From an uncultured Fidelibacterota bacterium (GTDB lineage: Bacteria > Fidelibacterota > Marinisomatia > Marinisomatales > UBA1611), in contig CAJWHW010000009.1 in assembly GCA_913040915.1 (NCBI GenBank), forward strand, positions 1 to 64,000: DNA of 64,000 nt, given 5' to 3'. Below, in pieces: positions 1 to 64,000 of the stretch. Every line of letters begins with the position of its first letter. Positions within the stretch are counted from its first letter, which is position 1. The position numbers and the translations under genes are program-made. The notes beneath the pieces are model-generated. The model did not search any database. It saw only the letters and a program-made list of their open reading frames with translations, and was not told where the DNA came from.

Positions 1-1045
1 TTTTACTATTGGATAATTTGCCTAAAATTGAATCAATTTGATGAGAAAGTTCTACTGGAGTTGAAGTGGTAAGAGAAAGTTTTAATTTAATGAGTTCACC
101 GCGAACATCATCATCACTTTTACTCATAGCATCTTCGACTAATGCTAAAGCAGCATTATCTTCTCCCTTTTCTTCTAGCACATTAGCTAATCGAATAATT
201 GCTTCAAAATTAGATGAATCAGTTTCCAAGATTCTCCTGTAAAAGTTTTCAACCTCGCTATAACGACCCAAATCAAATAATGCAGATTCGATTTTTGTAA
301 AGATATTTGCACAATTTTCAATGTCCCTCATTGCAAATGCTTCCCAATTTTCCACAGCTTTTACTAGATCTCTCCTTTGTTCATATACATTTCCAAGATA
401 CCGGTAGGGTAAACCATAATCGGGGCATGATTTAATAGCTTTTTGGAAGTATGCTTTTGCTTCATCTAGTAAACTATTTTTTAATTTTTCTAGTCCTTTG
501 TAGACCTTAAACCTCGCAAGTTCCTCTTCATTATATTTACCTTTAATCTTTTGAATTTGCTTTGTCCAACTGACCGCCATATCCCATTTTTGTTCTTTTT
601 CAGCAATACCAACTAAAAATTGTAATGCCCATATATTTCGTTTTTCGATGTTAAGAATTTGTTCTGCTTCACGACTTGCTTTAGAGTATTGGTTAATCTG
701 CTCATAATCCAAAGCCAATGATTGATGTATATCCACTTTCAAGTCTGTAGATAGATTAGGCCGGACAGTTAAAGATTGGTGAATTTTTGTTGCCTGGTGA
801 GGATGATCATCTCTGAGAATATTTCCTAATTGTAAATATGCACGAATATGATTAGAATCCTGTTTCACAACATCACGTAAATGACGAATGGCTGTATTCC
901 TATCTCCCTTAATCATGGCATTTAATGCATCAGTAAAAAGAGAGTCTGATTTTGGTTTCCGGTCAGACTTATGAAAATAAAAATAAAATACTAATCCTGC
1001 CCCTACCGCAATTCCCAGGGCAAGATATAAAAATAAAAAATCCAA
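1..1045 (-). CDS. lapB: LPS assembly protein B-like TPR protein (runs off the window edge)
   Basis: Not in the ORF track. Manual translation from TTG at 1045 gives MDFLFLYLALGIAVGAGLVFYFIFHKSDRKPKSDSLFTDALNAMIKGDRNTAIRHLRDVVKQDSNHIRAYLQLGNILRDDHPHQATKIHQSLTVRP: an N-terminal TM helix followed by TPRs. It lies directly downstream of a LapA-like gene. Confidence 0.8.
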   Translation of the reverse strand, partial: MDFLFLYLALGIAVGAGLVFYFYFHKSDRKPKSDSLFTDALNAMIKGDRNTAIRHLRDVVKQDSNHIRAYLQLGNILRDDHPHQATKIHQSLTVRPNLSTDLKVDIHQSLALDYEQINQYSKASREAEQILNIEKRNIWALQFLVGIAEKEQKWDMAVSWTKQIQKIKGKYNEEELARFKVYKGLEKLKNSLLDEAKAYFQKAIKSCPDYGLPYRYLGNVYEQRRDLVKAVENWEAFAMRDIENCANIFTKIESALFDLGRYSEVENFYRRILETDSSNFEAIIRLANVLEEKGEDNAALALVEDAMSKSDDDVRGELIKLKLSLTTSTPVELSHQIDSILGKLSNSK

Positions 1046-1047
1046 AT

Positions 1048-1365
1048 CTAATATTCTCCATCCTCTATATCGTAATTATCATCAATAGCAACATTTCTAA
1101 GGTTATTTAACTCATCCATTAGCTGTTGATTTTTATTTTGGAGACTTTTCATATGAGTCTTATAGGAAAAAATGACAAAAACAGAAGCAAGAAACCCAGC
1201 AATTACACCAAACAATGTAGTAACCAGAAGTACTACATTAAGATAAGACCCTTCAATAGCATAATTAAAAAAATGTATATCTACACGTTCAACAGAATTC
1301 TGAGTCATAAAGACTATGATAATCAGATTAAATAGAATTAGGAGGAAAATTTTTACAAGTTTCAT
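1048..1365 (-). CDS. lapA: LapA family (LPS assembly protein A) membrane protein
   Basis: Two TM helices separated by QNSVERVDIHFF, a C-terminal coiled coil, and position upstream of the lapB-like gene. Confidence 0.75.
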   Translation of the reverse strand: MKLVKIFLLILFNLIIIVFMTQNSVERVDIHFFNYAIEGSYLNVVLLVTTLFGVIAGFLASVFVIFSYKTHMKSLQNKNQQLMDELNNLRNVAIDDNYDIEDGEY

Positions 1366-2684
1366 TAGGCTGCCTCGGCTTGCTTTTTTAAATGTCCACG
1401 TAAAGAGATACCTTTTGCTTCTGTTATCTGTATCCGAACCATATCCTGAATTTGTGCATCTTCTTTGTTAAATATTACCCATTTATTTGAATCTGTACGT
1501 CCTGCCCAGTCACTGGCTGAGCGTTTTGATTCTTTTTCTATAAGGACAGTTTGGATAGTACCCACAAAACTAAGATTCCTCTGCAGAGTGTGTTTTTTCT
1601 GAAGATTAATTACCTGTTCTAATCTGGCCTGTTTCACCTTTTCTGCAACTTGATCTTCATACTCTGTAGCTTTAGTACCCGGACGAGGTGAATATTTAAA
1701 ATTGAACGCTGAATCAAATTTTACTTCCTCCATTACTTCCAAAGTCTCTTGGAATTCATATTCTGTCTCACCTGGAAAGCCTACGATAATATCCGTTGAC
1801 AAGCCACTGTGTGGCAAAATTTCACGTATTCGATGTGCAAGCTTTATAAAGTGATCTTTAGTATACGTTCTATTCATCCGATTAAGAATTCTATCACTCC
1901 CCGCCTGTAATGGTAAATGAACATAATTACAAATATTATCATGTGCTGCCATTGTAAATAATAATTCATCAGTTATATCCTGAGGATGTGGCGATGTATA
2001 ACGGATTCTTTTTAACCCAGATATTTTGGCTACCTGTTTCAACAAATCATGAAATTTCTTACCGTTATGATTATAGGAATTCACATTTTGCCCTAAAAGT
2101 GTTATTTCAGTAAACCCATCCTGAACTGCTTGAGACGCTTCTGCAACTATCCCTTCGATACTTCGACTTCTTTCCCTACCACGTGTAAACGGGACTATAC
2201 AAAATGTGCAAAATTTATCACATCCGCGCATAATAGAAATCCAGGCATTGATTCCTTCCTTTCTACTTGGGAAAAGATCATCATAAACTTCAAATCGGGA
2301 CAAAGTTGTATCAACAATACCATGCTTCTCAGTTTTTCGGTTTAATAATTCCGGTAGTTTTCGGTAGGAATCAGGACCAAGAATGATATCAATATATGGT
2401 TTATTTTCCAGTAAATCATGTTTCAAGCTTTGTGCCATGCATCCTAGTACACCAATAATTGTGTCTGGCTTCTTTTTTTTAATAGTATCATAACGTCCTA
2501 ATTGAGAATAGATTTTTTCTTCAGCATGTTCTCTTATTGCACATGTATTTACAAATATTGCATTTGCATGATGAATGTCAGCCGCTGGAAAATACCCCTG
2601 ATTCTGCAGAAGTGATTCTACTATTTCAGAATCAGCTACATTCATCTGGCAGCCGTATGTTTCAATATAATACGTCTTATTCAT
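1365..2684 (-). CDS. miaB: tRNA-2-methylthio-N6-dimethylallyladenosine synthase MiaB
   Basis: TYGCQMNVADSE N-terminus, radical SAM motif CDKFCTFC, C-terminal TRAM domain. Confidence 0.95.
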   Translation of the reverse strand: MNKTYYIETYGCQMNVADSEIVESLLQNQGYFPAADIHHANAIFVNTCAIREHAEEKIYSQLGRYDTIKKKKPDTIIGVLGCMAQSLKHDLLENKPYIDIILGPDSYRKLPELLNRKTEKHGIVDTTLSRFEVYDDLFPSRKEGINAWISIMRGCDKFCTFCIVPFTRGRERSRSIEGIVAEASQAVQDGFTEITLLGQNVNSYNHNGKKFHDLLKQVAKISGLKRIRYTSPHPQDITDELLFTMAAHDNICNYVHLPLQAGSDRILNRMNRTYTKDHFIKLAHRIREILPHSGLSTDIIVGFPGETEYEFQETLEVMEEVKFDSAFNFKYSPRPGTKATEYEDQVAEKVKQARLEQVINLQKKHTLQRNLSFVGTIQTVLIEKESKRSASDWAGRTDSNKWVIFNKEDAQIQDMVRIQITEAKGISLRGHLKKQAEAA

Positions 2685-2706
2685 TAAGGAAAATTACAGA
2701 ATAAAA

Positions 2707-3636
2707 TTATTTTATGGGTTCAGAGAAAAAGTAATCAAGCGGGTTTTGCGGTGTCCCGTAATAATGAATCTCATAATGCAAATGAGGTGCCGTAGAACGG
2801 CCAGTATTCCCGGTTAAACCAATTATATCACCACGCTTAACCCTCTGACCATATTTGACCTTAAACTTAGAAAGGTGTGCATATAGAGTTGAATATCCTG
2901 AACCATGATCTATTTTAATATGATTACCAAATCCACCTACGTAATATGCACGTTTTATAACCCCATCTGCAGGTGCATAAATTGGTGTCCCTACCGGGAC
3001 TGTAATATCTTGTCCTTGGTGAAACCTACGAACATTGTCAAGTGGATCTTGACGATAACCATAACTTGAATTAAGATAACCACCGTCTACTGGTCGAATG
3101 GAAGGTATTTTTGCTATCCTAGAAATATCTTCTTGTACTTTTTCATATATTGACTCATAACTTGTTAGTTCAAGATTCACTTTTCGAGAGAGACGCTCCA
3201 AATCCATTTCCAAAATGGATAATTCCTTGTTCACTGCTGGTGCAAGATTATCTGAAAAGACCTTTGATTCCAGATTACGACCCCCAATTCCTAATTTACG
3301 GATATCTTGATCAATCTCTGGCATGCCAGCATATGTTCTAACTGCTTTATCCTTTTTCTCTATTTCATTTATCTGCTGATCTATGTGCTTTAATCTATCT
3401 TGAAGTAAAGTTAGGTTACTTGCAACATTCCTATAATTAGATCGGAATTCAGATAGCCTTCTTTCATAAAAATAATTGCTTAGAAAATCAGCAGTAAGAA
3501 TAAGAAAAGCCAGCATGACTAATAATGTTACAGTCATGAGAGAAAGAGCTTGATTCTGATTAAGGTGCCACTGGCGGACACCTCGCTCATTTTCTCTCTG
3601 TATAATATAATTTTTGCTTGATAATGGGTGTTTCAT
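2707..3636 (-). CDS. M23 family metallopeptidase with TM anchor and coiled coil
   Basis: HQGQD (HxxxD) and TGRSTAPHLHYEI (HxH) motifs. Confidence 0.9.
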   Translation of the reverse strand: MKHPLSSKNYIIQRENERGVRQWHLNQNQALSLMTVTLLVMLAFLILTADFLSNYFYERRLSEFRSNYRNVASNLTLLQDRLKHIDQQINEIEKKDKAVRTYAGMPEIDQDIRKLGIGGRNLESKVFSDNLAPAVNKELSILEMDLERLSRKVNLELTSYESIYEKVQEDISRIAKIPSIRPVDGGYLNSSYGYRQDPLDNVRRFHQGQDITVPVGTPIYAPADGVIKRAYYVGGFGNHIKIDHGSGYSTLYAHLSKFKVKYGQRVKRGDIIGLTGNTGRSTAPHLHYEIHYYGTPQNPLDYFFSEPIK

Positions 3637-3777
3637 CAGTCATTAATGTCTGAACGATTAGAAAATGTTACAATATTTAGGTGTGAATTGAAACTGATTT
3701 ATTCAGATAAAGAATTTTCAGGTTTTTCTACTGATCTATCAGTTTGGTCTGCATCTTCAAACTTGTTCTAGTTTATG

Positions 3778-4161
3778 TCATTTTTTACTTTGGCCATCCA
3801 GATCATGAATTTCATGATCTTCTATGCCATATTCTTTCTTTATTTTTTCAATTTCTAATTCTTTGGCTTCAATCTCTACTTTAATCTCGTCTACTCTGTT
3901 CACAATATCAAAAAAGTCGGTGTTCCCTGAAAATGTTGCCATGTGGTCTTCCTTCGTATGATTATAAGCTAATTTTCCTAAATCTTCGTATTTACGGCTT
4001 CTCTCCCGCTGAAGTTGGTGAATTTCAAATTTTATTTTTGAAATTCGAGTCATTTCCTCGGTCTTAGCCATGGCAATACGACTCATTTCTTCAGCCTTTT
4101 CAACAGCGGAACTACTCCACTCTTTCATATTTTCTTTTAAGTCATCCCAGAGTTTTGACAT
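3778..4161 (-). CDS. Hypothetical charged coiled-coil protein
   Basis: 127-aa ORF with ATG start, an AGGA-like RBS and an upstream TATAAT. Helical, charged composition. Confidence 0.7.
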   Translation of the reverse strand: MSKLWDDLKENMKEWSSSAVEKAEEMSRIAMAKTEEMTRISKIKFEIHQLQRERSRKYEDLGKLAYNHTKEDHMATFSGNTDFFDIVNRVDEIKVEIEAKELEIEKIKKEYGIEDHEIHDLDGQSKK

Positions 4162-4236
4162 TAACTATCCTAGATGTTTCAATTAAATATTATTATAGGT
4201 TCAAATGTACTAAAATATAAGAAAAATTTATGAATT

Positions 4237-5820
4237 TCAGTTTGTAACTTTAATCTGTTTAACAGATTGAATATCTTTCAATTTTGCTAAAATTTTTAGA
4301 TCAGATTGCGATAATCTACTGTCTACTCTGATAACAGAAAACGCTTTCCCTTTTTCCTCATTTCGATTTAATAAATATGCAGCAATATTTATACTCAAAT
4401 TTCCCAATAGTGTTCCTACTTTACCTATAACGCCCGGGACATCATTATTTTCTACCAGTAACATAGTACCTCGAGGTGTCACGTCCATTTCTCTACCGAG
4501 AATATTGACAAGTCTTGGGTGTCTATCATTAAAAACGCTACCATCTAGACGATAATCAGAATCATTCAATGTCACCTTTGATGAAATCAAATTTATATAA
4601 CTTGTTTCAGTGCTAGAATAACGAAGATCAACAACCACACCTAATTCTCTAGCAATTGTTTCTGCGTTAATATAATTGATTCTCTCTGGAACATGAGATT
4701 TTAGTAATCCTTTTAGAAAGGCTAGAGAGATTGGTTTGATCTCGTTAGCAGTCCCAAAACATTCAATTGAAACGTAAGAAATGGGTCCTTCAGCAATTTG
4801 GGACTGTATATGTCCTAAAATTTCTGCTAAATCAAAATAGGGTTTGTTTTCTTTAAGTTTATCTAAATCTGAAATGGGCATATTTAATGCATTTGTTAAT
4901 TTATCATGCAGTAAACAATCACGAACTTGTTCGCAAATGGCGCGGCTAACGCCTTCCTTAGCTTCTTTAGTTGATGCACCAAGATGTGGTGATAATACAA
5001 CACCTGGGATTCCCACTAATGGGTGGTCATTTTCAATCGGCTCTTTAGTAAATACATCAATTGCAGCTCCGGAAATTTTCCCTTCTTTTAGCGCTTTTGC
5101 TAAATCTGCCTCATTTATAATACCGCCTCTTGCAACATTAATTATACGGGCGGAAGGTTTCATGCTGCAAAGACGATTATAATTGAATAAATCTCGTGTT
5201 TGAGCATTCAAAGGTACATGGAGCGTAATATAATCTGCTTCACTAGTAAGAGTTTCCAAATCAACAATTTTGATTTCGTCTTCACTAAACATCTCCTGTT
5301 TGATGTATGGATCATATCCTAGCATGTTCATATTAAATGCTTTACACCGATCCATTACTTCACGACCAATTTTACCTAATCCTACAATCCCCAATGATTT
5401 ATTTTGTAATTCTGTACCAACTAATTGATGGCGGTTCCATTCACCTTTTTCTAATCCACTATGGCCATAATGAATATTTCGAGATAAAGTTAGCATTAAA
5501 CCTAATGTGTGTTCCGCAGCAGATATTGTGTTAACATCTGGAGTATTCATAACCACGATGCCATTTCGTGTTGCAGAGCTAATGTCAATGTTATCTACTC
5601 CAACACCGGCACGGCCAATCACTTGTAGATTCTTAGCAGATTTGATCATTCCATCGTTAATTTCAGTCCCACTACGAATGATCCACGCTTGTACTACTTC
5701 ATTAACTACATCCTTTAAATCAGCGTTTGAAGATTCGGGTAAATAGATTATATCAAGACCTGCATTTTTTAGAATAGATAAACCTTCATCTGTTATTGGA
5801 TCAGAAATAAGAACTTTCAT
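4237..5820 (-). CDS. serA: D-3-phosphoglycerate dehydrogenase (long type with ACT domain)
   Basis: GRAGVGVDNID, GLGKIG and SPHLGAST motifs plus a C-terminal ACT domain (NNDVPGVIGKVG). Start moved to ATG 5820 (MKVLISDP). Confidence 0.95.
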   Translation of the reverse strand: MKVLISDPITDEGLSILKNAGLDIIYLPESSNADLKDVVNEVVQAWIIRSGTEINDGMIKSAKNLQVIGRAGVGVDNIDISSATRNGIVVMNTPDVNTISAAEHTLGLMLTLSRNIHYGHSGLEKGEWNRHQLVGTELQNKSLGIVGLGKIGREVMDRCKAFNMNMLGYDPYIKQEMFSEDEIKIVDLETLTSEADYITLHVPLNAQTRDLFNYNRLCSMKPSARIINVARGGIINEADLAKALKEGKISGAAIDVFTKEPIENDHPLVGIPGVVLSPHLGASTKEAKEGVSRAICEQVRDCLLHDKLTNALNMPISDLDKLKENKPYFDLAEILGHIQSQIAEGPISYVSIECFGTANEIKPISLAFLKGLLKSHVPERINYINAETIARELGVVVDLRYSSTETSYINLISSKVTLNDSDYRLDGSVFNDRHPRLVNILGREMDVTPRGTMLLVENNDVPGVIGKVGTLLGNLSINIAAYLLNRNEEKGKAFSVIRVDSRLSQSDLKILAKLKDIQSVKQIKVTN

Positions 5821-5827
5821 TGGAAGA

Positions 5828-8098
5828 CTATTTTTGATCTTCTTGTTGCCCACGAATCAAATTGAGAGCAGAACCTGCCTTGAACCAATCAATTTGGGAA
5901 ACATTATATGTATGGTTACAAATAATCTGATCGGATGATCCATCAATATGTTTTACTAATAAGGTCAATGGTTTAACAGGCGAAAACTGATTCAAGTCCA
6001 AGAAATCAAATGTATCATTTTCTAGGATATTATCATAATCTGCTTTATCAGCAAAAGTCAATCCTAACATTCCTTGTTTTTTTAAATTAGTCTCATGAAT
6101 CCTTGCAAAAGATTTTACTAAAATAACACGTACACCTAAGTGCCTAGGTTCCATAGCTGCATGTTCCCGAGACGAACCTTCACCATAATTTTCATCACCC
6201 ACGACTATTGTTGGGATTCTAGCTGACTTGTAGGCTCGCTGTGTAGATGGAACAGTATCATACTCTCCAGTTAATTGATTTTTAACTGAATTGGTGGCAT
6301 TATTGAAGTAATTCACAGCTCCTGTAAGCATATTTTCAGAAATATTATCTAAATGCCCCCGAAATTTTAACCAAGGTCCTGCCATAGAAATATGATCTGT
6401 GGTACATTTTCCTTTTGCTTTAATCAGCAACTTCATACCTTTAATATTTTGGCCGTCCCAAGAATCAAATGGTTCCAATAGCTCAAGTCTCTGTGATTCA
6501 GAATTAATTTTCACATCAATTTCAGAGCCATCCACAGTAGGTGCTTGATAACCTAAATCTTCTATAGAAAATCCATTTCGTGGAAGGTCATCTCCCTTAG
6601 GCGGATCTAGCATAACCTGTTCGCCTACTTGATTATTTAGTGAATCATTGATTGGATTAAAAGTAAGATCACCAGCGATGGCTAGGGCTGTAACCAATTC
6701 TGGCGAAGCAACAAATGCGTGTGTATTGGGATTACCATCTGCCCGCTTTGCAAAATTCCTATTAAACGAATGAACAATTGTATTCTTTTCCTCTTTATAA
6801 GCATCTGTCCGTGCCCACTGTCCAATGCATGGTCCACATGCATTCGCAAAAACATCAGCACCTAATTGCTCAAAAATATCAATAAATCCATCTCTTTTAA
6901 TTGTATACCTTACTTGTTCAGATCCAGGCGTAATTGTGAATTTTGCTTTTGTATTTAGCCCCTTATCTACAGCTTGTTTTGCAATTGATGCTGCACGTGA
7001 AATATCTTCATATGATGAATTCGTGCATGACCCGATTAAACCAACTTCAATTTTTGTTGGCCAATCATTTCTTGCGGCTTCGGCTTCCATTTTTGAAACA
7101 GGAGTAGCTCTATCGGGTGTAAATGGTCCATTTAAATGAGGTTCAAGTTCAGATAAATTAATTTCAATCAGTTGATCAAAATATAATTCCGGTTCATTAA
7201 AAACTTCTTGATCTGATCGCAAGTATTCTATCATATCATTGGCCAAATTAGAGACATCTTTTCTCCCGGTTGCTTTGAGATATTTCGACATTTGTTCATC
7301 GTAACCAAATATGGATGTAGTAGCTCCAATCTCAGCACCCATGTTACAAATCGTACCTTTACCAGTACATGACAATTTATTTGCACCAGGTCCAAAATAT
7401 TCTACAATTGCTCCTGTTCCGCCCTTTACAGTTAAAATTCCTGCGACTTTTAGAATGACATCTTTTGCTGATGTCCACCCATTTAATTCACCAGTTAAAT
7501 GAACACCAATTAAATTGGGGAATTTCAATTCCCATGGCATTCCGGCCATCACATCAACTGCATCTGCACCACCAACACCAATAGCAACCATACCTAGTCC
7601 GCCAGCATTAACGGTATGGCTATCGGTACCGATCATCATGCCGCCAGGGAAAGCATAATTTTCTAAAACAACCTGATGTATTATTCCAGCACCCGGTTTC
7701 CAAAACCCTATTCCATATTTATTTGATACAGATTCTAAAAAATCATAGACCTCTCCATTACTATCCATGGCTTGAGCTAAATCAATTTGGGCACTTTTTT
7801 TTGCTTGGATAAGATGATCACAATGTACAGTAGATGGGACTGCGACTTTTTTCTTTCCAGCCATCATAAATTGCAGTAAGGCCATTTGTGCAGTCGCATC
7901 CTGCATTGCAACCCTATCGGGTGAAAATTCTACATATGATTCTCCTCTGATATATGCATTGGATAAATTTTTATTGTGGAGATGTGAGTATAATATCTTT
8001 TCTGCTAAAGTCATTGGTCGGTTCAATATATCTCGTGCAGAATTTATTTTGTCGGCCATTTGAGCATAAACGACCTTGATCATATCTAAATCAAACAT
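5828..8098 (-). CDS. acnA: Aconitate hydratase, mitochondrial/Bacteroidota type
   Basis: [37 protein letters not shown] and [10 protein letters not shown] motifs; 756 aa. Confidence 0.93.
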
Positions 8099-8237
8099 GA
8101 TATAATTTTCTCCATTTGTCGATTAATTTTTAAGGAACAAAAACGGTGGTAAACATTATAAAATATTTTCGTAATTTACTTGAAAATACTAATACTTTCC
8201 AATGCAGATGAAGTGCTCCTGCCGTAATTTTTATGTT

Positions 8238-11200
8238 ATGGTTTATCATTCCATATCCATTATTCTATTTTCAGGGATATTATTTGCTTCCATAAATAAA
8301 ACAATTTTGCAAAATAATAAGGATCAACTTGTTATATCCATTAATATTAATGCGGAAACAGAGGCTGATCTTAGACCTGCATCCATTATGATTGGTTTAC
8401 CTACAAGCAATCTACCAAAAACACAAATTCAATTTTTAAATAAAGATGAAATACCCTTTAAGTCTCACCAAAAAAAGACAAGTGATTTTGAATGGATTAA
8501 TAAACAAAAACTTTGTAACCTAGAAGTAGCGACTTTGCATATATCTCCTTTAGCAAATTCAAATGAATATTTTAAAACGATCAAAGTATCACTGGATTTT
8601 GAACGAGAGAGATATGAGCACAGAAAACCTAATAAAAATGAATTTCTACTATTAAAAAATAGAATTGTTAATTGGGATATCGCTCAAAATTGGATTCTAA
8701 AAAAAGAGAGAATAACATCAAAAATTACAAATTATACCCCTGGACGATGGTTTCAGTTTTTTTTGACTGAAGATGGAATGGTATCAATTCCTTATTCATC
8801 ACTATCTAATGTAATTGATAATATATCAAATATAGACCCCAGATCATTTTCAATCTACATGAGTAATGAATTTGGTCGTGCAAGATCTCAATCTACCAAT
8901 CAGGAAATAGCACCTAACTTAGTTGAAATTGGTATTTGGGTGCAGGGAGAAGAAGACGGAGTTTTTGATATAAATGACAGGATTATTTTTTATGGTCGTG
9001 GTCCATCCGGATACGATGTTATTGGTAATGATTTAGACTGGCATCAAAATATTTATTTTTCAAAGAATTCCTGCTGGCTCTTTATTCCGAATGATTCTTC
9101 TTTAAAGGGTAAACGAATACATCCTGCTTCTCAACCTGAATCAGTTGCGATCACATTGGATTATGGAATCTCAGCAATACATGAAGAATTGGATCTTGTT
9201 AATCTAAAGGGTGAGGGCACTGTATGGCTTAGTAATTCTATTCCTGCTGGTACATCCCAAAACATTGTTGTTGATCTATTTGCGCCAAAACCAAGTGTGG
9301 ATATCAGCATAAAGGCACGCGTTTATGGTTTTTCTAATCCAGAAAATGCATTAGCAAATCATTCGATAAGTCTACGTTTTGGTGGATTAGATGGAGAAAC
9401 TATCGGAAACAATGCGACCTGGACATCTTCATCTTTTTTGAAGAGAGATATTGTTGATACATCACCAAATATTACTCTAAATAATGGTATAAATGTTTTC
9501 TATTTGAGAAATATGTCTGATGATTCTAAATCAATGCCACATTTTGATTTTTTTGAAATTCAGTACGGCCGAGAATTATCCTTTGAAGATTCTTATAATT
9601 TCAAATCTCCTATTTCAGGTCAGAATATTCGTTTTTCATTTACAGGCGTCAAACAAGCTACTCAATTTATGTGGGATATCACGGATGTATCAAACCCAGA
9701 ATCAATGGTATTTTCAGAGTCAAATTATATTAATGTAACAGTTCCAACTGCCTTAACAAAGTATTTCATAGTTTTTGATACTAATACATTACCGGAAATC
9801 ACAGAATTTACTATTAAAGAAGATCAAGAATTTTTTACTTTACGACAGAGCGGAATACAAGCGGATTATATTGTCACAGGTCCTGAAATATTTCGTGATG
9901 AAGCTACAGAATTAGTATATTTAAGGTCTCCTGCAATTTTTGCAAGTTTAGAAACAATTTATGATGAATTTTCTGCAGGGAATAAAGATCCAATGGGGAT
10001 TCGAAGTTTTATTCAATGGGCACTCGAAAAATGGACGGAACCAGTACCAACTTTTTTAATGATTCTGGGTGATAGTGGCTATGATTATAGAAATATCACT
10101 GGTCAATCTTCCATAGTATTTCCAACTATCCAAACTACATCCTATGCTACTGATGATAAACTAGCTACTTTAAATGGCAATGTACCAGAAGTTGCAATCG
10201 GTAGATTCCCTGCCAGAGATGAATCAGAAGTGACCAATTTTATTGAAAAAGTTTTAGTGATTGAGTCTAATCCTGATCTTGGCCCATGGAGGCAGCGGGT
10301 TACAATTATGGCTGATGATGGCGCCAGACCAGAGCCAGGCAGTGGATCAATAGAAGTTGGTAAATCACACACCCTTTATTCTGAGATTCTGGCAGACTTA
10401 GTACCGTCTTCTCTGAACGTGCAAAAAATTTATATGCAGGAATACCCTGAAGTCAGTGATGCTTCAGCCTTTGGAGTATTAAAACCAGATGCAACCGAAG
10501 ATGTTTTCAAAGCTTTGAACAAAGGAACAGCTATTATCTCGTACATTGGCCACGGTTCACCATATCAATTAGCCCAAGAAAAATTATTATCTCTCAACAG
10601 GGGCGATATCAATCAAATAAATACAGGCCAAAAAATGCCTATATGGATAGTTGGCACCTGTTCATTTGGGCATTTTGATGATCCATTAACAGAGTCGTTC
10701 GCGGAGGAACTGATTCGAGAACCCTTAAATGCTGCTTCCATGATCATTTCAACTTCCCGTAAAATATCTGTCTCAGGTAATTCTCGCTATACCAGAGAAT
10801 TATTTGAAAGAATTTTTGCTAATGACCAAGTAACAGATTCACCTATTGGTGTAATTCTACAAATTGTAAAAGATGGAGCTCCAGAAGGACAATATTTTCA
10901 TTTATTTGGAGACCCAGCGATGTCCCTACCAATGCCTAAAGATATTTTAAACATCACAGGTGTAACACCTGATACATTAAAAACTCTTGGTATCGCAACT
11001 TTTAACGGGCAACAATCTAGTTTCGATGGAGATGGAGCAGGATATGTAGTATTAATTGATGCAGACCGAGAGGTAACTCGAGAATATCAAATTAATTCTC
11101 AGACAGAATCTCTGACCTACAGTTTACCTGGACCAACTCTATTTAGGGGGCAATTCTCATTTGCAGGCGAAATATTTGCAGGAGATATTCGAATTCCTCA

Positions 11201-11951
11201 GGATATTTCATACTCTAATGATCCGGCCCGCCTAGTAATATATATTAATGATGAAAATAAAGAAGCTTCTGGAGTATTAAATGGCTTGCAATTGACTGGT
11301 GGTGATGGGACCAATGATACATTTGGTCCTAAGATTACATTTGAAACAGAATCTGGGCAGAGCTTGGAAAATGGAGATCATTTTCCTGAAGATCAAAATC
11401 TGATAATTAGAATGTCAGACCCATTAGGTATTAACCTAACTGATGAAACAGGACATGAAATTTTGGTGACAGATTTATTATCAAACCAATCAGAGACTAT
11501 TACTCAGGATTTCTATTATGATACAAACAGTATAATGACAGGCACAATTTCATTTTCTCCATCAAGTGGTAAAGAGATTAAATTATTGGTTAAGGTGTGG
11601 GATAATGCCAATAACCCTAATGAAAAGAAAATCCATTTATCTCGTACTTCAGCAAAAGACCTTAAAATATACAATGCTTATAATTACCCCAATCCATTTT
11701 CTACATTTACTCAATTTGCCTTTGAACTAACACAAACTGCAGATATAAAACTGGATATTTTTAGTTTAGGTGGAAGAAGAGTTAAATCTTTTGATGAATT
11801 CTCAAAAACTCCTGGATACCATACCATAGATTGGGATGGGTTAGATTCCTTTGGAAGTCAAATTGCAAATGGAGTTTACTTATATAGGCTTAAGGCTTTT
11901 GGTGAAAATAGTTCAGAAACTTATATTGGCCGGTGCGCAAAATACCAATAA
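8238..11951 (+). CDS. porU: PorU-like type IX secretion sortase (peptidase C25) with C-terminal T9SS/FlgD-Ig-like tail
   Basis: Signal peptide; IIFYGRGP; C25 core (IYDEFSAG..DPMGIRSF, ATDD, IGRFP, YIGHG, GTCSFGHFD, LFGDPAM); tail YNYPNPF...IDWDGLD...NGVYLYRL. Start placed at ATG 8238; the track uses 8202. Confidence 0.85.
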   Translation: MVYHSISIILFSGILFASINKTILQNNKDQLVISININAETEADLRPASIMIGLPTSNLPKTQIQFLNKDEIPFKSHQKKTSDFEWINKQKLCNLEVATLHISPLANSNEYFKTIKVSLDFERERYEHRKPNKNEFLLLKNRIVNWDIAQNWILKKERITSKITNYTPGRWFQFFLTEDGMVSIPYSSLSNVIDNISNIDPRSFSIYMSNEFGRARSQSTNQEIAPNLVEIGIWVQGEEDGVFDINDRIIFYGRGPSGYDVIGNDLDWHQNIYFSKNSCWLFIPNDSSLKGKRIHPASQPESVAITLDYGISAIHEELDLVNLKGEGTVWLSNSIPAGTSQNIVVDLFAPKPSVDISIKARVYGFSNPENALANHSISLRFGGLDGETIGNNATWTSSSFLKRDIVDTSPNITLNNGINVFYLRNMSDDSKSMPHFDFFEIQYGRELSFEDSYNFKSPISGQNIRFSFTGVKQATQFMWDITDVSNPESMVFSESNYINVTVPTALTKYFIVFDTNTLPEITEFTIKEDQEFFTLRQSGIQADYIVTGPEIFRDEATELVYLRSPAIFASLETIYDEFSAGNKDPMGIRSFIQWALEKWTEPVPTFLMILGDSGYDYRNITGQSSIVFPTIQTTSYATDDKLATLNGNVPEVAIGRFPARDESEVTNFIEKVLVIESNPDLGPWRQRVTIMADDGARPEPGSGSIEVGKSHTLYSEILADLVPSSLNVQKIYMQEYPEVSDASAFGVLKPDATEDVFKALNKGTAIISYIGHGSPYQLAQEKLLSLNRGDINQINTGQKMPIWIVGTCSFGHFDDPLTESFAEELIREPLNAASMIISTSRKISVSGNSRYTRELFERIFANDQVTDSPIGVILQIVKDGAPEGQYFHLFGDPAMSLPMPKDILNITGVTPDTLKTLGIATFNGQQSSFDGDGAGYVVLIDADREVTREYQINSQTESLTYSLPGPTLFRGQFSFAGEIFAGDIRIPQDISYSNDPARLVIYINDENKEASGVLNGLQLTGGDGTNDTFGPKITFETESGQSLENGDHFPEDQNLIIRMSDPLGINLTDETGHEILVTDLLSNQSETITQDFYYDTNSIMTGTISFSPSSGKEIKLLVKVWDNANNPNEKKIHLSRTSAKDLKIYNAYNYPNPFSTFTQFAFELTQTADIKLDIFSLGGRRVKSFDEFSKTPGYHTIDWDGLDSFGSQIANGVYLYRLKAFGENSSETYIGRCAKYQ

Positions 11952-11966
11952 TATGGAATATAAACA

Positions 11967-12548
11967 TTGAAACCAATTATACTTGCATCAAAATCCCCAA
12001 GACGAAAATATCTTTTGAATCAAATTGGAATTGAATTTTCTGTTATCCCCAGTTCAGTTATAGAACATTTAAACTACCCATTACCACCGGAAGCATTTAC
12101 AGAACATTGGGCTAGAGAAAAGGCCAAATATGTAGCCGAAAGACATCCTGATTCAATCATTATCGGCGCTGATACAATTGTAACTATTAATGGAGATATT
12201 TTGGGAAAACCAAAAAATAAATCACAAAGTATCTCTATGCTTAAATCCTTATCAGGAAAGACCCATGAAGTAATTACTGGTGTAGCATTCCACAGTATTA
12301 GCTTTAGCATAGACGAAACATTTAATGAAAGAACATTTGTTTCTTTTAAAACTTTATCTAATTCTGATATATGTTATTATATTGATAGATATAAACCTTA
12401 TGACAAGGCTGGAAGTTATGGGATCCAGGATTGGTTTGCAGTCAATATTTCTAAAATTGAAGGATGCTATTTTAACGTCATGGGGCTTCCTCTTTCATCT
12501 TTTTTCTCGCATTATCGTCGTATAGTAAATACAAATAACGAAAAATAA
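11967..12548 (+). CDS. maf: Maf family nucleoside triphosphate pyrophosphatase
   Basis: ILASKSPRR, IGADTIV, DKAGSYGIQ and NVMGLP motifs. Confidence 0.93.
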   Translation: MKPIILASKSPRRKYLLNQIGIEFSVIPSSVIEHLNYPLPPEAFTEHWAREKAKYVAERHPDSIIIGADTIVTINGDILGKPKNKSQSISMLKSLSGKTHEVITGVAFHSISFSIDETFNERTFVSFKTLSNSDICYYIDRYKPYDKAGSYGIQDWFAVNISKIEGCYFNVMGLPLSSFFSHYRRIVNTNNEK

Positions 12549-12550
12549 TT

Positions 12551-12964
12551 TTGATTACAAAATCGATTACAATAAATAAGGACTGTATTACATACCAAGC
12601 AGTAAGAGCTTCTGGGCCCGGAGGGCAAAATGTAAATAAGGTTTCTACTGCAATTATATTAAGATATCCTTTAGAATTACACCTCTACCCTTTATGGTTT
12701 ATTTACCAATTAAAATCAAATGCAGGATCTCAATTATCTAAAGAAGGTGTTATTAGAATAAAGGCACAATCCTTTCGATCGCAAAAAAAGAATAAAGAGG
12801 ATGCATTAGGACGCTTGATCGCATTATTTAACAAATCAGCAGTCAAACCAAAACCAAGAATAAAAACTAAACCGCCAAAAAGATCTAAAGAAGATCGATT
12901 GTTCAATAAAAGAAAAAAGAGCGAAAAAAAGAAAATGCGGAAACAACCAAATCTAGATGATTAA
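12551..12964 (+). CDS. arfB: Alternative ribosome rescue peptidyl-tRNA hydrolase ArfB
   Basis: RASGPGGQNVNKVST (GGQ motif) and a basic C-terminal tail. Confidence 0.92.
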   Translation: MITKSITINKDCITYQAVRASGPGGQNVNKVSTAIILRYPLELHLYPLWFIYQLKSNAGSQLSKEGVIRIKAQSFRSQKKNKEDALGRLIALFNKSAVKPKPRIKTKPPKRSKEDRLFNKRKKSEKKKMRKQPNLDD

Positions 12965-13017
12965 AATTTTACTAATTAAAATCTAATCTATAATTTCAGT
13001 ACTGAATTTTCAATGTT

Positions 13018-13836
13018 ATGGCACAGTTTTATAAAGAACTAAAAGATTTACGGCAATCCCGTGGAATTTCTATCGAAGAAATACATAATCGTACAAAAAT
13101 CAGTATAGCATATATACGTGCAATTGAATCAGGAGATTTTGATTCCATCGAGACTCCATATTTGAGATTATTTTTGAGAGCATATGCAGAAGAAATTGGT
13201 GGAGATTCAAAAAGTGCATTGGAACAACTTGACTCATTTTTAGGAAAGACGAATCCTAATATCCAAGGAATTCAGAGTCAAAATGAAGAACATAATGATG
13301 AAAACGAGAATCATAATGTTGAAGATTATTTACTAGGAATAACAAATCAAAAACTTCGCCAGGACCTAATTAAAGGAGCAATTCTGCTTTTTATTTTTAT
13401 TTTTGCTATTTTAATATTTAAAAAAATATTTAGTACCCAAGATTCTAATTTGTTATCACAGGACGGACAAATTATTCAAAAAACCTTAACAAGTTATGAA
13501 TTGACAACAAATTTTATTTTAGATAATAGTAGTGAAGAAACAATCCCAACTAAACCACCATTTTTCATAAAAGTCCGATCCCTTAATGAAATTACTTTTA
13601 CATTTCAAATAGATACTTTACCTCCAGTCTCAAGTGTAATTCAAGCCAATTGGGAACAAGATCTAGAAGCATTTGTGAATCAATCAAGCCTATTATTTCC
13701 AAATACAAAGGGCCTTACTTTATACATAAATGGCATTAATCTTCAAAATATTAAAGATTATAATCATCCTCTTCGTTTAACTATCAAGCCCAGTCCACCA
13801 TCCATTGTTATCCAGCGTTATAAACCGCTAGGGTAA
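13018..13836 (+). CDS. RodZ-like helix-turn-helix membrane protein
   Basis: N-terminal HTH (LRQSRGISIEEIHNRTKI..YIRAIESGDF..YLRLFLRAYA), a single TM helix and a periplasmic C-terminus. Confidence 0.75.
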   Translation: MAQFYKELKDLRQSRGISIEEIHNRTKISIAYIRAIESGDFDSIETPYLRLFLRAYAEEIGGDSKSALEQLDSFLGKTNPNIQGIQSQNEEHNDENENHNVEDYLLGITNQKLRQDLIKGAILLFIFIFAILIFKKIFSTQDSNLLSQDGQIIQKTLTSYELTTNFILDNSSEETIPTKPPFFIKVRSLNEITFTFQIDTLPPVSSVIQANWEQDLEAFVNQSSLLFPNTKGLTLYINGINLQNIKDYNHPLRLTIKPSPPSIVIQRYKPLG

Positions 13837-13924
13837 TTCTTTCCCATAAATAACCCACTTCTCTTCTAAAGACGATATTATCGTCAATAAAATACCTTTT
13901 TATAAAAATTAATCTGATTAATTA

Positions 13925-13970
13925 TTGACATTATTATGTCAAGTTAGGTAAGATTATGGGTAGTTGTGGG
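13925..13970 (+). promoter_or_regulatory. dcw promoter (TTGACA-18-TAAGAT) with probable MraZ boxes
   Basis: TTGACA at 13925-13930 and TAAGAT at 13949-13954. TGGG repeats at 13957-13960 and 13967-13970 have the 10-bp period typical of MraZ operators. Confidence 0.65.
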
Positions 13971-13988
13971 TAATTACCCCTTTAAAAC

Positions 13989-14453
13989 ATGACCTTGACA
14001 AATAACACTTTTACAGGCGAATATGCATATTCGCTAGATTCTAAGGGCCGAGTAAACGTCCCGGCAAAATTTAGACAATCCTTAACTGAAGACAATGAAA
14101 ATACATTTGTCATAACACGAGGTATGGATCAGTGTATTTGGGTTTACCCCAAGAGCCAATGGCTAGAAATTGAATCCAGTCTTCGAAGTCTTTCTTCACT
14201 TTCAAAAATAAATAGGGCATTTGTGCGCAATACTGCACGTTATGCCACCCCTTCCACATACGATAAACAGGGACGGATCACATTAACTCCGTCCCTGATT
14301 GAATATGCTGACTTAGAGAAGGAAGCGCTGATTATTGGCATGGTTAACAAAATAGAGATTTGGAATCCGTATTATTTAAAGGAAACTGATCAACAAAGTA
14401 TGGAAATCGATGCGGCAGCTTATGATGACCTGGCAGATAAAATTATCCTTTAA
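13989..14453 (+). CDS. mraZ: Division/cell-wall cluster repressor MraZ
   Basis: FTGEYAYSLDSKGRVNVPAKFR and DKQGRI motifs; first gene of the dcw cluster. Confidence 0.95.
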   Translation: MTLTNNTFTGEYAYSLDSKGRVNVPAKFRQSLTEDNENTFVITRGMDQCIWVYPKSQWLEIESSLRSLSSLSKINRAFVRNTARYATPSTYDKQGRITLTPSLIEYADLEKEALIIGMVNKIEIWNPYYLKETDQQSMEIDAAAYDDLADKIIL

Positions 14454-15349
14454 TGAATTCAGTCCGGGACTCAGGAACACAAATTCACGTTCCGGTTTTA
14501 TCGACGGAAGTCCTAACAAATTTAAAAATTGTAGCAAATGGAATATATCTCGATGGGACAGTTGGGCTTGGAGGGCATGCTACTCTTATTCTAGAACATT
14601 TGTCACATCAAGGACATTTTATCGGGATTGATAGGGATCATGAGGCAATATTATTATGCAAAAAAAGTCTCTCTTCCTCCACAACACCCGTATCAATATT
14701 TCACAATTCTTATCATAATTTTCATTCAATTCTGGATGAAATGGAGATTGATCAAGTGAACGGTATTTTATTGGATCTTGGACTTTCATCTTTACAGCTT
14801 GACTCCAACTCGAGAGGATTCTCTTACAATGTTAATTCAGATTTGGATATGCGTTTTGACTCGAAACAGAAGCTTAAGGCATTTCATATTGTAAACCAAT
14901 TATCGGTGAATGAATTAGCAGATGTAATATATAATTATGGCGAAGAAAGACGATCCCGTGTCATCGCCCGAAGTATAGAAAAATTGAGACCATTAAGAAC
15001 AGTTTTTGATTTGGTAGATGCTGTTAAAAGGTGTACACCACCAAATCATCGAAGCAGAACCATGGCCAGAGTTTTTCAAGCAATAAGGATAAAGGTAAAT
15101 GGAGAATTAGAAAAACTTGAAAAATTTTTAACTAGATTTATAGAAAAACTGGCAATTGATGGACAAATCGTAATTATTAGTTTTCATTCACTTGAGGATC
15201 GTTTGGTCAAGCATAGTTTTAAAAAATTGGCGGCAAAGGGAGAATTATCGATTCTGACTAAAAAACCGATTATAGCTACAAAAAAAGAGCAAATGAAAAA
15301 TAGCCGATCAAGAAGCGCAAAGCTTCGAGTAGCAAGAAGGATAAGATAA
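14453..15349 (+). CDS. rsmH: 16S rRNA m4C1402 methyltransferase
   Basis: HVPVL, DGTVGLGGH, DLGLSSLQLD, FHSLEDRLVK and RSRSAKLR motifs. Confidence 0.96.
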   Translation: MNSVRDSGTQIHVPVLSTEVLTNLKIVANGIYLDGTVGLGGHATLILEHLSHQGHFIGIDRDHEAILLCKKSLSSSTTPVSIFHNSYHNFHSILDEMEIDQVNGILLDLGLSSLQLDSNSRGFSYNVNSDLDMRFDSKQKLKAFHIVNQLSVNELADVIYNYGEERRSRVIARSIEKLRPLRTVFDLVDAVKRCTPPNHRSRTMARVFQAIRIKVNGELEKLEKFLTRFIEKLAIDGQIVIISFHSLEDRLVKHSFKKLAAKGELSILTKKPIIATKKEQMKNSRSRSAKLRVARRIR

Positions 15350-15672
15350 TGCCAAGGAAACGAATATCAAAAAGAACACGTGATTTAATACAAAGTTTAG
15401 TCTTCTTTATTTCGACTCTGGGAATCATTTCTTGTCTCATCATTTACCTATGGGTATATACTGAAATTGATGAAACTCTTTTGGTCATAGAAATTCAAAA
15501 TTCTACAGCAAAAGAATTGCAAAATGAAATTAATGAATTACATAGCCAGATTGAATCTCTTACTAGGCCTGATGTTATTGCAAGGAAAGCTCAAAAAGAA
15601 TTGAATATGGTTTTTACTGAACCGGAAACTTTACAAATCACAATCAATCCTAATCACATAAGTAATTTATGA
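15349..15672 (+). CDS. ftsL: Cell division protein FtsL
   Basis: Single TM helix plus coiled coil, located between rsmH and ftsI. Confidence 0.8.
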   Translation: MPRKRISKRTRDLIQSLVFFISTLGIISCLIIYLWVYTEIDETLLVIEIQNSTAKELQNEINELHSQIESLTRPDVIARKAQKELNMVFTEPETLQITINPNHISNL

Positions 15673-17660
15673 CGAAGACTTACTTGAAATATAGAACTAG
15701 GATCACCTTATTGGCAGGATTTATAATTCTTTCTTGGTCGGGACTCTGTATTCGTTTATTCCAAGTACAGATACTGAATGGCGAGCGTTACCAAGTCGCA
15801 GTCATAAAACAATCCCAAACAAAACAAATTTTACCTGCGAATCGAGGAAATATTTATGACCGTAAAAATCGACCATTTACTCGAAATATAATTCATTATA
15901 CCCTTTCCGTTAATCCGTCCAAGGTAAAAGATAAAGATGGTCTTGCCGAAGCCATCAGTGAAAGAACTGGCCAATCAAAAGAAAAATATCTGAGGAAATT
16001 AAACTCAAAATCAAAATTTGAATATCTTGAACGTAATCTCCAACGTGAAACCTTGGGGGCTTTAGAAACAACTGCATTTGAAGGATTAAATATTGAAAGA
16101 AAATATCGTAGATATTATCCACACAATCATATAGGTGCTCAAGTTCTAGGTTTCACTAATGTGGATGATGAAGGTATATCCGCAATTGAAAAAGATTTTA
16201 ATTCATATTTGACGGGTAAACCTGGTTGGGTTTACAAAACTAAAGGTTGGAGTGGAAAAGTTCAGCATAAAAGTGGCATGCCCTTTCAAAACCCTGTGGA
16301 TGGATCTAATGTCCAATTAACAATTGATTTAGAATATCAATCCATTCTTGAAGAAGAATTAGCCCACCGACAAAAAGACACAAAGGCAATTGCAGCGACC
16401 GGGGTTATCATGAATCCGCAAACCGGTGAAATCCTAGCCATGGCTTCAACGCCGGGATTTGACAACAATAAATTTAATGTATCATCGCCAGAACTACACC
16501 GAATTCGATCTATAACAGATCAATTTGAACCTGGCTCTACTTTTAAGGTTGTATCTGCCGTTTCAGCAATATACGAAAAAAAAATCGGTCTTGAAGAAGA
16601 ATTCAATTGTGAAAATGGTGAATACGAATATTATGATATTAAAGTTCGGGACCACGAGTCTTATGGAATGCTAACTCTTCCCCAAATCATTCATTATTCA
16701 AGCAATATTGGAATTGTAAAAGTCATGGAACGTGTAGGTCAAAAAGCTCTATACGATGTAAGTAGAAATTTTGGTTTTGGATCAGCAACAGGTTTAAGCC
16801 TGGCTGGCGAGTCATTAGGAAAATTAAGTCCAGTTAAAAATTGGAGCTCAGTTTCGTTAGGGCAAATTTCCATGGGACATGAAGTTGGTGTTACTGCAAT
16901 ACAAATGGCTGTTGCTTATAGTGCAATTGCTAATGGTGGATACGTTGTTTCACCATATATCGTTAGGCAAATAATGGATCATAATCAAGAAGTGATTTAT
17001 GCCGAAGAATCCACTATAATAAGAAAAATTTCTGATGAACAAACTATGCAAGACCTCCGGAAAATGCTTCGGGGTGTTGTAGTAAATGGGACAGGTTATA
17101 ATGCTGATATTCCAGGTTGGGACATAGCTGGTAAAACTGGTACAGCGCAAAAATGGAAGAATGGTAAGTATTCTAATGATCAATTTATTTCCAATTTTGT
17201 TGGGTTTTTTCCCTATGAAGACCCACAATTACTTGCTTTTATTATGCTAGATGAACCCATCCAGCCATATCATTGGGGTTCGGAAGGAGCTGCCGTAGCA
17301 TTTAGAAGGATAATGAAACGGATAATTAATATGGATGATGAAATATCACCACCGATAAAAAAGAAACAAAAAATAGAATTTGCCCAATCGTCATTGCAAA
17401 ATGATGTTATCATTCAGAATGATGTAGCATTAACTGTAAATGCTTCTACCCTACCTCTTGGATTATCAACAGTGGCAAGGTTTTCCAATAAAGTTGAAAT
17501 GCCTGAAGTTCGTGGCTTTAGCATGCGAAAGGCTATGACCACTCTACGTGAATGTGGACTAAAAATAAAAATACAAGGTAGCGGAACAGTGGAATGGCAA
17601 AGCCCAGTACCTGGAACAATTTTGAGCAAAGGCCATACATGCATCGTAGGATTAAAATGA
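15669..17660 (+). CDS. ftsI: Divisome transpeptidase FtsI/PBP3 with C-terminal PASTA domain
   Basis: RGNIYDR, EPGSTFK (SxxK), SSN and KTGTAQ motifs; PASTA-like MPEVRGFSMRKA. Confidence 0.92.
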   Translation: MTKTYLKYRTRITLLAGFIILSWSGLCIRLFQVQILNGERYQVAVIKQSQTKQILPANRGNIYDRKNRPFTRNIIHYTLSVNPSKVKDKDGLAEAISERTGQSKEKYLRKLNSKSKFEYLERNLQRETLGALETTAFEGLNIERKYRRYYPHNHIGAQVLGFTNVDDEGISAIEKDFNSYLTGKPGWVYKTKGWSGKVQHKSGMPFQNPVDGSNVQLTIDLEYQSILEEELAHRQKDTKAIAATGVIMNPQTGEILAMASTPGFDNNKFNVSSPELHRIRSITDQFEPGSTFKVVSAVSAIYEKKIGLEEEFNCENGEYEYYDIKVRDHESYGMLTLPQIIHYSSNIGIVKVMERVGQKALYDVSRNFGFGSATGLSLAGESLGKLSPVKNWSSVSLGQISMGHEVGVTAIQMAVAYSAIANGGYVVSPYIVRQIMDHNQEVIYAEESTIIRKISDEQTMQDLRKMLRGVVVNGTGYNADIPGWDIAGKTGTAQKWKNGKYSNDQFISNFVGFFPYEDPQLLAFIMLDEPIQPYHWGSEGAAVAFRRIMKRIINMDDEISPPIKKKQKIEFAQSSLQNDVIIQNDVALTVNASTLPLGLSTVARFSNKVEMPEVRGFSMRKAMTTLRECGLKIKIQGSGTVEWQSPVPGTILSKGHTCIVGLK

Positions 17661-19105
17661 CAAAATCTCTACATACCATTATTGCAAACCTTATTCCATC
17701 CAATAAAGAAATTAATGATATAGCTATCTCAGGAATAAAGCTGGATTCAACTCAAATTGAGCAAGGTGATTTATTCATCGCAATTTCAGGATCAAAATTT
17801 GACGGACACGACTTTATACAAGATGCCATAAAAGCAGGAGCATCAGCTGTAATCTCCAATGGCCGTGATATGGGTAAGTTATCCATTCCACAAATTATTG
17901 TAGCAAATCCAAGACGGGCAGCATCTATTGTTGCTGCTGAATTTTATGGGCACCCTACAAAGGAGCTCACAATTGTTGGTATCACTGGGACAAATGGCAA
18001 AACAACAACTGCTTCTCTACTTTATTCGATTTTAAAAGAAGCAGGACATAAAGTAGCTCAATTAGGAACTTTAGGATTAATCGGTTATAAAGATAATCGA
18101 AATGCTTCACTTACTACACTTGATTCAGTTTCTTTACAAAATCTATTTTCAGAATTGAGGGATGCGGATTTCTCACACATTGTCATGGAAGTATCTTCCC
18201 ATGCGTTGGATCAATATCGAGTTGCTGATGTGGATTTTAATGTGGCAGTATTCACAAATCTCACACCAGAACATTTAGACTATCATGCCACATTGGAATC
18301 CTATTATCAGGCAAAAGCAAAACTATTCAGAATGCTGCCTATGGAGTCCACTGCTATTGCGAATGGATCAGATCCAAATGGGACCAGAATACTGACTGAA
18401 ACAGGTGCGCCTTATTTGATATTCTCAAATGAGAATGGAACATCAATACATTTTTCTGAATGTCAAATGGACTTATCCGGCATTAGGGGCACAGTTTCTG
18501 CTGGACAATCGATTTATAATATTAATTCCAATCTTATTGGTGGATTCAATTGTGAAAATATATTGGCCGCTGTTTCATCTGCTCACGCATTGGGAATCAA
18601 TCAAGAAGCGATTGAAAATGGTATAGAAAATTGTTTGTCCATTCCTGGCCGGATGGAGTCTTTCCAGCTTGCAAGTGGTGGAACTGCAATTATCGATTAT
18701 GCACATACACCCGATGCTTATGAAAAAGTATTAGGGACTATTAAAAAACTAAACTCAGAAAATGGAAATATATTCGTAGTGTTTGGAGCTGGGGGTGACA
18801 GAGATTCAGGGAAACGTCCTCAAATGGCCAGAATAGCAGAATTATTTGCAACATATTGTTTTATTACACCTGATAATCCACGTATGGAAAATCCGGATGA
18901 CATTTCAAAAGAAGTTGTTACTGGTTTTGCTGATAACAATTTTGCTGTTTTTACTGATCGCGGATTAGGTTTACATAAAGCGTTGAAACAAACTAAACGA
19001 AAGGATATTATTGTCATTTTTGGGAAGGGACGTGAAGAGTACCAAGATATCATGGGTGAAAAAGAATTTTATTCTGATCTAAATATTTTAAAGGAATACC
19101 TTTGA
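17657..19105 (+). CDS. murE: UDP-MurNAc-tripeptide ligase (meso-DAP type)
   Basis: GITGTNGKTT, MEVSSHAL, DYAHTPDA and DNPR motifs. Start at ATG 17657 overlaps the ftsI stop. Confidence 0.95.
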   Translation: MTKSLHTIIANLIPSNKEINDIAISGIKLDSTQIEQGDLFIAISGSKFDGHDFIQDAIKAGASAVISNGRDMGKLSIPQIIVANPRRAASIVAAEFYGHPTKELTIVGITGTNGKTTTASLLYSILKEAGHKVAQLGTLGLIGYKDNRNASLTTLDSVSLQNLFSELRDADFSHIVMEVSSHALDQYRVADVDFNVAVFTNLTPEHLDYHATLESYYQAKAKLFRMLPMESTAIANGSDPNGTRILTETGAPYLIFSNENGTSIHFSECQMDLSGIRGTVSAGQSIYNINSNLIGGFNCENILAAVSSAHALGINQEAIENGIENCLSIPGRMESFQLASGGTAIIDYAHTPDAYEKVLGTIKKLNSENGNIFVVFGAGGDRDSGKRPQMARIAELFATYCFITPDNPRMENPDDISKEVVTGFADNNFAVFTDRGLGLHKALKQTKRKDIIVIFGKGREEYQDIMGEKEFYSDLNILKEYL

Positions 19106-20442
19106 GAATCGATATCAATCATCCGGAAAAATTTTCGAATGTCTTTAAAACTGTAACAGGACAAACCCTTTATCGTCCTGTAACAGGAATTACAACAGAC
19201 AGCAGAGAGATAAAAAATGGTGATCTATATGTATGCATCAAAGGTACAAGAGTAGATGGTCATTCATTTTTATCGAAAGCAGAAAAAGCAGGTGCATCTT
19301 GTACTCTGGTATCTAACATAAACCCAGCTTTAGAATTACAACAGATTAAAGTTAATGATCCTTTAACCATGGTTGGCAACATTGGATTAGCTTGGCGGAA
19401 ACATTTTGAAATTCCTGTTATTGGCATTACCGGTTCAAATGGTAAAACATCCACAAAAGAATTATTAGTACATGTACTGCAAGGCAGTCATACTGTGCAC
19501 GCCACAAGGGGAAATTTCAATACCACTATTGGGCTTCCCCTTACCCTACTCCAATTGGATGAATCACACTCTGTGTCTATATTGGAAATGGGCGCAAGTT
19601 TGCCTGGAGAAATTGAAAAACTATGCCTTATAGCTCAGCCAACACATGGCATAATTACCAATATTGCACCTGCTCATTTGGAAGGGTTTGGCTCTATTGA
19701 AACAATTGCATTTGAAAAAGGAGCATTATTTCGATCGCTTTCAGATGGCATTTCTTTTGTAAATATGGCTGATGAAAGAATTTCTACAATGTATATTAAT
19801 GGTGAAAAAATTACTTTTGGTCTAACCTCCGAATGTGATTTTCCTGCAGATATACACCAAGAGCATGATGGTTCGCTAACATTAATTTTAGATACACATG
19901 AAATCCCGACCGGAAGTCAGAATTTGTCTTTTATCAAAAATGCTATCGCTGTATCTGCAATTTCAATTACCTTAGGTCTGGATTGGAAAATACTAATCGA
20001 TAAAATTCAATCTTTTTCACCTCCTTCAGGGCGTTGCCAAGTAAAACAATATAATGAAATTACTGTTATTGATGATACTTATAATGCGAATTTGATTTCA
20101 TCACTAGCAGCATTGGATTATCTAAAAGCATTTTCTGGAAATGGAAGAAGAATATTTGTTTTTGGTGATATGTTTGAGCTAGGACCGACATCAGTAGATC
20201 AGCACCGAAAAATTGGAGAAAAATGTACTGAATTAGGATTGGATGGTGTTTTTACAATCGGAAAACATACCATTCACACTAATTCTGCTATCAATAATGA
20301 AATTAGCCATTACCACTTTGACACACATGAAGAATTAATTCAAAACCTTCAAAACAATATCCATCCCGGAGATAAAATTTTGTTTAAGGGTTCCCGTGGC
20401 ATGGCCATGGAGAAAGTTATAAAAGGAGTATTTGGCGGCTGA
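19102..20442 (+). CDS. murF: UDP-MurNAc-tripeptide--D-Ala-D-Ala ligase
   Basis: GITGSNGKTSTKE, DDTYNAN, GDMFELG and KGSRGM motifs. Confidence 0.95.
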   Translation: MRIDINHPEKFSNVFKTVTGQTLYRPVTGITTDSREIKNGDLYVCIKGTRVDGHSFLSKAEKAGASCTLVSNINPALELQQIKVNDPLTMVGNIGLAWRKHFEIPVIGITGSNGKTSTKELLVHVLQGSHTVHATRGNFNTTIGLPLTLLQLDESHSVSILEMGASLPGEIEKLCLIAQPTHGIITNIAPAHLEGFGSIETIAFEKGALFRSLSDGISFVNMADERISTMYINGEKITFGLTSECDFPADIHQEHDGSLTLILDTHEIPTGSQNLSFIKNAIAVSAISITLGLDWKILIDKIQSFSPPSGRCQVKQYNEITVIDDTYNANLISSLAALDYLKAFSGNGRRIFVFGDMFELGPTSVDQHRKIGEKCTELGLDGVFTIGKHTIHTNSAINNEISHYHFDTHEELIQNLQNNIHPGDKILFKGSRGMAMEKVIKGVFGG

Positions 20443-21545
20443 TGCTGTATTATTTACTTACACCATTACAAGATTCAGTATCTTCATTGCGAATATTTGA
20501 ATATATTACCTTTCGTGCTGCATCTGCAGCAATAGTAGCACTCCTAGTAAGCTTCATCGTGGGACCCTGGGTTATCCACATACTACATAAAAACCAAATC
20601 GGCGAAGAAATTCGTCCGACAGGACCTGAATCTCACTTGAAAAAGAGGGGCACGCCAACAATGGGAGGAGTAATCATTTTAATGTCTGTACTCCTCCCGA
20701 CCCTCCTTTTTGCAAAGTTAAATAGTCCACTCATTCAAATTATCATTCTTTCAACTCTCTGGATGGGATTTTTCGGTTTCATAGATGATTACTTAAAAGT
20801 AGTTAAAAAACTGGAAAAGGGGTTAATTGCCCGCTACAAAATGGCAGGCCAAGTTGCATTAGGTTCTATTGTAAGCCTTTGGGTTCTGCAGTTACCAGAA
20901 TTTGCTGGATTCAATACAAAGACAACTATGCCTTTTTTAAAAAATGTAGAAATCGATTTAGGATTATTATACCCACTAGCAGTTGTACTTGTAATCACGG
21001 GTACTTCCAACGCAGTTAATCTTACAGATGGCCTTGATGGATTAGCAGCAGGACTCTTGGCAATATGTTTTATCGTTTTTTCTGCTATCGCCTATATTTC
21101 AGGTCGCATAGATTTTTCTGATTATCTAAACATCATCTATATTCCTAGTGCGGGAGAGCTGACCATTTTTACGGCAGCTATGGCCGGAGCCTGCATTGGT
21201 TATTTATGGTTCAATTCATCTCCGGCCGAAGTATTTATGGGAGATACCGGCTCCCTTTCTACCGGTGCAGCTTTGGGTACATTAGCCGTTTTACTAAAAA
21301 AGGAATTACTTCTCTTTATCATAGGTGGTGTTTTTGTTTGGGAAGCGATTTCAGTGATGATCCAGGTATCATATTACCGTTGGACAAAATCAAAAACAGG
21401 TAAAGGTGCAAGATTTTTTAGGATGGCTCCTATCCACCATCATTATGAATTAGCAGGTTGGCCCGAAACAAAAGTAGTAATTAGATTTTGGATCATTGGT
21501 CTTTTACTTGCCCTTTTTTCACTCACAACTTTTAAGATTAGATGA
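20442..21545 (+). CDS. mraY: Phospho-MurNAc-pentapeptide transferase
   Basis: KRGTPTMGG, NAVNLTDGLDGLA, FMGDTGS and MAPIHHHYE motifs. Confidence 0.97.
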   Translation: MLYYLLTPLQDSVSSLRIFEYITFRAASAAIVALLVSFIVGPWVIHILHKNQIGEEIRPTGPESHLKKRGTPTMGGVIILMSVLLPTLLFAKLNSPLIQIIILSTLWMGFFGFIDDYLKVVKKLEKGLIARYKMAGQVALGSIVSLWVLQLPEFAGFNTKTTMPFLKNVEIDLGLLYPLAVVLVITGTSNAVNLTDGLDGLAAGLLAICFIVFSAIAYISGRIDFSDYLNIIYIPSAGELTIFTAAMAGACIGYLWFNSSPAEVFMGDTGSLSTGAALGTLAVLLKKELLLFIIGGVFVWEAISVMIQVSYYRWTKSKTGKGARFFRMAPIHHHYELAGWPETKVVIRFWIIGLLLALFSLTTFKIR

Positions 21546-22924
21546 TAGATATTTCCAACAGAAATACAATTGATATCCGTGATAAAAATATCACAGTTAT
21601 CGGTCTTGGTTTAAGTGGAACTGCTTCAGCAAAATTAGCAAACCATTTAGGCGCTCGTGTTTTCGCGAGTGACCCTTCTGATAATTATCATATTTGCAAT
21701 AACGCAATGATGTTATTAGAACATCATATAGCCAGTGAGACTGGATTGCATTCAGATAAAATTTACGATTCGGAACTTTGGGTAATTTCTCCAGGTATTC
21801 CAAAAAATAGCCCAATAATACAAAAGGCACAGGAAATTGGCATACCTATTGTTAGTGAAATCGAATTTGCAAGTTGGTTTACAAATTCACCAATTATTGC
21901 AGTTACTGGATCAAATGGCAAAACTACAACTGTAAACATTTTATATAAAATGTGTCAGTCAGATAGAATCAATACACTTATGGCTGGTAATATAGGCATT
22001 CCATTCTCATCCCGTGTTTTGGATGAGCGAACTAATCCGAAAAAGAATTCAACCTACATACTCGAAATATCTAGCTTTCAGATGGAATTTGTTAAACACT
22101 TTCATCCAAAGATCGCTGTTTACACCAATTTATCTGCTGACCATTTAGATCGCCATGGCACAATGGATGAATATATTAATATGAAGTTGGAAATGGTAAA
22201 GAATATGGGACCTGGTGACCATATTGTCTATAATGCTGATGATCCACAACTCAATGTCCTATTTAAAGATAATAATACTAATTTAAAACCATTTAGTATC
22301 AGTCAGTCAGGTATGACCTATTCACTTGATTCAAAATATATAAATAGTGTTCATGGGGAAAAAATAATTGCATTGGAAGAAATTTCGTTGCATGGCCAGC
22401 ATAATTTATTGAACATTTTGGCTGCTGCAACAACATCCAACATCATGGGCATTTTAAATCAACAGATTGCTGATGTGATGAAAAATTTTACAGGCATCGA
22501 ACATCGATTAGAAAAAGTTGCAACCATCGATGGGATTATTTATATAAATGATTCAAAAGCTACAAATTTAGAATCTGTCAATGCTGCTATTGATAGTTTT
22601 GATATACCAATTATTTTGATCTTAGGTGGTCGAAATAAGGGTGCAGATTTTCGGCTACTCCTTCCACATATCAAGTCAAGTCATGTAAGAGACATTGTCT
22701 CTTATGGAGAGGCCGGTGAGCATATTCTCAATGCAATAGGGGATGCGGTTAGATCAGTGCAAGTCACGGATCTTAACTCTGCAGTTGAGAGAGCTCGAAC
22801 TCTGGCTACTCCCGGGGATGTTGTATTATTATCTCCGGGATGCGCCAGTTTTGATGAATTTTCAAATTTTGAAGAACGTGGAGAATATTTTAAATCAAGA
22901 GTTTTGAGGTTGAAAGACTTATGA
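21542..22924 (+). CDS. murD: UDP-MurNAc-L-Ala--D-Glu ligase
   Basis: GLGLSG, TGSNGKTTT, EISSFQ, NDSKATN and LSPGCASFDEF motifs. Confidence 0.95.
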   Translation: MIDISNRNTIDIRDKNITVIGLGLSGTASAKLANHLGARVFASDPSDNYHICNNAMMLLEHHIASETGLHSDKIYDSELWVISPGIPKNSPIIQKAQEIGIPIVSEIEFASWFTNSPIIAVTGSNGKTTTVNILYKMCQSDRINTLMAGNIGIPFSSRVLDERTNPKKNSTYILEISSFQMEFVKHFHPKIAVYTNLSADHLDRHGTMDEYINMKLEMVKNMGPGDHIVYNADDPQLNVLFKDNNTNLKPFSISQSGMTYSLDSKYINSVHGEKIIALEEISLHGQHNLLNILAAATTSNIMGILNQQIADVMKNFTGIEHRLEKVATIDGIIYINDSKATNLESVNAAIDSFDIPIILILGGRNKGADFRLLLPHIKSSHVRDIVSYGEAGEHILNAIGDAVRSVQVTDLNSAVERARTLATPGDVVLLSPGCASFDEFSNFEERGEYFKSRVLRLKDL

Positions 22925-24075
22925 TTGATATGATTATGCAGAGATACGATAGACAACTCTTGGGCTATCTTGGAGCCCTGGCTGTTATTGGTACAGTAAT
23001 GCTGTATAGTGCAAGTTGGTATGAGTCCTTTGCTAATTCAAATGGCAGAACAGATATGCTTTATTTGCAGGGTCATCTCAAACGTATGCTAGTTGGAATA
23101 TTTTTTCTTTTTGGATTTTTAGTTTTGGATTATCGACGTTTAAAAAGTTTTGCACCTCATTTTATTATAGCAGCTATAATACTACTGATAATAACTAAGG
23201 CATATTATTTATTCAACGGTTACGGTTGGTATAAACCAGCACGTTGGTTGTACATCGGTTCATTCTCAGTCCAAACATCAGATATTGCACGTATGGCAAT
23301 AATTATCTTTATCGCTTATTATATTGATAAGAAACGAGATCAAATCAAAGATTTTCAAATAGGGTTACTCCCTGCACTTTGTGTTATTGGGCTTACGATG
23401 GGCTTGATTGTTATTCAACCAGATTATAGTACTGCAATCATGATAGGTTTAATAGGTGCATTAATCCTTTTCATAGGAGGTGCAAAAATTTCCCATTTAT
23501 CCTTTACTGGGGCTAGCGCTCTATTAATAGGAATACCTGTTCTATTATCCAGAGAATATAGAAGAGATAGAATTTTTTCATATTTAGGCATAGGAGATTC
23601 TTCGGATATTGGTTATCAAGCAAGTCAATCGTTAATTAGCCTTGGGAATGGTGGAATTCTTGGTGTTGGACTTGGCAATAGCATTGAGAAAAATCATTTT
23701 CTTCCTACACCACATACTGATTTTATTTTTGCAATCATTGGTGAAGAACTGGGATTTGTATTTGGAACCGTACCCGTATTGACACTGTTCTTATTGATTT
23801 TTTTCCGTGGATTAAAAGTTGCAAAAGAATGTACTGATCCTTTTGGAGTTTTCCTTGCCGTTGGTATTTCATTCAATCTTATTTTATATGCATTTGTAAA
23901 TGCTGCAGTCGTTACAGGCATATTTCCCGTTACCGGTTTACCTATGCCAATGGTTAGCTATGGCGGTTCTGGTATGGTTATCAATATGGGTATGATTGGA
24001 ATTCTTTTAAATATATCACAAGCAAGGCGATCTGTGGGAGGAAATCGCGGTTGGAGTCCAGTATTATATGGTTAA
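22921..24075 (+). CDS. ftsW: SEDS peptidoglycan polymerase FtsW
   Basis: Multi-TM protein with QPDYST, HTDFIFAIIGEELG and PMVSYGGS motifs. Confidence 0.93.
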   Translation: MIDMIMQRYDRQLLGYLGALAVIGTVMLYSASWYESFANSNGRTDMLYLQGHLKRMLVGIFFLFGFLVLDYRRLKSFAPHFIIAAIILLIITKAYYLFNGYGWYKPARWLYIGSFSVQTSDIARMAIIIFIAYYIDKKRDQIKDFQIGLLPALCVIGLTMGLIVIQPDYSTAIMIGLIGALILFIGGAKISHLSFTGASALLIGIPVLLSREYRRDRIFSYLGIGDSSDIGYQASQSLISLGNGGILGVGLGNSIEKNHFLPTPHTDFIFAIIGEELGFVFGTVPVLTLFLLIFFRGLKVAKECTDPFGVFLAVGISFNLILYAFVNAAVVTGIFPVTGLPMPMVSYGGSGMVINMGMIGILLNISQARRSVGGNRGWSPVLYG

Positions 24076-25168
24076 TAGAAAAATACTCATAGCGGGTGGT
24101 GGAACCGGCGGTCACCTTTTTCCTGCTTTAGCAATTGGTGAAGAAATTCACCGTCGTGAACCAGATGCAAAGATTCATTATGTAGGTTCTAATTTTGGGT
24201 TGGAAGCCAGAGTTTTTCCTGTAAAAGATGTTTTGCATACCTTACTTCCAATCCGTGGATTACAACGTGGAATAAGTCTAAAAAGCTTTGGGCGTAACAT
24301 ATTACTTCCTGGGCGGATTATTCGTTCGATGTTCAAAATAAGATCTTTATTTAATGAATTTTTACCAGATGTTGTAGTAGGGACTGGCGGTTATGCTGCA
24401 GCTCTTCCCTTGTACATGGCATTAATGAAAGAAAAACCATTACCAATCATCCTACAAGAACAAAACTCATTTCCTGGAATAACAACACGTTGGTTCGCCC
24501 AAAAGGCAAAATCAATTTGTGTTGGTTTTTCTGAAACCAATGAACACTTAGAATTTGAAACTAATTTAACAGGTAATCCAGTTCGCCATGGAATTGATAA
24601 CGGAAATCGAGAAAATGGAATTAAAAATTACAGGTTTGAAAAAGATCATCGGACTATTCTCTTATTTGGCGGCAGTCAGGGATCAGCTTATTTAAATAAA
24701 ATGATGGACCATGTAGCATCCAATATAGCTGGAGCAGGAATTCAGTTACTGTGGCAAACAGGTGAATTAGAATACAATAAATATAAGCATAGAGAAACAA
24801 ATAATATTCGCTTGGTACCATTCATTCATAACATGGCAGATGTCTATGCCATGGCTGATCTGATTATTTGCAGGAGCGGAGCCCTTACTTTAGCAGAAAT
24901 AACTGTGTGCGGTAAACCTAGTATTTTAGTCCCCTTTCCTTTTGCTGCTGCAGATCACCAAACTAAAAATGCGCAAGCTTTAGTGAATGCAGGTGCGGCG
25001 CGTATCTTATTTGAAAAATCACTTAATCCACAAGATTTTTTCCATTCTGTTATGAATTTAATTCATGATAGCAAGGGGTTGGATAAAATGAGTTATGCTT
25101 CAAAGAACTTGGGAAGACCCGATGCAACCAGAAAAATAGTGGATCATATTTTTGAGGCATCCATATGA
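24068..25168 (+). CDS. murG: Lipid II GlcNAc transferase
   Basis: AGGGTGGHLFP, GGSQG, RSGALT and DHQTKNA motifs. Confidence 0.96.
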   Translation: MVNRKILIAGGGTGGHLFPALAIGEEIHRREPDAKIHYVGSNFGLEARVFPVKDVLHTLLPIRGLQRGISLKSFGRNILLPGRIIRSMFKIRSLFNEFLPDVVVGTGGYAAALPLYMALMKEKPLPIILQEQNSFPGITTRWFAQKAKSICVGFSETNEHLEFETNLTGNPVRHGIDNGNRENGIKNYRFEKDHRTILLFGGSQGSAYLNKMMDHVASNIAGAGIQLLWQTGELEYNKYKHRETNNIRLVPFIHNMADVYAMADLIICRSGALTLAEITVCGKPSILVPFPFAAADHQTKNAQALVNAGAARILFEKSLNPQDFFHSVMNLIHDSKGLDKMSYASKNLGRPDATRKIVDHIFEASI

Positions 25169-26556
25169 CATTTAGAAAGATTGATAAAGTTTATTTTGTT
25201 GGTATTGGCGGCATTGGAATGAGTGGTATTGCTGAACTTCTATTTAATTTAGGATTTCAAGTTTCCGGTTCCGATATGAATAAAAATGATAACGTTAAAA
25301 GGCTTAAACAGCTAGGAATTAATATAAAAATTGGCCATGACCCAAATAATTTAGCTGACCCTGACATTTTAGTCTATTCTAGTGCAGTTCCACTTGAAAA
25401 CCCTGAAATCATTAAAGCACGACAAAAAGGTATTCCTATAATACGTCGAGCAGAAATGTTAGGAGAATTAATTAATTTAAAAGAAACTAGTATTGCAGTC
25501 GCTGGTACCCATGGAAAAACTACAACATCTTCAATGATTGGAACAATCTTATCCCATGCAAAGATAGATCCTACTCTTGTGGTAGGCGGTTTAGTCCAAA
25601 ATTTAAATACTAATTCAAAATTAGGTTCAGGGAAAATTATTGTAGTAGAAGCAGACGAATATGATAGAAGCTTTTTAGCTATGAGACCCACAATAGGAAT
25701 TGTTACTAATGTGGAATTAGAACATACTGATTGCTATGAAAATTTAGATGACTTAAAAAATGCCTTTACCCAGTTTTGTCAATCAGTACCTTTTTATGGT
25801 GAAATAATTGTTTGTGTGGATTCACCAGCAGTTCAAGAACTTTTACCTAATATTGAAAGGCCCATGACCACCTATGGACGGTCAAGGGATGCGGCCTACC
25901 GAGCGGAAAACCTACGATTTCATGAAAATAGTTCCACATACACTGTTTTTCGCGCGGAGGATAGCCTTGGAGAAATTCAGCTAAATGTTCCTGGTGAACA
26001 TAATGTAATGAACTCCTTGGCAGCCGTTGTTTTAGGTTTGGAAATGGGCCTTTCTTTCAAACAAATTCAAAGTGGCATAGCAACGTATCAAGGAGTGCGT
26101 CGTCGCTTCGATATAAAAGGCATTTACCAGAGCGTGATGATTGTTGATGATTATGCTCACCATCCAACGGAAGTTGAAGCAACCTTGAAAGCAGCAAAAA
26201 GTGGGTGGGATCGGCGTATTGTTGCTGTATTCCAGCCTCATCTTTTTAGCCGGACACAAGAATTTTTTAGAGAATTTTCCTCTGCACTTAGAATATCAGA
26301 CCTTGTCATTATTACCGATATTTATCCTGCCAGAGAAAAGCCAATTCCAGGGATTACCGCAAAACTTATTTTTAATGAATATAATAATAAATCAAAAAAC
26401 AATTGTTACTACGTCCCGGACTTAGATGATTTAGAAAGTACTCTTGATGATATTATTCAGCCAAATGATATGGTAATAACCATGGGTGCAGGGAATATTT
26501 GGCGTTATAGTGAATCTTATGCTAAGCATTTAAAATCATTGAATGTAGGAGTATAA
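25165..26556 (+). CDS. murC: UDP-MurNAc--L-Ala ligase
   Basis: GIGGIGMSG, GTHGKTTT, EADEYD and DDYAHHPTE motifs. Confidence 0.96.
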   Translation: MTFRKIDKVYFVGIGGIGMSGIAELLFNLGFQVSGSDMNKNDNVKRLKQLGINIKIGHDPNNLADPDILVYSSAVPLENPEIIKARQKGIPIIRRAEMLGELINLKETSIAVAGTHGKTTTSSMIGTILSHAKIDPTLVVGGLVQNLNTNSKLGSGKIIVVEADEYDRSFLAMRPTIGIVTNVELEHTDCYENLDDLKNAFTQFCQSVPFYGEIIVCVDSPAVQELLPNIERPMTTYGRSRDAAYRAENLRFHENSSTYTVFRAEDSLGEIQLNVPGEHNVMNSLAAVVLGLEMGLSFKQIQSGIATYQGVRRRFDIKGIYQSVMIVDDYAHHPTEVEATLKAAKSGWDRRIVAVFQPHLFSRTQEFFREFSSALRISDLVIITDIYPAREKPIPGITAKLIFNEYNNKSKNNCYYVPDLDDLESTLDDIIQPNDMVITMGAGNIWRYSESYAKHLKSLNVGV

Positions 26557-26558
26557 GG

Positions 26559-27485
26559 TTGGAAAATATGGTAGAATTAAGAAAAATAGTTCAGGGAACT
26601 CTGCTTGAAAATGAGCCCATGTCTCTCCATACTTCCTACGGTATTGGAGGGCCTGCCAAAGCTTATATAACTCCCAAAGATCGGCAGGATCTCGCAGAAA
26701 TTTTAAAATTCGCATATAAAAACAATATCGAAACCCATTTTGTAGGGTCTGGATCGAATTTGCTTGTTTCCGATTCTGGAATTAAAGGTATCGTAATTAG
26801 CCCTGCAAAAGCATTGACAAATTTAGAATTTGATGGTGAAGCTCTTATCTCTGAATCTGGTGTAATGTTAGGAAGAATAGTCAAAGAGTGTATCAAGCGA
26901 AATCTCAGCGGATTAGAAAGTTTAATCGGTGTGCCCGGTACACTAGGAGGTGCTCTAGTGATGAATGCGGGAGCATTTGGAGGAGAAATTTCTAATTATC
27001 TGATATCAGTAGAGATAATGAATATGTCCGGTACAATTAATAACTACTACCCTGGCGATATTGATTTTGCTTATCGATTCTCTACAATTAGGTCAGATGA
27101 ATTTGTTTTATTGGCACGATTTAAATTGAAAACCGAAGATCCTGTGATCATTCAGAAAAAAAGAAATAAAGCAAGCAAAGGCAGAAAAACAAATCAGCCT
27201 CTCAAATTCCGGTCTGCAGGCAGTGTTTTTAAAAACCCAAAGGATTTTGCTGCAGGATATTTGATTGACCAAGCAGGATTAAAGGGATCTCGTATTGGTG
27301 ACGCTGAAATTTCACCACACCACGCAAATTTTTTCATTAATCATGGGAATGCAAAATCTTCAGATATTGCTGCATTAATTCGTTTAGCAAAACAAATAGT
27401 ATTTGAAAAGTTTGGAATTGAATTAGAATTAGAAATCAAAACAATTGGTTTTGACTCTAAGGAATTAGAAGCAGATGAAACGTAA
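26559..27485 (+). CDS. murB: UDP-N-acetylmuramate dehydrogenase
   Basis: GIGGPA, GSGSNLL, MNAGAFG, SAGSVFKNP and HANF motifs. Confidence 0.95.
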   Translation: MENMVELRKIVQGTLLENEPMSLHTSYGIGGPAKAYITPKDRQDLAEILKFAYKNNIETHFVGSGSNLLVSDSGIKGIVISPAKALTNLEFDGEALISESGVMLGRIVKECIKRNLSGLESLIGVPGTLGGALVMNAGAFGGEISNYLISVEIMNMSGTINNYYPGDIDFAYRFSTIRSDEFVLLARFKLKTEDPVIIQKKRNKASKGRKTNQPLKFRSAGSVFKNPKDFAAGYLIDQAGLKGSRIGDAEISPHHANFFINHGNAKSSDIAALIRLAKQIVFEKFGIELELEIKTIGFDSKELEADET

Positions 27486-28242
27486 GAAAAAACAACATTT
27501 CAACTGGAATATACTAATTATTGATACAATTATTTTTTCAATTGTTGTAGGATTGATCTGGACTTCATTTTGGTGGTCAGGGTTTAAAAATTCTTTAGCA
27601 ATCAATAAAATAAAATTTGGTGAGACATCTATTTTAAATGAATCAGTTTATAATTCTACATTAGGAGAAATTGAAGGTATACATCCTTCCAATATCGATA
27701 TCAAAAATATAAGTGAATTATTAGAAGATCATCCTTATGTGAAGGCGGCGCGTGTCAGTCATCGGTATCCAGGTACTATACAAATAGAAATTGAGGAAAG
27801 GGAACCGATTGCACTTCTAAAATCTGATCCAATGATTATGCTTGATCAAGATGGGTATGTTCTTCCTGATTTAAATAATCTACAAAATTTCAATCTTCCC
27901 ATTTTAACAAATTTTAATCCGGATCTTGAATTGTATCCCATAGGAAAAAAAGCACTGTCTGTAAAAGTTAACGAATGTATAATATCGCTTGCGTGGATTA
28001 AGCAAGATTATGAACCGCTCTTTGATAATCTATCTGAATTGAAAATATCTGAAAACAACGAAATAGAACTTATTTTAGCTGATCAACCTACTCAAATTTT
28101 TCTCGGTGAAAATGAATTAGGATCCAGAATAAAAATTCTGAAACAATTTGAAGTAGAATTAGGCACGAAAAAAATATCAGATTTTAGTTATTTGGATATG
28201 CGTTATAAAAACCAAATTATTGTTAAAGGAAGACGATCATGA
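27475..28242 (+). CDS. ftsQ: Cell division protein FtsQ/DivIB
   Basis: TM helix, POTRA domain (HPYVKAARVS..PGTIQIEIEEREP) and C-terminal YLDMRY; syntenic position. Confidence 0.88.
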   Translation: MKRKKKQHFNWNILIIDTIIFSIVVGLIWTSFWWSGFKNSLAINKIKFGETSILNESVYNSTLGEIEGIHPSNIDIKNISELLEDHPYVKAARVSHRYPGTIQIEIEEREPIALLKSDPMIMLDQDGYVLPDLNNLQNFNLPILTNFNPDLELYPIGKKALSVKVNECIISLAWIKQDYEPLFDNLSELKISENNEIELILADQPTQIFLGENELGSRIKILKQFEVELGTKKISDFSYLDMRYKNQIIVKGRRS

Positions 28243-29516
28243 GACCAATTGGGAATGGACAAGATCGTCAGATTACTGTTGGAATAGATATAGGATCTAG
28301 TACTATCACCTGCGCCATTGGTATGGTAATTCATGAATCTAAACGAGTTAAATTATTGGGAATTGCATCAACACCATCTGCAGGAATTCGAAGAGGGACA
28401 ATCACCAATAGAGATGAATTAATTACTAAACTGGATAATACGTTAACTGAAGCAGAATTAATGGCAAATATGAAAGTTACCAGTGCTATTCTTTCGATTA
28501 CAGGTGATCATATACGCTGTTTAAATACACAAGCTGCCATCGCATTAAACCGAACTAGCGCAGGAACGGGCGGAATTATGGAACGGGTTATCAATGAAAC
28601 AGATATTTTTCAAGTACTAGATTTAGCTCAAGCTGTTTCTCTGCCAATTGATAGGGATATTTTACACACTCTCCCTCAGGAATATTTGGTAGATACTTTA
28701 GAAGAAATTAAAAACCCTATTGGGATGACTGGACGTAGATTAGAAGGTAGAGTGCATTTAGTTACTGCTGCTACAACTGGAATGAATAATTTAGTTAACT
28801 GTGTTGAAGAGTTAGGAATCACTGTCGCCGGTTTAGTTTTCCAACCTCTAGCATCAGCAATGGCTACTCTCCGTGGTGATGAGATAGAATTGGGTGTCAC
28901 ACTCGTTGAAATTGGATCATCTTCAACCAACATTGCTGTTTACCATGGCAGTGCGGTTCGACATTCCGCCACTATACCAATTGGTTCAGCAAGTATTACC
29001 CATGATATAGCAGTTATGCTTCAAATCAGTATAGAAGAAGCAGAAAATATTAAGATAAAGTATACATCTGCTCGCTCTTCTATGTCGTCATCTAAACTAG
29101 AAATTGACCTGCCTACTCGAGCCGGTCAATTGGAACGAGCTGTTCCTGAACAAGAAGTTTCCAGATATGTTGAAGCACGTATGCAAGAAATATTTCAAAT
29201 GGTCATTCGCGAGATTTCTCGAGCAGATATTAAAGATCCACTGACATATGGAATTGTATTGACTGGCGGTGGTGCACAATTGAGAAATATTGTATCACTA
29301 GCAGAAAATTCTCTTGGCGTTAAAGTTCGTCAAGGAAAACCCATAAAAATTGACGGTGCCCAGGATATTGCGGATGGGCCAAGTTATTCTACAGCCATGG
29401 GGCTTCTACTTTGGCCATTGTACGCAACAGACCATGTTCGGTTGCAACAACCAAAAAATGGAGGAATCTCAGGGCTATTCAAAAAAATTCGACATACCAT
29501 CGAAGACATGTTTTAA
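28239..29516 (+). CDS. ftsA: Cell division protein FtsA
   Basis: GIDIGSS and VLTGGGAQL motifs with a C-terminal amphipathic helix. Confidence 0.95.
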   Translation: MRPIGNGQDRQITVGIDIGSSTITCAIGMVIHESKRVKLLGIASTPSAGIRRGTITNRDELITKLDNTLTEAELMANMKVTSAILSITGDHIRCLNTQAAIALNRTSAGTGGIMERVINETDIFQVLDLAQAVSLPIDRDILHTLPQEYLVDTLEEIKNPIGMTGRRLEGRVHLVTAATTGMNNLVNCVEELGITVAGLVFQPLASAMATLRGDEIELGVTLVEIGSSSTNIAVYHGSAVRHSATIPIGSASITHDIAVMLQISIEEAENIKIKYTSARSSMSSSKLEIDLPTRAGQLERAVPEQEVSRYVEARMQEIFQMVIREISRADIKDPLTYGIVLTGGGAQLRNIVSLAENSLGVKVRQGKPIKIDGAQDIADGPSYSTAMGLLLWPLYATDHVRLQQPKNGGISGLFKKIRHTIEDMF

Positions 29517-29546
29517 CCAAACCAGTAATAAATAAGGAGGAATATC

Positions 29547-30761
29547 ATGCTGTTTGAGTTTGATAGTCTATCTGAACAGAAAGCGAAACTAAAAGTTGTC
29601 GGAGTTGGCGGCGCAGGTGGGAATGCAGTTACCCGAATGATCACATCTGGAATGCAAGGTGTAGATTTCATTGCCATAAACACCGATGCCCAGGACTTAG
29701 ATAATAATCCATCAGAAAATAAAATACAAGTTGGTAAAAATCTGACAAAAGGATTAGGTGCTGGAGCAAATTCCAGTGTTGGCAAAGAAGCCATCGAAGC
29801 AGATCGTGATGCTATTATCACTATGCTTGATGGTGCGGACATGGTTTTCATTACAGGAGGAATGGGTGGCGGTACCGGTACAGGTGCAGCACCTGTTATT
29901 TCTCAAATATCTAGAGAATTAGGTATTTTAACTGTGGGAATTGTTACTCTACCATTCAGTTTTGAAGGTCCAAAAAGAATGAACCGTGCCTTGGAAGGCA
30001 TGGCTGAAATGAAAAAAGCCTGCGATACAGTTATTGCAATACCGAATCAAAAACTGATGTCTATCGTAGATAAATCCACTACACTTCCTGAAGCCTTTCA
30101 AATGGCGGATACTATACTCCATCATGCAGCGAAAGGGATATCCGATTTGATTAATGTCCACGGTGTAATTAACTTAGATTTTGCAGATGTGGAAACCATT
30201 ATGAAAAATATGGGTGAAGCAATTATGGGGACCGGTGTTGCATCTGGTGAAGAACGGGCTGTATTGGCAGCACAACAAGCCATATCTAGCCCACTGCTTG
30301 ATGATGCATCCATAAAAGGTGCGCAAGGTGTTTTGGTAAACATCACTGGCGGAAATGACCTAACATTAATGGAAGCTAATGAAGCCACTAGCATCATTTT
30401 TGAAGAAGCTGGCCCTTCCGCTAATATTATTTTTGGTGCTGTTATTGATCCTAATATGACGGATGAGATTCGCGTTACAGTAATTGCAACTGGTTTTAAT
30501 ATGCCAAAAGCTATTACTAAAGTAGAGAATCTTGAAAAGAAAACAGAAACAAGAACACCTATTCTCTCTCACACGCGTGAATTACAAGATAGAGAAAATA
30601 AACCTCTCCATGCCCAAAAAGAAAATAATGAACAAGAGTTACCTACTGAAACTGAAAAACCAAAACCAGCATTAACTTTTGATGCAACAAAGGAAGCGCC
30701 GGTAATTTACGGTAAGGATCTACAGATACCTGCTTTTATTAGAAGGCAACATGATTCATGA
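29547..30761 (+). CDS. ftsZ: Cell division protein FtsZ
   Basis: GGMGGGTGTG tubulin motif, NLDFADV and C-terminal IPAFIRRQ. AGGAGG RBS upstream. Confidence 0.98.
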   Translation: MLFEFDSLSEQKAKLKVVGVGGAGGNAVTRMITSGMQGVDFIAINTDAQDLDNNPSENKIQVGKNLTKGLGAGANSSVGKEAIEADRDAIITMLDGADMVFITGGMGGGTGTGAAPVISQISRELGILTVGIVTLPFSFEGPKRMNRALEGMAEMKKACDTVIAIPNQKLMSIVDKSTTLPEAFQMADTILHHAAKGISDLINVHGVINLDFADVETIMKNMGEAIMGTGVASGEERAVLAAQQAISSPLLDDASIKGAQGVLVNITGGNDLTLMEANEATSIIFEEAGPSANIIFGAVIDPNMTDEIRVTVIATGFNMPKAITKVENLEKKTETRTPILSHTRELQDRENKPLHAQKENNEQELPTETEKPKPALTFDATKEAPVIYGKDLQIPAFIRRQHDS

Positions 30762-30834
30762 TTAATGCTATTTGACCGTCAGTTTAAAAAAGGTTTATAA
30801 ATAAAAAGACTTCTTTATTTTTTAGAGGCTTTAC

Positions 30835-30866
30835 AAAAAAAAGCTCTCTGAATACCAGAGAGCTTT
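30835..30866 (-). terminator. Rho-independent terminator for rpmB (possibly bidirectional)
   Basis: Perfect hairpin AAAGCTCTCTG-aatac-CAGAGAGCTTT (30840-30866). The A-tract at 30835-30842 gives a U-tail on the minus strand. Confidence 0.85.
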
Positions 30867-30895
30867 AGAATATGAGAATTTATAAATTAAGAGAG

Positions 30896-31132
30896 TTAGA
30901 CCTTAACACCTTTAGTTCTTAATTCATTTACAACCCTTGTGATACCTTTCTTATCAATAATACGCATTCCGCGCGTAGACAAGCGTAGGGTAACATATCG
31001 CTTCTCATCCGGAAGCCAAAATCTTTTCCTTTGTAGATTAATATTAAACCGACGTCTACTTTTATTATGTGCGTGACTCACATTATTTCCGAACATCGGC
31101 TTTTTCCCCGTTACATCACATACTCTGCTCAT
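30896..31132 (-). CDS. rpmB: 50S ribosomal protein L28
   Basis: [29 protein letters not shown]. Confidence 0.97.
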
Positions 31133-31250
31133 GATAATTCTCTTTTTATTTAAAATAAAGACCTGAAATAAAGCCGGAAAAATTAGTTATCTAATCTATT
31201 ATTTCATAAATTTATTTTGATAGTTAAATAGTGATTATTTATATAAATAT

Positions 31251-31709
31251 TTATGTATTGAGCTCATTTTTATTTCCTTCCTTAACTGCAATCAATGCCA
31301 TGGATAAGAATAGAGCTTTATATACGAATTCATGAGCACTTATAACAAAAGCAATCCAATAGTGATTATTCAATAATAAAAAAATAAAAAGCGGGTGTAT
31401 AATAAATAAGGCAATATTATAAAGTGTTAGATATTTAATAGCTTGTCTTTTTTTATATACCCAAAGAAAGGAAATAGTCACCCAAAAATATCCATTAAAA
31501 GGTAAATTAAGAAATATATTAATAAATCGATCTGATTTTGACTCTATCCAATAATCATCCAGATCTGCATAAATATATAAATCATTATATTGAACGGTAT
31601 AATTCTGCAGGTAGGGAACAATTACATTTGAAACTATACTAATTTGAACTGGCCGGATTAAATAAAAATAAAAAATACGGAAAAGGTTAAAAATAAATTT
31701 AACCAGAAA
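31251..31709 (-). CDS. Exosortase-associated multi-pass membrane protein (start uncertain)
   Basis: The frame of the 76-aa track ORF stays open upstream to 31709 (about 152 codons: FLVKFIFNLFRIFYFYLIRPVQ...LPFNGYFWVTISFLWVYKKR...). It has several hydrophobic helices and no ATG/GTG/TTG near its 5' end. Confidence 0.6.
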   Translation of the reverse strand, partial: FLVKFIFNLFRIFYFYLIRPVQISIVSNVIVPYLQNYTVQYNDLYIYADLDDYWIESKSDRFINIFLNLPFNGYFWVTISFLWVYKKRQAIKYLTLYNIALFIIHPLFIFLLLNNHYWIAFVISAHEFVYKALFLSMALIAVKEGNKNELNT

Positions 31710-32256
31710 TTAAAATATCTCTTTCGTCGCTGATAAGGGTCCATAAATACCAAAATAATAAAACAATCGGATAAAAGAAAATATAAGAACTATAATCATG
31801 AGCAATTTGAAAGTATTGTGGCATATTCGCATTTATCACTGCGAATAATGCTATTCTAATGATATTTGCAAAATATAGAATGCTAAGACCAATCAATAAG
31901 AAGATTATCCGTTTTTTCCATAGTCCCGGGTAAGCAATAATAAATCCTCCATATAAACCTAAAAGATTCAAGCCATTACATCCATTTTGAATCTCTACGC
32001 CACTATGTCCTATACATTTTATAATCCTGCCGGAAACGTTAATCTCCCAACCCATAAAGCCTAATAAACTGCCGGCTAGATTTACCCCTGATATACTTAA
32101 AAATGTGTCTAAACTGCCATCAGGAAGTAAAAAGAGATTATACAAAAATTGCCAAGCTGCATAAACTCCACCGGCTTTTATTAAAAATTGAGTTAATGGT
32201 GATATAGATTTACTTTTTTCGATTATACAGTTTTTTCCAAGCCATAGCCCCGCCAA
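31699..32256 (-). CDS. Exosortase/archaeosortase family transpeptidase (XrtF/XrtX-like)
   Basis: Multi-TM protein with the catalytic-triad motifs VEIQNGCNGL (Cys), ANIIRI (Arg) and AHDYS (His). Start uncertain (TTG 32256). Confidence 0.85.
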   Translation of the reverse strand: MAGLWLGKNCIIEKSKSISPLTQFLIKAGGVYAAWQFLYNLFLLPDGSLDTFLSISGVNLAGSLLGFMGWEINVSGRIIKCIGHSGVEIQNGCNGLNLLGLYGGFIIAYPGLWKKRIIFLLIGLSILYFANIIRIALFAVINANMPQYFQIAHDYSSYIFFYPIVLLFWYLWTLISDERDILISG

Positions 32257-32386
32257 ATAACCCTAATAGCCCTAGACCACCAACGGGTGCCTGATCAGGA
32301 TTACTAGGAAAGTCAACTCCTTGTGCAGTTAGCCATGATAGATTTAAGATTACTAAAATATAGATCGCATATAATTTCAATTTCAT
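32210..32386 (-). CDS. 58-aa micro-protein with signal peptide and exosortase-type (PID-CTERM-like) C-terminal sorting signal
   Basis: Not in the ORF track. Manual translation: MKLKLYAIYILVILNLSWLTAQGVDFPSNPDQAPVGGLGLLGLFGGAMAWKKLYNRKK*. ATG lies 10 nt after the upstream gene's stop, and the gene is immediately 5' of the exosortase. Confidence 0.85.
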   Translation of the reverse strand: MKLKLYAIYILVILNLSWLTAQGVDFPSNPDQAPVGGLGLLGLFGGAMAWKKLYNRKK

Positions 32387-32396
32387 TACTTCTGCC

Positions 32397-34487
32397 CTAT
32401 TTAACGTATGTGACTTTTTCAGTAAGAGTCTTTCCAGATGTACTAAGTTGCATAAAATACACTCCAGACGGTAAGAATCCAGGTACCCAAGAATAACTGT
32501 GACTCCCTGGGTTAAGAGTCTTCTGAAAAATTGTCTCTACCAATGCACCTTTTATATCATATACATTTAAGGTAATAATACTGATATCTGGGCTATAAAA
32601 GCTAATATTTGTACTGGGATTAAATGGATTCGGATAAACAGGATATAAAGTAAAATCTTTTGGAAGAATTATATGAGGATCACTTTCTAATGATAAATAT
32701 GTTATGGATATCGTAAACCTTGGATCACCCAAAACTGGGTATGTACCTATAGGCCCATCATAAGTAGCAGCAAAGCTTCCCTTAGGCTCGGTAGTAAAAG
32801 TATATTCACTTTCATAGTTTAGGTAAATTTCCATCTCTGTCATATTATCGATCAAGATCATATTTATATGATCTGGGAGCTCGTCTTTATTCCAGGAAAG
32901 TGTTACTTCTCGTGATTCTGTAATATAATTTGATTCTTCAAGACTAAGACACATAACATCGAAAGGAACATAAACAGTACCTTCAAAATCATAAGGATAA
33001 CTATTAATCTTATAGGCATCTCCATCAACGATACTCATCATTGCAATACGGGACGAAGCCTGAAAAGGTAATAATAACTGAGACTCACCATCATCTACAC
33101 CAATCGTTCCGCCTTCAAAAAAAGAAAAATGGTGAGAAGACGTATGGCCATCGAAGGAAGCATTGAAAACCATCCTACCTACACTTTCTTCATCCACAGT
33201 CCTGTAAAAGGTCCCCGATGAGTTGCACCTGTCTGCCCTTTCAATAGTAATACTACCCGTTCCGCCGCTGGCTTGAACCCAGAATCCCTGAAAAGGTTCT
33301 ATATGTCCACCTATCAAATCTCCAGAGCTACCACTACTATTATAAGTTTTCCAGTCTGAATTAGCATCGTCCCAAATACTTATGGTGGTAGAAACAGATG
33401 TTTTTGAAATAAGATCCCAGTCAATTGTTGCTGCATAAGGATTTCCTGCCAAAGCGAATTCACCATCAGCTATACTCCCTAAAGAAGTACTGGAACTGTT
33501 CTCTGCGCCTGAGACACTCAAAGACACAGGAAGATCCGAGTCACCATCCCAGTCTGTATCCTCAAACACATAGATTAAAAAACCTGTACCTGCCGTCAGG
33601 CTCGCACCACCACCAGAACTCGATATATCAGTTAATGCTGTCCAACTTTGACTAGAAACATTCAAGGTCCAAACATTAGCTGCACCATCCGTTACATCTG
33701 CACCTGTCATTCCCTGAGTCCATAACTCCGCTAATAAATCACTAAAAACCTGTCCGGCAACAGGGCTAGACATCATACGAAAACCAGAATTACCAGAAAT
33801 AGATACGCTACGATATCCATCCCATGCACCAGGGTCAAAACCATTATTCGAAAAATAGGTTGTAGATTGTATAATTGAATTACCAGTATTTTGATCTACA
33901 CCTGCCAAAAATGTCTCATCATCACTCCAACAATTCCAAGCACTACTAGAAGAAGATGTCACTGCAGATGTTTGCGTAGACACACGCTCGGCACGACCAT
34001 CTTCAAACTCATGCCAATTCCCACTACCATCCGTTCCTGGGTTACCAAATATATCAATATAATCCCAAGTTGAAGAATTATTTGCAGCAAAACTTTGACC
34101 AGCTGCTTCCTTAACTATAGCATGGTTGTCATCTCCATTAGAATCGGCTGGGCCACCACTACCTTGATTAACAAGGGTAGTATTTGAGCCTACTTCAAAA
34201 GCCTCGCCAAACCCGCTAGAACTTTTAGCAAATATTAAAAATGCACCTGCTGCTAATGTATAACTACTCAAGTCAATAGCAGTCGAATTTGTAGCATTCG
34301 CATTACCATTTGTCCATCTAATTATATAATAATCTGTGAGATTAACAGATGAGCTTCCTGAATTATGAATTTCAATGTATCTACAACCATCATCATCATC
34401 AGGATCTGCTATCTCTGTTATAATTATATCCGCCTTTGAAAACATTGGTAAAAAAACAAAGATTAATACAAAATAAATTTGACCCAT
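32397..34487 (-). CDS. Secreted lamin-tail-domain protein with T9SS C-terminal sorting domain
   Basis: Signal peptide; LTD-like IIITEIADP..YIEIHNSGSSSVNLTDY; central GNPYAATIDW...PFQGFWVQA region; tail YPNPFNPST...YDIKG...LPSGVYF...KVTYVK. Confidence 0.85.
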   Translation of the reverse strand: MGQIYFVLIFVFLPMFSKADIIITEIADPDDDDGCRYIEIHNSGSSSVNLTDYYIIRWTNGNANATNSTAIDLSSYTLAAGAFLIFAKSSSGFGEAFEVGSNTTLVNQGSGGPADSNGDDNHAIVKEAAGQSFAANNSSTWDYIDIFGNPGTDGSGNWHEFEDGRAERVSTQTSAVTSSSSSAWNCWSDDETFLAGVDQNTGNSIIQSTTYFSNNGFDPGAWDGYRSVSISGNSGFRMMSSPVAGQVFSDLLAELWTQGMTGADVTDGAANVWTLNVSSQSWTALTDISSSGGGASLTAGTGFLIYVFEDTDWDGDSDLPVSLSVSGAENSSSTSLGSIADGEFALAGNPYAATIDWDLISKTSVSTTISIWDDANSDWKTYNSSGSSGDLIGGHIEPFQGFWVQASGGTGSITIERADRCNSSGTFYRTVDEESVGRMVFNASFDGHTSSHHFSFFEGGTIGVDDGESQLLLPFQASSRIAMMSIVDGDAYKINSYPYDFEGTVYVPFDVMCLSLEESNYITESREVTLSWNKDELPDHINMILIDNMTEMEIYLNYESEYTFTTEPKGSFAATYDGPIGTYPVLGDPRFTISITYLSLESDPHIILPKDFTLYPVYPNPFNPSTNISFYSPDISIITLNVYDIKGALVETIFQKTLNPGSHSYSWVPGFLPSGVYFMQLSTSGKTLTEKVTYVK

Positions 34488-34759
34488 AATATTAGTTGCC
34501 CCAACTTTCTTTATTTTTAAATAACAAATGTTAGTTTAATTTACCATAAACAAGAAAAAATTAATATTTGATAACCATTAGTTTAAAACTCTAATAGGTT
34601 AATAATTAAATACAACTTCATTATTCTTGCTTTAGAATTATAATAATTAAAATATTATAATCATTTAGCTTAAGTTTTATTAAGATAACAATTATTTTTA
34701 ATTCAGTAAAAATAAAAAACAATATTTATTAGGACCATATAAAATTTAATTTTATTAAC

Positions 34760-35752
34760 ATGAAAATTGGTGATTTACAAATTGAAACACCTGTTGTTCT
34801 AGCTCCAATGGCAGGTGTAACAGATTACCCATTTCGAATTTTATGTAAAGAGATGGGAGCTGGTATTGTTTACTCTGAATTTGTTTCTGCTGATGGAATA
34901 ATTCGTGAAAATACCAAAACTTTAGATCTAATTCACTTTGAAGAAGCGGAACGCCCAATTGGAATTCAAATTTTTGGTAGTGATGCAGAAACAATGAGCC
35001 AAGCAGCTCGCTTAGTGTATAAAAAGTTCCGACCTGATATTTTAGATATCAATTACGGATGCCCTGTTCCTAAAGTAACTAAAAAAGGCGGTGGTTCTGC
35101 TGCACTCCAAGATCTTTGTCTTATGGATGATATTACTACAGCTGTAATTGAAACAGTCCCTGAAATTCCCGTTACCGTTAAAATGCGTGCAGGTTGGAAT
35201 CAAGAAATGATTGTCATCCCGGAAGTTGGGGAACGCCTAGAAAAAATTGGTATTAAGGCCATTGCACTTCATCCTAGAACAACAAAGCAAAGATATACTG
35301 GAAAGGCAGATTGGAATTACATCAAACTATTAAAAGAAGCTGTTACAATACCAGTAATTGGCAATGGAGATGTCTGTACAATAGATGATATGATGTTTAT
35401 GTTTGAAAAAACTGGGTGTGATGCTGTCATGATTGGCCGAGCGGCTCAAGGAAATCCCTGGTTTTTTCGTGATGCTAAAGCAAGGTTAAATGGTGAACCA
35501 CCTATCCTTCCACCTACACTGTTAAATATCGCAGAAATTTGTAGCAGACATTTTGATTTGTTACTCCAATACCGTGGCGAAAGAACCGGTACAAATTTGA
35601 TGCGGAAACATTTTTCTAATTATATCAAAGGATTTCCTGGGGCTTCATCTTTTAGGCAAAAACTGGTCACAGCACCTGACCTTCTTGAAATGCGAGAAGC
35701 ATTGAACGCATTCAAGGAAAAAGCACTGGAAACCGAATTGGAATTGGATTAA
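34760..35752 (+). CDS. dusB: tRNA-dihydrouridine synthase B
   Basis: LAPMAGVTD, DINYGCPVPKV, VTVKMR, IGNGD and MIGR motifs. Confidence 0.92.
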   Translation: MKIGDLQIETPVVLAPMAGVTDYPFRILCKEMGAGIVYSEFVSADGIIRENTKTLDLIHFEEAERPIGIQIFGSDAETMSQAARLVYKKFRPDILDINYGCPVPKVTKKGGGSAALQDLCLMDDITTAVIETVPEIPVTVKMRAGWNQEMIVIPEVGERLEKIGIKAIALHPRTTKQRYTGKADWNYIKLLKEAVTIPVIGNGDVCTIDDMMFMFEKTGCDAVMIGRAAQGNPWFFRDAKARLNGEPPILPPTLLNIAEICSRHFDLLLQYRGERTGTNLMRKHFSNYIKGFPGASSFRQKLVTAPDLLEMREALNAFKEKALETELELD

Positions 35753-35849
35753 ATCAATAATTTTCATTCACAAAAAATAATATTAATCTAGATCATTACC
35801 TTTTAACCTAGTATCTCATTTAAATAATAACCTATCGATATGCTCTTCC

Positions 35850-35878
35850 TTGTATACCCAATTCCCTGCCGGTAATTT
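35850..35878 (+). promoter_or_regulatory. Candidate sigma70 promoter for pruA (TTGTAT-17-TAATTT)
   Basis: TTGTAT at 35850-35855, 17-nt spacer, TAATTT at 35873-35878, 45 nt before the ATG. Confidence 0.5.
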
Positions 35879-35923
35879 TACAAGCTTTTTTCAACCCTAA
35901 TTTATTCGTTAGAGAAATTTAAA

Positions 35924-37546
35924 ATGACCCAAATAATTAAAGCAGTTAATGAACCTGTAAATTCATTTGCAGCCGGCTCCCCTGAACGAGTTAATCTCCA
36001 AAACAAATACGATGAAATGGCTTCCCAAACTATAGAAATCCCTCTCATCATTGGTGGAAAAGAAATTAAAACAGGTGACACCGAATCCTGTGTCATGCCT
36101 CATGATCATCAACATATTTTAGCCACGTATCATAAAGCCAGCGCAGCAGAAGCCAATCAGGCCATTGATAACGCCATGAAAACCTGGAAAATCTGGTCCA
36201 AGACATCTTTACAAGAAAGAACAAAAATTTTTCGAAAAGCAGCAGTACTTCTTCAGGGTCCATGGCGTGACACTATTAATGCCGCCACTATGCTGAACCA
36301 AAGTAAAAATGCCCTTCAAGCTGAAATTGATTCTGCGTGTGAATTGATTGATTTCTTCAATTTTAATGCACAATACGCAGAAGAAATTTATGCAAACCAA
36401 CCATTGATTTCACCTGATGGCATGCATAATCATTTGGAATATCGTCCATTGGAAGGATTCGTTTTTGCTATCACACCTTTCAACTTTACATCCATTGCCG
36501 GGAACCTCCCAACTGCACCGGCACTAATGGGCAATGTAGCTCTCTGGAAACCTGCATCATCTGCTGTACTCCCTTGCTATTACCTAATGAAGATGTTAGA
36601 AGAAGCAGGCCTGCCTGAAGGTGTAATTAATTTCATTCCCGGATCCGGTGGAAAAGTTGGGAATCCTATATTGGCAAATCCAAATTTAGCCGGGGTTCAC
36701 TTCACAGGCTCCACAGAAACATTTCAACATATATGGAAAACTATCGGTACTCGAATTGAACAATATAAAACCTATCCAAGAATTGTTGGTGAAACGGGTG
36801 GTAAAGATTTCTGTTTGGCACATGAATCTGCTGATGTAGTTGAATTGGCTACTGCAATGATTCGTGGTGCATTTGAATTTCAAGGACAAAAATGTTCTGC
36901 TATGAGTCGGGCCTACATACCCACCACCATTTGGGATGAAGTAAAGGAAAAATATTTAGCTGAATTGGAAACAGTAAAAGTCGGGTCTCCTAGAGATTTT
37001 ACCAATTTCGTGAATGCTGTCATTGATAAACCTGCTTTTGATTCAATTGCATATTATATTGATTATGCATCTGAATCAGATGAAGCTGAATTACTTTCCG
37101 GCGGATCTTATGATGATTCCAAAGGGTATTTTATTCAGCCTACAACAATATTGACTACAAATCCGCATTTCAAAACTATGGAAGAAGAAATTTTCGGGCC
37201 TGTTTTAACTATTTATCTTTATGATCCAGAAGATTGGGATGCAATCATTGAACTTGTGGATTCAACGTCTCCATATGCACTTACTGGCTGCATCATGGGC
37301 TATGATAAAGTAGCCATGACCGAAGCAAAAGATCGCCTTGTTCATTCCGCTGGAAATTTTTATATCAATGATAAGCCTACAGGCGCTGTTGTTGGACAAC
37401 AGCCTTTTGGAGGCAGTCGAGCATCAGGAACAAATGACAAAGCAGGATCTGAATTAAATTTACAACGATGGATTTCCATCCGAACAGTGAAAGAAACATA
37501 TGATACACCCAAAGATTATCGATATCCTTTTTTACAGAAGGATTAA
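35924..37546 (+). CDS. pruA: L-glutamate gamma-semialdehyde (P5C) dehydrogenase
   Basis: NEPV, AEIDSACELIDF, PFNFT, FTGS, GETGGK, FQGQKCSA and QQPFGGSRASGTNDK motifs. Confidence 0.93.
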   Translation: MTQIIKAVNEPVNSFAAGSPERVNLQNKYDEMASQTIEIPLIIGGKEIKTGDTESCVMPHDHQHILATYHKASAAEANQAIDNAMKTWKIWSKTSLQERTKIFRKAAVLLQGPWRDTINAATMLNQSKNALQAEIDSACELIDFFNFNAQYAEEIYANQPLISPDGMHNHLEYRPLEGFVFAITPFNFTSIAGNLPTAPALMGNVALWKPASSAVLPCYYLMKMLEEAGLPEGVINFIPGSGGKVGNPILANPNLAGVHFTGSTETFQHIWKTIGTRIEQYKTYPRIVGETGGKDFCLAHESADVVELATAMIRGAFEFQGQKCSAMSRAYIPTTIWDEVKEKYLAELETVKVGSPRDFTNFVNAVIDKPAFDSIAYYIDYASESDEAELLSGGSYDDSKGYFIQPTTILTTNPHFKTMEEEIFGPVLTIYLYDPEDWDAIIELVDSTSPYALTGCIMGYDKVAMTEAKDRLVHSAGNFYINDKPTGAVVGQQPFGGSRASGTNDKAGSELNLQRWISIRTVKETYDTPKDYRYPFLQKD

Positions 37547-37594
37547 GAATCAGATTAATGTAAAGATCATTATGCTAAAGAATTCAAATTAAAT

Positions 37595-38545
37595 ATGTCT
37601 AATCGTACAGCCATGATTGCAATGGGAGGAAATTCATTATCGCCTAAAGGTGAAACAGGTGATATTCATCAACAATTTGCCCATACACGAGAGACTCTGG
37701 AAGGAATTGGGCATTTTATCGATCGGAACTACAACCTATGTATCAACCATGGTAATGGTCCCCAAGTTGGGAATGAACTACTCCGTATGGATCTAACCCA
37801 TGATGAGGTTCCTCCGCTTCCCTTGGGTGTGTGTGTGGCTGGTACGCAAGGTTCTATTGGCTATATGATTCAGCAATCTATGCAAAATAAATTACGGGAC
37901 ATGCAAATAGACCGGGAAGTGGTGACCATGGTTACCCAAGTGATTGTGGATGAAAATGAACCATCCATAAAAAATCCTATAAAATATGTTGGTGCACGTT
38001 ATAATAAAGATAAAGCTAAAGCTATGGCAGAAAAATTTGGATGGAGCATCAAAGAGCAAGAACCTGGACAATGGCGTCGTGTGGTTCCTTCTCCCATGCC
38101 GGAATATATCATGCATGGAAAATCCATCAAAGCACTTGTAGATCGAGGTACAATTGTAATTGCATCTGGAGGAGGCGGCATTCCTGTATTCAATGATCCA
38201 TCCGGACATTTAGAAGGATTAGATGCGGTCATAGATAAAGATTATACTGCAGCAAAATTGGGACGAATCATTCGAGCAGAAGAACTTTGGATTATTACTG
38301 ATGTGGACCATGTGTATCAAGACTTTGGAACAGATTCACAAAAACCAATTACATGTATGACACGTCAAGAAGTAAAAGAGCATTATGACTATGGTAAATT
38401 TCAAAAAGGCAGCATTGGTCCAAAAATCAAAGCAGCTTTACATTTTTTAAAATATCACGGGGAAAAAGTGATGATAACCTCTATTCCCTGCATTCAAGAC
38501 GCATTAGATGGAAAAGCAGGAACAGAAATAAGGAATGAAGCATGA
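37595..38545 (+). CDS. arcC: Carbamate kinase
   Basis: AMGGNS, HGNGPQVG, WRRVVPSP, GGGGIPV, AVIDKD and GSIGPK motifs. Confidence 0.92.
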   Translation: MSNRTAMIAMGGNSLSPKGETGDIHQQFAHTRETLEGIGHFIDRNYNLCINHGNGPQVGNELLRMDLTHDEVPPLPLGVCVAGTQGSIGYMIQQSMQNKLRDMQIDREVVTMVTQVIVDENEPSIKNPIKYVGARYNKDKAKAMAEKFGWSIKEQEPGQWRRVVPSPMPEYIMHGKSIKALVDRGTIVIASGGGGIPVFNDPSGHLEGLDAVIDKDYTAAKLGRIIRAEELWIITDVDHVYQDFGTDSQKPITCMTRQEVKEHYDYGKFQKGSIGPKIKAALHFLKYHGEKVMITSIPCIQDALDGKAGTEIRNEA

Positions 38546-39720
38546 AAGTACATGAATATCAGGGGAAAAAGATTTTTTCCAATTTTGGCATGCCAGTTCA
38601 GGATGGCTATATCTTTGAAAAATTAGAAGATGCTGAATCAACAATTAAGCGTGTTCAGAAAGATTTTGAAACAGAAGATGTAGTTATAAAAGCACAGATT
38701 CATGCGGGCGGACGTGGTAAAGGTGGTGGTGTAAAATATGCACCGAATTTTGACGAAGCATTAGAAAATGCGAAAAATATTTTTGGTATGAACCTAGTTA
38801 CACAACAAACAGGAAAAAAAGGTCAACTCGTTAAAAAAGTTTATGTGACTAAAGCATTTGATATTGCTGAAGAATATTATGCTGCGATTACGCTGGATAG
38901 AAGTAAAGGAATGGATGTTTTTATGGTATCTACGGAGGGCGGTGTGGAAATTGAAAAAGTCGCCGAAGAAACTCCTGAAAAAATTGCTAAAGTGTGGATT
39001 GATCCATTGTTGGGAATGAAATCTTTTCAAGCCAGAAAATTGGCATATGCACTAGGGTTATCAGATGATGCTTTAAAAGTTGCCATGAAAATATTTATTC
39101 AGATGTATCAATGCTACCAAGAGACAGATGCCACTATTGTGGAAGTGAATCCACTGGTCTTAACTCAAGACGGGAAAATTGTTGTTTTAGATGCAAAAAT
39201 GAACTTTGATGATAATGCTCTTTTTCGTCAAAAAGATATAGCTGTAATGCGTGATTTAGATGAAGAAGATCCTATGGAAGTTGAAGCAGGAAAATTCCAC
39301 TTGAATTATATTAAACTTGATGGAAACGTCGGCTGTATGGTCAATGGTGCAGGATTAGCTATGGCTACCATGGATATTATTAAACTATCTGGAGGTGAGC
39401 CTGCAAACTTCCTTGACGTGGGTGGGACTGCTTCTTCTGAAACCGTTAAAAACGGTTTCAGAATTATCTTATCAGATGAAAATGTTAAAGCTGTTTTGAT
39501 TAACATTTTTGGTGGTATTGTTCGGTGTGATCGTGTGGCTAATGGTGTAGTTCAAGCGGTAAAGGAATTAGGACTAAACGTCCCTGTAGTTGTTCGATTG
39601 GAAGGTACCAATGCAACGGAAGCTCAAAAGATACTTAGTGAGTCGGGTGTATCTATTATTCCTGCAATGGGTATGAAAGATGCTGCAGAAAAAGTTGTAA
39701 TAGCAGCATTAAACCAATAG
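38542..39720 (+). CDS. sucC: Succinyl-CoA synthetase beta subunit
   Basis: [32 protein letters not shown] and [10 protein letters not shown] motifs. Confidence 0.97.
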
Positions 39721-39730
39721 GAGGTTTCAA

Positions 39731-40603
39731 ATGTCAATTTTAGTAAATAAAAATTCAAAGGTTGTCGTCCAAGGCATTACCGGATCAGAAGGTCAATTCC
39801 ATACGAGACAAATGCTAGAATATGGTACCAATATTGTCGCTGGTGTTACACCTGGTAAAGGTGGACAAAAAACATTAGATGAACGTATTCCTGTTTTTAA
39901 TTCAGTGGAAGAAGCAATTGCCCAAACCGGTGCGGATACATCAATCATTTTCGTACCTCCCCCCTTCGCAGCGGAAGCAGTAATGGAAGGTAGTTTTGCT
40001 GGACTAAAGGTGGTTGTATGTATTACAGAAGGAGTCCCGGTTCATGATATGGTAAAAGTTAAAAAAGTTGTAGATCAAAAGGGGACGAGACTCATTGGAC
40101 CCAACTGTCCTGGAATTATTACAGTAGATGAATGCAAATTAGGCATCATGCCAGGTTTTATTTGTCAAAAGGGTAATATTGGCGTTATTTCCAAATCTGG
40201 AACACTCACCTACGAAGCTATTGATCAATTGGTGAATGTTGGTTTAGGTCAAACCACTGCTATCGGTATTGGCGGTGATCCAGTTATTGGAACAACCATG
40301 AAAGATTGTATAGAGTTGTTTGAAACTGATCCTGAAACTGAGGGGATTGTGATCATCGGAGAGATTGGCGGACAAATGGAAATTGAAGCTGCTCGATGGT
40401 CCAATAATCATGTATCTAAACCTATTGTTGGATTTATTGCAGGCCAAACTGCCCCTCCAGGCCGAAGGATGGGCCATGCTGGTGCTATTGTTTCAGGAGG
40501 CGATGATACTGCAGAAGCAAAAATGAGAATATTAAATGAATGTGGTATTTCTGTTGCTGAATCTGTCGCAGATATTGGTGAATTGATGAAAACCGTTATA
40601 TAA
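39731..40603 (+). CDS. sucD: Succinyl-CoA synthetase alpha subunit
   Basis: QGITG, GPNCPG, SGTLTYE and RMGHAG (phospho-His) motifs. Confidence 0.97.
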
Positions 40604-40675
40604 AAATAATTCATGATGCCGAACTTTTCTTGAAAAAAACCAACAAATACCAATACAATTAAAGGAAAATAAATA

Positions 40676-41101
40676 ATGGGTAAAAAAACATTTGCAATTA
40701 TTAAGCCGGATGCAATAAAGAATGGATATACAGGTAAAATCTATGCCAGAATAATTGATGCCGGGTTTAATATTTTATCTGCAAAATTATTAAAAATGAC
40801 TAAAGAACAAGCTAAAGGATTTTACGCAGTCCATAAGGAGCGTCCTTTTTATGGTGAGCTCACACAATTTATGTCGTCCGGTGCTTGTATGGTTTTGGTA
40901 TTGGAAAAAGAAAATGCTGTCAACGCTTGGCGTGAAACGATTGGTGCAACCAACCCGGAAGAAGCTGCTGATGGTACCATTCGTAAAGATTTTGCTAATA
41001 ACGTACAGGATAATGCTGTACATGGTTCCGATAGTGATGAAAATGCTGAAAAAGAAATTGCCTTTTTCTTCTCACAGAGTGAACTTATAAGTAATCAATA
41101 A
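40676..41101 (+). CDS. ndk: Nucleoside diphosphate kinase
   Basis: IIKPDA, GATNP and NAVHGSDS motifs. Confidence 0.97.
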   Translation: MGKKTFAIIKPDAIKNGYTGKIYARIIDAGFNILSAKLLKMTKEQAKGFYAVHKERPFYGELTQFMSSGACMVLVLEKENAVNAWRETIGATNPEEAADGTIRKDFANNVQDNAVHGSDSDENAEKEIAFFFSQSELISNQ

Positions 41102-41108
41102 TTCTCTT

Positions 41109-41969
41109 ATGCAGAAAATCCTGTCTATACCTATACTTATTCTTATCGTTTCCTGTGGCGGAAGCGGAATGGAAGGCTATGTTGGCGAGTCCATCACTAT
41201 TTCAGCTGAAAACCCTGAGGAAGGGGTTGATGTTGATTATACCTGGGTTTTAGCCAGTCAGCCTGATGGTTCTTTAATGAATTCCAAGGATTTGTTTGCC
41301 TCAGACATTGGGAATAAGATGACATTTATTCCTGATTATCCGGGAGATTATTCGATACAGGTAAGTATTTCGCAATACGGAGATGAAATTTCCAACCAAT
41401 CATTTTCATTTACCATTTTAGATCCAGAAAATAAAGAATCAACAGAGGAAACGCTCGATGAAAACTCTGAAGAAGAATGGCTCAATGAAGATCTGGAAGA
41501 GGAAATCGAAATTGCTTATGAAGAAGATGGAAAAGATTCTGAAAATGAGAAAGGATCAGATGAAGAAATTGAAGTAGAAATTGATGAATATATAGCTGAA
41601 GAAGAAAATTACGATGATGTTGCAGAGGAAGAAAATGAAGCACCAGTAATAAAAGTCACTGTACCTACAGCTATAAAAGCAACAACAAATAAATCTTTAA
41701 AAGGTACTTCCATTGTAGCAAAGACTGATCGGTTTACCATCCAAATTACATCCAAGCGAATCTTAAAGGATGCTCAACTTTTTTCGCAAAAAATGATAAA
41801 TAAAGGCTATGATGCATATATTCAAAAAGTTGTTTTTAATATGGATGAAATCTGGTACCGAGTTCGAGTAGGGAGTTATGATAATTATCAATCAGCCAAG
41901 GAAGCTGCTGATAATCTCTCCGGAGAAATAGGCATGGCTACTTGGGTGGATTTTGTAAGAAAAGAATAA
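41109..41969 (+). CDS. Lipoprotein with Ig/PKD-like N-domain, acidic linker and C-terminal SPOR domain
   Basis: Lipobox ILIVSC; YTWVLASQP..FIPDYPGDYSIQV; E/D-rich linker; SPOR-like FTIQI..KGYDAYI..WYRVRVGSY. Confidence 0.75.
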   Translation: MQKILSIPILILIVSCGGSGMEGYVGESITISAENPEEGVDVDYTWVLASQPDGSLMNSKDLFASDIGNKMTFIPDYPGDYSIQVSISQYGDEISNQSFSFTILDPENKESTEETLDENSEEEWLNEDLEEEIEIAYEEDGKDSENEKGSDEEIEVEIDEYIAEEENYDDVAEEENEAPVIKVTVPTAIKATTNKSLKGTSIVAKTDRFTIQITSKRILKDAQLFSQKMINKGYDAYIQKVVFNMDEIWYRVRVGSYDNYQSAKEAADNLSGEIGMATWVDFVRKE

Positions 41970-41990
41970 TAATTATTTAGGAGATAAACT

Positions 41991-43229
41991 ATGGGCCCTA
42001 TGGATTTTTATTTTGATGTTAGAGATATTTTTCGTGCTCCACGCCTTGCACTAAGTGGTAAGAAAATTTGGATTTTTGTTATTGGTAACTTGGCTGGATA
42101 TATCCTTTATTGGGTTTTCTCTTATTTGTCCCTAATAATGACGGGCATGACTTTCGCGGACGCCATTAGCCAGTACGGACTATATCCTTGCCTTTTTGGA
42201 AATAAAGCAGAATGGTATGCTTGGGTAACCTATTTTATTGGATTAGAAGCTTGGTTCTTGGCGATCTTTATGGCTTATACTTCTGTAAGTCGTGTTACAT
42301 TCAAACAGTTAAAAGGTAATGATTTCTTTTCTGCTGGAGATGCCTGGCAATATACCAATAAACATTGGCATCCTATCGTTTTTGCACCAATTGCAATTTT
42401 GTTAATTATTGCTTTTTTTCTAGGCTTTGCCAGTATATTTTCGCTAATAGGAAAAATTCCCTTTGTAGGTGAATTTCTTTTTGCCGTACCCTACTTTTTT
42501 TATTTCTTTGGATCGGTCTTTACAGTTTATACAGCGATTGTATTCATCGTTTCACTTCTTTATACACCAGCTATTGTTGGGACTTATGAAGAGGATACCA
42601 TGGGAACAGTTTTTCAATCCTATTCCATTACTTGGTCTCAGCCTTGGCGTGTGATAGCTTATAACGCTGTACTTATTCCACTGGTAGTAATTGGTCTTTA
42701 TTTATTGAGTTTGTCCTGGAGTGCTGGTTTTTGGCTTGTAAATTATGTTTTTGGCTGTGACTGGTTTATGGGTATGGGTACAAAATTCGGTGCAATGGTA
42801 AATTATGCTAAATCTTTAGTTTTTATGGATTGGATGTGTTCATTATTGGCTAGTTTCTGCTGTAATGTATCATCTTTTCTTAACCAGTGCTTAACTACCT
42901 ATTTTTTCTCTTTTGATCTATCTCTTCCTACTACTACCGTTCCACTTTCCGGTACTGAAAGCGTTGCCAGCGTATTTCTTGCAATTAGCTTTTTTATCCT
43001 TTTATTATCTGTCCTTTCTTATGCCTTATCCATTATCGCTGTTGGCGAAACTATTATGTTCATTATTTTTAAAAAGAAATCTGATGATGACAACTTGTTA
43101 GATCGGAAGGATGAGGATGAGCTAGAGGAAGATATGGAAGATGATTTCGATTTTGATGAAGATGAATTAGAAAATACGGATTCTGATGATATATCTAGCG
43201 ATGATACTTCTTCTAAAGAAGAAGCTTAA
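41991..43229 (+). CDS. Hypothetical multi-pass membrane protein with acidic tail
   Basis: 412-aa ORF with an AGGAG RBS, many TM helices and a D/E-rich C-terminus. Confidence 0.75.
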   Translation: MGPMDFYFDVRDIFRAPRLALSGKKIWIFVIGNLAGYILYWVFSYLSLIMTGMTFADAISQYGLYPCLFGNKAEWYAWVTYFIGLEAWFLAIFMAYTSVSRVTFKQLKGNDFFSAGDAWQYTNKHWHPIVFAPIAILLIIAFFLGFASIFSLIGKIPFVGEFLFAVPYFFYFFGSVFTVYTAIVFIVSLLYTPAIVGTYEEDTMGTVFQSYSITWSQPWRVIAYNAVLIPLVVIGLYLLSLSWSAGFWLVNYVFGCDWFMGMGTKFGAMVNYAKSLVFMDWMCSLLASFCCNVSSFLNQCLTTYFFSFDLSLPTTTVPLSGTESVASVFLAISFFILLLSVLSYALSIIAVGETIMFIIFKKKSDDDNLLDRKDEDELEEDMEDDFDFDEDELENTDSDDISSDDTSSKEEA

Positions 43230-43274
43230 AGAATTCGATAATAAGATTGGAAAAACATAGTCTGCCATGTAATC

Positions 43275-43303
43275 TTGGATAAACTCAAGGATATCGGTAA
43301 TTT
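43275..43303 (+). promoter_or_regulatory. Candidate promoter for the yceD-rpmF-fab operon (TTGGAT-17-TAATTT)
   Basis: TTGGAT at 43275-43280, 17-nt spacer, TAATTT at 43298-43303. Confidence 0.5.
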
Positions 43304-43315
43304 TATTAGCTTAAA

Positions 43316-43819
43316 ATGATCTTATTAAGATCGGAATTAGATTCCGAGTTTAAAAACAAGCTTTTTGACATTTCCGCAGAGGATTTACCCATGCGTGGAA
43401 TAAAATATTCTGATGACAGTATTTGCTGCATATTGTCAGCAACTACTGTTCAATTCGGATTTGAAGTTTCAGGCAATATTAAAGTAAAACCAATCTATGA
43501 GTGTGTTCGTTGTCTTGATAGAAATACGGTAATAATTAACCTAAAGATTAAGGTATTGCTTAAAAATAAAGAAAATATTCCCTTTAATAAACAGGACGTT
43601 ATTCATTTTCCAGAGAATCAAGAGAAGATCGATATGAGTGAAACAATCGCTGATATAATTAGTCTTGCTGAGCCAATGAAACCTATTTGTTCTGTAAATT
43701 GCCTTGGTCTTTGTCCCTACTGTGGAAAGAATTTGAATCAATCATCCTGTGACTGTAAACCAGAAAAGGATACCAGTCCTTGGGATGTTTTAAATAAAAT
43801 TAAATCAGAAAAGAATTGA
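43316..43819 (+). CDS. yceD: YceD/DUF177 family protein
   Basis: ECVRCL, PMKPICSVNCLGLCPYCG and SPWDVL motifs; upstream of rpmF. Confidence 0.88.
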   Translation: MILLRSELDSEFKNKLFDISAEDLPMRGIKYSDDSICCILSATTVQFGFEVSGNIKVKPIYECVRCLDRNTVIINLKIKVLLKNKENIPFNKQDVIHFPENQEKIDMSETIADIISLAEPMKPICSVNCLGLCPYCGKNLNQSSCDCKPEKDTSPWDVLNKIKSEKN

Positions 43820-43828
43820 GGAGATTTC

Positions 43829-44005
43829 ATGGCACTGCCCAAGAAACGTCAATCAAAAGCCCGCGGACGAAAACGTCGTACCCATTATAAATCTGCTAGA
43901 GTGGCAATAACTAATTGTCCCCAATGCAGTCAAACTAAAATGCCGCATCGAGCGTGCCCCAATTGTGGTTACTATCGCGGTCGTCCGATTGTTTCAGCCA
44001 ATTAA
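43829..44005 (+). CDS. rpmF: 50S ribosomal protein L32 (zinc-binding form)
   Basis: Not in the ORF track (58 aa): MALPKKRQSKARGRKRRTHYKSARVAITNCPQCSQTKMPHRACPNCGYYRGRPIVSAN*. GAGGAG RBS upstream. Confidence 0.96.
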   Translation: MALPKKRQSKARGRKRRTHYKSARVAITNCPQCSQTKMPHRACPNCGYYRGRPIVSAN

Positions 44006-44020
44006 TAAATACCTCTTAAA

Positions 44021-45016
44021 ATGATTTTTGCCCTTGATGCCATGGGTGGTGACTTTGCCCCCCAAGCTATTGTACAGGGTGCATTGGATGCTGTAGATAA
44101 CTCATCAGAATCCTTGACACTAATTCTCCTTGGAGATGAAACTGCAATAAAACAAGAATTAGGGAGTGAGACTCCCTCTTCCATTAAGGTTATTCACACA
44201 GATGAAATTGTTACTATGGAGGACATAGGTTCTAAAGTATTGAAAACAAAGCCCAATTCGTCCTTGGTTCGAGGTATAAATATGGTAAAAGATGGTGAAG
44301 CAGACGGGTTCATCAGTGCAGGGCATACTGGCGCAATAATGTCCGCAAGTTTATTAACATTGGGAAGAATTCCCGGAGTTCGTAGACCTGCTTTGGCTGC
44401 ATATTTTCCAACAGAAGGACGAGGAAAGGTATTATGTGATGTAGGTGCAAATCCTGATGCAAAACCGGAACATTTGGTGCAATTCGCGTTGATGGCATCT
44501 CATTATTATCACCATGTAGAAGGATTTTCAAAACCGAAATTTGGGTTGGTAAACATAGGCAGTGAACCAAATAAAGGATCAGAACTTTACGTTGAAACAT
44601 ACAAATTACTATCAGACATGCCGAACTTCGTGGGCAATATCGAAGGTAGGAGTCTTCTCACTTCTAATGCAGATGTACTTATTTGTGATGGATTTGTAGG
44701 AAATACTTTATTGAAATTTGCTGAATCTTGGATCAACTTTTTCACAGATGAAATTCGAGATAAGATTGAAGAAAAAGTATCCTACAAATTAGGTGCAGGA
44801 CTTATGAAACCAGTTTTCGATACACTTAGATCCAAATATGATTATGAAGAGCATGGTGGCACGCCCCTTTTAGGTGTTAATGGTGTTTCTGTTGTTTGTC
44901 ATGGAAGCTCTAGTCATAAATCCATTATGAATTCAATTTTTGTAGCGCAAAAGTGTGTTAAAAATAGATTGATTGAAGATACTCAAAAAAGTTTAGCTAT
45001 ACATTTCGGAAATTGA
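44021..45016 (+). CDS. plsX: Phosphate acyltransferase
   Basis: ALDAMGGDFAP, DVGAN, GNIEG and DGFVGN motifs. Confidence 0.95.
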   Translation: MIFALDAMGGDFAPQAIVQGALDAVDNSSESLTLILLGDETAIKQELGSETPSSIKVIHTDEIVTMEDIGSKVLKTKPNSSLVRGINMVKDGEADGFISAGHTGAIMSASLLTLGRIPGVRRPALAAYFPTEGRGKVLCDVGANPDAKPEHLVQFALMASHYYHHVEGFSKPKFGLVNIGSEPNKGSELYVETYKLLSDMPNFVGNIEGRSLLTSNADVLICDGFVGNTLLKFAESWINFFTDEIRDKIEEKVSYKLGAGLMKPVFDTLRSKYDYEEHGGTPLLGVNGVSVVCHGSSSHKSIMNSIFVAQKCVKNRLIEDTQKSLAIHFGN

Positions 45017-45017
45017 A

Positions 45018-46004
45018 TTGAACGCAAAAATCACAGCCACTGCTCACCATGTTCCTAAAAGAGTGATGACTAATTTTGAATTAGAAAAATTAGTTGATAC
45101 TTCTGATGAATGGATACGTACTCGGACTGGCATTACTCAAAGGCATATAGCTGCTAAAAATGAAGCATCTTCTGACTTGTCTAGTGAAGTTGCAGAACAA
45201 CTTTTAAAAAATCGCGGTATTGCTGCAGATGAGATTGATATTATTATTATAGCTACTGTCACTCCGGACCATTTTACTCCATCTACTGCAGCCATTGTCC
45301 AAAATAATATTGGTGCAAAAAATGCTTGGGGATTTGACTTAAGTGCTGCATGTACAGGATATTTATATGGACTAGAAACGGGAAGTAAATTTATTTCATC
45401 TGGAAAATATGATAAAGTGATGGTAATTGGTGTCGATACTATGTCATCTATATTGGATTTTGATGATCGAAATACCTGTGTTCTTTTTGGTGATGGCGCA
45501 GGTGGTGCAATACTTGAGCCTTCAACATCCAATTTAGGAATTATCGATTCCATGCTTCATATGGATGGTTCCGGTGGCGGATATTTACATGTACCTGGCG
45601 GAGGAAGCAGAATACCAGCGACAATTGAATCAGTGGAAGCAAAAAAGCATTATATTATTCAAGATGGAAAAAAAGTTTTTAAATTTGCAGTAAAAGGTAT
45701 GGCAGATGTATCAGAAAAAATCCTTGATCAGAATAATATGACTGGCGACGATATTAATCTTTTTATACCACATCAAGCCAATAAAAGAATTATTGATGCT
45801 GCTTCTGAAAGATGTAATATCTCTAAAGAGAAGGTATTAGTTAATATTGACCGTTTTGGAAATACAACAGCCGGGACAATTCCTATCGGAATGAATGAAG
45901 CTGTAAATAATGGTAGGATTCAAGATGGCGATATTATATTGTTGGCAGCATTCGGCGCAGGATTTACTTGGGGATCCATGCTACTTAAGTGGGAATCAAA
46001 TTAA
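45018..46004 (+). CDS. fabH: Beta-ketoacyl-ACP synthase III
   Basis: TSDEWIRTRTGI, AACTG, PHQAN, GNT and FGAGFTWG motifs. Confidence 0.96.
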   Translation: MNAKITATAHHVPKRVMTNFELEKLVDTSDEWIRTRTGITQRHIAAKNEASSDLSSEVAEQLLKNRGIAADEIDIIIIATVTPDHFTPSTAAIVQNNIGAKNAWGFDLSAACTGYLYGLETGSKFISSGKYDKVMVIGVDTMSSILDFDDRNTCVLFGDGAGGAILEPSTSNLGIIDSMLHMDGSGGGYLHVPGGGSRIPATIESVEAKKHYIIQDGKKVFKFAVKGMADVSEKILDQNNMTGDDINLFIPHQANKRIIDAASERCNISKEKVLVNIDRFGNTTAGTIPIGMNEAVNNGRIQDGDIILLAAFGAGFTWGSMLLKWESN

Positions 46005-46924
46005 TGAAAACAGCTTGGCTATTCCCTGGACAAGCATCTCAAAAAGTTGGTATGGGGATAGATCTTTTTGAAAATACTAAAATAGGAAAATCCTATTTTG
46101 ATAAAGCAAATGAGATACTGGGATACGATATTAAATCGATGATTTTCGATGGGCCGGAAGAAAAATTAAAACAAACTCAATTTACTCAACCCTCCATTTA
46201 TATTGTTTCAGTTATTCTGGGTGAATTAATGAAAAATAATGGATTTGAACCAAGTGTGGTTGCAGGTCATAGCCTTGGAGAGTATTCTGCCCTTGCAGTT
46301 TCTAACGCATTTAACTATGAAACGGGTCTGTCCCTTGTAAAAGTTCGAGCAGAGAATATGGCAAAAGCCGGTTTGAAACAAAAGGGGTCTATGGCAGCTA
46401 TCGTTGGTTTAGATGATAAAATTATAGAGAAAATTTGCAATGATTATAATGGTGAAGGTGTAGTTGTAGTAGCCAATTATAATTCACCAGAGCAAGTAGT
46501 TATTTCTGGCTCACCTGCAGCTGTTCAAAATGTTATGGATTCAGCAAAAGTCATAGGGGCGAGGATGGCTATTGAGCTTAACGTAAGCGGAGCATTCCAT
46601 TCTCCGCTTATGTCACCGGCACGTCAAGCTCTTGCCGAAATGCTTAATTCACTCGAAATTTCGGATGCTTCATATCCTATTTATTCAAATATTGATGCAA
46701 AACCAGTTATAAAAGGAATTGATATTAAGAATTCACTTATACGACAATTGGAAAATCCAGTCCTATGGACCCGTTCAATTTTTTCCATGAAAGAATCAGG
46801 AATAGAATCATTTCTAGAGGTAGGTCCTGGGAAAGTCTTACAAGGATTAAATAAACGTATAGATAGCACTATTCCCATTCAAGGCATTGAAACATTAGAC
46901 CAGTTAAATAATTATCATGTTTAG
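46004..46924 (+). CDS. fabD: Malonyl-CoA:ACP transacylase
   Basis: FPGQASQ, GHSLGEY and SGAFHS motifs. Start moved to ATG 46004. Confidence 0.95.
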   Translation: MKTAWLFPGQASQKVGMGIDLFENTKIGKSYFDKANEILGYDIKSMIFDGPEEKLKQTQFTQPSIYIVSVILGELMKNNGFEPSVVAGHSLGEYSALAVSNAFNYETGLSLVKVRAENMAKAGLKQKGSMAAIVGLDDKIIEKICNDYNGEGVVVVANYNSPEQVVISGSPAAVQNVMDSAKVIGARMAIELNVSGAFHSPLMSPARQALAEMLNSLEISDASYPIYSNIDAKPVIKGIDIKNSLIRQLENPVLWTRSIFSMKESGIESFLEVGPGKVLQGLNKRIDSTIPIQGIETLDQLNNYHV

Positions 46925-47663
46925 TTTATCAAATAAAGTTGCGATAGTGACTGGCGCTTCTCGTGGAATTGGAAAAGTAATAGCTGAAATATTTTCACTT
47001 GCAGGTGCTCATGTTATTTGCTTAGCTCGAACGGAAGATGCAATACAATCACTTGCAAAGAATATTAATTTGAATGGTGGATCCGCTTCTTTTTCCACTT
47101 GTGATATCAGTGATGGCAACGCTTTTTCAAGTATAATTAATAATACTGTAAAAGAATATGGTAAACTTGATATTCTGATCAATAATGCAGGTGTGACACA
47201 CGATAGCTTACTTATGAGAATGAAAGAAGGTCAATGGGATAGTGTCTTAAATATTAATTTAAAGGGCGCTTTCCATGGGATGAAATCTGCAATACGACCT
47301 ATGATGAAAAATAGAGGCGGAAGAATAATAAATATCACTTCAATCGTCGGGCTAACGGGTAATGCGGGTCAAGCCAATTACGCTGCATCTAAAGCAGGTC
47401 TTATTGGGATGAGCCAATCTGTTGCAAAGGAAGTTGCTTCACGGGGCATCACGGTAAATTGTATTGCACCAGGGTGGATTGAAACAGATATGACGGAAGA
47501 ATTATCAGAAAATGTCAAAAAAGAATTTTTAAACAAGATTCCTATCAGGAAGATTGGATTACCGCAAGATATCGCCTATACAGCTCTATTTCTTGCATCT
47601 GACGAAGCTAAGTATATCACTGGCCAAACCATCACAGTCGATGGTGGACGCATCATCAATTAA
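46917..47663 (+). CDS. fabG: 3-oxoacyl-ACP reductase
   Basis: [12 protein letters not shown] and YAASK motifs. Confidence 0.95.
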
Positions 47664-47676
47664 ACAAGGAGATAAT

Positions 47677-47907
47677 ATGTCTACATTTGAGAAAGTAAAA
47701 GAAATCATAATTGATAAACTGGGTGTTGAAGAAGATTCAATCAAGTCTGAAGCCCATTTTGTAAATGACCTTGGTGCTGATTCATTAGATACCGTTGAAC
47801 TTATAATGGAATTAGAAGAAGAGTTTAGCATTGAAATTCCTGATGAAGATGCGGAAAATATTACAACAGTGAGTGCTGCTGTTGAATATATTGAAAAATT
47901 ACAATAA
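47677..47907 (+). CDS. acpP: Acyl carrier protein
   Basis: [12 protein letters not shown] motif. Start at ATG 47677, after an AAGGAG RBS. Confidence 0.97.
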
Positions 47908-47919
47908 TTAAATAATAAA

Positions 47920-49161
47920 ATGACCCGAGAAAAAATTGTCATTACTGGTATCGGCTCTTTAGCTCCCAACGGAAATAATGTGGATGAATTTTGGGATGCT
48001 TGTACCGCTGGCAAAAGCGGTATTGGCCCAATTACTTATTTTGATACATCTGAACAAAGGGTCAGTATAGCTGGTGAGTTATCAAATTTCCAACCTGATA
48101 CTGTTTTGGATCAAAAAGAAATCAGAAAACTCGATCCCTTCTCGATATATGCAATTGTAGCTACTGATGAAGCTATCAATATGGCAAATCTTGACTCTCA
48201 ATCAATAAACTTGGACCGGGTTGGGGTTTCGGTTGGTACAGGCGTTGGTGGTATTCAAACTCTTGAAGAACAACATACAATAATCATAAATAAAAGTGCG
48301 CGTCGTGTCTCTCCTCTTTTTGTACCAAAGATGATCGCAAATATTGCTGGTGGTCACCTTTCCATACGCTGGGGATTCCGCGGACCAAATCAAACTGTTG
48401 TTTCTGCATGCGCCTCAGGTACGGACGCTATTGGTATTGCCATGAGGTTGATTCTTGCTGGAGATGCAGATGTAATGATCTGTGGTGGTATAGAAGCAAG
48501 TGTAACACCATTAACAATAGCAGGATTTGCAAATATGAGAGCTTTATCCCAATCCTGTAAGGAGCCGACCAAAGCCAGTAGACCTTTTGACCTCGGACGA
48601 GATGGTTTTGTTTTAGGTGAAGGTGCAGGAATGATGGTCATTGAAACTGAAAGCCATGCGAAAAAAAGAGGAGCTAAAATATTAGCTGAATTGGCAGGTT
48701 ATGGTGCAACGGATGATGCCTTTCATATTACTCAACCTTCTGCGGGCGGAAAAGGTGCGCTAAAAGCTATGGAACGTGCAATCCAAGATGCAGGACTGGA
48801 AGCATCAGATATTGATTATATCAATGCCCACGGTACATCAACCCCATTTAATGATCGAAATGAATCTGCGGCCATACAAGCATTGTTTAAAGATCATTGT
48901 TCAAAATTAAAAATAAGTTCAACCAAATCAATGACAGGACATCTTTTGGGAGCAGCCGGAGGAATTGAAGCTGTAGTAGCAGTAAAAGTAGTACTGGAGC
49001 AAACTCTTCCTCCTACAATCAATTATGAGACTCCAGACCCGGAATGCACACTGGACTACGTTCCCAATACTGCCCAATCTCATAAAGTTAATTCTGTTTT
49101 ATCCAATACATTTGGATTTGGTGGACATAATGCTGTAATCTGTATTCGGAAATACGATTGA
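47920..49161 (+). CDS. fabF: Beta-ketoacyl-ACP synthase II
   Basis: SACASG, NAHGTST, GHLLGAAG and FGFGGHN motifs. Confidence 0.96.
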   Translation: MTREKIVITGIGSLAPNGNNVDEFWDACTAGKSGIGPITYFDTSEQRVSIAGELSNFQPDTVLDQKEIRKLDPFSIYAIVATDEAINMANLDSQSINLDRVGVSVGTGVGGIQTLEEQHTIIINKSARRVSPLFVPKMIANIAGGHLSIRWGFRGPNQTVVSACASGTDAIGIAMRLILAGDADVMICGGIEASVTPLTIAGFANMRALSQSCKEPTKASRPFDLGRDGFVLGEGAGMMVIETESHAKKRGAKILAELAGYGATDDAFHITQPSAGGKGALKAMERAIQDAGLEASDIDYINAHGTSTPFNDRNESAAIQALFKDHCSKLKISSTKSMTGHLLGAAGGIEAVVAVKVVLEQTLPPTINYETPDPECTLDYVPNTAQSHKVNSVLSNTFGFGGHNAVICIRKYD

Positions 49162-49883
49162 GTTTAATTTCTAGGATCAAACAAATATTAAACTTAAGAC
49201 TGGCTAGCTACGAGTCAGTATCACCTATAGAAAAAAAAGTTAATTATATATTCCACAATAAAGAATATCTTTCCCAGGCCTTGACTCATAAATCCTTGGA
49301 TGCCAGTCCTAGAAAAAATTATGAAAGACTGGAGTTTTTAGGAGATGCTGTACTGGATATTATAGTAAGCAGGGAACTCATACGAGAATTCCCTGAGGGT
49401 GACGAAGGGTTATTAACGCAACGAAGGGCTTCGTTGGTTCAAAAACCCTTCCTTGCTCAAATTGGTCAATTATTAGGTTTAATTGATTATCTAAATATTG
49501 AAAAAAGTGTAAACTTGAAAATTGATAAAATTGCAGAAAAACAGATGGCGAACGTATTTGAAGCACTGGTAGGTGCCATGTACTTAGATGGTGGTATAAA
49601 ACCATGCCGAAAATTTATACTAGGTACAATTTGGACCCATAAGGAAGAAGCCTGGAAATCAACTAATTTTAAAGGAAAACTAATTGAATTTTGCCATTCA
49701 AAAGAAATTGAAAATCCTGTTTTTCTGATTAAGGATATATCGGGACCCGATCATTCAAAGACCTTTGAAGTACAAGTGAAGATAGGACCGCGTACTTTTA
49801 CTTCCGGGTTAGGTACCAATAAAAAAACCGCAGAACAAATTGCGGCCCAAATGGCATTAGAAGAATTGGGAGCAGTCCTTTAG
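49158..49883 (+). CDS. rnc: Ribonuclease III
   Basis: YERLEFLGDAVL signature and a C-terminal dsRBD. Confidence 0.95.
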   Translation: MSLISRIKQILNLRLASYESVSPIEKKVNYIFHNKEYLSQALTHKSLDASPRKNYERLEFLGDAVLDIIVSRELIREFPEGDEGLLTQRRASLVQKPFLAQIGQLLGLIDYLNIEKSVNLKIDKIAEKQMANVFEALVGAMYLDGGIKPCRKFILGTIWTHKEEAWKSTNFKGKLIEFCHSKEIENPVFLIKDISGPDHSKTFEVQVKIGPRTFTSGLGTNKKTAEQIAAQMALEELGAVL

Positions 49884-50425
49884 GATTCTAATTCGATAAT
49901 TCGGTCACGGAGTTTTGCAGCAGTTTCATATTCTTCATCATCAACTGCTTTTTTCAATTTTTCCTTTAAAGCTTTCAAAGATAAATCCGATTCCTTTTTA
50001 TTCTGATTACTCTCATTTAATACAGACTCTAAAATACCAGCCTCTTTGATAACTTCAGCGGCGACCAGGATAGGCGCGTTCATCCTTATAGCTACTGCAA
50101 TAGCATCACTAGGACGAGCGTCAATGACTCTTTTTCCAAAATCATCTGACTCCAATTCCATGTGCGCAAAAAATACACCATCTTTTAACTGATTAACTCT
50201 TACAGTTTTAAGTGTTCCTTCTATTCCCGTTATAACATCACAAATGAGGTCATGAGTTAAAGGACGAGGTGTGTTAACAACTTCAATTGCCAGCGCAATA
50301 GATTGTGCCTCGAATGTACCAACAATGACAGGTAGACATCTTTCGCCGGAAATTTCTTTCAAAATAACAGCATAACTGCGACTTGGCGGGTGATATGAAA
50401 TTTTTAGAACTTTAACCGGGATCAT
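49880..50425 (-). CDS. Bifunctional nuclease (DUF151) family protein with UVR domain
   Basis: LPVIVGTFEAQSIA, RPLTHDL and DARPSDAIA motifs; C-terminal EEYETAAKLRD. Confidence 0.9.
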   Translation of the reverse strand: MIPVKVLKISYHPPSRSYAVILKEISGERCLPVIVGTFEAQSIALAIEVVNTPRPLTHDLICDVITGIEGTLKTVRVNQLKDGVFFAHMELESDDFGKRVIDARPSDAIAVAIRMNAPILVAAEVIKEAGILESVLNESNQNKKESDLSLKALKEKLKKAVDDEEYETAAKLRDRIIELES

Positions 50426-51462
50426 GATTTTCTTTCTAATTCTTCTTTTAGTCTCACTATTTTTTCCACAGGACTAGGATCAGTTCCATGGAGAATTGCA
50501 CACCAATAACTTAACCAATCTCCAAAGTGAACACTATGAAGAAATCGCTCCTGAAATAAATTCCCTTCCATTTCTAGCACGTACTGCTCTACTCCAACTT
50601 CATTCAATATATTTTGTGTGATTTCTTGACGATATTTTACACGCTTATTATCTGAAGAATCAGCAAGCCACAATACAAAAAGATTTTCAAAAAGGTCAAC
50701 ATTATTCTGCCAACCAACAATTTCATTATGGTTGAACTCAGGTAGTTCATTATGATAAGCTAACATTTTTCCATTTTCGCATATTTGGCCTTTCAACCGT
50801 ACCGCTGCAACACCCAATGTGGAATTATCAGCGTAAATAATGGGTATCTTTAAATAAATTTGTTTTGCTAATCTATAAACAGGATTTTCTTCATCTTCCC
50901 TACTGTATAAATCTCTGGCCTTTGTTAATGATTTAATCGTTTGATCTAACCAATTATCTAGATTCAAATCCAAAACACCTGCTTTCTCCAATAACTTTGC
51001 TATGGGAATAAAAGAGAAGGCCAGGGCTGCTCGGGGCTGAAGTCCTGATGGAATTAATAACACATCTTTTCCTAGAATATGAAGTCGTGATGCTATTTTT
51101 CCACCAGTAGTAATACCACAGACTTGAGCTTTTTTTAAAACAGCATCTTCCAAGGCAGATAAAGTTTCTTCTGTGTTTCCTGAGTAAGATGAGCAAACCA
51201 CTAAAGTATTTTTATTGACCCAATTTGGCAGTGAATATTCTCGGCAAACGATTAAGGGAATATCAATATTTTCTTTTTCTAATATAGACATAATATCTCC
51301 GCCAATAGCAGACCCACCCATCCCAGCTATAACAATATTCTGAACATTTACATAGGAATTATTTAGAGTTATATCTAATCCAATTTTTAATGCATCTTCC
51401 AAATTCTCAGAAAAATCCCATATGGATTTAAACATATTTTCTGGATCAAATCTTTCAGTCAT
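50422..51462 (-). CDS. Bifunctional phosphoglucose/phosphomannose isomerase
   Basis: GMGGSAIGG, SYSGNTEET, QPRAA, ENGK and PEFNHNEI motifs. Confidence 0.92.
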   Translation of the reverse strand: MTERFDPENMFKSIWDFSENLEDALKIGLDITLNNSYVNVQNIVIAGMGGSAIGGDIMSILEKENIDIPLIVCREYSLPNWVNKNTLVVCSSYSGNTEETLSALEDAVLKKAQVCGITTGGKIASRLHILGKDVLLIPSGLQPRAALAFSFIPIAKLLEKAGVLDLNLDNWLDQTIKSLTKARDLYSREDEENPVYRLAKQIYLKIPIIYADNSTLGVAAVRLKGQICENGKMLAYHNELPEFNHNEIVGWQNNVDLFENLFVLWLADSSDNKRVKYRQEITQNILNEVGVEQYVLEMEGNLFQERFLHSVHFGDWLSYWCAILHGTDPSPVEKIVRLKEELERKS

Positions 51463-52427
51463 TAATAGGCTCTATTTTCTACTATGTTAATAAATTGTCT
51501 TAGTTCATTCCTATCAATAGAAACTATTTCATCTAATGTTTCTTGTGCAGATTTAAAATACGATTGGGCCAATAATTTTGTTTCAGCTTCAATACCTGTT
51601 GTGATAAAAAATTCTTGGATCTTGTCTATGGTTTTATCTTTTTTTGAAACGGAAATAATATCACCCCATTCTTTTGAATATTTATTACGTGCTTTAATAA
51701 CCATAATTGTCTGTTTTCCCTCTTCTATATCGCTTCCTAAACTTTTTCCCATTTCATCTTCACTTCCGAAAATTTCGAGCAAATCATCATGAATTTGGAA
51801 TCCAATGCCTAGGGAACGCCCAAATTGGTTAAACTGTTTGACTGTATCTTGAGATGAACCTACTAAAATTGCAGGTAAAGCTGCACATGCTCCTAATAGG
51901 GAACCTGTTTTTTTTTCAATCATTTTTAAATATTGATTTTCATTGATGGATAAATCATTTTCAAATTCTTTATCCATTGCTTGTCCTTCACACACTTCCA
52001 GTGTGGCTTTATTGAAATAATGGCAAATAGCATCAACCCGATCTGGAAGTCTATTTAATAGAATCTGTGAAATGGCATAAATACCATCACCTGCTAAAAT
52101 AGCCGTAGAGATGTCCCACTTATTATGAATAGTAGCTTGCCCATGCCGCGTATGATCGTTATCCATAATGTCATCATGAATGAGCGTAAAATTATGTAAT
52201 AGCTCAACCGCTAAGGCAATTTTCATACATGATTCGGGATCAGCATGATTGGCTCTACTCGAGAGATAAACTAATATTGGTCGAAAACGTTTTCCTTTAC
52301 CCTCTAACGTATACCGAATCGGGTCATATAGGTAAGATGGTATTTCCGGAATCTGGAGCTTTTGTAAGCCCTGATTAACTTCAGCGCGAATGAATTGAAT
52401 TAGCTCATTAAATGTAGATGACATCAA
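51462..52427 (-). CDS. Polyprenyl diphosphate synthase
   Basis: GKRFRP, HDDIMD, GQAMD, KTG and FQIHDD motifs. Confidence 0.92.
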   Translation of the reverse strand: MMSSTFNELIQFIRAEVNQGLQKLQIPEIPSYLYDPIRYTLEGKGKRFRPILVYLSSRANHADPESCMKIALAVELLHNFTLIHDDIMDNDHTRHGQATIHNKWDISTAILAGDGIYAISQILLNRLPDRVDAICHYFNKATLEVCEGQAMDKEFENDLSINENQYLKMIEKKTGSLLGACAALPAILVGSSQDTVKQFNQFGRSLGIGFQIHDDLLEIFGSEDEMGKSLGSDIEEGKQTIMVIKARNKYSKEWGDIISVSKKDKTIDKIQEFFITTGIEAETKLLAQSYFKSAQETLDEIVSIDRNELRQFINIVENRAY

Positions 52428-53794
52428 TGTCCGCCTAACTTTAAGTGGCCGAACTCTTTTAATTTTTCAAGTACAAGATTCATTATTTCATCTTTTCGTT
52501 CAGGAGAGTTCGCTTCAAATCTGCAAACAATTACAGGCTGTGTATTGGAAGAACGAACCAATCCCCAACCATCATCGAATTTGATGCGCACACCATCAAC
52601 AGTACTGCAATCATAATTTGAAGTGAAATAATCAACAGCTTCTTTTGTAATCCTAAACTTTTCTTCATCACTCTCAGCCTCCATACGAATTTCCGGCGTT
52701 GAATAATAAACAGGTATTTCTGCTTTTAATTCAGATAATTTTTTATCCGTTCTGGAAAGTAATTGAACCAAACGGGCTGCAACATATAAGGCATCATCAT
52801 AGCCGTAGTAATCATCTGCAAAAAAGATATGGCCACTCATTTCTCCACCCAGTTTGCAGCCTATTTCACCCATTTTTTGTTTAATAAGCGAGTGACCTGT
52901 TTTCCACATAACTGGATTGCCACCATAGTGACGAATCATATCTTCCAAAGCTTGGGAACATTTTACATCATATAATATATCTTCACCATTTTGAATAACT
53001 TCAGGCAAAAATACTGCAATTAGTTGATCAGCCCATAGAATATCACCTGTTTCATCTACGACACCGACACGATCAGCATCACCATCAAAAGCCAACCCTA
53101 CATCGAATTTCCCAGTTTTCATTTCTTCAATGAGATCCTGTAGATTTTCCTCTACAGTTGGATCAGGATGGTGATTTGGAAAAGTTCCATCTGGTTTACA
53201 AAATAATTCTTTTAATTCGATACCCAGTTCTTTAAAAATACTTGGTCCATTGATACCCCCTGCAGCATTGCCGCAATCCATCACCACTTTCATGGGACGT
53301 TCAATGCTAATCTTTTCTAGGATCATTTCTTTGTATTTCGGCAGAATTTTGTAACGGGCTTCGATTCCTTTACCTCCTTCATAATCATTTTTATCAATGA
53401 GGTGATATAAAGCTTGAATATCTTTACCAAAAAAAGCTTTTTTATTTAAGGAAAATTTAAAGCCATTGAATTCGGGAGGATTATGACTTCCAGTAATTTG
53501 GACAGCACCGTAAACGCCTAAATGAAACATAGAATAGTAATTTACTGGAGTTGGAATATTACCAAGATTAATTACATCCACACCTGTTGAAAGAATACCA
53601 GATTTAAAATAATTCATCAAGTCCGGCGTGGTAATGCGTACATCACCGCTAAGTGCAACTTCCTGTCCTCCAGAACGTTTTACAAAAGTACCAAATGCTT
53701 TTCCCAGTTTAGTAACAACATGTTCGGGAAAATCTTCTTTAACTTTGCCTCGGATGTCATATTCACGAAAAATATATGGATTAATAGAAGACAT
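52424..53794 (-). CDS. Phosphomannomutase/phosphoglucomutase
   Basis: FREYDIRG, TGSHNP, DGDADR and GEMSGH motifs. Confidence 0.95.
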   Translation of the reverse strand: MSSINPYIFREYDIRGKVKEDFPEHVVTKLGKAFGTFVKRSGGQEVALSGDVRITTPDLMNYFKSGILSTGVDVINLGNIPTPVNYYSMFHLGVYGAVQITGSHNPPEFNGFKFSLNKKAFFGKDIQALYHLIDKNDYEGGKGIEARYKILPKYKEMILEKISIERPMKVVMDCGNAAGGINGPSIFKELGIELKELFCKPDGTFPNHHPDPTVEENLQDLIEEMKTGKFDVGLAFDGDADRVGVVDETGDILWADQLIAVFLPEVIQNGEDILYDVKCSQALEDMIRHYGGNPVMWKTGHSLIKQKMGEIGCKLGGEMSGHIFFADDYYGYDDALYVAARLVQLLSRTDKKLSELKAEIPVYYSTPEIRMEAESDEEKFRITKEAVDYFTSNYDCSTVDGVRIKFDDGWGLVRSSNTQPVIVCRFEANSPERKDEIMNLVLEKLKEFGHLKLGGH

Positions 53795-53881
53795 AACTAA
53801 ATATTGAATTGGATAAAAATTTTAGAATAAAAATTACGGAAATGGAAAAGGTAATTCGAGATTAAACTGTGAAGATTTTCA

Positions 53882-54994
53882 TTATTTTAATGTTTTTAGA
53901 TATTTTGAGATCCTTCCCAAACCACTCATGACATAATCGGAAGGAGTACCATACCCAAAGCGGACATAACCTTCCATTCCATGCCATTTTCCAGCAGTCA
54001 GCAATACGGAATAATTATCACGTAGTGAGTAAACAAATTCTTCTGAAGTAATTGGAACATTAAGTTTTGCAAATGTAATAGCTGCAGCCTGCGGTCGAGT
54101 AATTGTTAAAGCTGATTCTTTTTCAGACCAATCGTAAAGTATATTTAAATTATGAATTAAATGTTCTTTGGTACGGCTCAGTATTTTCTTTCGCCGAGAT
54201 TCTTCCAAAATTCTCGATGCGACCCAGTCACTTAAATAGGCAACATTAATTACAGTATAATCATGAAATGACCATGCCCTACTGATATAATCTTCAGAAC
54301 CCACACTCCACCCCAAACGCAAACCCGGTAGACTATAAGCTTTTGATAATCCGGCATTGACTATTGTTTTATCCGTAGCACCTGCAAAAGATCTGCACTC
54401 ATTCCCATCCAGTTCAGCTCCGCGATATACTTCATCAGACAGTAACCAACAATCTATTTCATTCGCAAGGTCAATAATTTCATCCATGACATCATCTTTT
54501 ATCAATGCACCTGTAGGATTATTTGGATTGCAGACAGCTATCATTTTTGTTTTAGAAGTGATTTTAGATCGTACTTCATCTAAATCCCATTGCCAGCCTG
54601 ATGCCTGATGTATTGGGCATTCATGCACAGTAATTCCAAAACTGCGGGCTAAATGCCCAATTTGTAAGTAATTAGGTATCATATAAATGATCTCATCGCC
54701 CTCATTTAACTGTGTCATAACTGAAAGAAAGTTCGCTTCTGCAGATCCGGATGTAATCAGAATATTTTCAATGGAAAATTGTCTACCATAGATATCCGCT
54801 ATACGTTTGCGTAATTCAGGTGTCCCATTGGTGTAACCGTAATACAAGTTTTTATTCAGTAATTCATTTTGTTCATCCTCCGTAAGAATTTCATTCAATT
54901 TCAAAGGATGAACACCGCTTTCAGATAAATTATAATCCACTTCATTTTCAAAGAGTGATTGATTCCGTTCTAATTCGAAAATTTCAAATTTCAT
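53882..54994 (-). CDS. PLP-dependent class I/II aminotransferase-fold enzyme
   Basis: NPNNPTG, DEVY and SKAYSLPGLRLGW motifs. Confidence 0.9.
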   Translation of the reverse strand: MKFEIFELERNQSLFENEVDYNLSESGVHPLKLNEILTEDEQNELLNKNLYYGYTNGTPELRKRIADIYGRQFSIENILITSGSAEANFLSVMTQLNEGDEIIYMIPNYLQIGHLARSFGITVHECPIHQASGWQWDLDEVRSKITSKTKMIAVCNPNNPTGALIKDDVMDEIIDLANEIDCWLLSDEVYRGAELDGNECRSFAGATDKTIVNAGLSKAYSLPGLRLGWSVGSEDYISRAWSFHDYTVINVAYLSDWVASRILEESRRKKILSRTKEHLIHNLNILYDWSEKESALTITRPQAAAITFAKLNVPITSEEFVYSLRDNYSVLLTAGKWHGMEGYVRFGYGTPSDYVMSGLGRISKYLKTLK

Positions 54995-55944
54995 GATTGA
55001 TACTCCAAACTTGTTTCATACACCGCCGTTGCGATTTGAATATCCTGTACTGCTACACCTGTAAGATCTGCTACTGTGATATCCGCTTTTGTATTTCTTC
55101 CTTTATCATTTCCACTTAGCACATTTCCTAGTTCAACAATATCACTTTTTTGTATGATACTCTTTCTCAAACCATGGGAAATTTCGCCTCTTTGAATAGA
55201 TTGGGAAATACTATCGGTAACAACAAGATTTGCTTTTGCCAAAATGTCTGCTTCTAGTTCCTGTTTCTGCGGTGTATCTGAACCAATGGCAGTGATATGT
55301 GTTCCAGGAAGAATATCTTTTGTATGAAGCAATGGACCCTTGGCAGCAGTAGTAGTAATAATGATATTACAATTTTTTGCAACATCTCCAGTTGTATTTG
55401 CACATTCAACTGAAAATCCAAAAGATGTTATATCCTTTTTATATTTATTCATTTTTTGTTCATTTCTTCCCCATGCTATCACTTTTCTACAATCTGTAAC
55501 TAATTTTAAATATTGAATCTGCATCCGGGCCTGTAAACCAGTCCCAATTACACCTATACACTTCACAGGATTGGATAATAGTTCAGCACAAATGGCCCCT
55601 GCAAGAGCAGTTCTTAAATCAGTTAAATAGGCATCATCTGCTAATATAGCTAAATTTTTTCCAGTCTTCTGATCAAATATCAACATAAGCCCAGCTCCAT
55701 TGGGTAGACCCAATTTTTCATTTTCATAAAAACCTGATGCAATCTTGATCACAAAATATTTATCATTAGTTATATAACCATATTTAATATGAACATCACC
55801 AGGCGGATTATCGAAGGATAATTCCCCTACTGGTGGTACAACGGATCTACCTTCCGAATAAGCAATGAAACCGTCTTTAATCTTTGGGATCAGATCAAGG
55901 TCTTTTACAATATCTATAATTGAATCTTTTTTTAGTATTCGCAT
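54991..55944 (-). CDS. Ornithine cyclodeaminase/mu-crystallin family protein
   Basis: LTDLRTA, IGTGLQA, HITAIGSD and DLTGVAVQD motifs. Confidence 0.9.
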   Translation of the reverse strand: MRILKKDSIIDIVKDLDLIPKIKDGFIAYSEGRSVVPPVGELSFDNPPGDVHIKYGYITNDKYFVIKIASGFYENEKLGLPNGAGLMLIFDQKTGKNLAILADDAYLTDLRTALAGAICAELLSNPVKCIGVIGTGLQARMQIQYLKLVTDCRKVIAWGRNEQKMNKYKKDITSFGFSVECANTTGDVAKNCNIIITTTAAKGPLLHTKDILPGTHITAIGSDTPQKQELEADILAKANLVVTDSISQSIQRGEISHGLRKSIIQKSDIVELGNVLSGNDKGRNTKADITVADLTGVAVQDIQIATAVYETSLEYQS

Positions 55945-55979
55945 TTTATATTCTTTATAGCTCCGGATATTGTATTCAT

Positions 55980-56861
55980 TTAAAAAAATAAACCAAGAGT
56001 CTCTTTACTGGGACATGTCAATACTGACGGTATTGTTTCCTGATATAGTACATAAGATTCTGGCAATTTTGAATGTAATTCATTGGCTGTGAAAATAGAC
56101 CATTCGGAATGTGATGGCCCATAATGATGTCGCAGGTCCCAAGATGTGTAAATAATCCAATAAGCATATTCCTGAAGAATCACTCTGTTCCTGACTCCTA
56201 AATCTGAAATATCAGTATATTGTGAAATATCATAATATCCTGAAAATATAGCTCTTTGGGTTACGTCAAATAATGTTGACGAAGATGATAGCCCCCATTT
56301 CTTTTGTAAAGTATGGTGTAAACCTATATCTGTTAAATGATGCAGAACATGCTCTACTACTTCCATTACCTGATCGGGTACGTCTTCCATAATAATGTCA
56401 CATACACTATTTATATTATCTAATTCTTCCATAACATTATCACGATTTAACGACTCTTTTTCACCATAAAATAATGGTATAAAAGTTTTATATTTGTAAA
56501 GATTTGTAAGAAGTATCTGCTGCAATAAAGTATCTGTATTTTCATTTATAACAAACATATCCTTTATCATCATGGCAACATTTTCCATAAATTGATTTGA
56601 AATATCATCTCCTGCAATAAGAGTGATTCCACAAACATTAATTGTTTTCGTAAAAAATGAATAAGAATCAATGGGTGTAATTTCTCCTAATTGATAAAGT
56701 TCATCAGGAACATTTCCATCCCCTATCTTTTGAATACAATCCAATGTAACAGTATTACCTAATGTGATATTTTCTTGTTTACAGGAGTATAAAATAATAA
56801 CGAAGAAAGTTGGCAATAAATAATAATGAAAAACCTGTTTAATAAAAGTTTTCAATGCCAT
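55980..56861 (-). CDS. Hypothetical lipoprotein, possibly zincin-like
   Basis: Lipobox ILYSC; MEVVEHVLHH and downstream QEYAYW. Confidence 0.6.
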   Translation of the reverse strand: MALKTFIKQVFHYYLLPTFFVIILYSCKQENITLGNTVTLDCIQKIGDGNVPDELYQLGEITPIDSYSFFTKTINVCGITLIAGDDISNQFMENVAMMIKDMFVINENTDTLLQQILLTNLYKYKTFIPLFYGEKESLNRDNVMEELDNINSVCDIIMEDVPDQVMEVVEHVLHHLTDIGLHHTLQKKWGLSSSSTLFDVTQRAIFSGYYDISQYTDISDLGVRNRVILQEYAYWIIYTSWDLRHHYGPSHSEWSIFTANELHSKLPESYVLYQETIPSVLTCPSKETLGLFF

Positions 56862-56867
56862 TTTTTG

Positions 56868-57764
56868 TTACAGGGAATTTCTTATTTTTTCAAGCAAATC
56901 CTTTGTTGCCTGAATACCTTCCATTTCACCTAATATATTGCCCTCGTATTCGATACCTATATAACCCTTATACCCTGCGGCCATAACAATATCGATCATT
57001 TTCTTATAATCTGAATGCATCTCATTCCCATCTTTATCAAACTCGTTACTTTTTGCAGATACAGCTTTCGCATAAGGCATTAATTCTTTCATACCTTTAT
57101 ACCGATCGTACCATTTGTCATTGCCTATATGGAAATTTCCAAAATCGGGTAAGGTGCCACACATGGGATGGTTAACACTTTTTATCACACCAGCCAACCA
57201 CTCACCATTACTTGAAAGACCGCCATGATTTTCAACAATTACGTTTATATTATGTTTTTCCCCAAAATCAGTCAGCTTTCTTAATCCATCAGCAGCAAGT
57301 TTCATTTGATCTTCATAAACCCCTTCACTTGCTGCATTAACACGGATAGAATGGCAGCCAAGGAATTTTGCAGCTTCAACCCATTTAAAGTGGTTCTCAA
57401 CAGCTTTTATTCTTTTTTTCTCATCTGGGTCACCTAATCGGCCTTCATTATCACACATGATAAGAAGACTTTTTACTCCCAGATCATCTGCTCTAGATTT
57501 CATTTCAGTTAAATAGGATCGGTTTTCGGCTTTATCGAAAAAAAAGGAATTAACATATTCTACTCCATCCAGATCAAAATCATTTTTAGTAACCTTACAA
57601 AAATCAAGATGGTCTAATTTCCCTGAGTATAGGGCACGGTGCAATGACCACTCTGCCAGAGATATTTTAAAGGGAAATTTTTCTATTTTGAACAATGAGC
57701 ATCCTGACAAGGTAAATCCACCAGTTATGATGGATGAAGTTTTAAGAAATTTCCGGCGATTCAA
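56868..57764 (-). CDS. Tat-exported sugar phosphate isomerase/epimerase (TIM barrel) family protein
   Basis: NRRKFLK Tat motif followed by LSGC; ISLAEWS, VENHGG, LPDFGNF and GIEYEG motifs. Confidence 0.88.
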   Translation of the reverse strand: MNRRKFLKTSSIITGGFTLSGCSLFKIEKFPFKISLAEWSLHRALYSGKLDHLDFCKVTKNDFDLDGVEYVNSFFFDKAENRSYLTEMKSRADDLGVKSLLIMCDNEGRLGDPDEKKRIKAVENHFKWVEAAKFLGCHSIRVNAASEGVYEDQMKLAADGLRKLTDFGEKHNINVIVENHGGLSSNGEWLAGVIKSVNHPMCGTLPDFGNFHIGNDKWYDRYKGMKELMPYAKAVSAKSNEFDKDGNEMHSDYKKMIDIVMAAGYKGYIGIEYEGNILGEMEGIQATKDLLEKIRNSL

Positions 57765-57773
57765 GTTACTTTG

Positions 57774-58436
57774 TCACAGTTTTCGTATTCGAACATTGCG
57801 GTAATAAACTTCTTCTCCATGATGCTGCAGTCCAACATAGCCTTCACTGGCCTTGGCAAAGTTTGGCATTGTTTTGAATTTACTGTTTTCGATTAATGCT
57901 ACTAACTCTGGACTGCCCAGCACAAATTCAACAATCTTTGATCCGTTTAACCAATACTCAACATAATTATTTTGAACTTTAACTTTTACTTGGTTGAATT
58001 CACCCACTGGTTTCAATGATTTATTGGTCGGAGCGATAAGATCGTATAAAGCACCGGCAGATGTTTTAGCATTTTTCCCATCTCGGTGTGCTTTATCATC
58101 TAATACCTGCATCTCAAGTGCTGATTGCCATATCCAGTCATTTTCTTCCGTAGCATGATGAAATATACCGCTGTTTCCTGCAGCGGAAGTTTTCCATTCC
58201 AACTCAAATTCAAAATCCTTGTACTTATCTTTCGTTATTATATCTACTGTTGGCTGAAATGGAATGGTTTTGAGTTCACCATCTTTGATTTCCCAACAGG
58301 TCCAGGGCATTTCATCGATTTTATACCCTCGCATTCCGTAGACTTCTTTGCCATCAAATAAGGTTATCCAGTTCATATGTTGTTTATTACATCCTGTAAT
58401 TAAACTAAAAAATACGATTAAGCTAATTTTTTTCAT
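57774..58436 (-). CDS. DUF1080 (3-keto-disaccharide hydrolase family) lipoprotein
   Basis: Lipobox LITGC; WITLFDG, GNSGIF, EMQVLD and GLQHHG..YRNVRIR motifs. Start moved to ATG 58436. Confidence 0.88.
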   Translation of the reverse strand: MKKISLIVFFSLITGCNKQHMNWITLFDGKEVYGMRGYKIDEMPWTCWEIKDGELKTIPFQPTVDIITKDKYKDFEFELEWKTSAAGNSGIFHHATEENDWIWQSALEMQVLDDKAHRDGKNAKTSAGALYDLIAPTNKSLKPVGEFNQVKVKVQNNYVEYWLNGSKIVEFVLGSPELVALIENSKFKTMPNFAKASEGYVGLQHHGEEVYYRNVRIRKL

Positions 58437-58443
58437 GAGCAAA

Positions 58444-59694
58444 TTATTCCTTTTTTGGGTTCCATTCACCTTTAGCAACTTTAGGAATAAAATCATCGAG
58501 TCCCGGAGGCGGAAATGGTATTGTTTTATCTTGCTCAGCAGACATATAAGCTGTCATGAGCAGTTCTGTTACCTTCACACCATCATCAAAATTTTCTTCC
58601 GGTCGATTCCCTGCTAAGAAACTTTGAACCATATGCCTATTCTCTGCCGTGTATCCGTATGTATCAACTTCACTACTGATGACCGGCATTTCTCCTGATT
58701 CTGCATTTTGTTTTTCCACCAGATCTTCTGCTTCCACTCCAGCAACTTTTCGACTGAAGAAAACTTTTAAATCTGAATCCAGTGTATTTATAAACATGGA
58801 ATATTCAGGCCCAAAAAGTTCCATACTTAATCGGAGTCCCGCACCGACAAAACACCAGGAAGTAGTTGTTTCCACCACAAGGTTATTACCATTTTCATCT
58901 TCATATTCAATTAAGGATCGGGCAAAGTCTTCCGCAGGACGGTTTAAATAATCAGTTTTTCCATTACTATTATTAGATAAAACTTGAGCGTATTCAGGAC
59001 GTTGCCATTTCAGGCAGGATGCATAAGCGTTGACTGATTTGGGTTTTAATGAATCTCTGGGATCGCCTGGTTTCGTTAACATAAAGCGTGCTTCTTCAAC
59101 AGAGTGGCACATCATATCATTCAGTACTCCTCCACCTTGTAACTCTCCTTCCCAAAACCACGGCATGTGAGGTCCACTATGCTCTTCTGCAGCACGTGCT
59201 AGATACGGACGTCCAGTAGCTTTTGCACCACGTTCCCATATAATTTCTTTGCCACGCGTTACAGATGGTGCGAAAACTTGATTTTCCAAATAGCCATCCA
59301 ATAGCCCCACTCTATTCGTGAGTTCGAGTACTTTTTTTGCTTCCTTTACATTTCTACCTAATGGTTTCTCACAGGTAATTCCAATCAGTTCACCCTTTCC
59401 CAATTCGATGGCTGCTACAATCTCTTCCATAATTTCAATTCGTGTAAAATTAGGTGAACAAATCCAAAGGGCATTTATTTCAGGATTCGCAATTAGTGCT
59501 GTGACAGAATCATAGGCCTGGGCATTCCCTACGTTTAAGGTCCGTGCCAAAGCTGCAGAAGTTTCCGCAGATTCTCTTGTTCGAGACATTACACCTAGTA
59601 CATCACAATCTCTTACACCAATCAAGGATTGAATATGAAAACGGGTAATAAAGCCGCCACCAATAAATCCAATACCGATTTTTTTATTTAACAT
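58444..59694 (-). CDS. Gfo/Idh/MocA family oxidoreductase
   Basis: GFIGGGFI, CEKPL and GGGVLNDMMCH motifs. Confidence 0.88.
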   Translation of the reverse strand: MLNKKIGIGFIGGGFITRFHIQSLIGVRDCDVLGVMSRTRESAETSAALARTLNVGNAQAYDSVTALIANPEINALWICSPNFTRIEIMEEIVAAIELGKGELIGITCEKPLGRNVKEAKKVLELTNRVGLLDGYLENQVFAPSVTRGKEIIWERGAKATGRPYLARAAEEHSGPHMPWFWEGELQGGGVLNDMMCHSVEEARFMLTKPGDPRDSLKPKSVNAYASCLKWQRPEYAQVLSNNSNGKTDYLNRPAEDFARSLIEYEDENGNNLVVETTTSWCFVGAGLRLSMELFGPEYSMFINTLDSDLKVFFSRKVAGVEAEDLVEKQNAESGEMPVISSEVDTYGYTAENRHMVQSFLAGNRPEENFDDGVKVTELLMTAYMSAEQDKTIPFPPPGLDDFIPKVAKGEWNPKKE

Positions 59695-59697
59695 TGG

Positions 59698-60957
59698 TTA
59701 ATCCCCTTCCATCAATTGATTTTTAAATGTTGAGTAAAAAAGTACCATAGTAATAAAACCGATGGCAGATAATGTGTACCAAAAATTTGAATAATCAAAA
59801 ACATTATTAGCAGTATAGATATTTTGCAGATAACCGGATAGCCAACCGCCGATCACTGGACCACCTCCAAGTATGATAATTCCAAATACAGTCTGGGCAG
59901 AATGACGAATATCTTTATCCGCAAGTTTATCGATATAAATATAGGCACTTGCGAAAAAAAATGCATAGCAGAATCCATGGAAAGCCTGACTAATAACAAT
60001 GAGCCAAATCGGTAAACTTTCAGACCCAAAAATAGCATAACGTAGAAAATATGCAGATACACCGATGGAAATCACTTTATGGAATCCTAACTTTTTCAAA
60101 AAATATCCTAAATAAGCCATGGTCAATATTTCTGCAAATTGACCGATGGTCATAGCAGGCCCTATTTGACTATCCGGTATTCCAATATTGGATAAAAATG
60201 GTGCCGTTTGTAAAAAATAGATCTGGTGAATGGCGCTAATAGCTAAACTGGTAATGACCAGTACAGTGAAAGAAGTCATTCCAAAAAGTTTAAATGCTTT
60301 TTTGAAGGCTAATTTTTCTACCATATCTTTCCTAGGATGGGTAGCAGGTAATGAAAAACAAAATGCACCATAAAAGATGGAAATTATACCGGAAAATTTT
60401 AAGGCATCTACCAAACGCGCTGTTACATCTGAGACTTCTTCACCTACAAAAAAAGGTGGCATCAATTGAAAATCTAAATTATTCTGCAGCCAAATCATAG
60501 GAAAGACCCAACTAGCGACAATCCAACCTAATGTACCCCAAACACGAATTTTTGGAAAATTAACATCTGAGTCATTTATATGGGAGAAAGTGATGGAATT
60601 AGATAAAGCCAAAGTCGGCATATACAATATACTGTAGAGAATGGATAAAACGAGCCATGGTATATATTCTGTCTGGTAAGCAGTCATCCATTTAACAATA
60701 CCGCCAGCAGTTACTAAAATGGCCAAGATTCGTTCCGAATTAAAATATCGATCTGCCATCTGCCCAGCAATAAAAGGGGCAGTTATGGCCCCAATGGAAC
60801 CAGACAAGCCCAAAACCATTCCAATTTGTGACCCAGTAAAACCCAATCCGCCATTTATTACTGGTGCGGATAAAAATCGCGCTGTAACAGGCAACCATGC
60901 TCCCCATAAAGCATACTGGAGAAACATCATGGCGCTAAGACGGATCTTATTCGTCAT
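59698..60957 (-). CDS. MFS transporter, nucleoside:H+ symporter-like
   Basis: RLSAMMFLQYALWGAW, ADRYF and FPKIRVWGTLGW motifs; about 12 TM helices. Confidence 0.88.
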   Translation of the reverse strand: MTNKIRLSAMMFLQYALWGAWLPVTARFLSAPVINGGLGFTGSQIGMVLGLSGSIGAITAPFIAGQMADRYFNSERILAILVTAGGIVKWMTAYQTEYIPWLVLSILYSILYMPTLALSNSITFSHINDSDVNFPKIRVWGTLGWIVASWVFPMIWLQNNLDFQLMPPFFVGEEVSDVTARLVDALKFSGIISIFYGAFCFSLPATHPRKDMVEKLAFKKAFKLFGMTSFTVLVITSLAISAIHQIYFLQTAPFLSNIGIPDSQIGPAMTIGQFAEILTMAYLGYFLKKLGFHKVISIGVSAYFLRYAIFGSESLPIWLIVISQAFHGFCYAFFFASAYIYIDKLADKDIRHSAQTVFGIIILGGGPVIGGWLSGYLQNIYTANNVFDYSNFWYTLSAIGFITMVLFYSTFKNQLMEGD

Positions 60958-60975
60958 AAACTTTTTAGTAAAGTA

Positions 60976-62568
60976 TTATATGAGGCGTCGTTTCTTCGGA
61001 TCCCACTCCACGCGGCGGCCAGTCAAATAAGATTCTGTAGCCATGGCACAAGTAACAGCCTCCTGGAAGGCAACTTCCATATTACATTTAGGTTGAGTGC
61101 CACTTCGAATAGAATCAAGCCAGTCTTTAATATGAAGATGTGTCGGGTCTACCCGCTTCCCTTCTTTATATGTATAAAGCAGCCCTTTATTTGCAAAATA
61201 TTGAGAAGTTGCAGAAGTTACTCCATCTATCTGTTTTGAACCTGGTGAGTAGGTATATATGGGATATTTCGAATTAATGGCACCACTTTCTAGCCGTTCT
61301 TTATATTGAGTGGATGCTTGATCCGCCTTAACAGAAAAGCCACCTACATTACCAACATTAGATTGACCACCTAATACCATGGTTGCATCATGCCCCATGA
61401 TCCTATTGCCACGATTATCATTTGATGATAGGGTTGCGCTGTAAAGAAGCGTTAAATCCTTTTCAGGGTATTCCAAAGTTGTGTGCCAGACATCTGGCAC
61501 ATCCCTTCCATCTTTGTAGAAATAGATGCCCCCGGATGAAGATGCATATTTGGGAATCCCCAAATCCATAATCTGGTTCATGGCATCAAAATCATGTGAA
61601 AAAAGATCACCCGAAAGACCAGTACCATAATCGTACCAACACCGCCAGCGAAAGAATCGTCTCAGGGCTTCTTCGCCATAGGGGATTTTGTTTGGAGATG
61701 GTTCCTGAAATGTATCCCAGTCAAGATTCTTTTCATTGGCCTTTGGATCAATCGTCCAAACCCAGGCTCCCCAGGGAGAATTGCGGTTTGTGGTAATTTC
61801 AACAAGGTTGATTGGTCCCAGCAATCCTTTATCAATAATCTGTTTAGCTTTATAATTGGCTTCAACTTGCCTGTTTTGGTGACCAAGCTGCAGGGTAATA
61901 CCTGTCTCCTTTACAGTATCATACATGTCGACTGCTTCCTGAAAAGTACGAGTAAGCCCTTTTTCACAGTAAACATGTTTCCCTGCTTTAGCCGCATCAA
62001 TTGCAATCCTAGAATGCCAATGATCCGGTGTAGCAATAATAACTGCATCAATCTCTTCATTAGCTAGTAAATCTTTGTATTGGCGGTAACGAGTTGCTGC
62101 ACTGGATGGTTTTCCACCAGGACGAACTTCATTTTGGGATGCATCCACACCTGCTTCTGCTCGTTTATCAAATAGATCACACACACCCAATAAGGAACAA
62201 TTCAAGTCTTTCTGAGACATAAAGGTATTAAATGCCTTATCCATTTTATTTTTTTTGAAATTTTTATAAGCATTATCTGTCCACCATTTTGAAGCAAAGC
62301 CAGCCCCTCGAACCAAATGCCCACCTCGTCCACCGTAACCGATAACACCTATATTAAGATGTTTTGAATCTGTGATCTTTTTCACCACGGCCGGCGCTTT
62401 TTTTTCATCGATAAGGTCCGCCAATAAATTGGACCGCTTGATGGATTCAACTTTTATTTTCTTCCACAGATTAGCAAAGAATATTCCCAATACTGGAACA
62501 GTGGCTAATGCTTTTATGAATTCTCTTCTATTTTGGTCATTTGGTTGTTTATTTTGATTTTCACTCAT
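60976..62568 (-). CDS. Gfo/Idh/MocA family oxidoreductase with twin-Arg N-terminus
   Basis: NRREFIKALA followed by a hydrophobic stretch; IGVIGYGGRG, IATPDHWH, HVYCEK and WRCWYDYGTG motifs. Start moved to ATG 62568. Confidence 0.88.
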   Translation of the reverse strand: MSENQNKQPNDQNRREFIKALATVPVLGIFFANLWKKIKVESIKRSNLLADLIDEKKAPAVVKKITDSKHLNIGVIGYGGRGGHLVRGAGFASKWWTDNAYKNFKKNKMDKAFNTFMSQKDLNCSLLGVCDLFDKRAEAGVDASQNEVRPGGKPSSAATRYRQYKDLLANEEIDAVIIATPDHWHSRIAIDAAKAGKHVYCEKGLTRTFQEAVDMYDTVKETGITLQLGHQNRQVEANYKAKQIIDKGLLGPINLVEITTNRNSPWGAWVWTIDPKANEKNLDWDTFQEPSPNKIPYGEEALRRFFRWRCWYDYGTGLSGDLFSHDFDAMNQIMDLGIPKYASSSGGIYFYKDGRDVPDVWHTTLEYPEKDLTLLYSATLSSNDNRGNRIMGHDATMVLGGQSNVGNVGGFSVKADQASTQYKERLESGAINSKYPIYTYSPGSKQIDGVTSATSQYFANKGLLYTYKEGKRVDPTHLHIKDWLDSIRSGTQPKCNMEVAFQEAVTCAMATESYLTGRRVEWDPKKRRLI

Positions 62569-62578
62569 AAGACTTCCT

Positions 62579-63082
62579 TTAGGCGGACCGATTTTCAATA
62601 AGACGATCCAAACCAATAATATGGCTAGTTGGAAAATAGTATAGGATAAAAAGTGCACAGGCTTCGATTAAATTTTTATTCACAGTCAGATAGTTTCCTT
62701 CTCCTGCTTTGGAATATTCCAACCCAATCAATGGTGGGGCAAATAAATAATATAATAGGATTAGAACCATACCACAGATGGCTGCATATCGAGAAAATAA
62801 TCCCAGCATGAGGCATAAGCCAACCAGAGTTAAACCCCACATATTCACAAAATCTGAAATGGTCAGTAAAGTTGGATCAGAAACGATGGTTTTGGCCCAT
62901 TCAGAAAAAATCCATTTTGAATCCAAAAGGTAGCCTATGGATGACCAGTAAGGGTTCAGGACTTTGGATAATCCTTCATAAAGGATATGCCATCCAATCA
63001 GTAAACGAAGAGCAACCAATCCATAAAACTGTGCATTATTCAAGGTAATGTTTGGCGAAATGGAGTGCAGTTTTTCGTTCAT
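62579..63082 (-). CDS. DoxX family membrane protein
   Basis: LRLLIGWHILYEGLSK, GLCLMLGLFSR, VNKNLIE and GLDRL motifs. Start ATG 63082. Confidence 0.85.
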   Translation of the reverse strand: MNEKLHSISPNITLNNAQFYGLVALRLLIGWHILYEGLSKVLNPYWSSIGYLLDSKWIFSEWAKTIVSDPTLLTISDFVNMWGLTLVGLCLMLGLFSRYAAICGMVLILLYYLFAPPLIGLEYSKAGEGNYLTVNKNLIEACALFILYYFPTSHIIGLDRLIENRSA

Positions 63083-63289
63083 TTTTTCTTCCAATATTTT
63101 AATTGTTAAAATAAATCAGAGCCCAAGCATAACTGAAAACTATTTCAGAATCAATACTGGTTTTCAGGGAATATTCAGAATGACCTATAAAATAATTATA
63201 CCTTTTAATTAGTATGGTTCCTTCCCAAAATCAAAACCAATTTCTTATAGAGAAAATTGTAGGTATAATTATAGTTAAGAGAATTTCAA

Positions 63290-63592
63290 TTGGCTAAGAA
63301 ATATTGGAATAAATATTATGCAAACCATCACAACTTAGAAGAACCAATAAGTTTTACTAAATCAATAATTAAACTTGTACCGGAGAATTGTAAAATGATG
63401 GAATTGGGTTGGGGCAATGGTAGAGACTCATTTTATTTTGCAAGAATGGGACATTCTCTGTGGGCTTGTGTTCAATATGACGTAATCATTAATACATTAC
63501 CAACTCTTAAAAATAATTCACCACATTTTTATATTAATTATATCAGGGATATAAAAACTATTCCTGATATGAAATTTGATAGAGTATATTGA
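63290..63592 (+). pseudogene. Truncated, degenerate class I SAM-dependent methyltransferase
   Basis: YWNKYY..S.F..MELGWGNGRDSFYFA resembles motif I (usually ELGCGNGRD). The ORF stops at FDRVY after 100 aa, before the rest of the fold. Confidence 0.6.
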
Positions 63593-63644
63593 TCTAAATA
63601 AATTTATTCTGATGGTTCAGATGGGACCAGTTTAGAAATCAATG

Positions 63645-64000
63645 CTATAAAAACTTTGGAATCACCATTCCTGTCTTCTTTTTATATTCGGCCCACTCCG
63701 GGTAACGAGACATAGATGCCTCTTTTTGAAGAATATTTACCAGAAAAACAGCAATCCAGACCCAAGCTAGAATAGCCCAGGGAATCCAGTGCTGCACAAT
63801 AAGAGCATAGGATCCATAGAGCATGATTTCGCCAAGATAATTGGGGTGGCGTATATATTTAAATAGGCCTTCTCGAATAAGACCAGATCGATATTTTAGT
63901 GTAAAATATTTCTGACTATCAGCTGTCATCATGATAACCACACCAAGAGTATGGATACAGATTGCAGTAGTCAGGATTGGTAAACTCGCTATTTTCTGAT
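63645..64000 (-). CDS. DUF1295/ICMT-like membrane protein (5' end outside the window)
   Basis: ADSQKY and GLFKYIRHPNYLGE motifs. The frame is open to the window edge. Confidence 0.8.
   Translation of the reverse strand, partial: QKIASLPILTTAICIHTLGVVIMMTADSQKYFTLKYRSGLIREGLFKYIRHPNYLGEIMLYGSYALIVQHWIPWAILAWVWIAVFLVNILQKEASMSRYPEWAEYKKKTGMVIPKFL

Follow-up and report, generated by a model that had tools for sequence, protein, structure and literature searches.

Within a 64,000-nucleotide stretch of the genome of an uncultured Marinimicrobia (Fidelibacterota) bacterium, hereafter the window, four minus-strand genes at 31251-34487 form what we regard, with a probability of about 0.6, as a dedicated sorting cassette of one order of this phylum, in which an exosortase and its miniature substrate serve the surface attachment of a single class of T9SS cargo. 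The genes encode, in order, the cargo, a 58-aa micro-protein, the exosortase and a membrane partner, and the arrangement is far beyond chance; a second copy is present in the same genome and it recurs at most related loci. As read from sequence, the cassette points to a putative link between two protein-sorting systems in a group of abundant, uncultured ocean bacteria.

Organization of the locus

The compact four-gene locus described in the first-pass annotation of this DNA is confirmed by the open reading frames and their spacing, with all four genes at the coordinates given there. The first gene in the direction of transcription (32397-34487) encodes a 696-aa T9SS cargo, and 10 nt past its stop begins the micro-protein gene (32210-32386), recognized as an ORF and by a family alignment and a custom profile. 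The exosortase gene (31699-32256, 185 aa) shares 47 nt with the micro-protein gene, provided that the TTG at 32256 is its start, and its 3’ end in turn runs 46 nt into the gene for the exosortase-associated 4-TM partner (31251-31744). These overlaps and short spacings suggest that the four genes are co-transcribed; of the sequencing runs listed as containing the stretch, none is an RNA run. A promoter-like site could conceivably lie 5’ of the cargo gene (34654-34683, minus strand); it agrees with 10 of 12 consensus positions, and such sites are no more numerous in the region than in shuffled controls.

The T9SS cargo and its stalk module

The cargo is composed of a signal peptide, a lamin tail domain (LTD) as a variable head (residues 17-120, 34128-34439; PF00932, 39.6 bits against a cut-off of 34.3), a conserved stalk module of ~390 aa (residues ~227-616, 32640-33809) and a T9SS type A C-terminal sorting domain (CTD; residues 617-692, 32412-32639), which passes the cut-offs of both PF18962 (Por_Secre_tail, 37.7 bits versus 27) and TIGR04183 (39.7 versus 23). 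In relatives the LTD is replaced by Calx-beta, LamG, lactonase-propeller, endonuclease I and other domains, and this variety of heads on a common stalk raises the possibility that the system governs the surface display of an entire set of enzymes and adhesins.

The stalk belongs to no Pfam or NCBIfam family, and those of its homologues that have names are annotated as hypothetical or T9SS sorting-domain proteins and nothing more. AlphaFold models it (mean pLDDT 73.8) as all-beta, with Ig/FN3-like sandwiches one after another, and with low confidence in the best-conserved part, the first ~110 residues. A fold search with the model returned generic Ig/FN3 arrays only (TM-scores < 0.2), a PDB sequence search with a profile of the stalk and CTD returned CTD chains only, and matches to unnamed Atlas clusters (0.87-0.89) are leads only. 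T9SS machinery is present in the genome, with PorU in this window (563.5 bits, cut-off 420) and SprA pieces above cut-off on two contigs; a PorV-like match (131.6 bits, cut-off 250) is below threshold, and a FemAB/VimA-like match (55.3 bits, cut-off 260) far below it.

The exosortase

The enzyme passes the exosortase superfamily models PF09721 (50.8 bits versus 25.7) and TIGR04178 (63.9 versus 23), and the catalytic residues previously noted as intact, Cys93 (31978-31980), Arg134 (31855-31857) and His153 (31798-31800), are invariant across an alignment of 18 sequences. At the subfamily level XrtX (NF046081) is the top-scoring model, but the window copy (146.9 bits) and the second copy in the genome (141.8 bits) are both below its cut-off of 170, and both also miss that of XrtF (TIGR04128; 60.1 and 70.8 bits, cut-off 90). 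The PID-CTERM and XrtX family models to which the first-pass annotation referred do exist (NF046080 and NF046081), as does one for the partner (NF046082), and they describe the closest relatives, but by the NCBI cut-offs the enzyme is not an XrtX, and we refer to it as an XrtX-like short exosortase.

Recurrence of the cassette

A second complete cassette with identical gene order is located at 19083-23061 of contig C12 in the same genome. The two types share 44% identity in the exosortase, 33% in the micro-protein, ~25% in the partner and 35-36% in the stalk, and all four genes have thus diverged to a similar, large degree. The type-2 exosortase is accompanied by a type-2 micro-protein and partner in all four loci where it is found (the second cassette itself, OWN2, and L042, L043 and L044). 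Of the 39 exosortase loci that extend 400 nt or more upstream, 32 have an adjacent micro-protein gene and seven lack one; a CTD cargo precedes in 30 and a stalk module is present in 28. Of the 47 that extend 600 nt or more downstream, 41 include the partner, and in 38 of these it is adjacent. The proposal that the four genes constitute a conserved unit is thus upheld by the second copy and by most related loci.

A survey of 401 genomes of the phylum identified 45 with both exosortase and micro-protein, four with the exosortase only, five with the micro-protein only and 347 with neither, so that the two occur together in 45 of the 54 genomes having either. All positive genomes belong to four families of one order, and the co-occurrence counts are therefore not independent events.

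The micro-protein as predicted exosortase substrate

The first-pass description of the 58-aa product as almost entirely signal peptide and sorting signal is borne out. A signal peptide ending in A-Q is followed by a ~13-residue Pro-rich peptide, a P-V-G-G motif (residues 34-37, 32276-32287), a Gly/Ala/Leu-rich TM segment and a Lys/Arg tail, and the tripartite signal of motif, hydrophobic helix and basic cluster is present at the extreme C-terminus both in this sequence and in an alignment of 31 family members. Invariant positions in the family are P27, P30, Q32, P34, G37, G45 and A49, and from the alignments P-V-G-G is predicted to be the site of exosortase recognition and cleavage. The passenger peptide is conserved as A-Q-P-x-[LF]-P-x-x-P-x-Q-A-P-I, PIDGG-type relatives included, and over codons 22-58 of the micro-protein gene pN is 0.305 and pS 0.793, with synonymous sites saturated and the gapless alignment imperfect.

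The custom micro-protein profile (67.9-94.6 bits) matches two ORFs only in the genome, and a tail profile likewise retrieves just these two micro-proteins among 25,865 genome ORFs. In a search of 1.84 billion representative proteins, the 150 best of 329 matches are 35-154 aa long with a single exception, a 707-aa internal-repeat protein. With one tail-bearing protein per enzyme, the micro-protein appears to be the sole substrate of the cassette exosortase, and because this substrate is one small peptide that can be tracked by MS, the chemistry is directly testable.

An alternative that we consider unlikely is that the micro-protein is not cleaved at all, but is a stable, two-ended membrane subunit or escort whose periplasmic loop binds the cargo stalk en route to the T9SS, with the exosortase-like protein and the partner as its membrane companions. 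Conservation of the periplasmic peptide beyond the tail motif would suit such a role, as would the low model confidence in the best-conserved part of the stalk, expected of a segment that folds on a partner; moreover, some 131-154-aa PIDGG-type relatives place an N-terminal domain (70-85 residues, two CxxC pairs) ahead of the equivalent hydrophobic segment, loop and tail, and in these the ‘signal peptide’ would be a membrane helix within the chain. However, a full motif/TM/basic-cluster tail at the extreme C-terminus is the mark of exosortase substrates, the catalytic Cys, Arg and His are kept in 18 of 18 aligned enzymes, and the co-occurrence of enzyme and micro-protein described above also argues for processing.

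Coupling of the micro-protein to stalk-bearing cargoes

There are 57 distinct micro-protein genes, 53 of them assessable, and 51 of these 53 lie directly behind an ORF passing the Por_Secre_tail cut-off; the stalk module is present in 48 of the 51 distinct cargo ORFs that precede them (phmmer). The linkage of micro-protein and T9SS cargo seen at the first reading is thus real, and is tighter than that between micro-protein and exosortase: in a genus in which the exosortase is unlinked, a stalk-module cargo still precedes the micro-protein gene at a distance of 7-24 nt in 8/8 loci. A 65-aa zinc-ribbon-like protein is encoded upstream of unlinked exosortases and has no Pfam match. That the micro-protein consistently follows a single class of T9SS surface protein suggests a coupling between processing by the exosortase and attachment through the T9SS.

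The coupling is selective, in that 52 ORFs in the genome have a T9SS CTD and the stalk module is present in only two, both of them the cassette cargoes that precede a micro-protein. The suggestion that the system replaces A-LPS as the PorU acceptor is thereby set aside as a general rule, since the coupled cargoes are only 2 of 52 and PorU is far more widespread in the phylum (334 of 401 genomes) than the exosortase or micro-protein (49-50). Co-occurrence with porU, put forward as a check on the system, does not discriminate, as PorU is present in 51 of the 54 genomes with the system and in most of the phylum overall. Strong stalk matches (E <= 1e-100, a threshold picked after inspection of the data) occur in 49 genomes, and the micro-protein is present in 45 of these. 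More distant stalk-like regions are found in ~2150-aa proteins of other families, and in the three such loci examined none is followed by a micro-protein.

It is quite unlikely, in our estimation, that the product has nothing to do with the cargo, being for example a lipid- or glycan-linked envelope peptide whose gene position reflects shared regulation or duplication history. One complete genome does owe much of its cargo/micro-protein pairing to recent tandem duplication (at least 10 pairs, with 5’ fragments of the exosortase gene co-copied), which inflates the adjacency count, as kinship among the genomes does in addition. Against this stand the 51 of 53 micro-protein genes that follow a CTD ORF, the retention of the pairing where the exosortase is unlinked, the coincidence of the two stalk carriers with the two micro-proteins among 52 cargoes, and the presence of the micro-protein in most genomes with strong stalk matches. 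Release by the exosortase of the ~13-residue peptide as a diffusible, pheromone-like signal is very improbable. In its favor, this short, Pro-rich passenger is conserved, and so is its N-terminal Gln, which could cyclize for protection. However, the genes flanking the cassette (rpmB, the dcw cluster or unrelated genes) include no conserved sensor or regulator, the 13 identical copies in genome G186 are better suited to a consumed structural component, and for the exosortase and archaeosortase family members that have been studied, attachment of the substrate and not its release is described (PMC7468200).

Proposed mechanism

We propose that the micro-protein is exported via Sec, most likely trimmed by signal peptidase I after the conserved Ala to leave an N-terminal Gln, and held in the inner membrane by its C-terminal helix. 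The exosortase, acting through Cys93, Arg134 and His153 together with the overlapping 4-TM partner, would recognize the P-[IV]-G-G/TM/basic tail, cut at or near the motif and, by analogy with exosortases and archaeosortases, pass the ~13-residue Pro-rich peptide to an acceptor. The product would serve the T9SS cargo encoded directly upstream, of the class defined by the ~390-aa Ig-like stalk beside the sorting domain, most likely in its surface attachment or retention. Against this, the stalk alignment contains no invariant Lys able to accept the peptide.

A more specific version, which we offer as speculative and unlikely as it stands, has the two systems acting in series: the exosortase would fix the C-terminus of the peptide to a lipid or glycolipid, and PorU would then join the C-terminus of the CTD-less cargo to the N-terminal amine of the peptide, yielding a peptide-bridged surface anchor, one per cargo molecule. 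In the known reaction, PorU joins cargo to the amine of a Ser or Gly that is attached to a linking sugar (PMC7468200), and the N-terminus of a peptide would be a chemically similar acceptor. Action in series would also account for the pairing of each such cargo gene with a micro-protein gene of its own, for the conservation of the peptide and its N-terminal Gln, and for the resemblance of Flavobacterium xrtF mutants to porU and porZ mutants.

Relationship to known sorting systems

By sequence comparison the cassette is a divergent relative of the PID-CTERM/XrtX/XrtX-associated trio, failing all three cut-offs; these NCBIfam models are curated, and our literature search found no publication on them. 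Both systems have a short exosortase of ~170-185 aa, a tiny substrate of signal peptide plus tail and a small multi-pass partner downstream, they have the passenger pattern in common, and among the proteins retrieved with the custom micro-protein profile are some above the PID_CTERM cut-off (39.7-44.5 bits). The cassette differs in its motif, P-[IV]-G-G being one residue shorter than P-I-D-G-G, and in its phylum, Marinimicrobia/Fidelibacterota. With NF046080 (cut-off 26) the window micro-protein has no match at E <= 1 and neither micro-protein is found in a scan of the genome, while the consensus-like family member P0241 scores 19.3 bits, over model positions 5-25 only.

The XrtF system of Flavobacterium johnsoniae (TIGR04128, TIGR04127) likewise has a short FCB-group exosortase adjoining a small membrane partner, but by the XrtF scores given above it is a related but separate subfamily. 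Deletion of xrtF or of its associated gene is reported to match porU and porZ deletions in seven phenotypes (PMC10936215), and by analogy this fits a link between exosortase and T9SS. The authors of this study, the first to give the short Bacteroidota/FCB exosortases a phenotype, describe the substrates of these enzymes as unknown (PMC10936215).

The type A CTD of the cassette cargo and the PorU of the genome correspond to the PorU/PorZ attachment to A-LPS (PMC7468200); in contrast, few cargoes are tied to a micro-protein, and the micro-peptide is a candidate acceptor only. With PGF-CTERM/archaeosortase A and PEP-CTERM/exosortase A the cassette shares the enzyme superfamily (TIGR04178, with Cys/Arg/His), the tripartite C-terminal signal and the proposed action, in which the C-terminus created by cleavage is transferred to an acceptor, lipid or otherwise. 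Those enzymes each sort many large proteins, whereas the predicted cassette substrate is a mini-protein alone, with a ~13-residue passenger and a tie to a second sorting system.

The membrane partner

Homologues of the partner match neither of the related curated families: NF046082 (assoc_w_XrtX, cut-off 75) has no match in the genome at E <= 10 and matches 0 of 26 partner homologues, and TIGR04127 (exosortase F system-associated, cut-off 35) has no match at the partner loci. A fold search with the partner model gave designed helical bundles as the best hits (Z 7.5), which is not meaningful. As leads only, Atlas matches the partner to unnamed Balneolota/Fidelibacterota clusters (0.93-0.94) and to a cluster in which 22% of members have PF28117 XrtH_assoc (0.81). 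In six of the 47 loci the survey found no partner, and in L022, L039 and L048 an unrelated protein of 474-482 aa is present instead; Pfam searches with those of L022 and L039 (474-480 aa) found nothing.

In the window itself the partner is distributed over two frames, with an ATG at 31744 opening 28 codons and the remainder (31251-31709) in another frame, so the multi-pass membrane protein of the first-pass annotation stands as a homologous 4-TM partner but not as a single open frame. We examined a -1 slip near 31703 as the frame break and rejected it; the difference is at 31663/31664, where contigs from two other metagenome sequencing runs, from different studies (X3 and X5), have an additional seven bases after 31663 that make up a third TATTTTT repeat (coding strand), and it is this repeat copy that gives a product of the right length. 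The intact homologues that follow the exosortase, in 38 of 47 loci, are 160-189 aa long, and with the extra 7 nt the partner is a single ORF of 166 aa that aligns with positions 4-164 of the 167-position partner profile (183.9 bits).

The exosortase cassette and its second copy

The cassette consists of four tightly packed minus-strand genes, as the first-pass annotation had described. The first (32397-34487) encodes a 696-aa cargo that has, besides a signal peptide, a lamin tail domain at residues 17-120 (39.6 bits with Pfam, cut-off 34.3) and at residues 617-692 a sorting domain of T9SS type A (PF18962 37.7 bits versus 27, TIGR04183 39.7 versus 23). Ten nucleotides past it begins the 58-codon micro-protein gene (32210-32386), whose product had been described as a signal peptide plus a sorting signal; it does have both, with a Pro-rich stretch of ~13 residues between the signal peptide (ending in A-Q) and P-V-G-G, after which come a hydrophobic segment rich in Gly, Ala and Leu and a tail of Lys/Arg. 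The exosortase gene (31699-32256, assuming a TTG start) shares 47 nt with the micro-protein gene, and its product matches TIGR04178 (63.9 bits) and PF09721 (50.8 bits); the catalytic residues noted earlier as intact (Cys93, Arg134 and His153) are unchanged across 18 homologues. The gene for the membrane partner (31251-31744) overlaps the end of the exosortase gene by 46 nt.

To one side lies the end of a cell-division cluster, with ftsQ-, ftsA- and ftsZ-like ORFs at 27475-30761 (plus strand), and between this and the cassette is rpmB (30896-31132, minus strand), with a strong terminator-like hairpin just past it (30840-30866). In several relatives (L004, L005, L007 and L008) rpmB likewise comes after the partner gene. 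The window also contains the gene for the T9SS sortase PorU, ~20 kb away from the cassette (8193-11951, plus strand; NF033707 563.5 bits, cut-off 420).

A second cassette in the same genome (contig 12, 19083-23061) also encodes a cargo, micro-protein, exosortase and partner. Its cargo is 935 aa long with He_PIG and Por_Secre_tail domains, the micro-protein has ~60 aa, and the 172-aa partner is intact.

Conservation of the gene order

One genome per species was scanned, and relatives of the exosortase were identified at 47 loci; all titled records are Marinimicrobia, Neomarinimicrobiota or Fidelibacterota, and the others are labelled 'uncultured bacterium'. The counts that follow take in these 47 and the two loci of the window's own genome. 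Where at least 400 nt are available upstream, the micro-protein gene is adjacent to the exosortase gene in 32 of 39 loci, a CTD-bearing ORF (one with a C-terminal T9SS sorting domain) precedes it in 30, and the stalk module described below is detected in 28; where at least 600 nt are available downstream, the partner is adjacent to the exosortase in 38 of 47 loci and somewhere in the locus in 41. The order of cargo, micro-protein, exosortase and partner, which the first-pass annotation proposed to check for conservation, is thus widely conserved but not universal. Loci without an adjacent micro-protein form one clade in which the exosortase lies behind unrelated genes (L028, L030, L033, L035, L040 and L046), and in a further exception (L025) the micro-protein is 2.5 kb upstream of the exosortase. 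A 64-65-aa protein with an N-terminal TM segment followed by CPxCG...CxYC (L035:2797-2994, L040:5733-5927, L046:5800-5994, L052:2158-2352), which has no Pfam match, is encoded directly upstream of exosortases that lack an adjacent micro-protein, and also heads the tandem array of genome G186.

The tightest of the links within the cassette is that between micro-protein and cargo. The loci studied contain 59 micro-protein genes (57 distinct, four at contig ends), and 51 of the 53 that are assessable are immediately preceded by an ORF with a C-terminus above the Pfam Por_Secre_tail cut-off, made up of 49/49 tested upstream ORFs and the two own cargoes. Among the micro-like ORFs, the two exceptions (L031 and L036) are also the weakest and the most divergent. 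The linkage to T9SS cargo proposed in the first-pass annotation also holds in a genus with an unlinked exosortase: in 8/8 loci there, the micro-protein gene lies 7-24 nt past the gene for a 631-685-aa cargo. The complete genome G186 has a ~43-kb tandem array of at least 10 cargo and micro-protein pairs (L052-L054, G186:C1:1530001-1586000), in which a nearly identical gene for a 58-aa micro-protein comes after each of the large T9SS genes (721-2297 aa), and several pairs then carry 5' exosortase gene fragments (~84 aa, N-terminal); in total it has 13 micro-protein genes and three full exosortase genes. As the array reflects recent duplication, it adds little independent evidence.

Co-occurrence and substrate range

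Exosortase and micro-protein profiles were used to search 401 sampled genomes of the phylum, matching 49 and 50 genomes respectively. Both are present in 45 genomes, only the exosortase in four, only the micro-protein in five, and neither in 347; of the four exosortase-only genomes two have fragment matches, in a third the match lies at the edge of a contig, and the fourth has a completeness of 70%. The positive genomes are confined to four families of a single order, so that they are kin and do not count as independent events. Distribution is uneven within the two main families, where the exosortase is present in 20/43 and 25/66 genomes.

Tail profile searches of the window's own genome (85% complete; 25,865 stop-to-stop ORFs) recover just the two micro-proteins, one per exosortase. 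The full-length profile has 329 matches (E <= 0.001) in 1.84 billion representative proteins, and among the best 150 of these all are 35-154 aa long save one of 707 aa, which matches in seven internal repeats and not at its C-terminus; no large protein with the micro-protein tail was seen in those 150. From these searches the micro-protein appears to be the sole substrate of the exosortase.

Relationship to PID-CTERM and XrtX

The first-pass annotation mentioned family models for similar short PID-CTERM proteins beside XrtX-type exosortases. Such models exist (NCBIfam PID_CTERM, NF046080; exosort_XrtX, NF046081; assoc_w_XrtX, NF046082), and the cassette is homologous to the system they describe, although it falls below all three cut-offs. 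Compared with the exosortase subfamily models, as had been recommended, the window and second-copy exosortases score best with XrtX (146.9 and 141.8 bits, cut-off 170), and with XrtF reach 60.1 and 70.8 bits (cut-off 90). The window micro-protein has no PID_CTERM match, and P0241, a family member close to the consensus, reaches 19.3 bits (cut-off 26), over model positions 5-25 only; assoc_w_XrtX gave no match at E <= 10, and none of 26 partners matches any exosortase-partner model. The case for homology comes from our micro-protein profile, which also retrieves P-I-D-G-G-tailed proteins above the PID_CTERM cut-off (39.7-44.5 bits), and from a short passenger peptide conserved between both types; the motif here, P-[IV]-G-G, is one residue shorter. 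In some true PID-CTERM members, 131-154 aa long (P0262, P0264, P0268, P0287 and P0296), an N-terminal domain containing two CxxC pairs precedes this hydrophobic segment, Pro-rich loop and tail, which would make the 'signal peptide' of these proteins an internal helix. A literature search found no paper with 'PID-CTERM', and the matches to 'XrtX' were unrelated.

A stalk module common to the cargoes

Although their N-terminal heads vary, 48 of 51 distinct upstream cargoes share by phmmer a ~390-aa module directly ahead of the sorting domain. Of the 52 ORFs in the window's own genome that end in a T9SS domain, just two contain the module, and these are the cassette cargoes. Heads on module homologues in a large protein collection include LTD, Calx-beta, LamG, pentraxin, lactonase-type propeller and endonuclease I, among others. 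Strong matches, at a threshold of E <= 1e-100 chosen after the data had been seen, occur in 49 genomes of the phylum survey, 45 of which have the micro-protein. Weaker module-like stretches (E 1e-28 to 1e-83) are found in 27 further genomes, mostly in ~2150-aa proteins of other families. Three loci from other Marinimicrobia families encode such distant relatives, T9SS proteins of 1673-2157 aa (L067:5981-12430, L068:6114-12587, L069:5942-10963), and in none of the three does a micro-protein follow, showing that remote stalk relatives occur without the system; downstream come instead small secreted proteins of 164-196 aa, three or four per locus, and one of ~276-296 aa, with an 866-aa protein in L067 and L068.

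Modelled together from an alignment of 29 sequences (mean pLDDT 73.8), module and sorting domain form an all-beta row of Ig/FN3-like sandwiches, and a Foldseek search with the model returned generic multi-Ig proteins only. The most conserved motif is in the first ~110 residues (invariant G16, R21, P26, L36, W40, Q42, G43, D48 and N55), which are also the lowest-confidence part of the model.

Proposed role of the micro-protein

We propose that the micro-protein is a dedicated substrate of the exosortase and partner, which would be cut at the P-[IV]-G-G motif, its short peptide being handed to an acceptor; the product would help to attach the upstream-encoded stalk-module cargo to the surface or to retain it there. 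The presence of one micro-protein gene per cargo suggests a consumed component rather than a catalyst or regulator. An uncleaved micro-protein acting as a membrane escort is an unlikely alternative. Slightly less probable is an exosortase/micro-protein product unrelated to the cargo, against which stands the adjacency of micro-protein and cargo where the exosortase is unlinked. Release of a peptide signal from the micro-protein, also raised in the first-pass annotation, is very improbable.

The further suggestion that the system is a general acceptor for PorU is excluded, as 50 of the 52 own cargoes lack it and PorU, for which the proposed co-occurrence check was made, is far more widespread (334/401 genomes versus about 50 with the system). 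A narrower role, in which PorU joins the cargo to the N-terminal amine of the peptide while the exosortase fixes its C-terminus to lipid, is doubtful. The natural PorU acceptor is an amino-acid amine (PMC7468200). In-frame deletions of xrtF or the adjacent exosortase F-associated gene in Flavobacterium johnsoniae give the same seven phenotypes as porU and porZ deletions, and the authors of that study state that the exosortase substrates are still to be found (PMC10936215). A weak FemAB/VimA-like match elsewhere in the window's genome (G000:C4:56136-56627; TIGR03019 55.3 bits, cut-off 260) could be tied to synthesis of an amino-acid-bearing linking sugar.

The partner gene

The multi-pass membrane partner reported earlier is encoded at 31251-31744, but not in a single open frame: the ATG at 31744 gives 28 codons only, with the remainder in another frame. 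The 5' part of the gene contains a TATTTTT tandem repeat (31650-31677, coding strand) with two copies in the window. Comparison with public contigs shows seven extra bases behind 31663, a third copy, in runs X3 and X5 from different studies, and with this copy the partner is a single 166-aa ORF (183.9 bits, profile positions 4-164 of 167). The frame break is thus either an assembly collapse of a short repeat or a natural variant, possibly an on/off one. In run X1, which contains 94% of sampled words and possibly represents the source sample, two contigs end and overlap exactly at the repeat, and both alleles may therefore coexist.

Outside the window the gene family is intact. In its model (pLDDT 82.2) the partner consists of four long helices and, on what is presumed to be the periplasmic side, a small beta loop; a structural search with the model gave no meaningful match. 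Six of the 47 loci with at least 600 nt downstream have no trace of it, or a remnant: L014 has a T9SS protein downstream, L019 and L038 have a truncated partner only, and in three loci (L022:1463-2905, L039:6094-7518, L048:130-1578) the position of the partner is taken by an unrelated 474-482-aa protein. Those from L022 and L039 have no Pfam match, and the replacements share with the partner just its first ~12 residues, the stretch that overlaps the 3' end of the exosortase gene.

Follow-up and report, generated by a model that had tools for sequence, protein, structure and literature searches.

The 58-amino acid open reading frame (ORF) at positions 32210..32386 of the window, the 64,000-nucleotide stretch of Fidelibacterota DNA analyzed here, probably specifies a substrate without cargo for the exosortase whose gene follows and overlaps it. 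The two genes belong to a four-gene operon consisting of a T9SS stalk protein, the micro-protein, the exosortase, and a membrane partner, and the micro-peptide most likely works in concert with the T9SS surface protein from the same operon. The features of the operon are as follows.

32397..34487, minus strand: T9SS cargo protein, 696 aa, with its stop 10 nt before the ATG of the micro-gene
Residues 17–120 of the 696-aa protein: lamin-tail-domain head (Pfam LTD)
Residues ~228–600 of the 696-aa protein: conserved all-beta stalk module
Residues 617–692 of the 696-aa protein: type A T9SS C-terminal sorting domain (Por_Secre_tail, TIGR04183)
32210..32386, minus strand: 58-aa micro-protein gene, 58 codons from ATG to TAA, a probable divergent PID-CTERM-type exosortase substrate
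32324..32386, minus strand: Sec-type signal peptide, residues 1–21 (MKLK, h-region, L-T-A), with a predicted cut before Q22
32288..32323, minus strand: conserved core QGVDFPSNPDQA, residues 22–33, from the alignment and dN/dS
32276..32287, minus strand: putative sorting motif P-V-G-G, residues 34–37, counterpart of P-I-D-G-G
32213..32275, minus strand: Gly/Leu/Ala-rich membrane span (residues 38–50) and basic tail KKLYNRKK (residues 51–58), from the alignment and hydropathy
31699..32256, minus strand: XrtX-like exosortase, 185 aa, from TTG 32256, overlapping the micro-gene by 17–47 nt
31251..31753, minus strand: small polytopic membrane protein, placed where an exosortase partner would be expected, split by a 1-nt deletion

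The translation of 32210..32386 on the minus strand, MKLKLYAIYILVILNLSWLTAQGVDFPSNPDQAPVGGLGLLGLFGGAMAWKKLYNRKK, matches letter for letter that given in an earlier note on this DNA, and the ORF is present as described there. The note had read it as a signal peptide ending in LTA before a Gln, a short Pro/Asp-rich core, and a motif-membrane span-basic tail with no folded domain, a layout that we find throughout the family. The n-region MKLK carries a net charge of +2 and precedes an h-region (residues 5–19) with a Kyte-Doolittle mean of 2.05; the core (residues 22–33) has a mean of −1.09 and a net charge of −2, the Gly/Leu-rich span (residues 38–50) a mean of 1.62, and the tail KKLYNRKK a net charge of +5. 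Seven residues (A21, Q22, P27, P30, Q32, P34, and G37) are invariant in the alignment of 20 sequences, position −3 of the predicted signal cut is I, L, or V in all 20, and the family-wide core pattern is Q-x2-4-[FL]-P-x-x-P-x-Q-[AG].

The checks on the gene that the note had proposed point the same way. Over the whole ORF, dN/dS (NG86) is 0.25 and 0.12 in the two clades, and it is lowest for the core plus motif (0.145 and 0.060). dS is saturated; the whole-ORF values derive from the usable pairs (28 of 45 and 27 of 36) and the core-plus-motif values from 25 and 23 pairs. A profile of the micro-protein retrieved 260 matches at E ≤ 1e-3 from 1.84 billion representative proteins, 40 of them at E ≤ 1e-10, and 148 of the best 150 matches are no longer than 154 aa. 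The reading frame is also conserved: of 26 full-length places among relatives, 23 have a homologous ORF immediately upstream of the homologous exosortase gene. The ESM Atlas contains the window micro-protein, identical in every letter, and so some pipeline has called a gene there. A look through sequencing runs yielded marine DNA data and no RNA. As judged from these comparisons, the micro-gene is confirmed as genuine, conserved, and under purifying selection that is strongest in the 12-residue core; a spurious ORF is ruled out by the conservation and dN/dS. A non-coding or regulatory upstream ORF that serves only to tune expression of the exosortase would suit the 17–47-nt overlap with the exosortase start, but it is extremely unlikely in view of the conservation at the amino acid level with dN/dS well below 1, the 260 profile-search matches, and the homologues in canonical genomes that are unlinked to exosortase genes.

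Comparison of a 20-member alignment of the window type with 20 canonical PIDGG micro-proteins (hhalign) gave a match with a probability of 99.6% (E 8.8e-25) over 48 columns, with a one-column gap where the canonical motif has Asp. By this profile-profile comparison, the tail, which the earlier note had proposed as a sorting signal, and the curated PID-CTERM sorting domain are homologous, and the note was also right in reading PVGG rather than PID(GG), the missing Asp being the sole motif difference. This Asp is absent in 19 of 20 relatives, the exception (L029) reading G-P-I-D-G. The micro-protein profile search likewise retrieves canonical PIDGG proteins. The curated model NF046080 is passed by all 20 canonical members, and 8 of the 20 window-type members match it at E ≤ 10 (best 5.9e-6); among Fidelibacterota proteins one copy scores 27.8 bits and twelve others 22.5 bits. 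The window micro-protein gives no match to NF046080 (curated cut-off 26 bits) even at E ≤ 10, which counts against the substrate role. A Pfam search with the 20 micro-proteins returned no match, using a Pfam set apparently without PF28310, the entry listed for the micro-protein family in the ESM Atlas. On the strength of the profile alignment, we place the window gene in the PID-CTERM micro-protein family (NF046080, PF28310) as a divergent member that scores under the curated cut-off. Curated databases already list this family, and the window protein is a P-V-G-G form of it without Asp. We found no relevant paper in the literature on PID-CTERM, XrtX, or exosortase X.

The likeness to PID-CTERM proteins extends to the signal ending A-Q, the Pro-rich core P-x-[LF]-P-x-x-P-x-Q-A, the motif, the Gly/Ala-rich span, the KKL-basic tail, and a total length of ~55–90 aa, and canonical members also lie behind T9SS proteins bearing the same stalk module. 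The window protein differs in its phylum, Fidelibacterota, and in its motif, which is P-V-G-G without Asp (P-I-G-G or G-P-I-x-G in the family). The gene layout is different too, as the window micro-gene overlaps the enzyme gene whereas the canonical ones are scattered away from XrtX, with a micro-gene directly upstream of the enzyme in none of 11 canonical XrtX loci; nor is there one in that position in any of 22 Acidobacteriota-type loci.

The start of the exosortase gene is uncertain, an ATA at 32226 being aligned with the Met of one homologue. Its product scores 63.9 bits against TIGR04178 (cut-off 23) and 50.8 bits against PF09721 (Exosortase_EpsH, cut-off 25.7), and Cys93, Arg134, and His153 are invariant in 19 of 19 exosortases; by these scores and residues it is assigned to the exosortase/archaeosortase superfamily. 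The overlap of the micro-gene with this XrtX-like exosortase gene is the key context that the earlier note had missed, and it is the strongest support for a sorting signal. XrtX (NF046081) is the best-scoring NCBIfam family, similar in size (~170–185 aa) and in the conserved Cys/Arg/His, but the window enzyme remains below its cut-off (146.9 versus 170 bits), which likewise weighs against the substrate role. Of 401 genomes of the phylum, 50 have a match, all of them short of the cut-off, and the Fidelibacterota exosortases form their own clade (100/100) apart from the canonical XrtX of Balneolota, Rhodothermota, and Bacteroidota. The arrangement, in which a small polytopic membrane partner comes after a minimal exosortase, recalls XrtF and its partner (TIGR04128, TIGR04127; Fjoh_1448/1449 of Flavobacterium johnsoniae), although the window enzyme scores just 60 bits against XrtF (cut-off 90). 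The available sections of PMC10936215 link XrtF genetically to surface colonization and to T9SS attachment-complex mutants and state that no XrtF substrate is known. The system also shares the motif, span, and basic cluster of its signal, and an enzyme of the same superfamily, with PEP-CTERM/XrtA and PGF-CTERM/ArtA, in which a tripartite C-terminal signal is paired with a polytopic Cys enzyme (PMC1569441, PMC7468200, in the sections available). Those signals, however, are carried by real cargo domains on many substrates per enzyme, whereas here the signal carries ~12 residues and there is one dedicated substrate per enzyme.

The micro-gene is tightly linked to the enzyme. Among 44 Fidelibacterota loci from species-representative genomes, each preceded by 100 nt or more of sequence, 38 have the micro-gene directly upstream of the exosortase; its absence from the adjacent position in the other 6 of the 44 is a point against the substrate role. 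All 24 exosortase-positive genomes among 61 relatives are also micro-positive, of 27 micro-positive in total, the three additional ones comprising 69%- and 87%-complete genomes and one contig-edge match. In the organism's own genome, the scan for paralogous tails suggested in the earlier note revealed exactly two (next best match E 0.02), alongside two exosortases, with one pair of each type. Within one enzyme subclade (97/97), the micro-proteins are of the GPIxG type in 9 of 10 rows, with QGPIGG in the remaining one. By this sequence comparison the two micro-protein types track the two enzyme subclades, a pattern of co-diversification.

Downstream of the exosortase, the partner gene is frameshifted in this assembly, a further point against the substrate role. 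DNA alignment with the loci L004 and L006 places the deletion in an A-run near 31700, leaving a 31-aa piece (31658–31753) and a remainder (31251–31706) that is open from a CTG. The partner matches TIGR04127 weakly (E 0.14, or E 0.0019 for the C-terminal 76 aa). NF046082, the XrtX-associated membrane protein, has no match in the own genome or in either downstream ORF, and in canonical Balneolaceae it gave weak off-target matches only, in 3 genomes of five searched. Promoter-like sites are not above chance (25 versus 18.7 ± 5.3 in shuffles). The terminator scan found two weak hairpins within the T9SS gene (33764–33749 and 33601–33588) and none at the gene junctions of the operon, which supports a single operon. 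The flanking genes encode FtsA, FtsZ, L28, Dus, and aldehyde dehydrogenase.

An uncleaved single-pass membrane micro-protein, serving the exosortase or the T9SS protein as subunit, chaperone, or regulator, would fit the overlapping genes, which suit co-assembly, the existence of small exosortase membrane partners (TIGR04127, NF046082), and a periplasmic core that is the most conserved part. We nevertheless consider it improbable. The tail is tripartite as in known sortase-type signals and homologous to a curated sorting domain, and canonical genomes with XrtX above cut-off (182–206 bits) hold 2–12 PID-CTERM micro-proteins, near-identical copies scattered away from a single enzyme, for which a consumed substrate is a better fit than a subunit. 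Gracilimonas tropica DSM 19535, a cultivable carrier of the canonical system, has XrtX at 206 bits and 6 micro-genes. The conservation of the core, equal to that of the tail, does count against the substrate role, as the core could be a recognition or binding surface and not a product.

For the substrate role that we favor, a plausible sequence of events can be outlined. The micro-pre-protein would be exported by Sec, and signal peptidase I would cleave behind L-T-A to expose Gln22. The C-terminal span and KKLYNRKK would then anchor the remainder in the inner membrane with its N-terminus out, and the XrtX-like exosortase (Cys93/Arg134/His153) would cleave at or just past P-V-G-G by a sortase-like acyl-enzyme mechanism. 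The enzyme would hand a peptide of ~12–16 residues (QGVDFPSNPDQAP...) to an acceptor. We infer the cleavage at each end and any lipid anchoring from the layout of the protein, and we likewise infer the transfer chemistry and the acceptor. Gln22 may be cyclized to pyroglutamate. A Q follows the h-region in 16 of 40 signal-bearing T9SS cargo N-termini of the own genome (counted by eye), and thus Gln at +1 is common in this genome; a search of the own genome, which is 85% complete, did not recover the type I glutaminyl cyclase family PF05096. The earlier note had set this chemistry in a Bacteroidota context, but the organism belongs to Marinimicrobia/Fidelibacterota. Its suggestion of a RiPP-like product finds no support in the neighborhood, which has no modification enzyme and in which the exosortase is the sole enzyme for processing. 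A released signaling or RiPP-like peptide, trimmed at both ends and diffusing free, would be in keeping with the short, conserved, Pro-rich core and its possible pyroglutamate cap. It is very unlikely, however, as the neighborhood has no modification, export, or sensor genes, the core is near-identical over four phyla with up to 13 copies per genome, unlike species-specific signals, and the micro-gene is strictly paired with a structural surface protein.

That surface protein has 687 homologues, in which the C-terminal ~68% is conserved and the heads are variable, and the invariant columns begin at G232. In the AF2 model, pLDDT is mostly 75–95 over residues 228–600 and low at ~321–330 and ~418–433. 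A fold search with the 696-aa model found no specific relative, only generic beta-sandwich arrays (TM ~0.1). Complex prediction for stalk residues 225–696 with micro-protein residues 20–58, run without controls, gave scores of 0.02, 0.45, and 0.02, which we count neither for nor against an interaction. The own genome contains exactly two stalk modules, both preceding a micro-gene and exosortase, compared with 48 T9SS-CTD-like places. A stalk-module match immediately precedes 28 of the 37 PID-CTERM-type micro-genes of five other genomes (paired by hand), among them all 4 of a complete Balneolaceae chromosome and 12 of the 13 of a complete Fidelibacterota chromosome.

In a narrower version of the substrate role, the exosortase would link the peptide to an acceptor that bears an amine, such as an envelope glycolipid, a step that we regard as possible though doubtful. 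The product would then serve at the surface as receptor for the stalk protein or as the point where it attaches, by binding or via PorU, and this too we would put forward only tentatively. The placement of the stalk modules just described favors both steps, and the pairing of each cargo gene with one micro-gene suggests stoichiometric use. PorU itself is encoded in the window. It is a transpeptidase that joins the new C-terminus of a protein to an amine of an envelope glycolipid, and the sections of PMC7468200 that describe it also connect exosortase systems with VimA-like enzymes from the linking-sugar pathway of T9SS. PorU would resemble the exosortase in C-terminus-to-amine transpeptidation but differs in acting at the cell surface on the cargo CTD, as opposed to the inner membrane and the micro-protein. 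A weak, 55-bit relative of TIGR03019 (VimA/FemAB-like) is present on contig C4. In F. johnsoniae, deletions of xrtF and its partner share a phenotype row with porU, porZ, and aminotransferase deletions (PMC10936215, in Table 2), although these data concern XrtF, which belongs to another clade. Against these steps, the evidence is wholly one of genomic association, 9 of the 37 micro-genes are unpaired with a module match, the peptide must get to the cell surface, and the N-terminal Gln, once cyclized, would be unusable as the amine for PorU. It is also conceivable, if on balance unlikely, that at the inner membrane the exosortase loads a ~14-residue peptide on an amine-bearing lipid or envelope glycolipid, and that the conjugate, once exported, is the specific point of attachment of the stalk protein, either as a binding site or as a substrate for PorU-type ligation. 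Our search of the exosortase and T9SS literature found no paper proposing such a link through the micro-protein.

To our knowledge, neither the product nor the acceptor of any exosortase has been chemically defined, and outside Porphyromonas we know of no clear account of how most T9SS surface proteins are retained on the cell. If the micro-peptide does attach the stalk protein in this way, it would be the missing connector between two envelope sortase pathways, and this would explain the presence of one micro-gene per cargo gene, a tag without a cargo domain, and the likeness of exosortase, PorU, and PorZ mutants in Flavobacterium. With a 58-aa substrate, a ~12-residue core, and a 185-aa enzyme specified by overlapping genes, this would be the smallest conceivable system of its kind, and so minimal a pair invites reconstitution and study by mass spectrometry. 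The cut-offs curated for PID-CTERM and XrtX overlook an entire marine phylum (SAR406/Marinimicrobia), and the strict pairing with one T9SS stalk family over four phyla connects exosortases to type IX surface display in a way that can be tested.

Translation of 32210..32386 on the minus strand gives, from an ATG start to a TAA stop, a 58-codon ORF whose product is identical to the micro-protein written out in the earlier note. It comprises a basic n-region (MKLK), a hydrophobic h-region of 15 residues (Kyte-Doolittle mean 2.05), a predicted signal-peptide end at L-T-A followed by Gln22, an acidic, proline-rich core of 12 residues, the sorting motif P-V-G-G, a Gly/Leu/Ala span of 13 residues (Kyte-Doolittle mean 1.62) and the C-terminal tail KKLYNRKK, which carries a net charge of +5. 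The observation is thus confirmed, and the interpretation placed on it is supported in part; the Bacteroidota host that it assumed has to be given up, since the related contigs are named Candidatus Marinimicrobia, Neomarinimicrobiota or Fidelibacterota.

The micro-gene comes second in a compact operon on the minus strand, flanked by FtsA, FtsZ, L28, dihydrouridine synthase and aldehyde dehydrogenase:

32397..34487, minus strand, 696-aa T9SS protein with a lamin-tail-domain (LTD) head and a type A T9SS sorting domain, ending 10 nt upstream of the micro-gene
32210..32386, minus strand, micro-gene
31699..32256, minus strand, exosortase (185 aa), overlapping the 3' end of the micro-gene by 17-47 nt, according to which start codon is used
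31251-31753, minus strand, small polytopic membrane protein (membrane partner)

A terminator scan found no hairpin at the gene junctions, and the only terminator-like sequences in the operon are two weak hairpins within the T9SS gene. The membrane-partner gene is split: its N-terminal part survives as an ORF of 31 aa, and the other 151 aa can be read from a CTG only. Compared with its same-genus and same-family homologues (L004, L006) it lacks one A from an A-run near 31700 and also shows an in-frame 6-nt gap, and either a mistake in assembly or a true frameshift could account for the split. The organism's own genome (1.86 Mb, 71 contigs, 85% complete) holds a second, paralogous cassette (L002; contig C12, about 18.1-21.5 kb) with a stalk-type T9SS protein, a 60-aa micro-protein bearing the motif G-P-I-P-G, an XrtX-like enzyme 45% identical to that of the window, and an intact membrane partner of 172 aa.

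The micro-gene is real and conserved. Among 61 relatives the enzyme was found in 24 and the micro-protein in 27, including all 24 enzyme-positive ones; the three with the micro-protein only are one contig-edge match and two genomes 69% and 87% complete. The reading frame holds its place, as the earlier note had expected of a true gene: in 23 of the relatives' 26 full-length places the micro-protein HMM match overlaps the enzyme match or ends no more than 140 nt before it, and the same holds for 38 of 44 Fidelibacterota loci from species-representative genomes, counting those with 100 nt or more of sequence upstream of the enzyme. Two of these 38 copies are weak and degenerate, and in one of the six loci without an adjoining micro-gene other ORFs intervene and the micro-gene lies ~2.5 kb further upstream. 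In a 20-sequence alignment A21, Q22, P27, P30, Q32, P34 and G37 are invariant. The dN/dS comparison across homologues suggested earlier agrees, with pairwise NG86 ratios of 0.25 and 0.12 for the whole ORF in two clades and the lowest values within the protein, 0.145 and 0.060, for the core plus motif; these ratios are rough because dS is saturated and pairs for which it was undefined had to be left out (whole-ORF pairs used: 28 of 45 and 27 of 36; the counts per region differ). A profile search of 1.84 billion representatives returned 260 proteins at E<=1e-3, of which 40 also reach E<=1e-10, and 148 of the best 150 matches are no longer than 154 aa.

Other small genes also stand in front of some exosortase genes. 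One genome (L010 and L076; about 760-1280 in L010, oriented) has ORFs of 49 and 84 aa between micro-gene and exosortase that resemble, by eye, a toxin-antitoxin pair. Basal Fidelibacterota exosortase genes without a micro-gene (L087, L093, L110; about 2230-2450) follow a gene for a protein of ~64 aa that has a membrane span at its N-terminus and the motif CPxCG...CxxC at its C-terminus. This small protein also occurs in L030 (109 aa) and L031 (64 aa), where it precedes N-terminal exosortase fragments.

The micro-protein found no match in the Pfam set searched and did not reach NF046080, the NCBIfam model of PID-CTERM. Aligned with canonical PIDGG proteins, all 20 of which match NF046080, its family gives 99.6% probability (E 8.8e-25) with a single gap, at the Asp. 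The ESM Atlas contains the window's sequence letter for letter, and a neighbouring cluster has Pfam PF28310 PID_CTERM on 97% of its members (score 0.89, a lead). Gracilimonas, Balneola, another Balneolaceae and a Chitinophagales MAG each have XrtX above its cut-off (182-206 bits) and 2-12 NF046080 matches above theirs. Twelve loci around NF046080 matches (10 canonical, 2 Fidelibacterota) were translated and encode micro-proteins of 61-86 aa on the same plan: signal peptide, A-Q, P-x-L-P-x-x-P-x-Q-A, P-I-D-G-G, Gly/Ala span and KKLR. The micro-protein is thus a divergent branch of a family already catalogued as NF046080/PF28310. Some canonical members of 130-155 aa (L143 1180-1587 (+); L151 1492-1923 (-); P0032, P0034, P0039, P0040, P0055 and others) carry, ahead of the hydrophobic segment, an N-terminal cytoplasmic region with a conserved, zinc-ribbon-like CxxC...CxxC; their core and tail are the usual ones.

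The window's exosortase is closest to NCBIfam exosortase X (NF046081, 146.9 bits; cut-off 170), ahead of XrtF (60 bits) and XrtY (53 bits), and exceeds the cut-offs of the superfamily signature TIGR04178 and of Pfam Exosortase_EpsH. All 19 aligned enzymes retain the superfamily's typical Cys, Arg and His, which are Cys93, Arg134 and His153 in the 185-aa ORF. Of 401 genomes sampled from the phylum, 50 gave a match, and all of these stay below the XrtX cut-off. A maximum-likelihood tree places the Fidelibacterota enzymes in one clade (100/100), separate from canonical XrtX (100/100). Within the Fidelibacterota clade, a ten-row subclade (97/97) pairs with Q-G-P-I-x-G micro-proteins (nine by pattern, the tenth QGPIGG) and the remaining enzymes pair with Q-A-P-I-G-G micro-proteins; the organism's own genome has one enzyme/micro-protein pair of each type. 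The window's system is a phylum-specific variant, differing from canonical PID-CTERM/XrtX in its Asp-less motif and in partners that both fall below the curated cut-offs, with overlapping enzyme and substrate genes and two co-diversified pairs per genome. The search for paralogous tails put forward in the earlier note was productive: a six-frame HMM scan of the own genome gave two tails only, the second in the C12 cassette (next best match E 0.02), and thus one dedicated substrate per enzyme and no larger cargo protein. The best-supported reading is that the micro-protein is a cargo-less exosortase substrate of the PID-CTERM kind.

The 696-aa protein has 687 homologues at E<=1e-5 among 8000 candidates scored; these homologues have only the C-terminal ~68% in common, the variable heads being LTD, laminin-G-like, lactonase-type propeller, Calx-beta or endonuclease I; invariant alignment columns begin at G232. 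In an AlphaFold2 model (mean pLDDT 68, pTM 0.54) the head is poorly modelled, and residues 228-600, the stalk module, are all-beta and mostly confident (pLDDT 75-95, low near 321-330 and 418-433). Foldseek returned only generic beta-sandwich arrays (S-layer and fibronectin-type proteins, TM about 0.1). The own genome has T9SS C-terminal domain matches in 48 places and the stalk module in exactly two, both before a micro-gene and enzyme. The window also encodes the T9SS sortase PorU, about 20 kb from the operon (8742-11909 (+); NF033707, 563.5 bits, cut-off 420). Around the PID-CTERM matches the micro-gene directly follows a large T9SS-tailed protein in 10 of 12 loci, and tblastn detected the window's module in 7 of 10 canonical loci. 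Five genomes were paired by hand from NF046080 and module match positions.

Micro-genes directly after a stalk-module hit
Complete Fidelibacterota chromosome: 12/13
Complete Balneolaceae chromosome: 4/4
Gracilimonas: 5/6
Balneola: 6/12
Chitinophagales MAG: 1/2
Total, five genomes: 28/37

Some module proteins lack a micro-gene; in the Balneolaceae chromosome, for example, four of six have one. The complete Fidelibacterota chromosome (L069/L070/L092) carries, at about 1.534-1.579 Mb, ten stalk-protein and micro-gene cassettes in tandem, 2.8-7.5 kb apart; the open frames of the stalk proteins are 724-2300 aa long, and behind several cassettes come N-terminal pieces of an exosortase, 84-94 codons in length. 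The array looks like a variable-head surface-protein family expanding by whole cassettes.

The layout, together with proposals for PEP-CTERM/exosortase in PMC7468200, suggests that the micro-protein would be exported by Sec, cut before Gln22 by signal peptidase I and retained by its C-terminal span, whereupon the exosortase may cleave at the motif and transfer the short peptide in a sortase-like manner. Pyroglutamate formation at Gln22 is plausible. The Q-rule is limited to Bacteroidetes in PMC5837995; in the own genome a Q follows the h-region, by eye, in 16 of 40 signal-bearing T9SS cargo proteins, and PF05096 was not found in this 85% complete assembly. A 1100-aa T9SS cargo on contig C10 (near 41987, reverse-strand coordinate) has a mature part starting A-Q-D-P-P, the first residues of clade-2 micro-proteins, which may be chance. 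Contig C4 (56136-56627 (+)) encodes a weak relative (55 bits, cut-off 260) of TIGR03019, a PEP-CTERM-associated family of FemAB/VimA-like acyltransferases, and may thereby offer a lead to an enzyme that builds the acceptor.

Our literature search found no paper naming PID-CTERM and no relevant one on XrtX, and this kind of system is present in curated databases but unpublished. As there is one micro-gene per stalk-protein gene, with near-identical copies within and across phyla, we think that biogenesis or anchoring of the stalk surface protein uses up the peptide in stoichiometric amounts, the link to T9SS being one of association only. In F. johnsoniae, the xrtF and partner-gene deletions stand in one phenotype row with deletions of porU, porZ and a sugar aminotransferase (PMC10936215), and Veith et al. 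(PMC7468200) connect exosortase systems with VimA-type enzymes from the T9SS linking-sugar pathway. The two observations make a stoichiometric role in anchoring or biogenesis worth testing.
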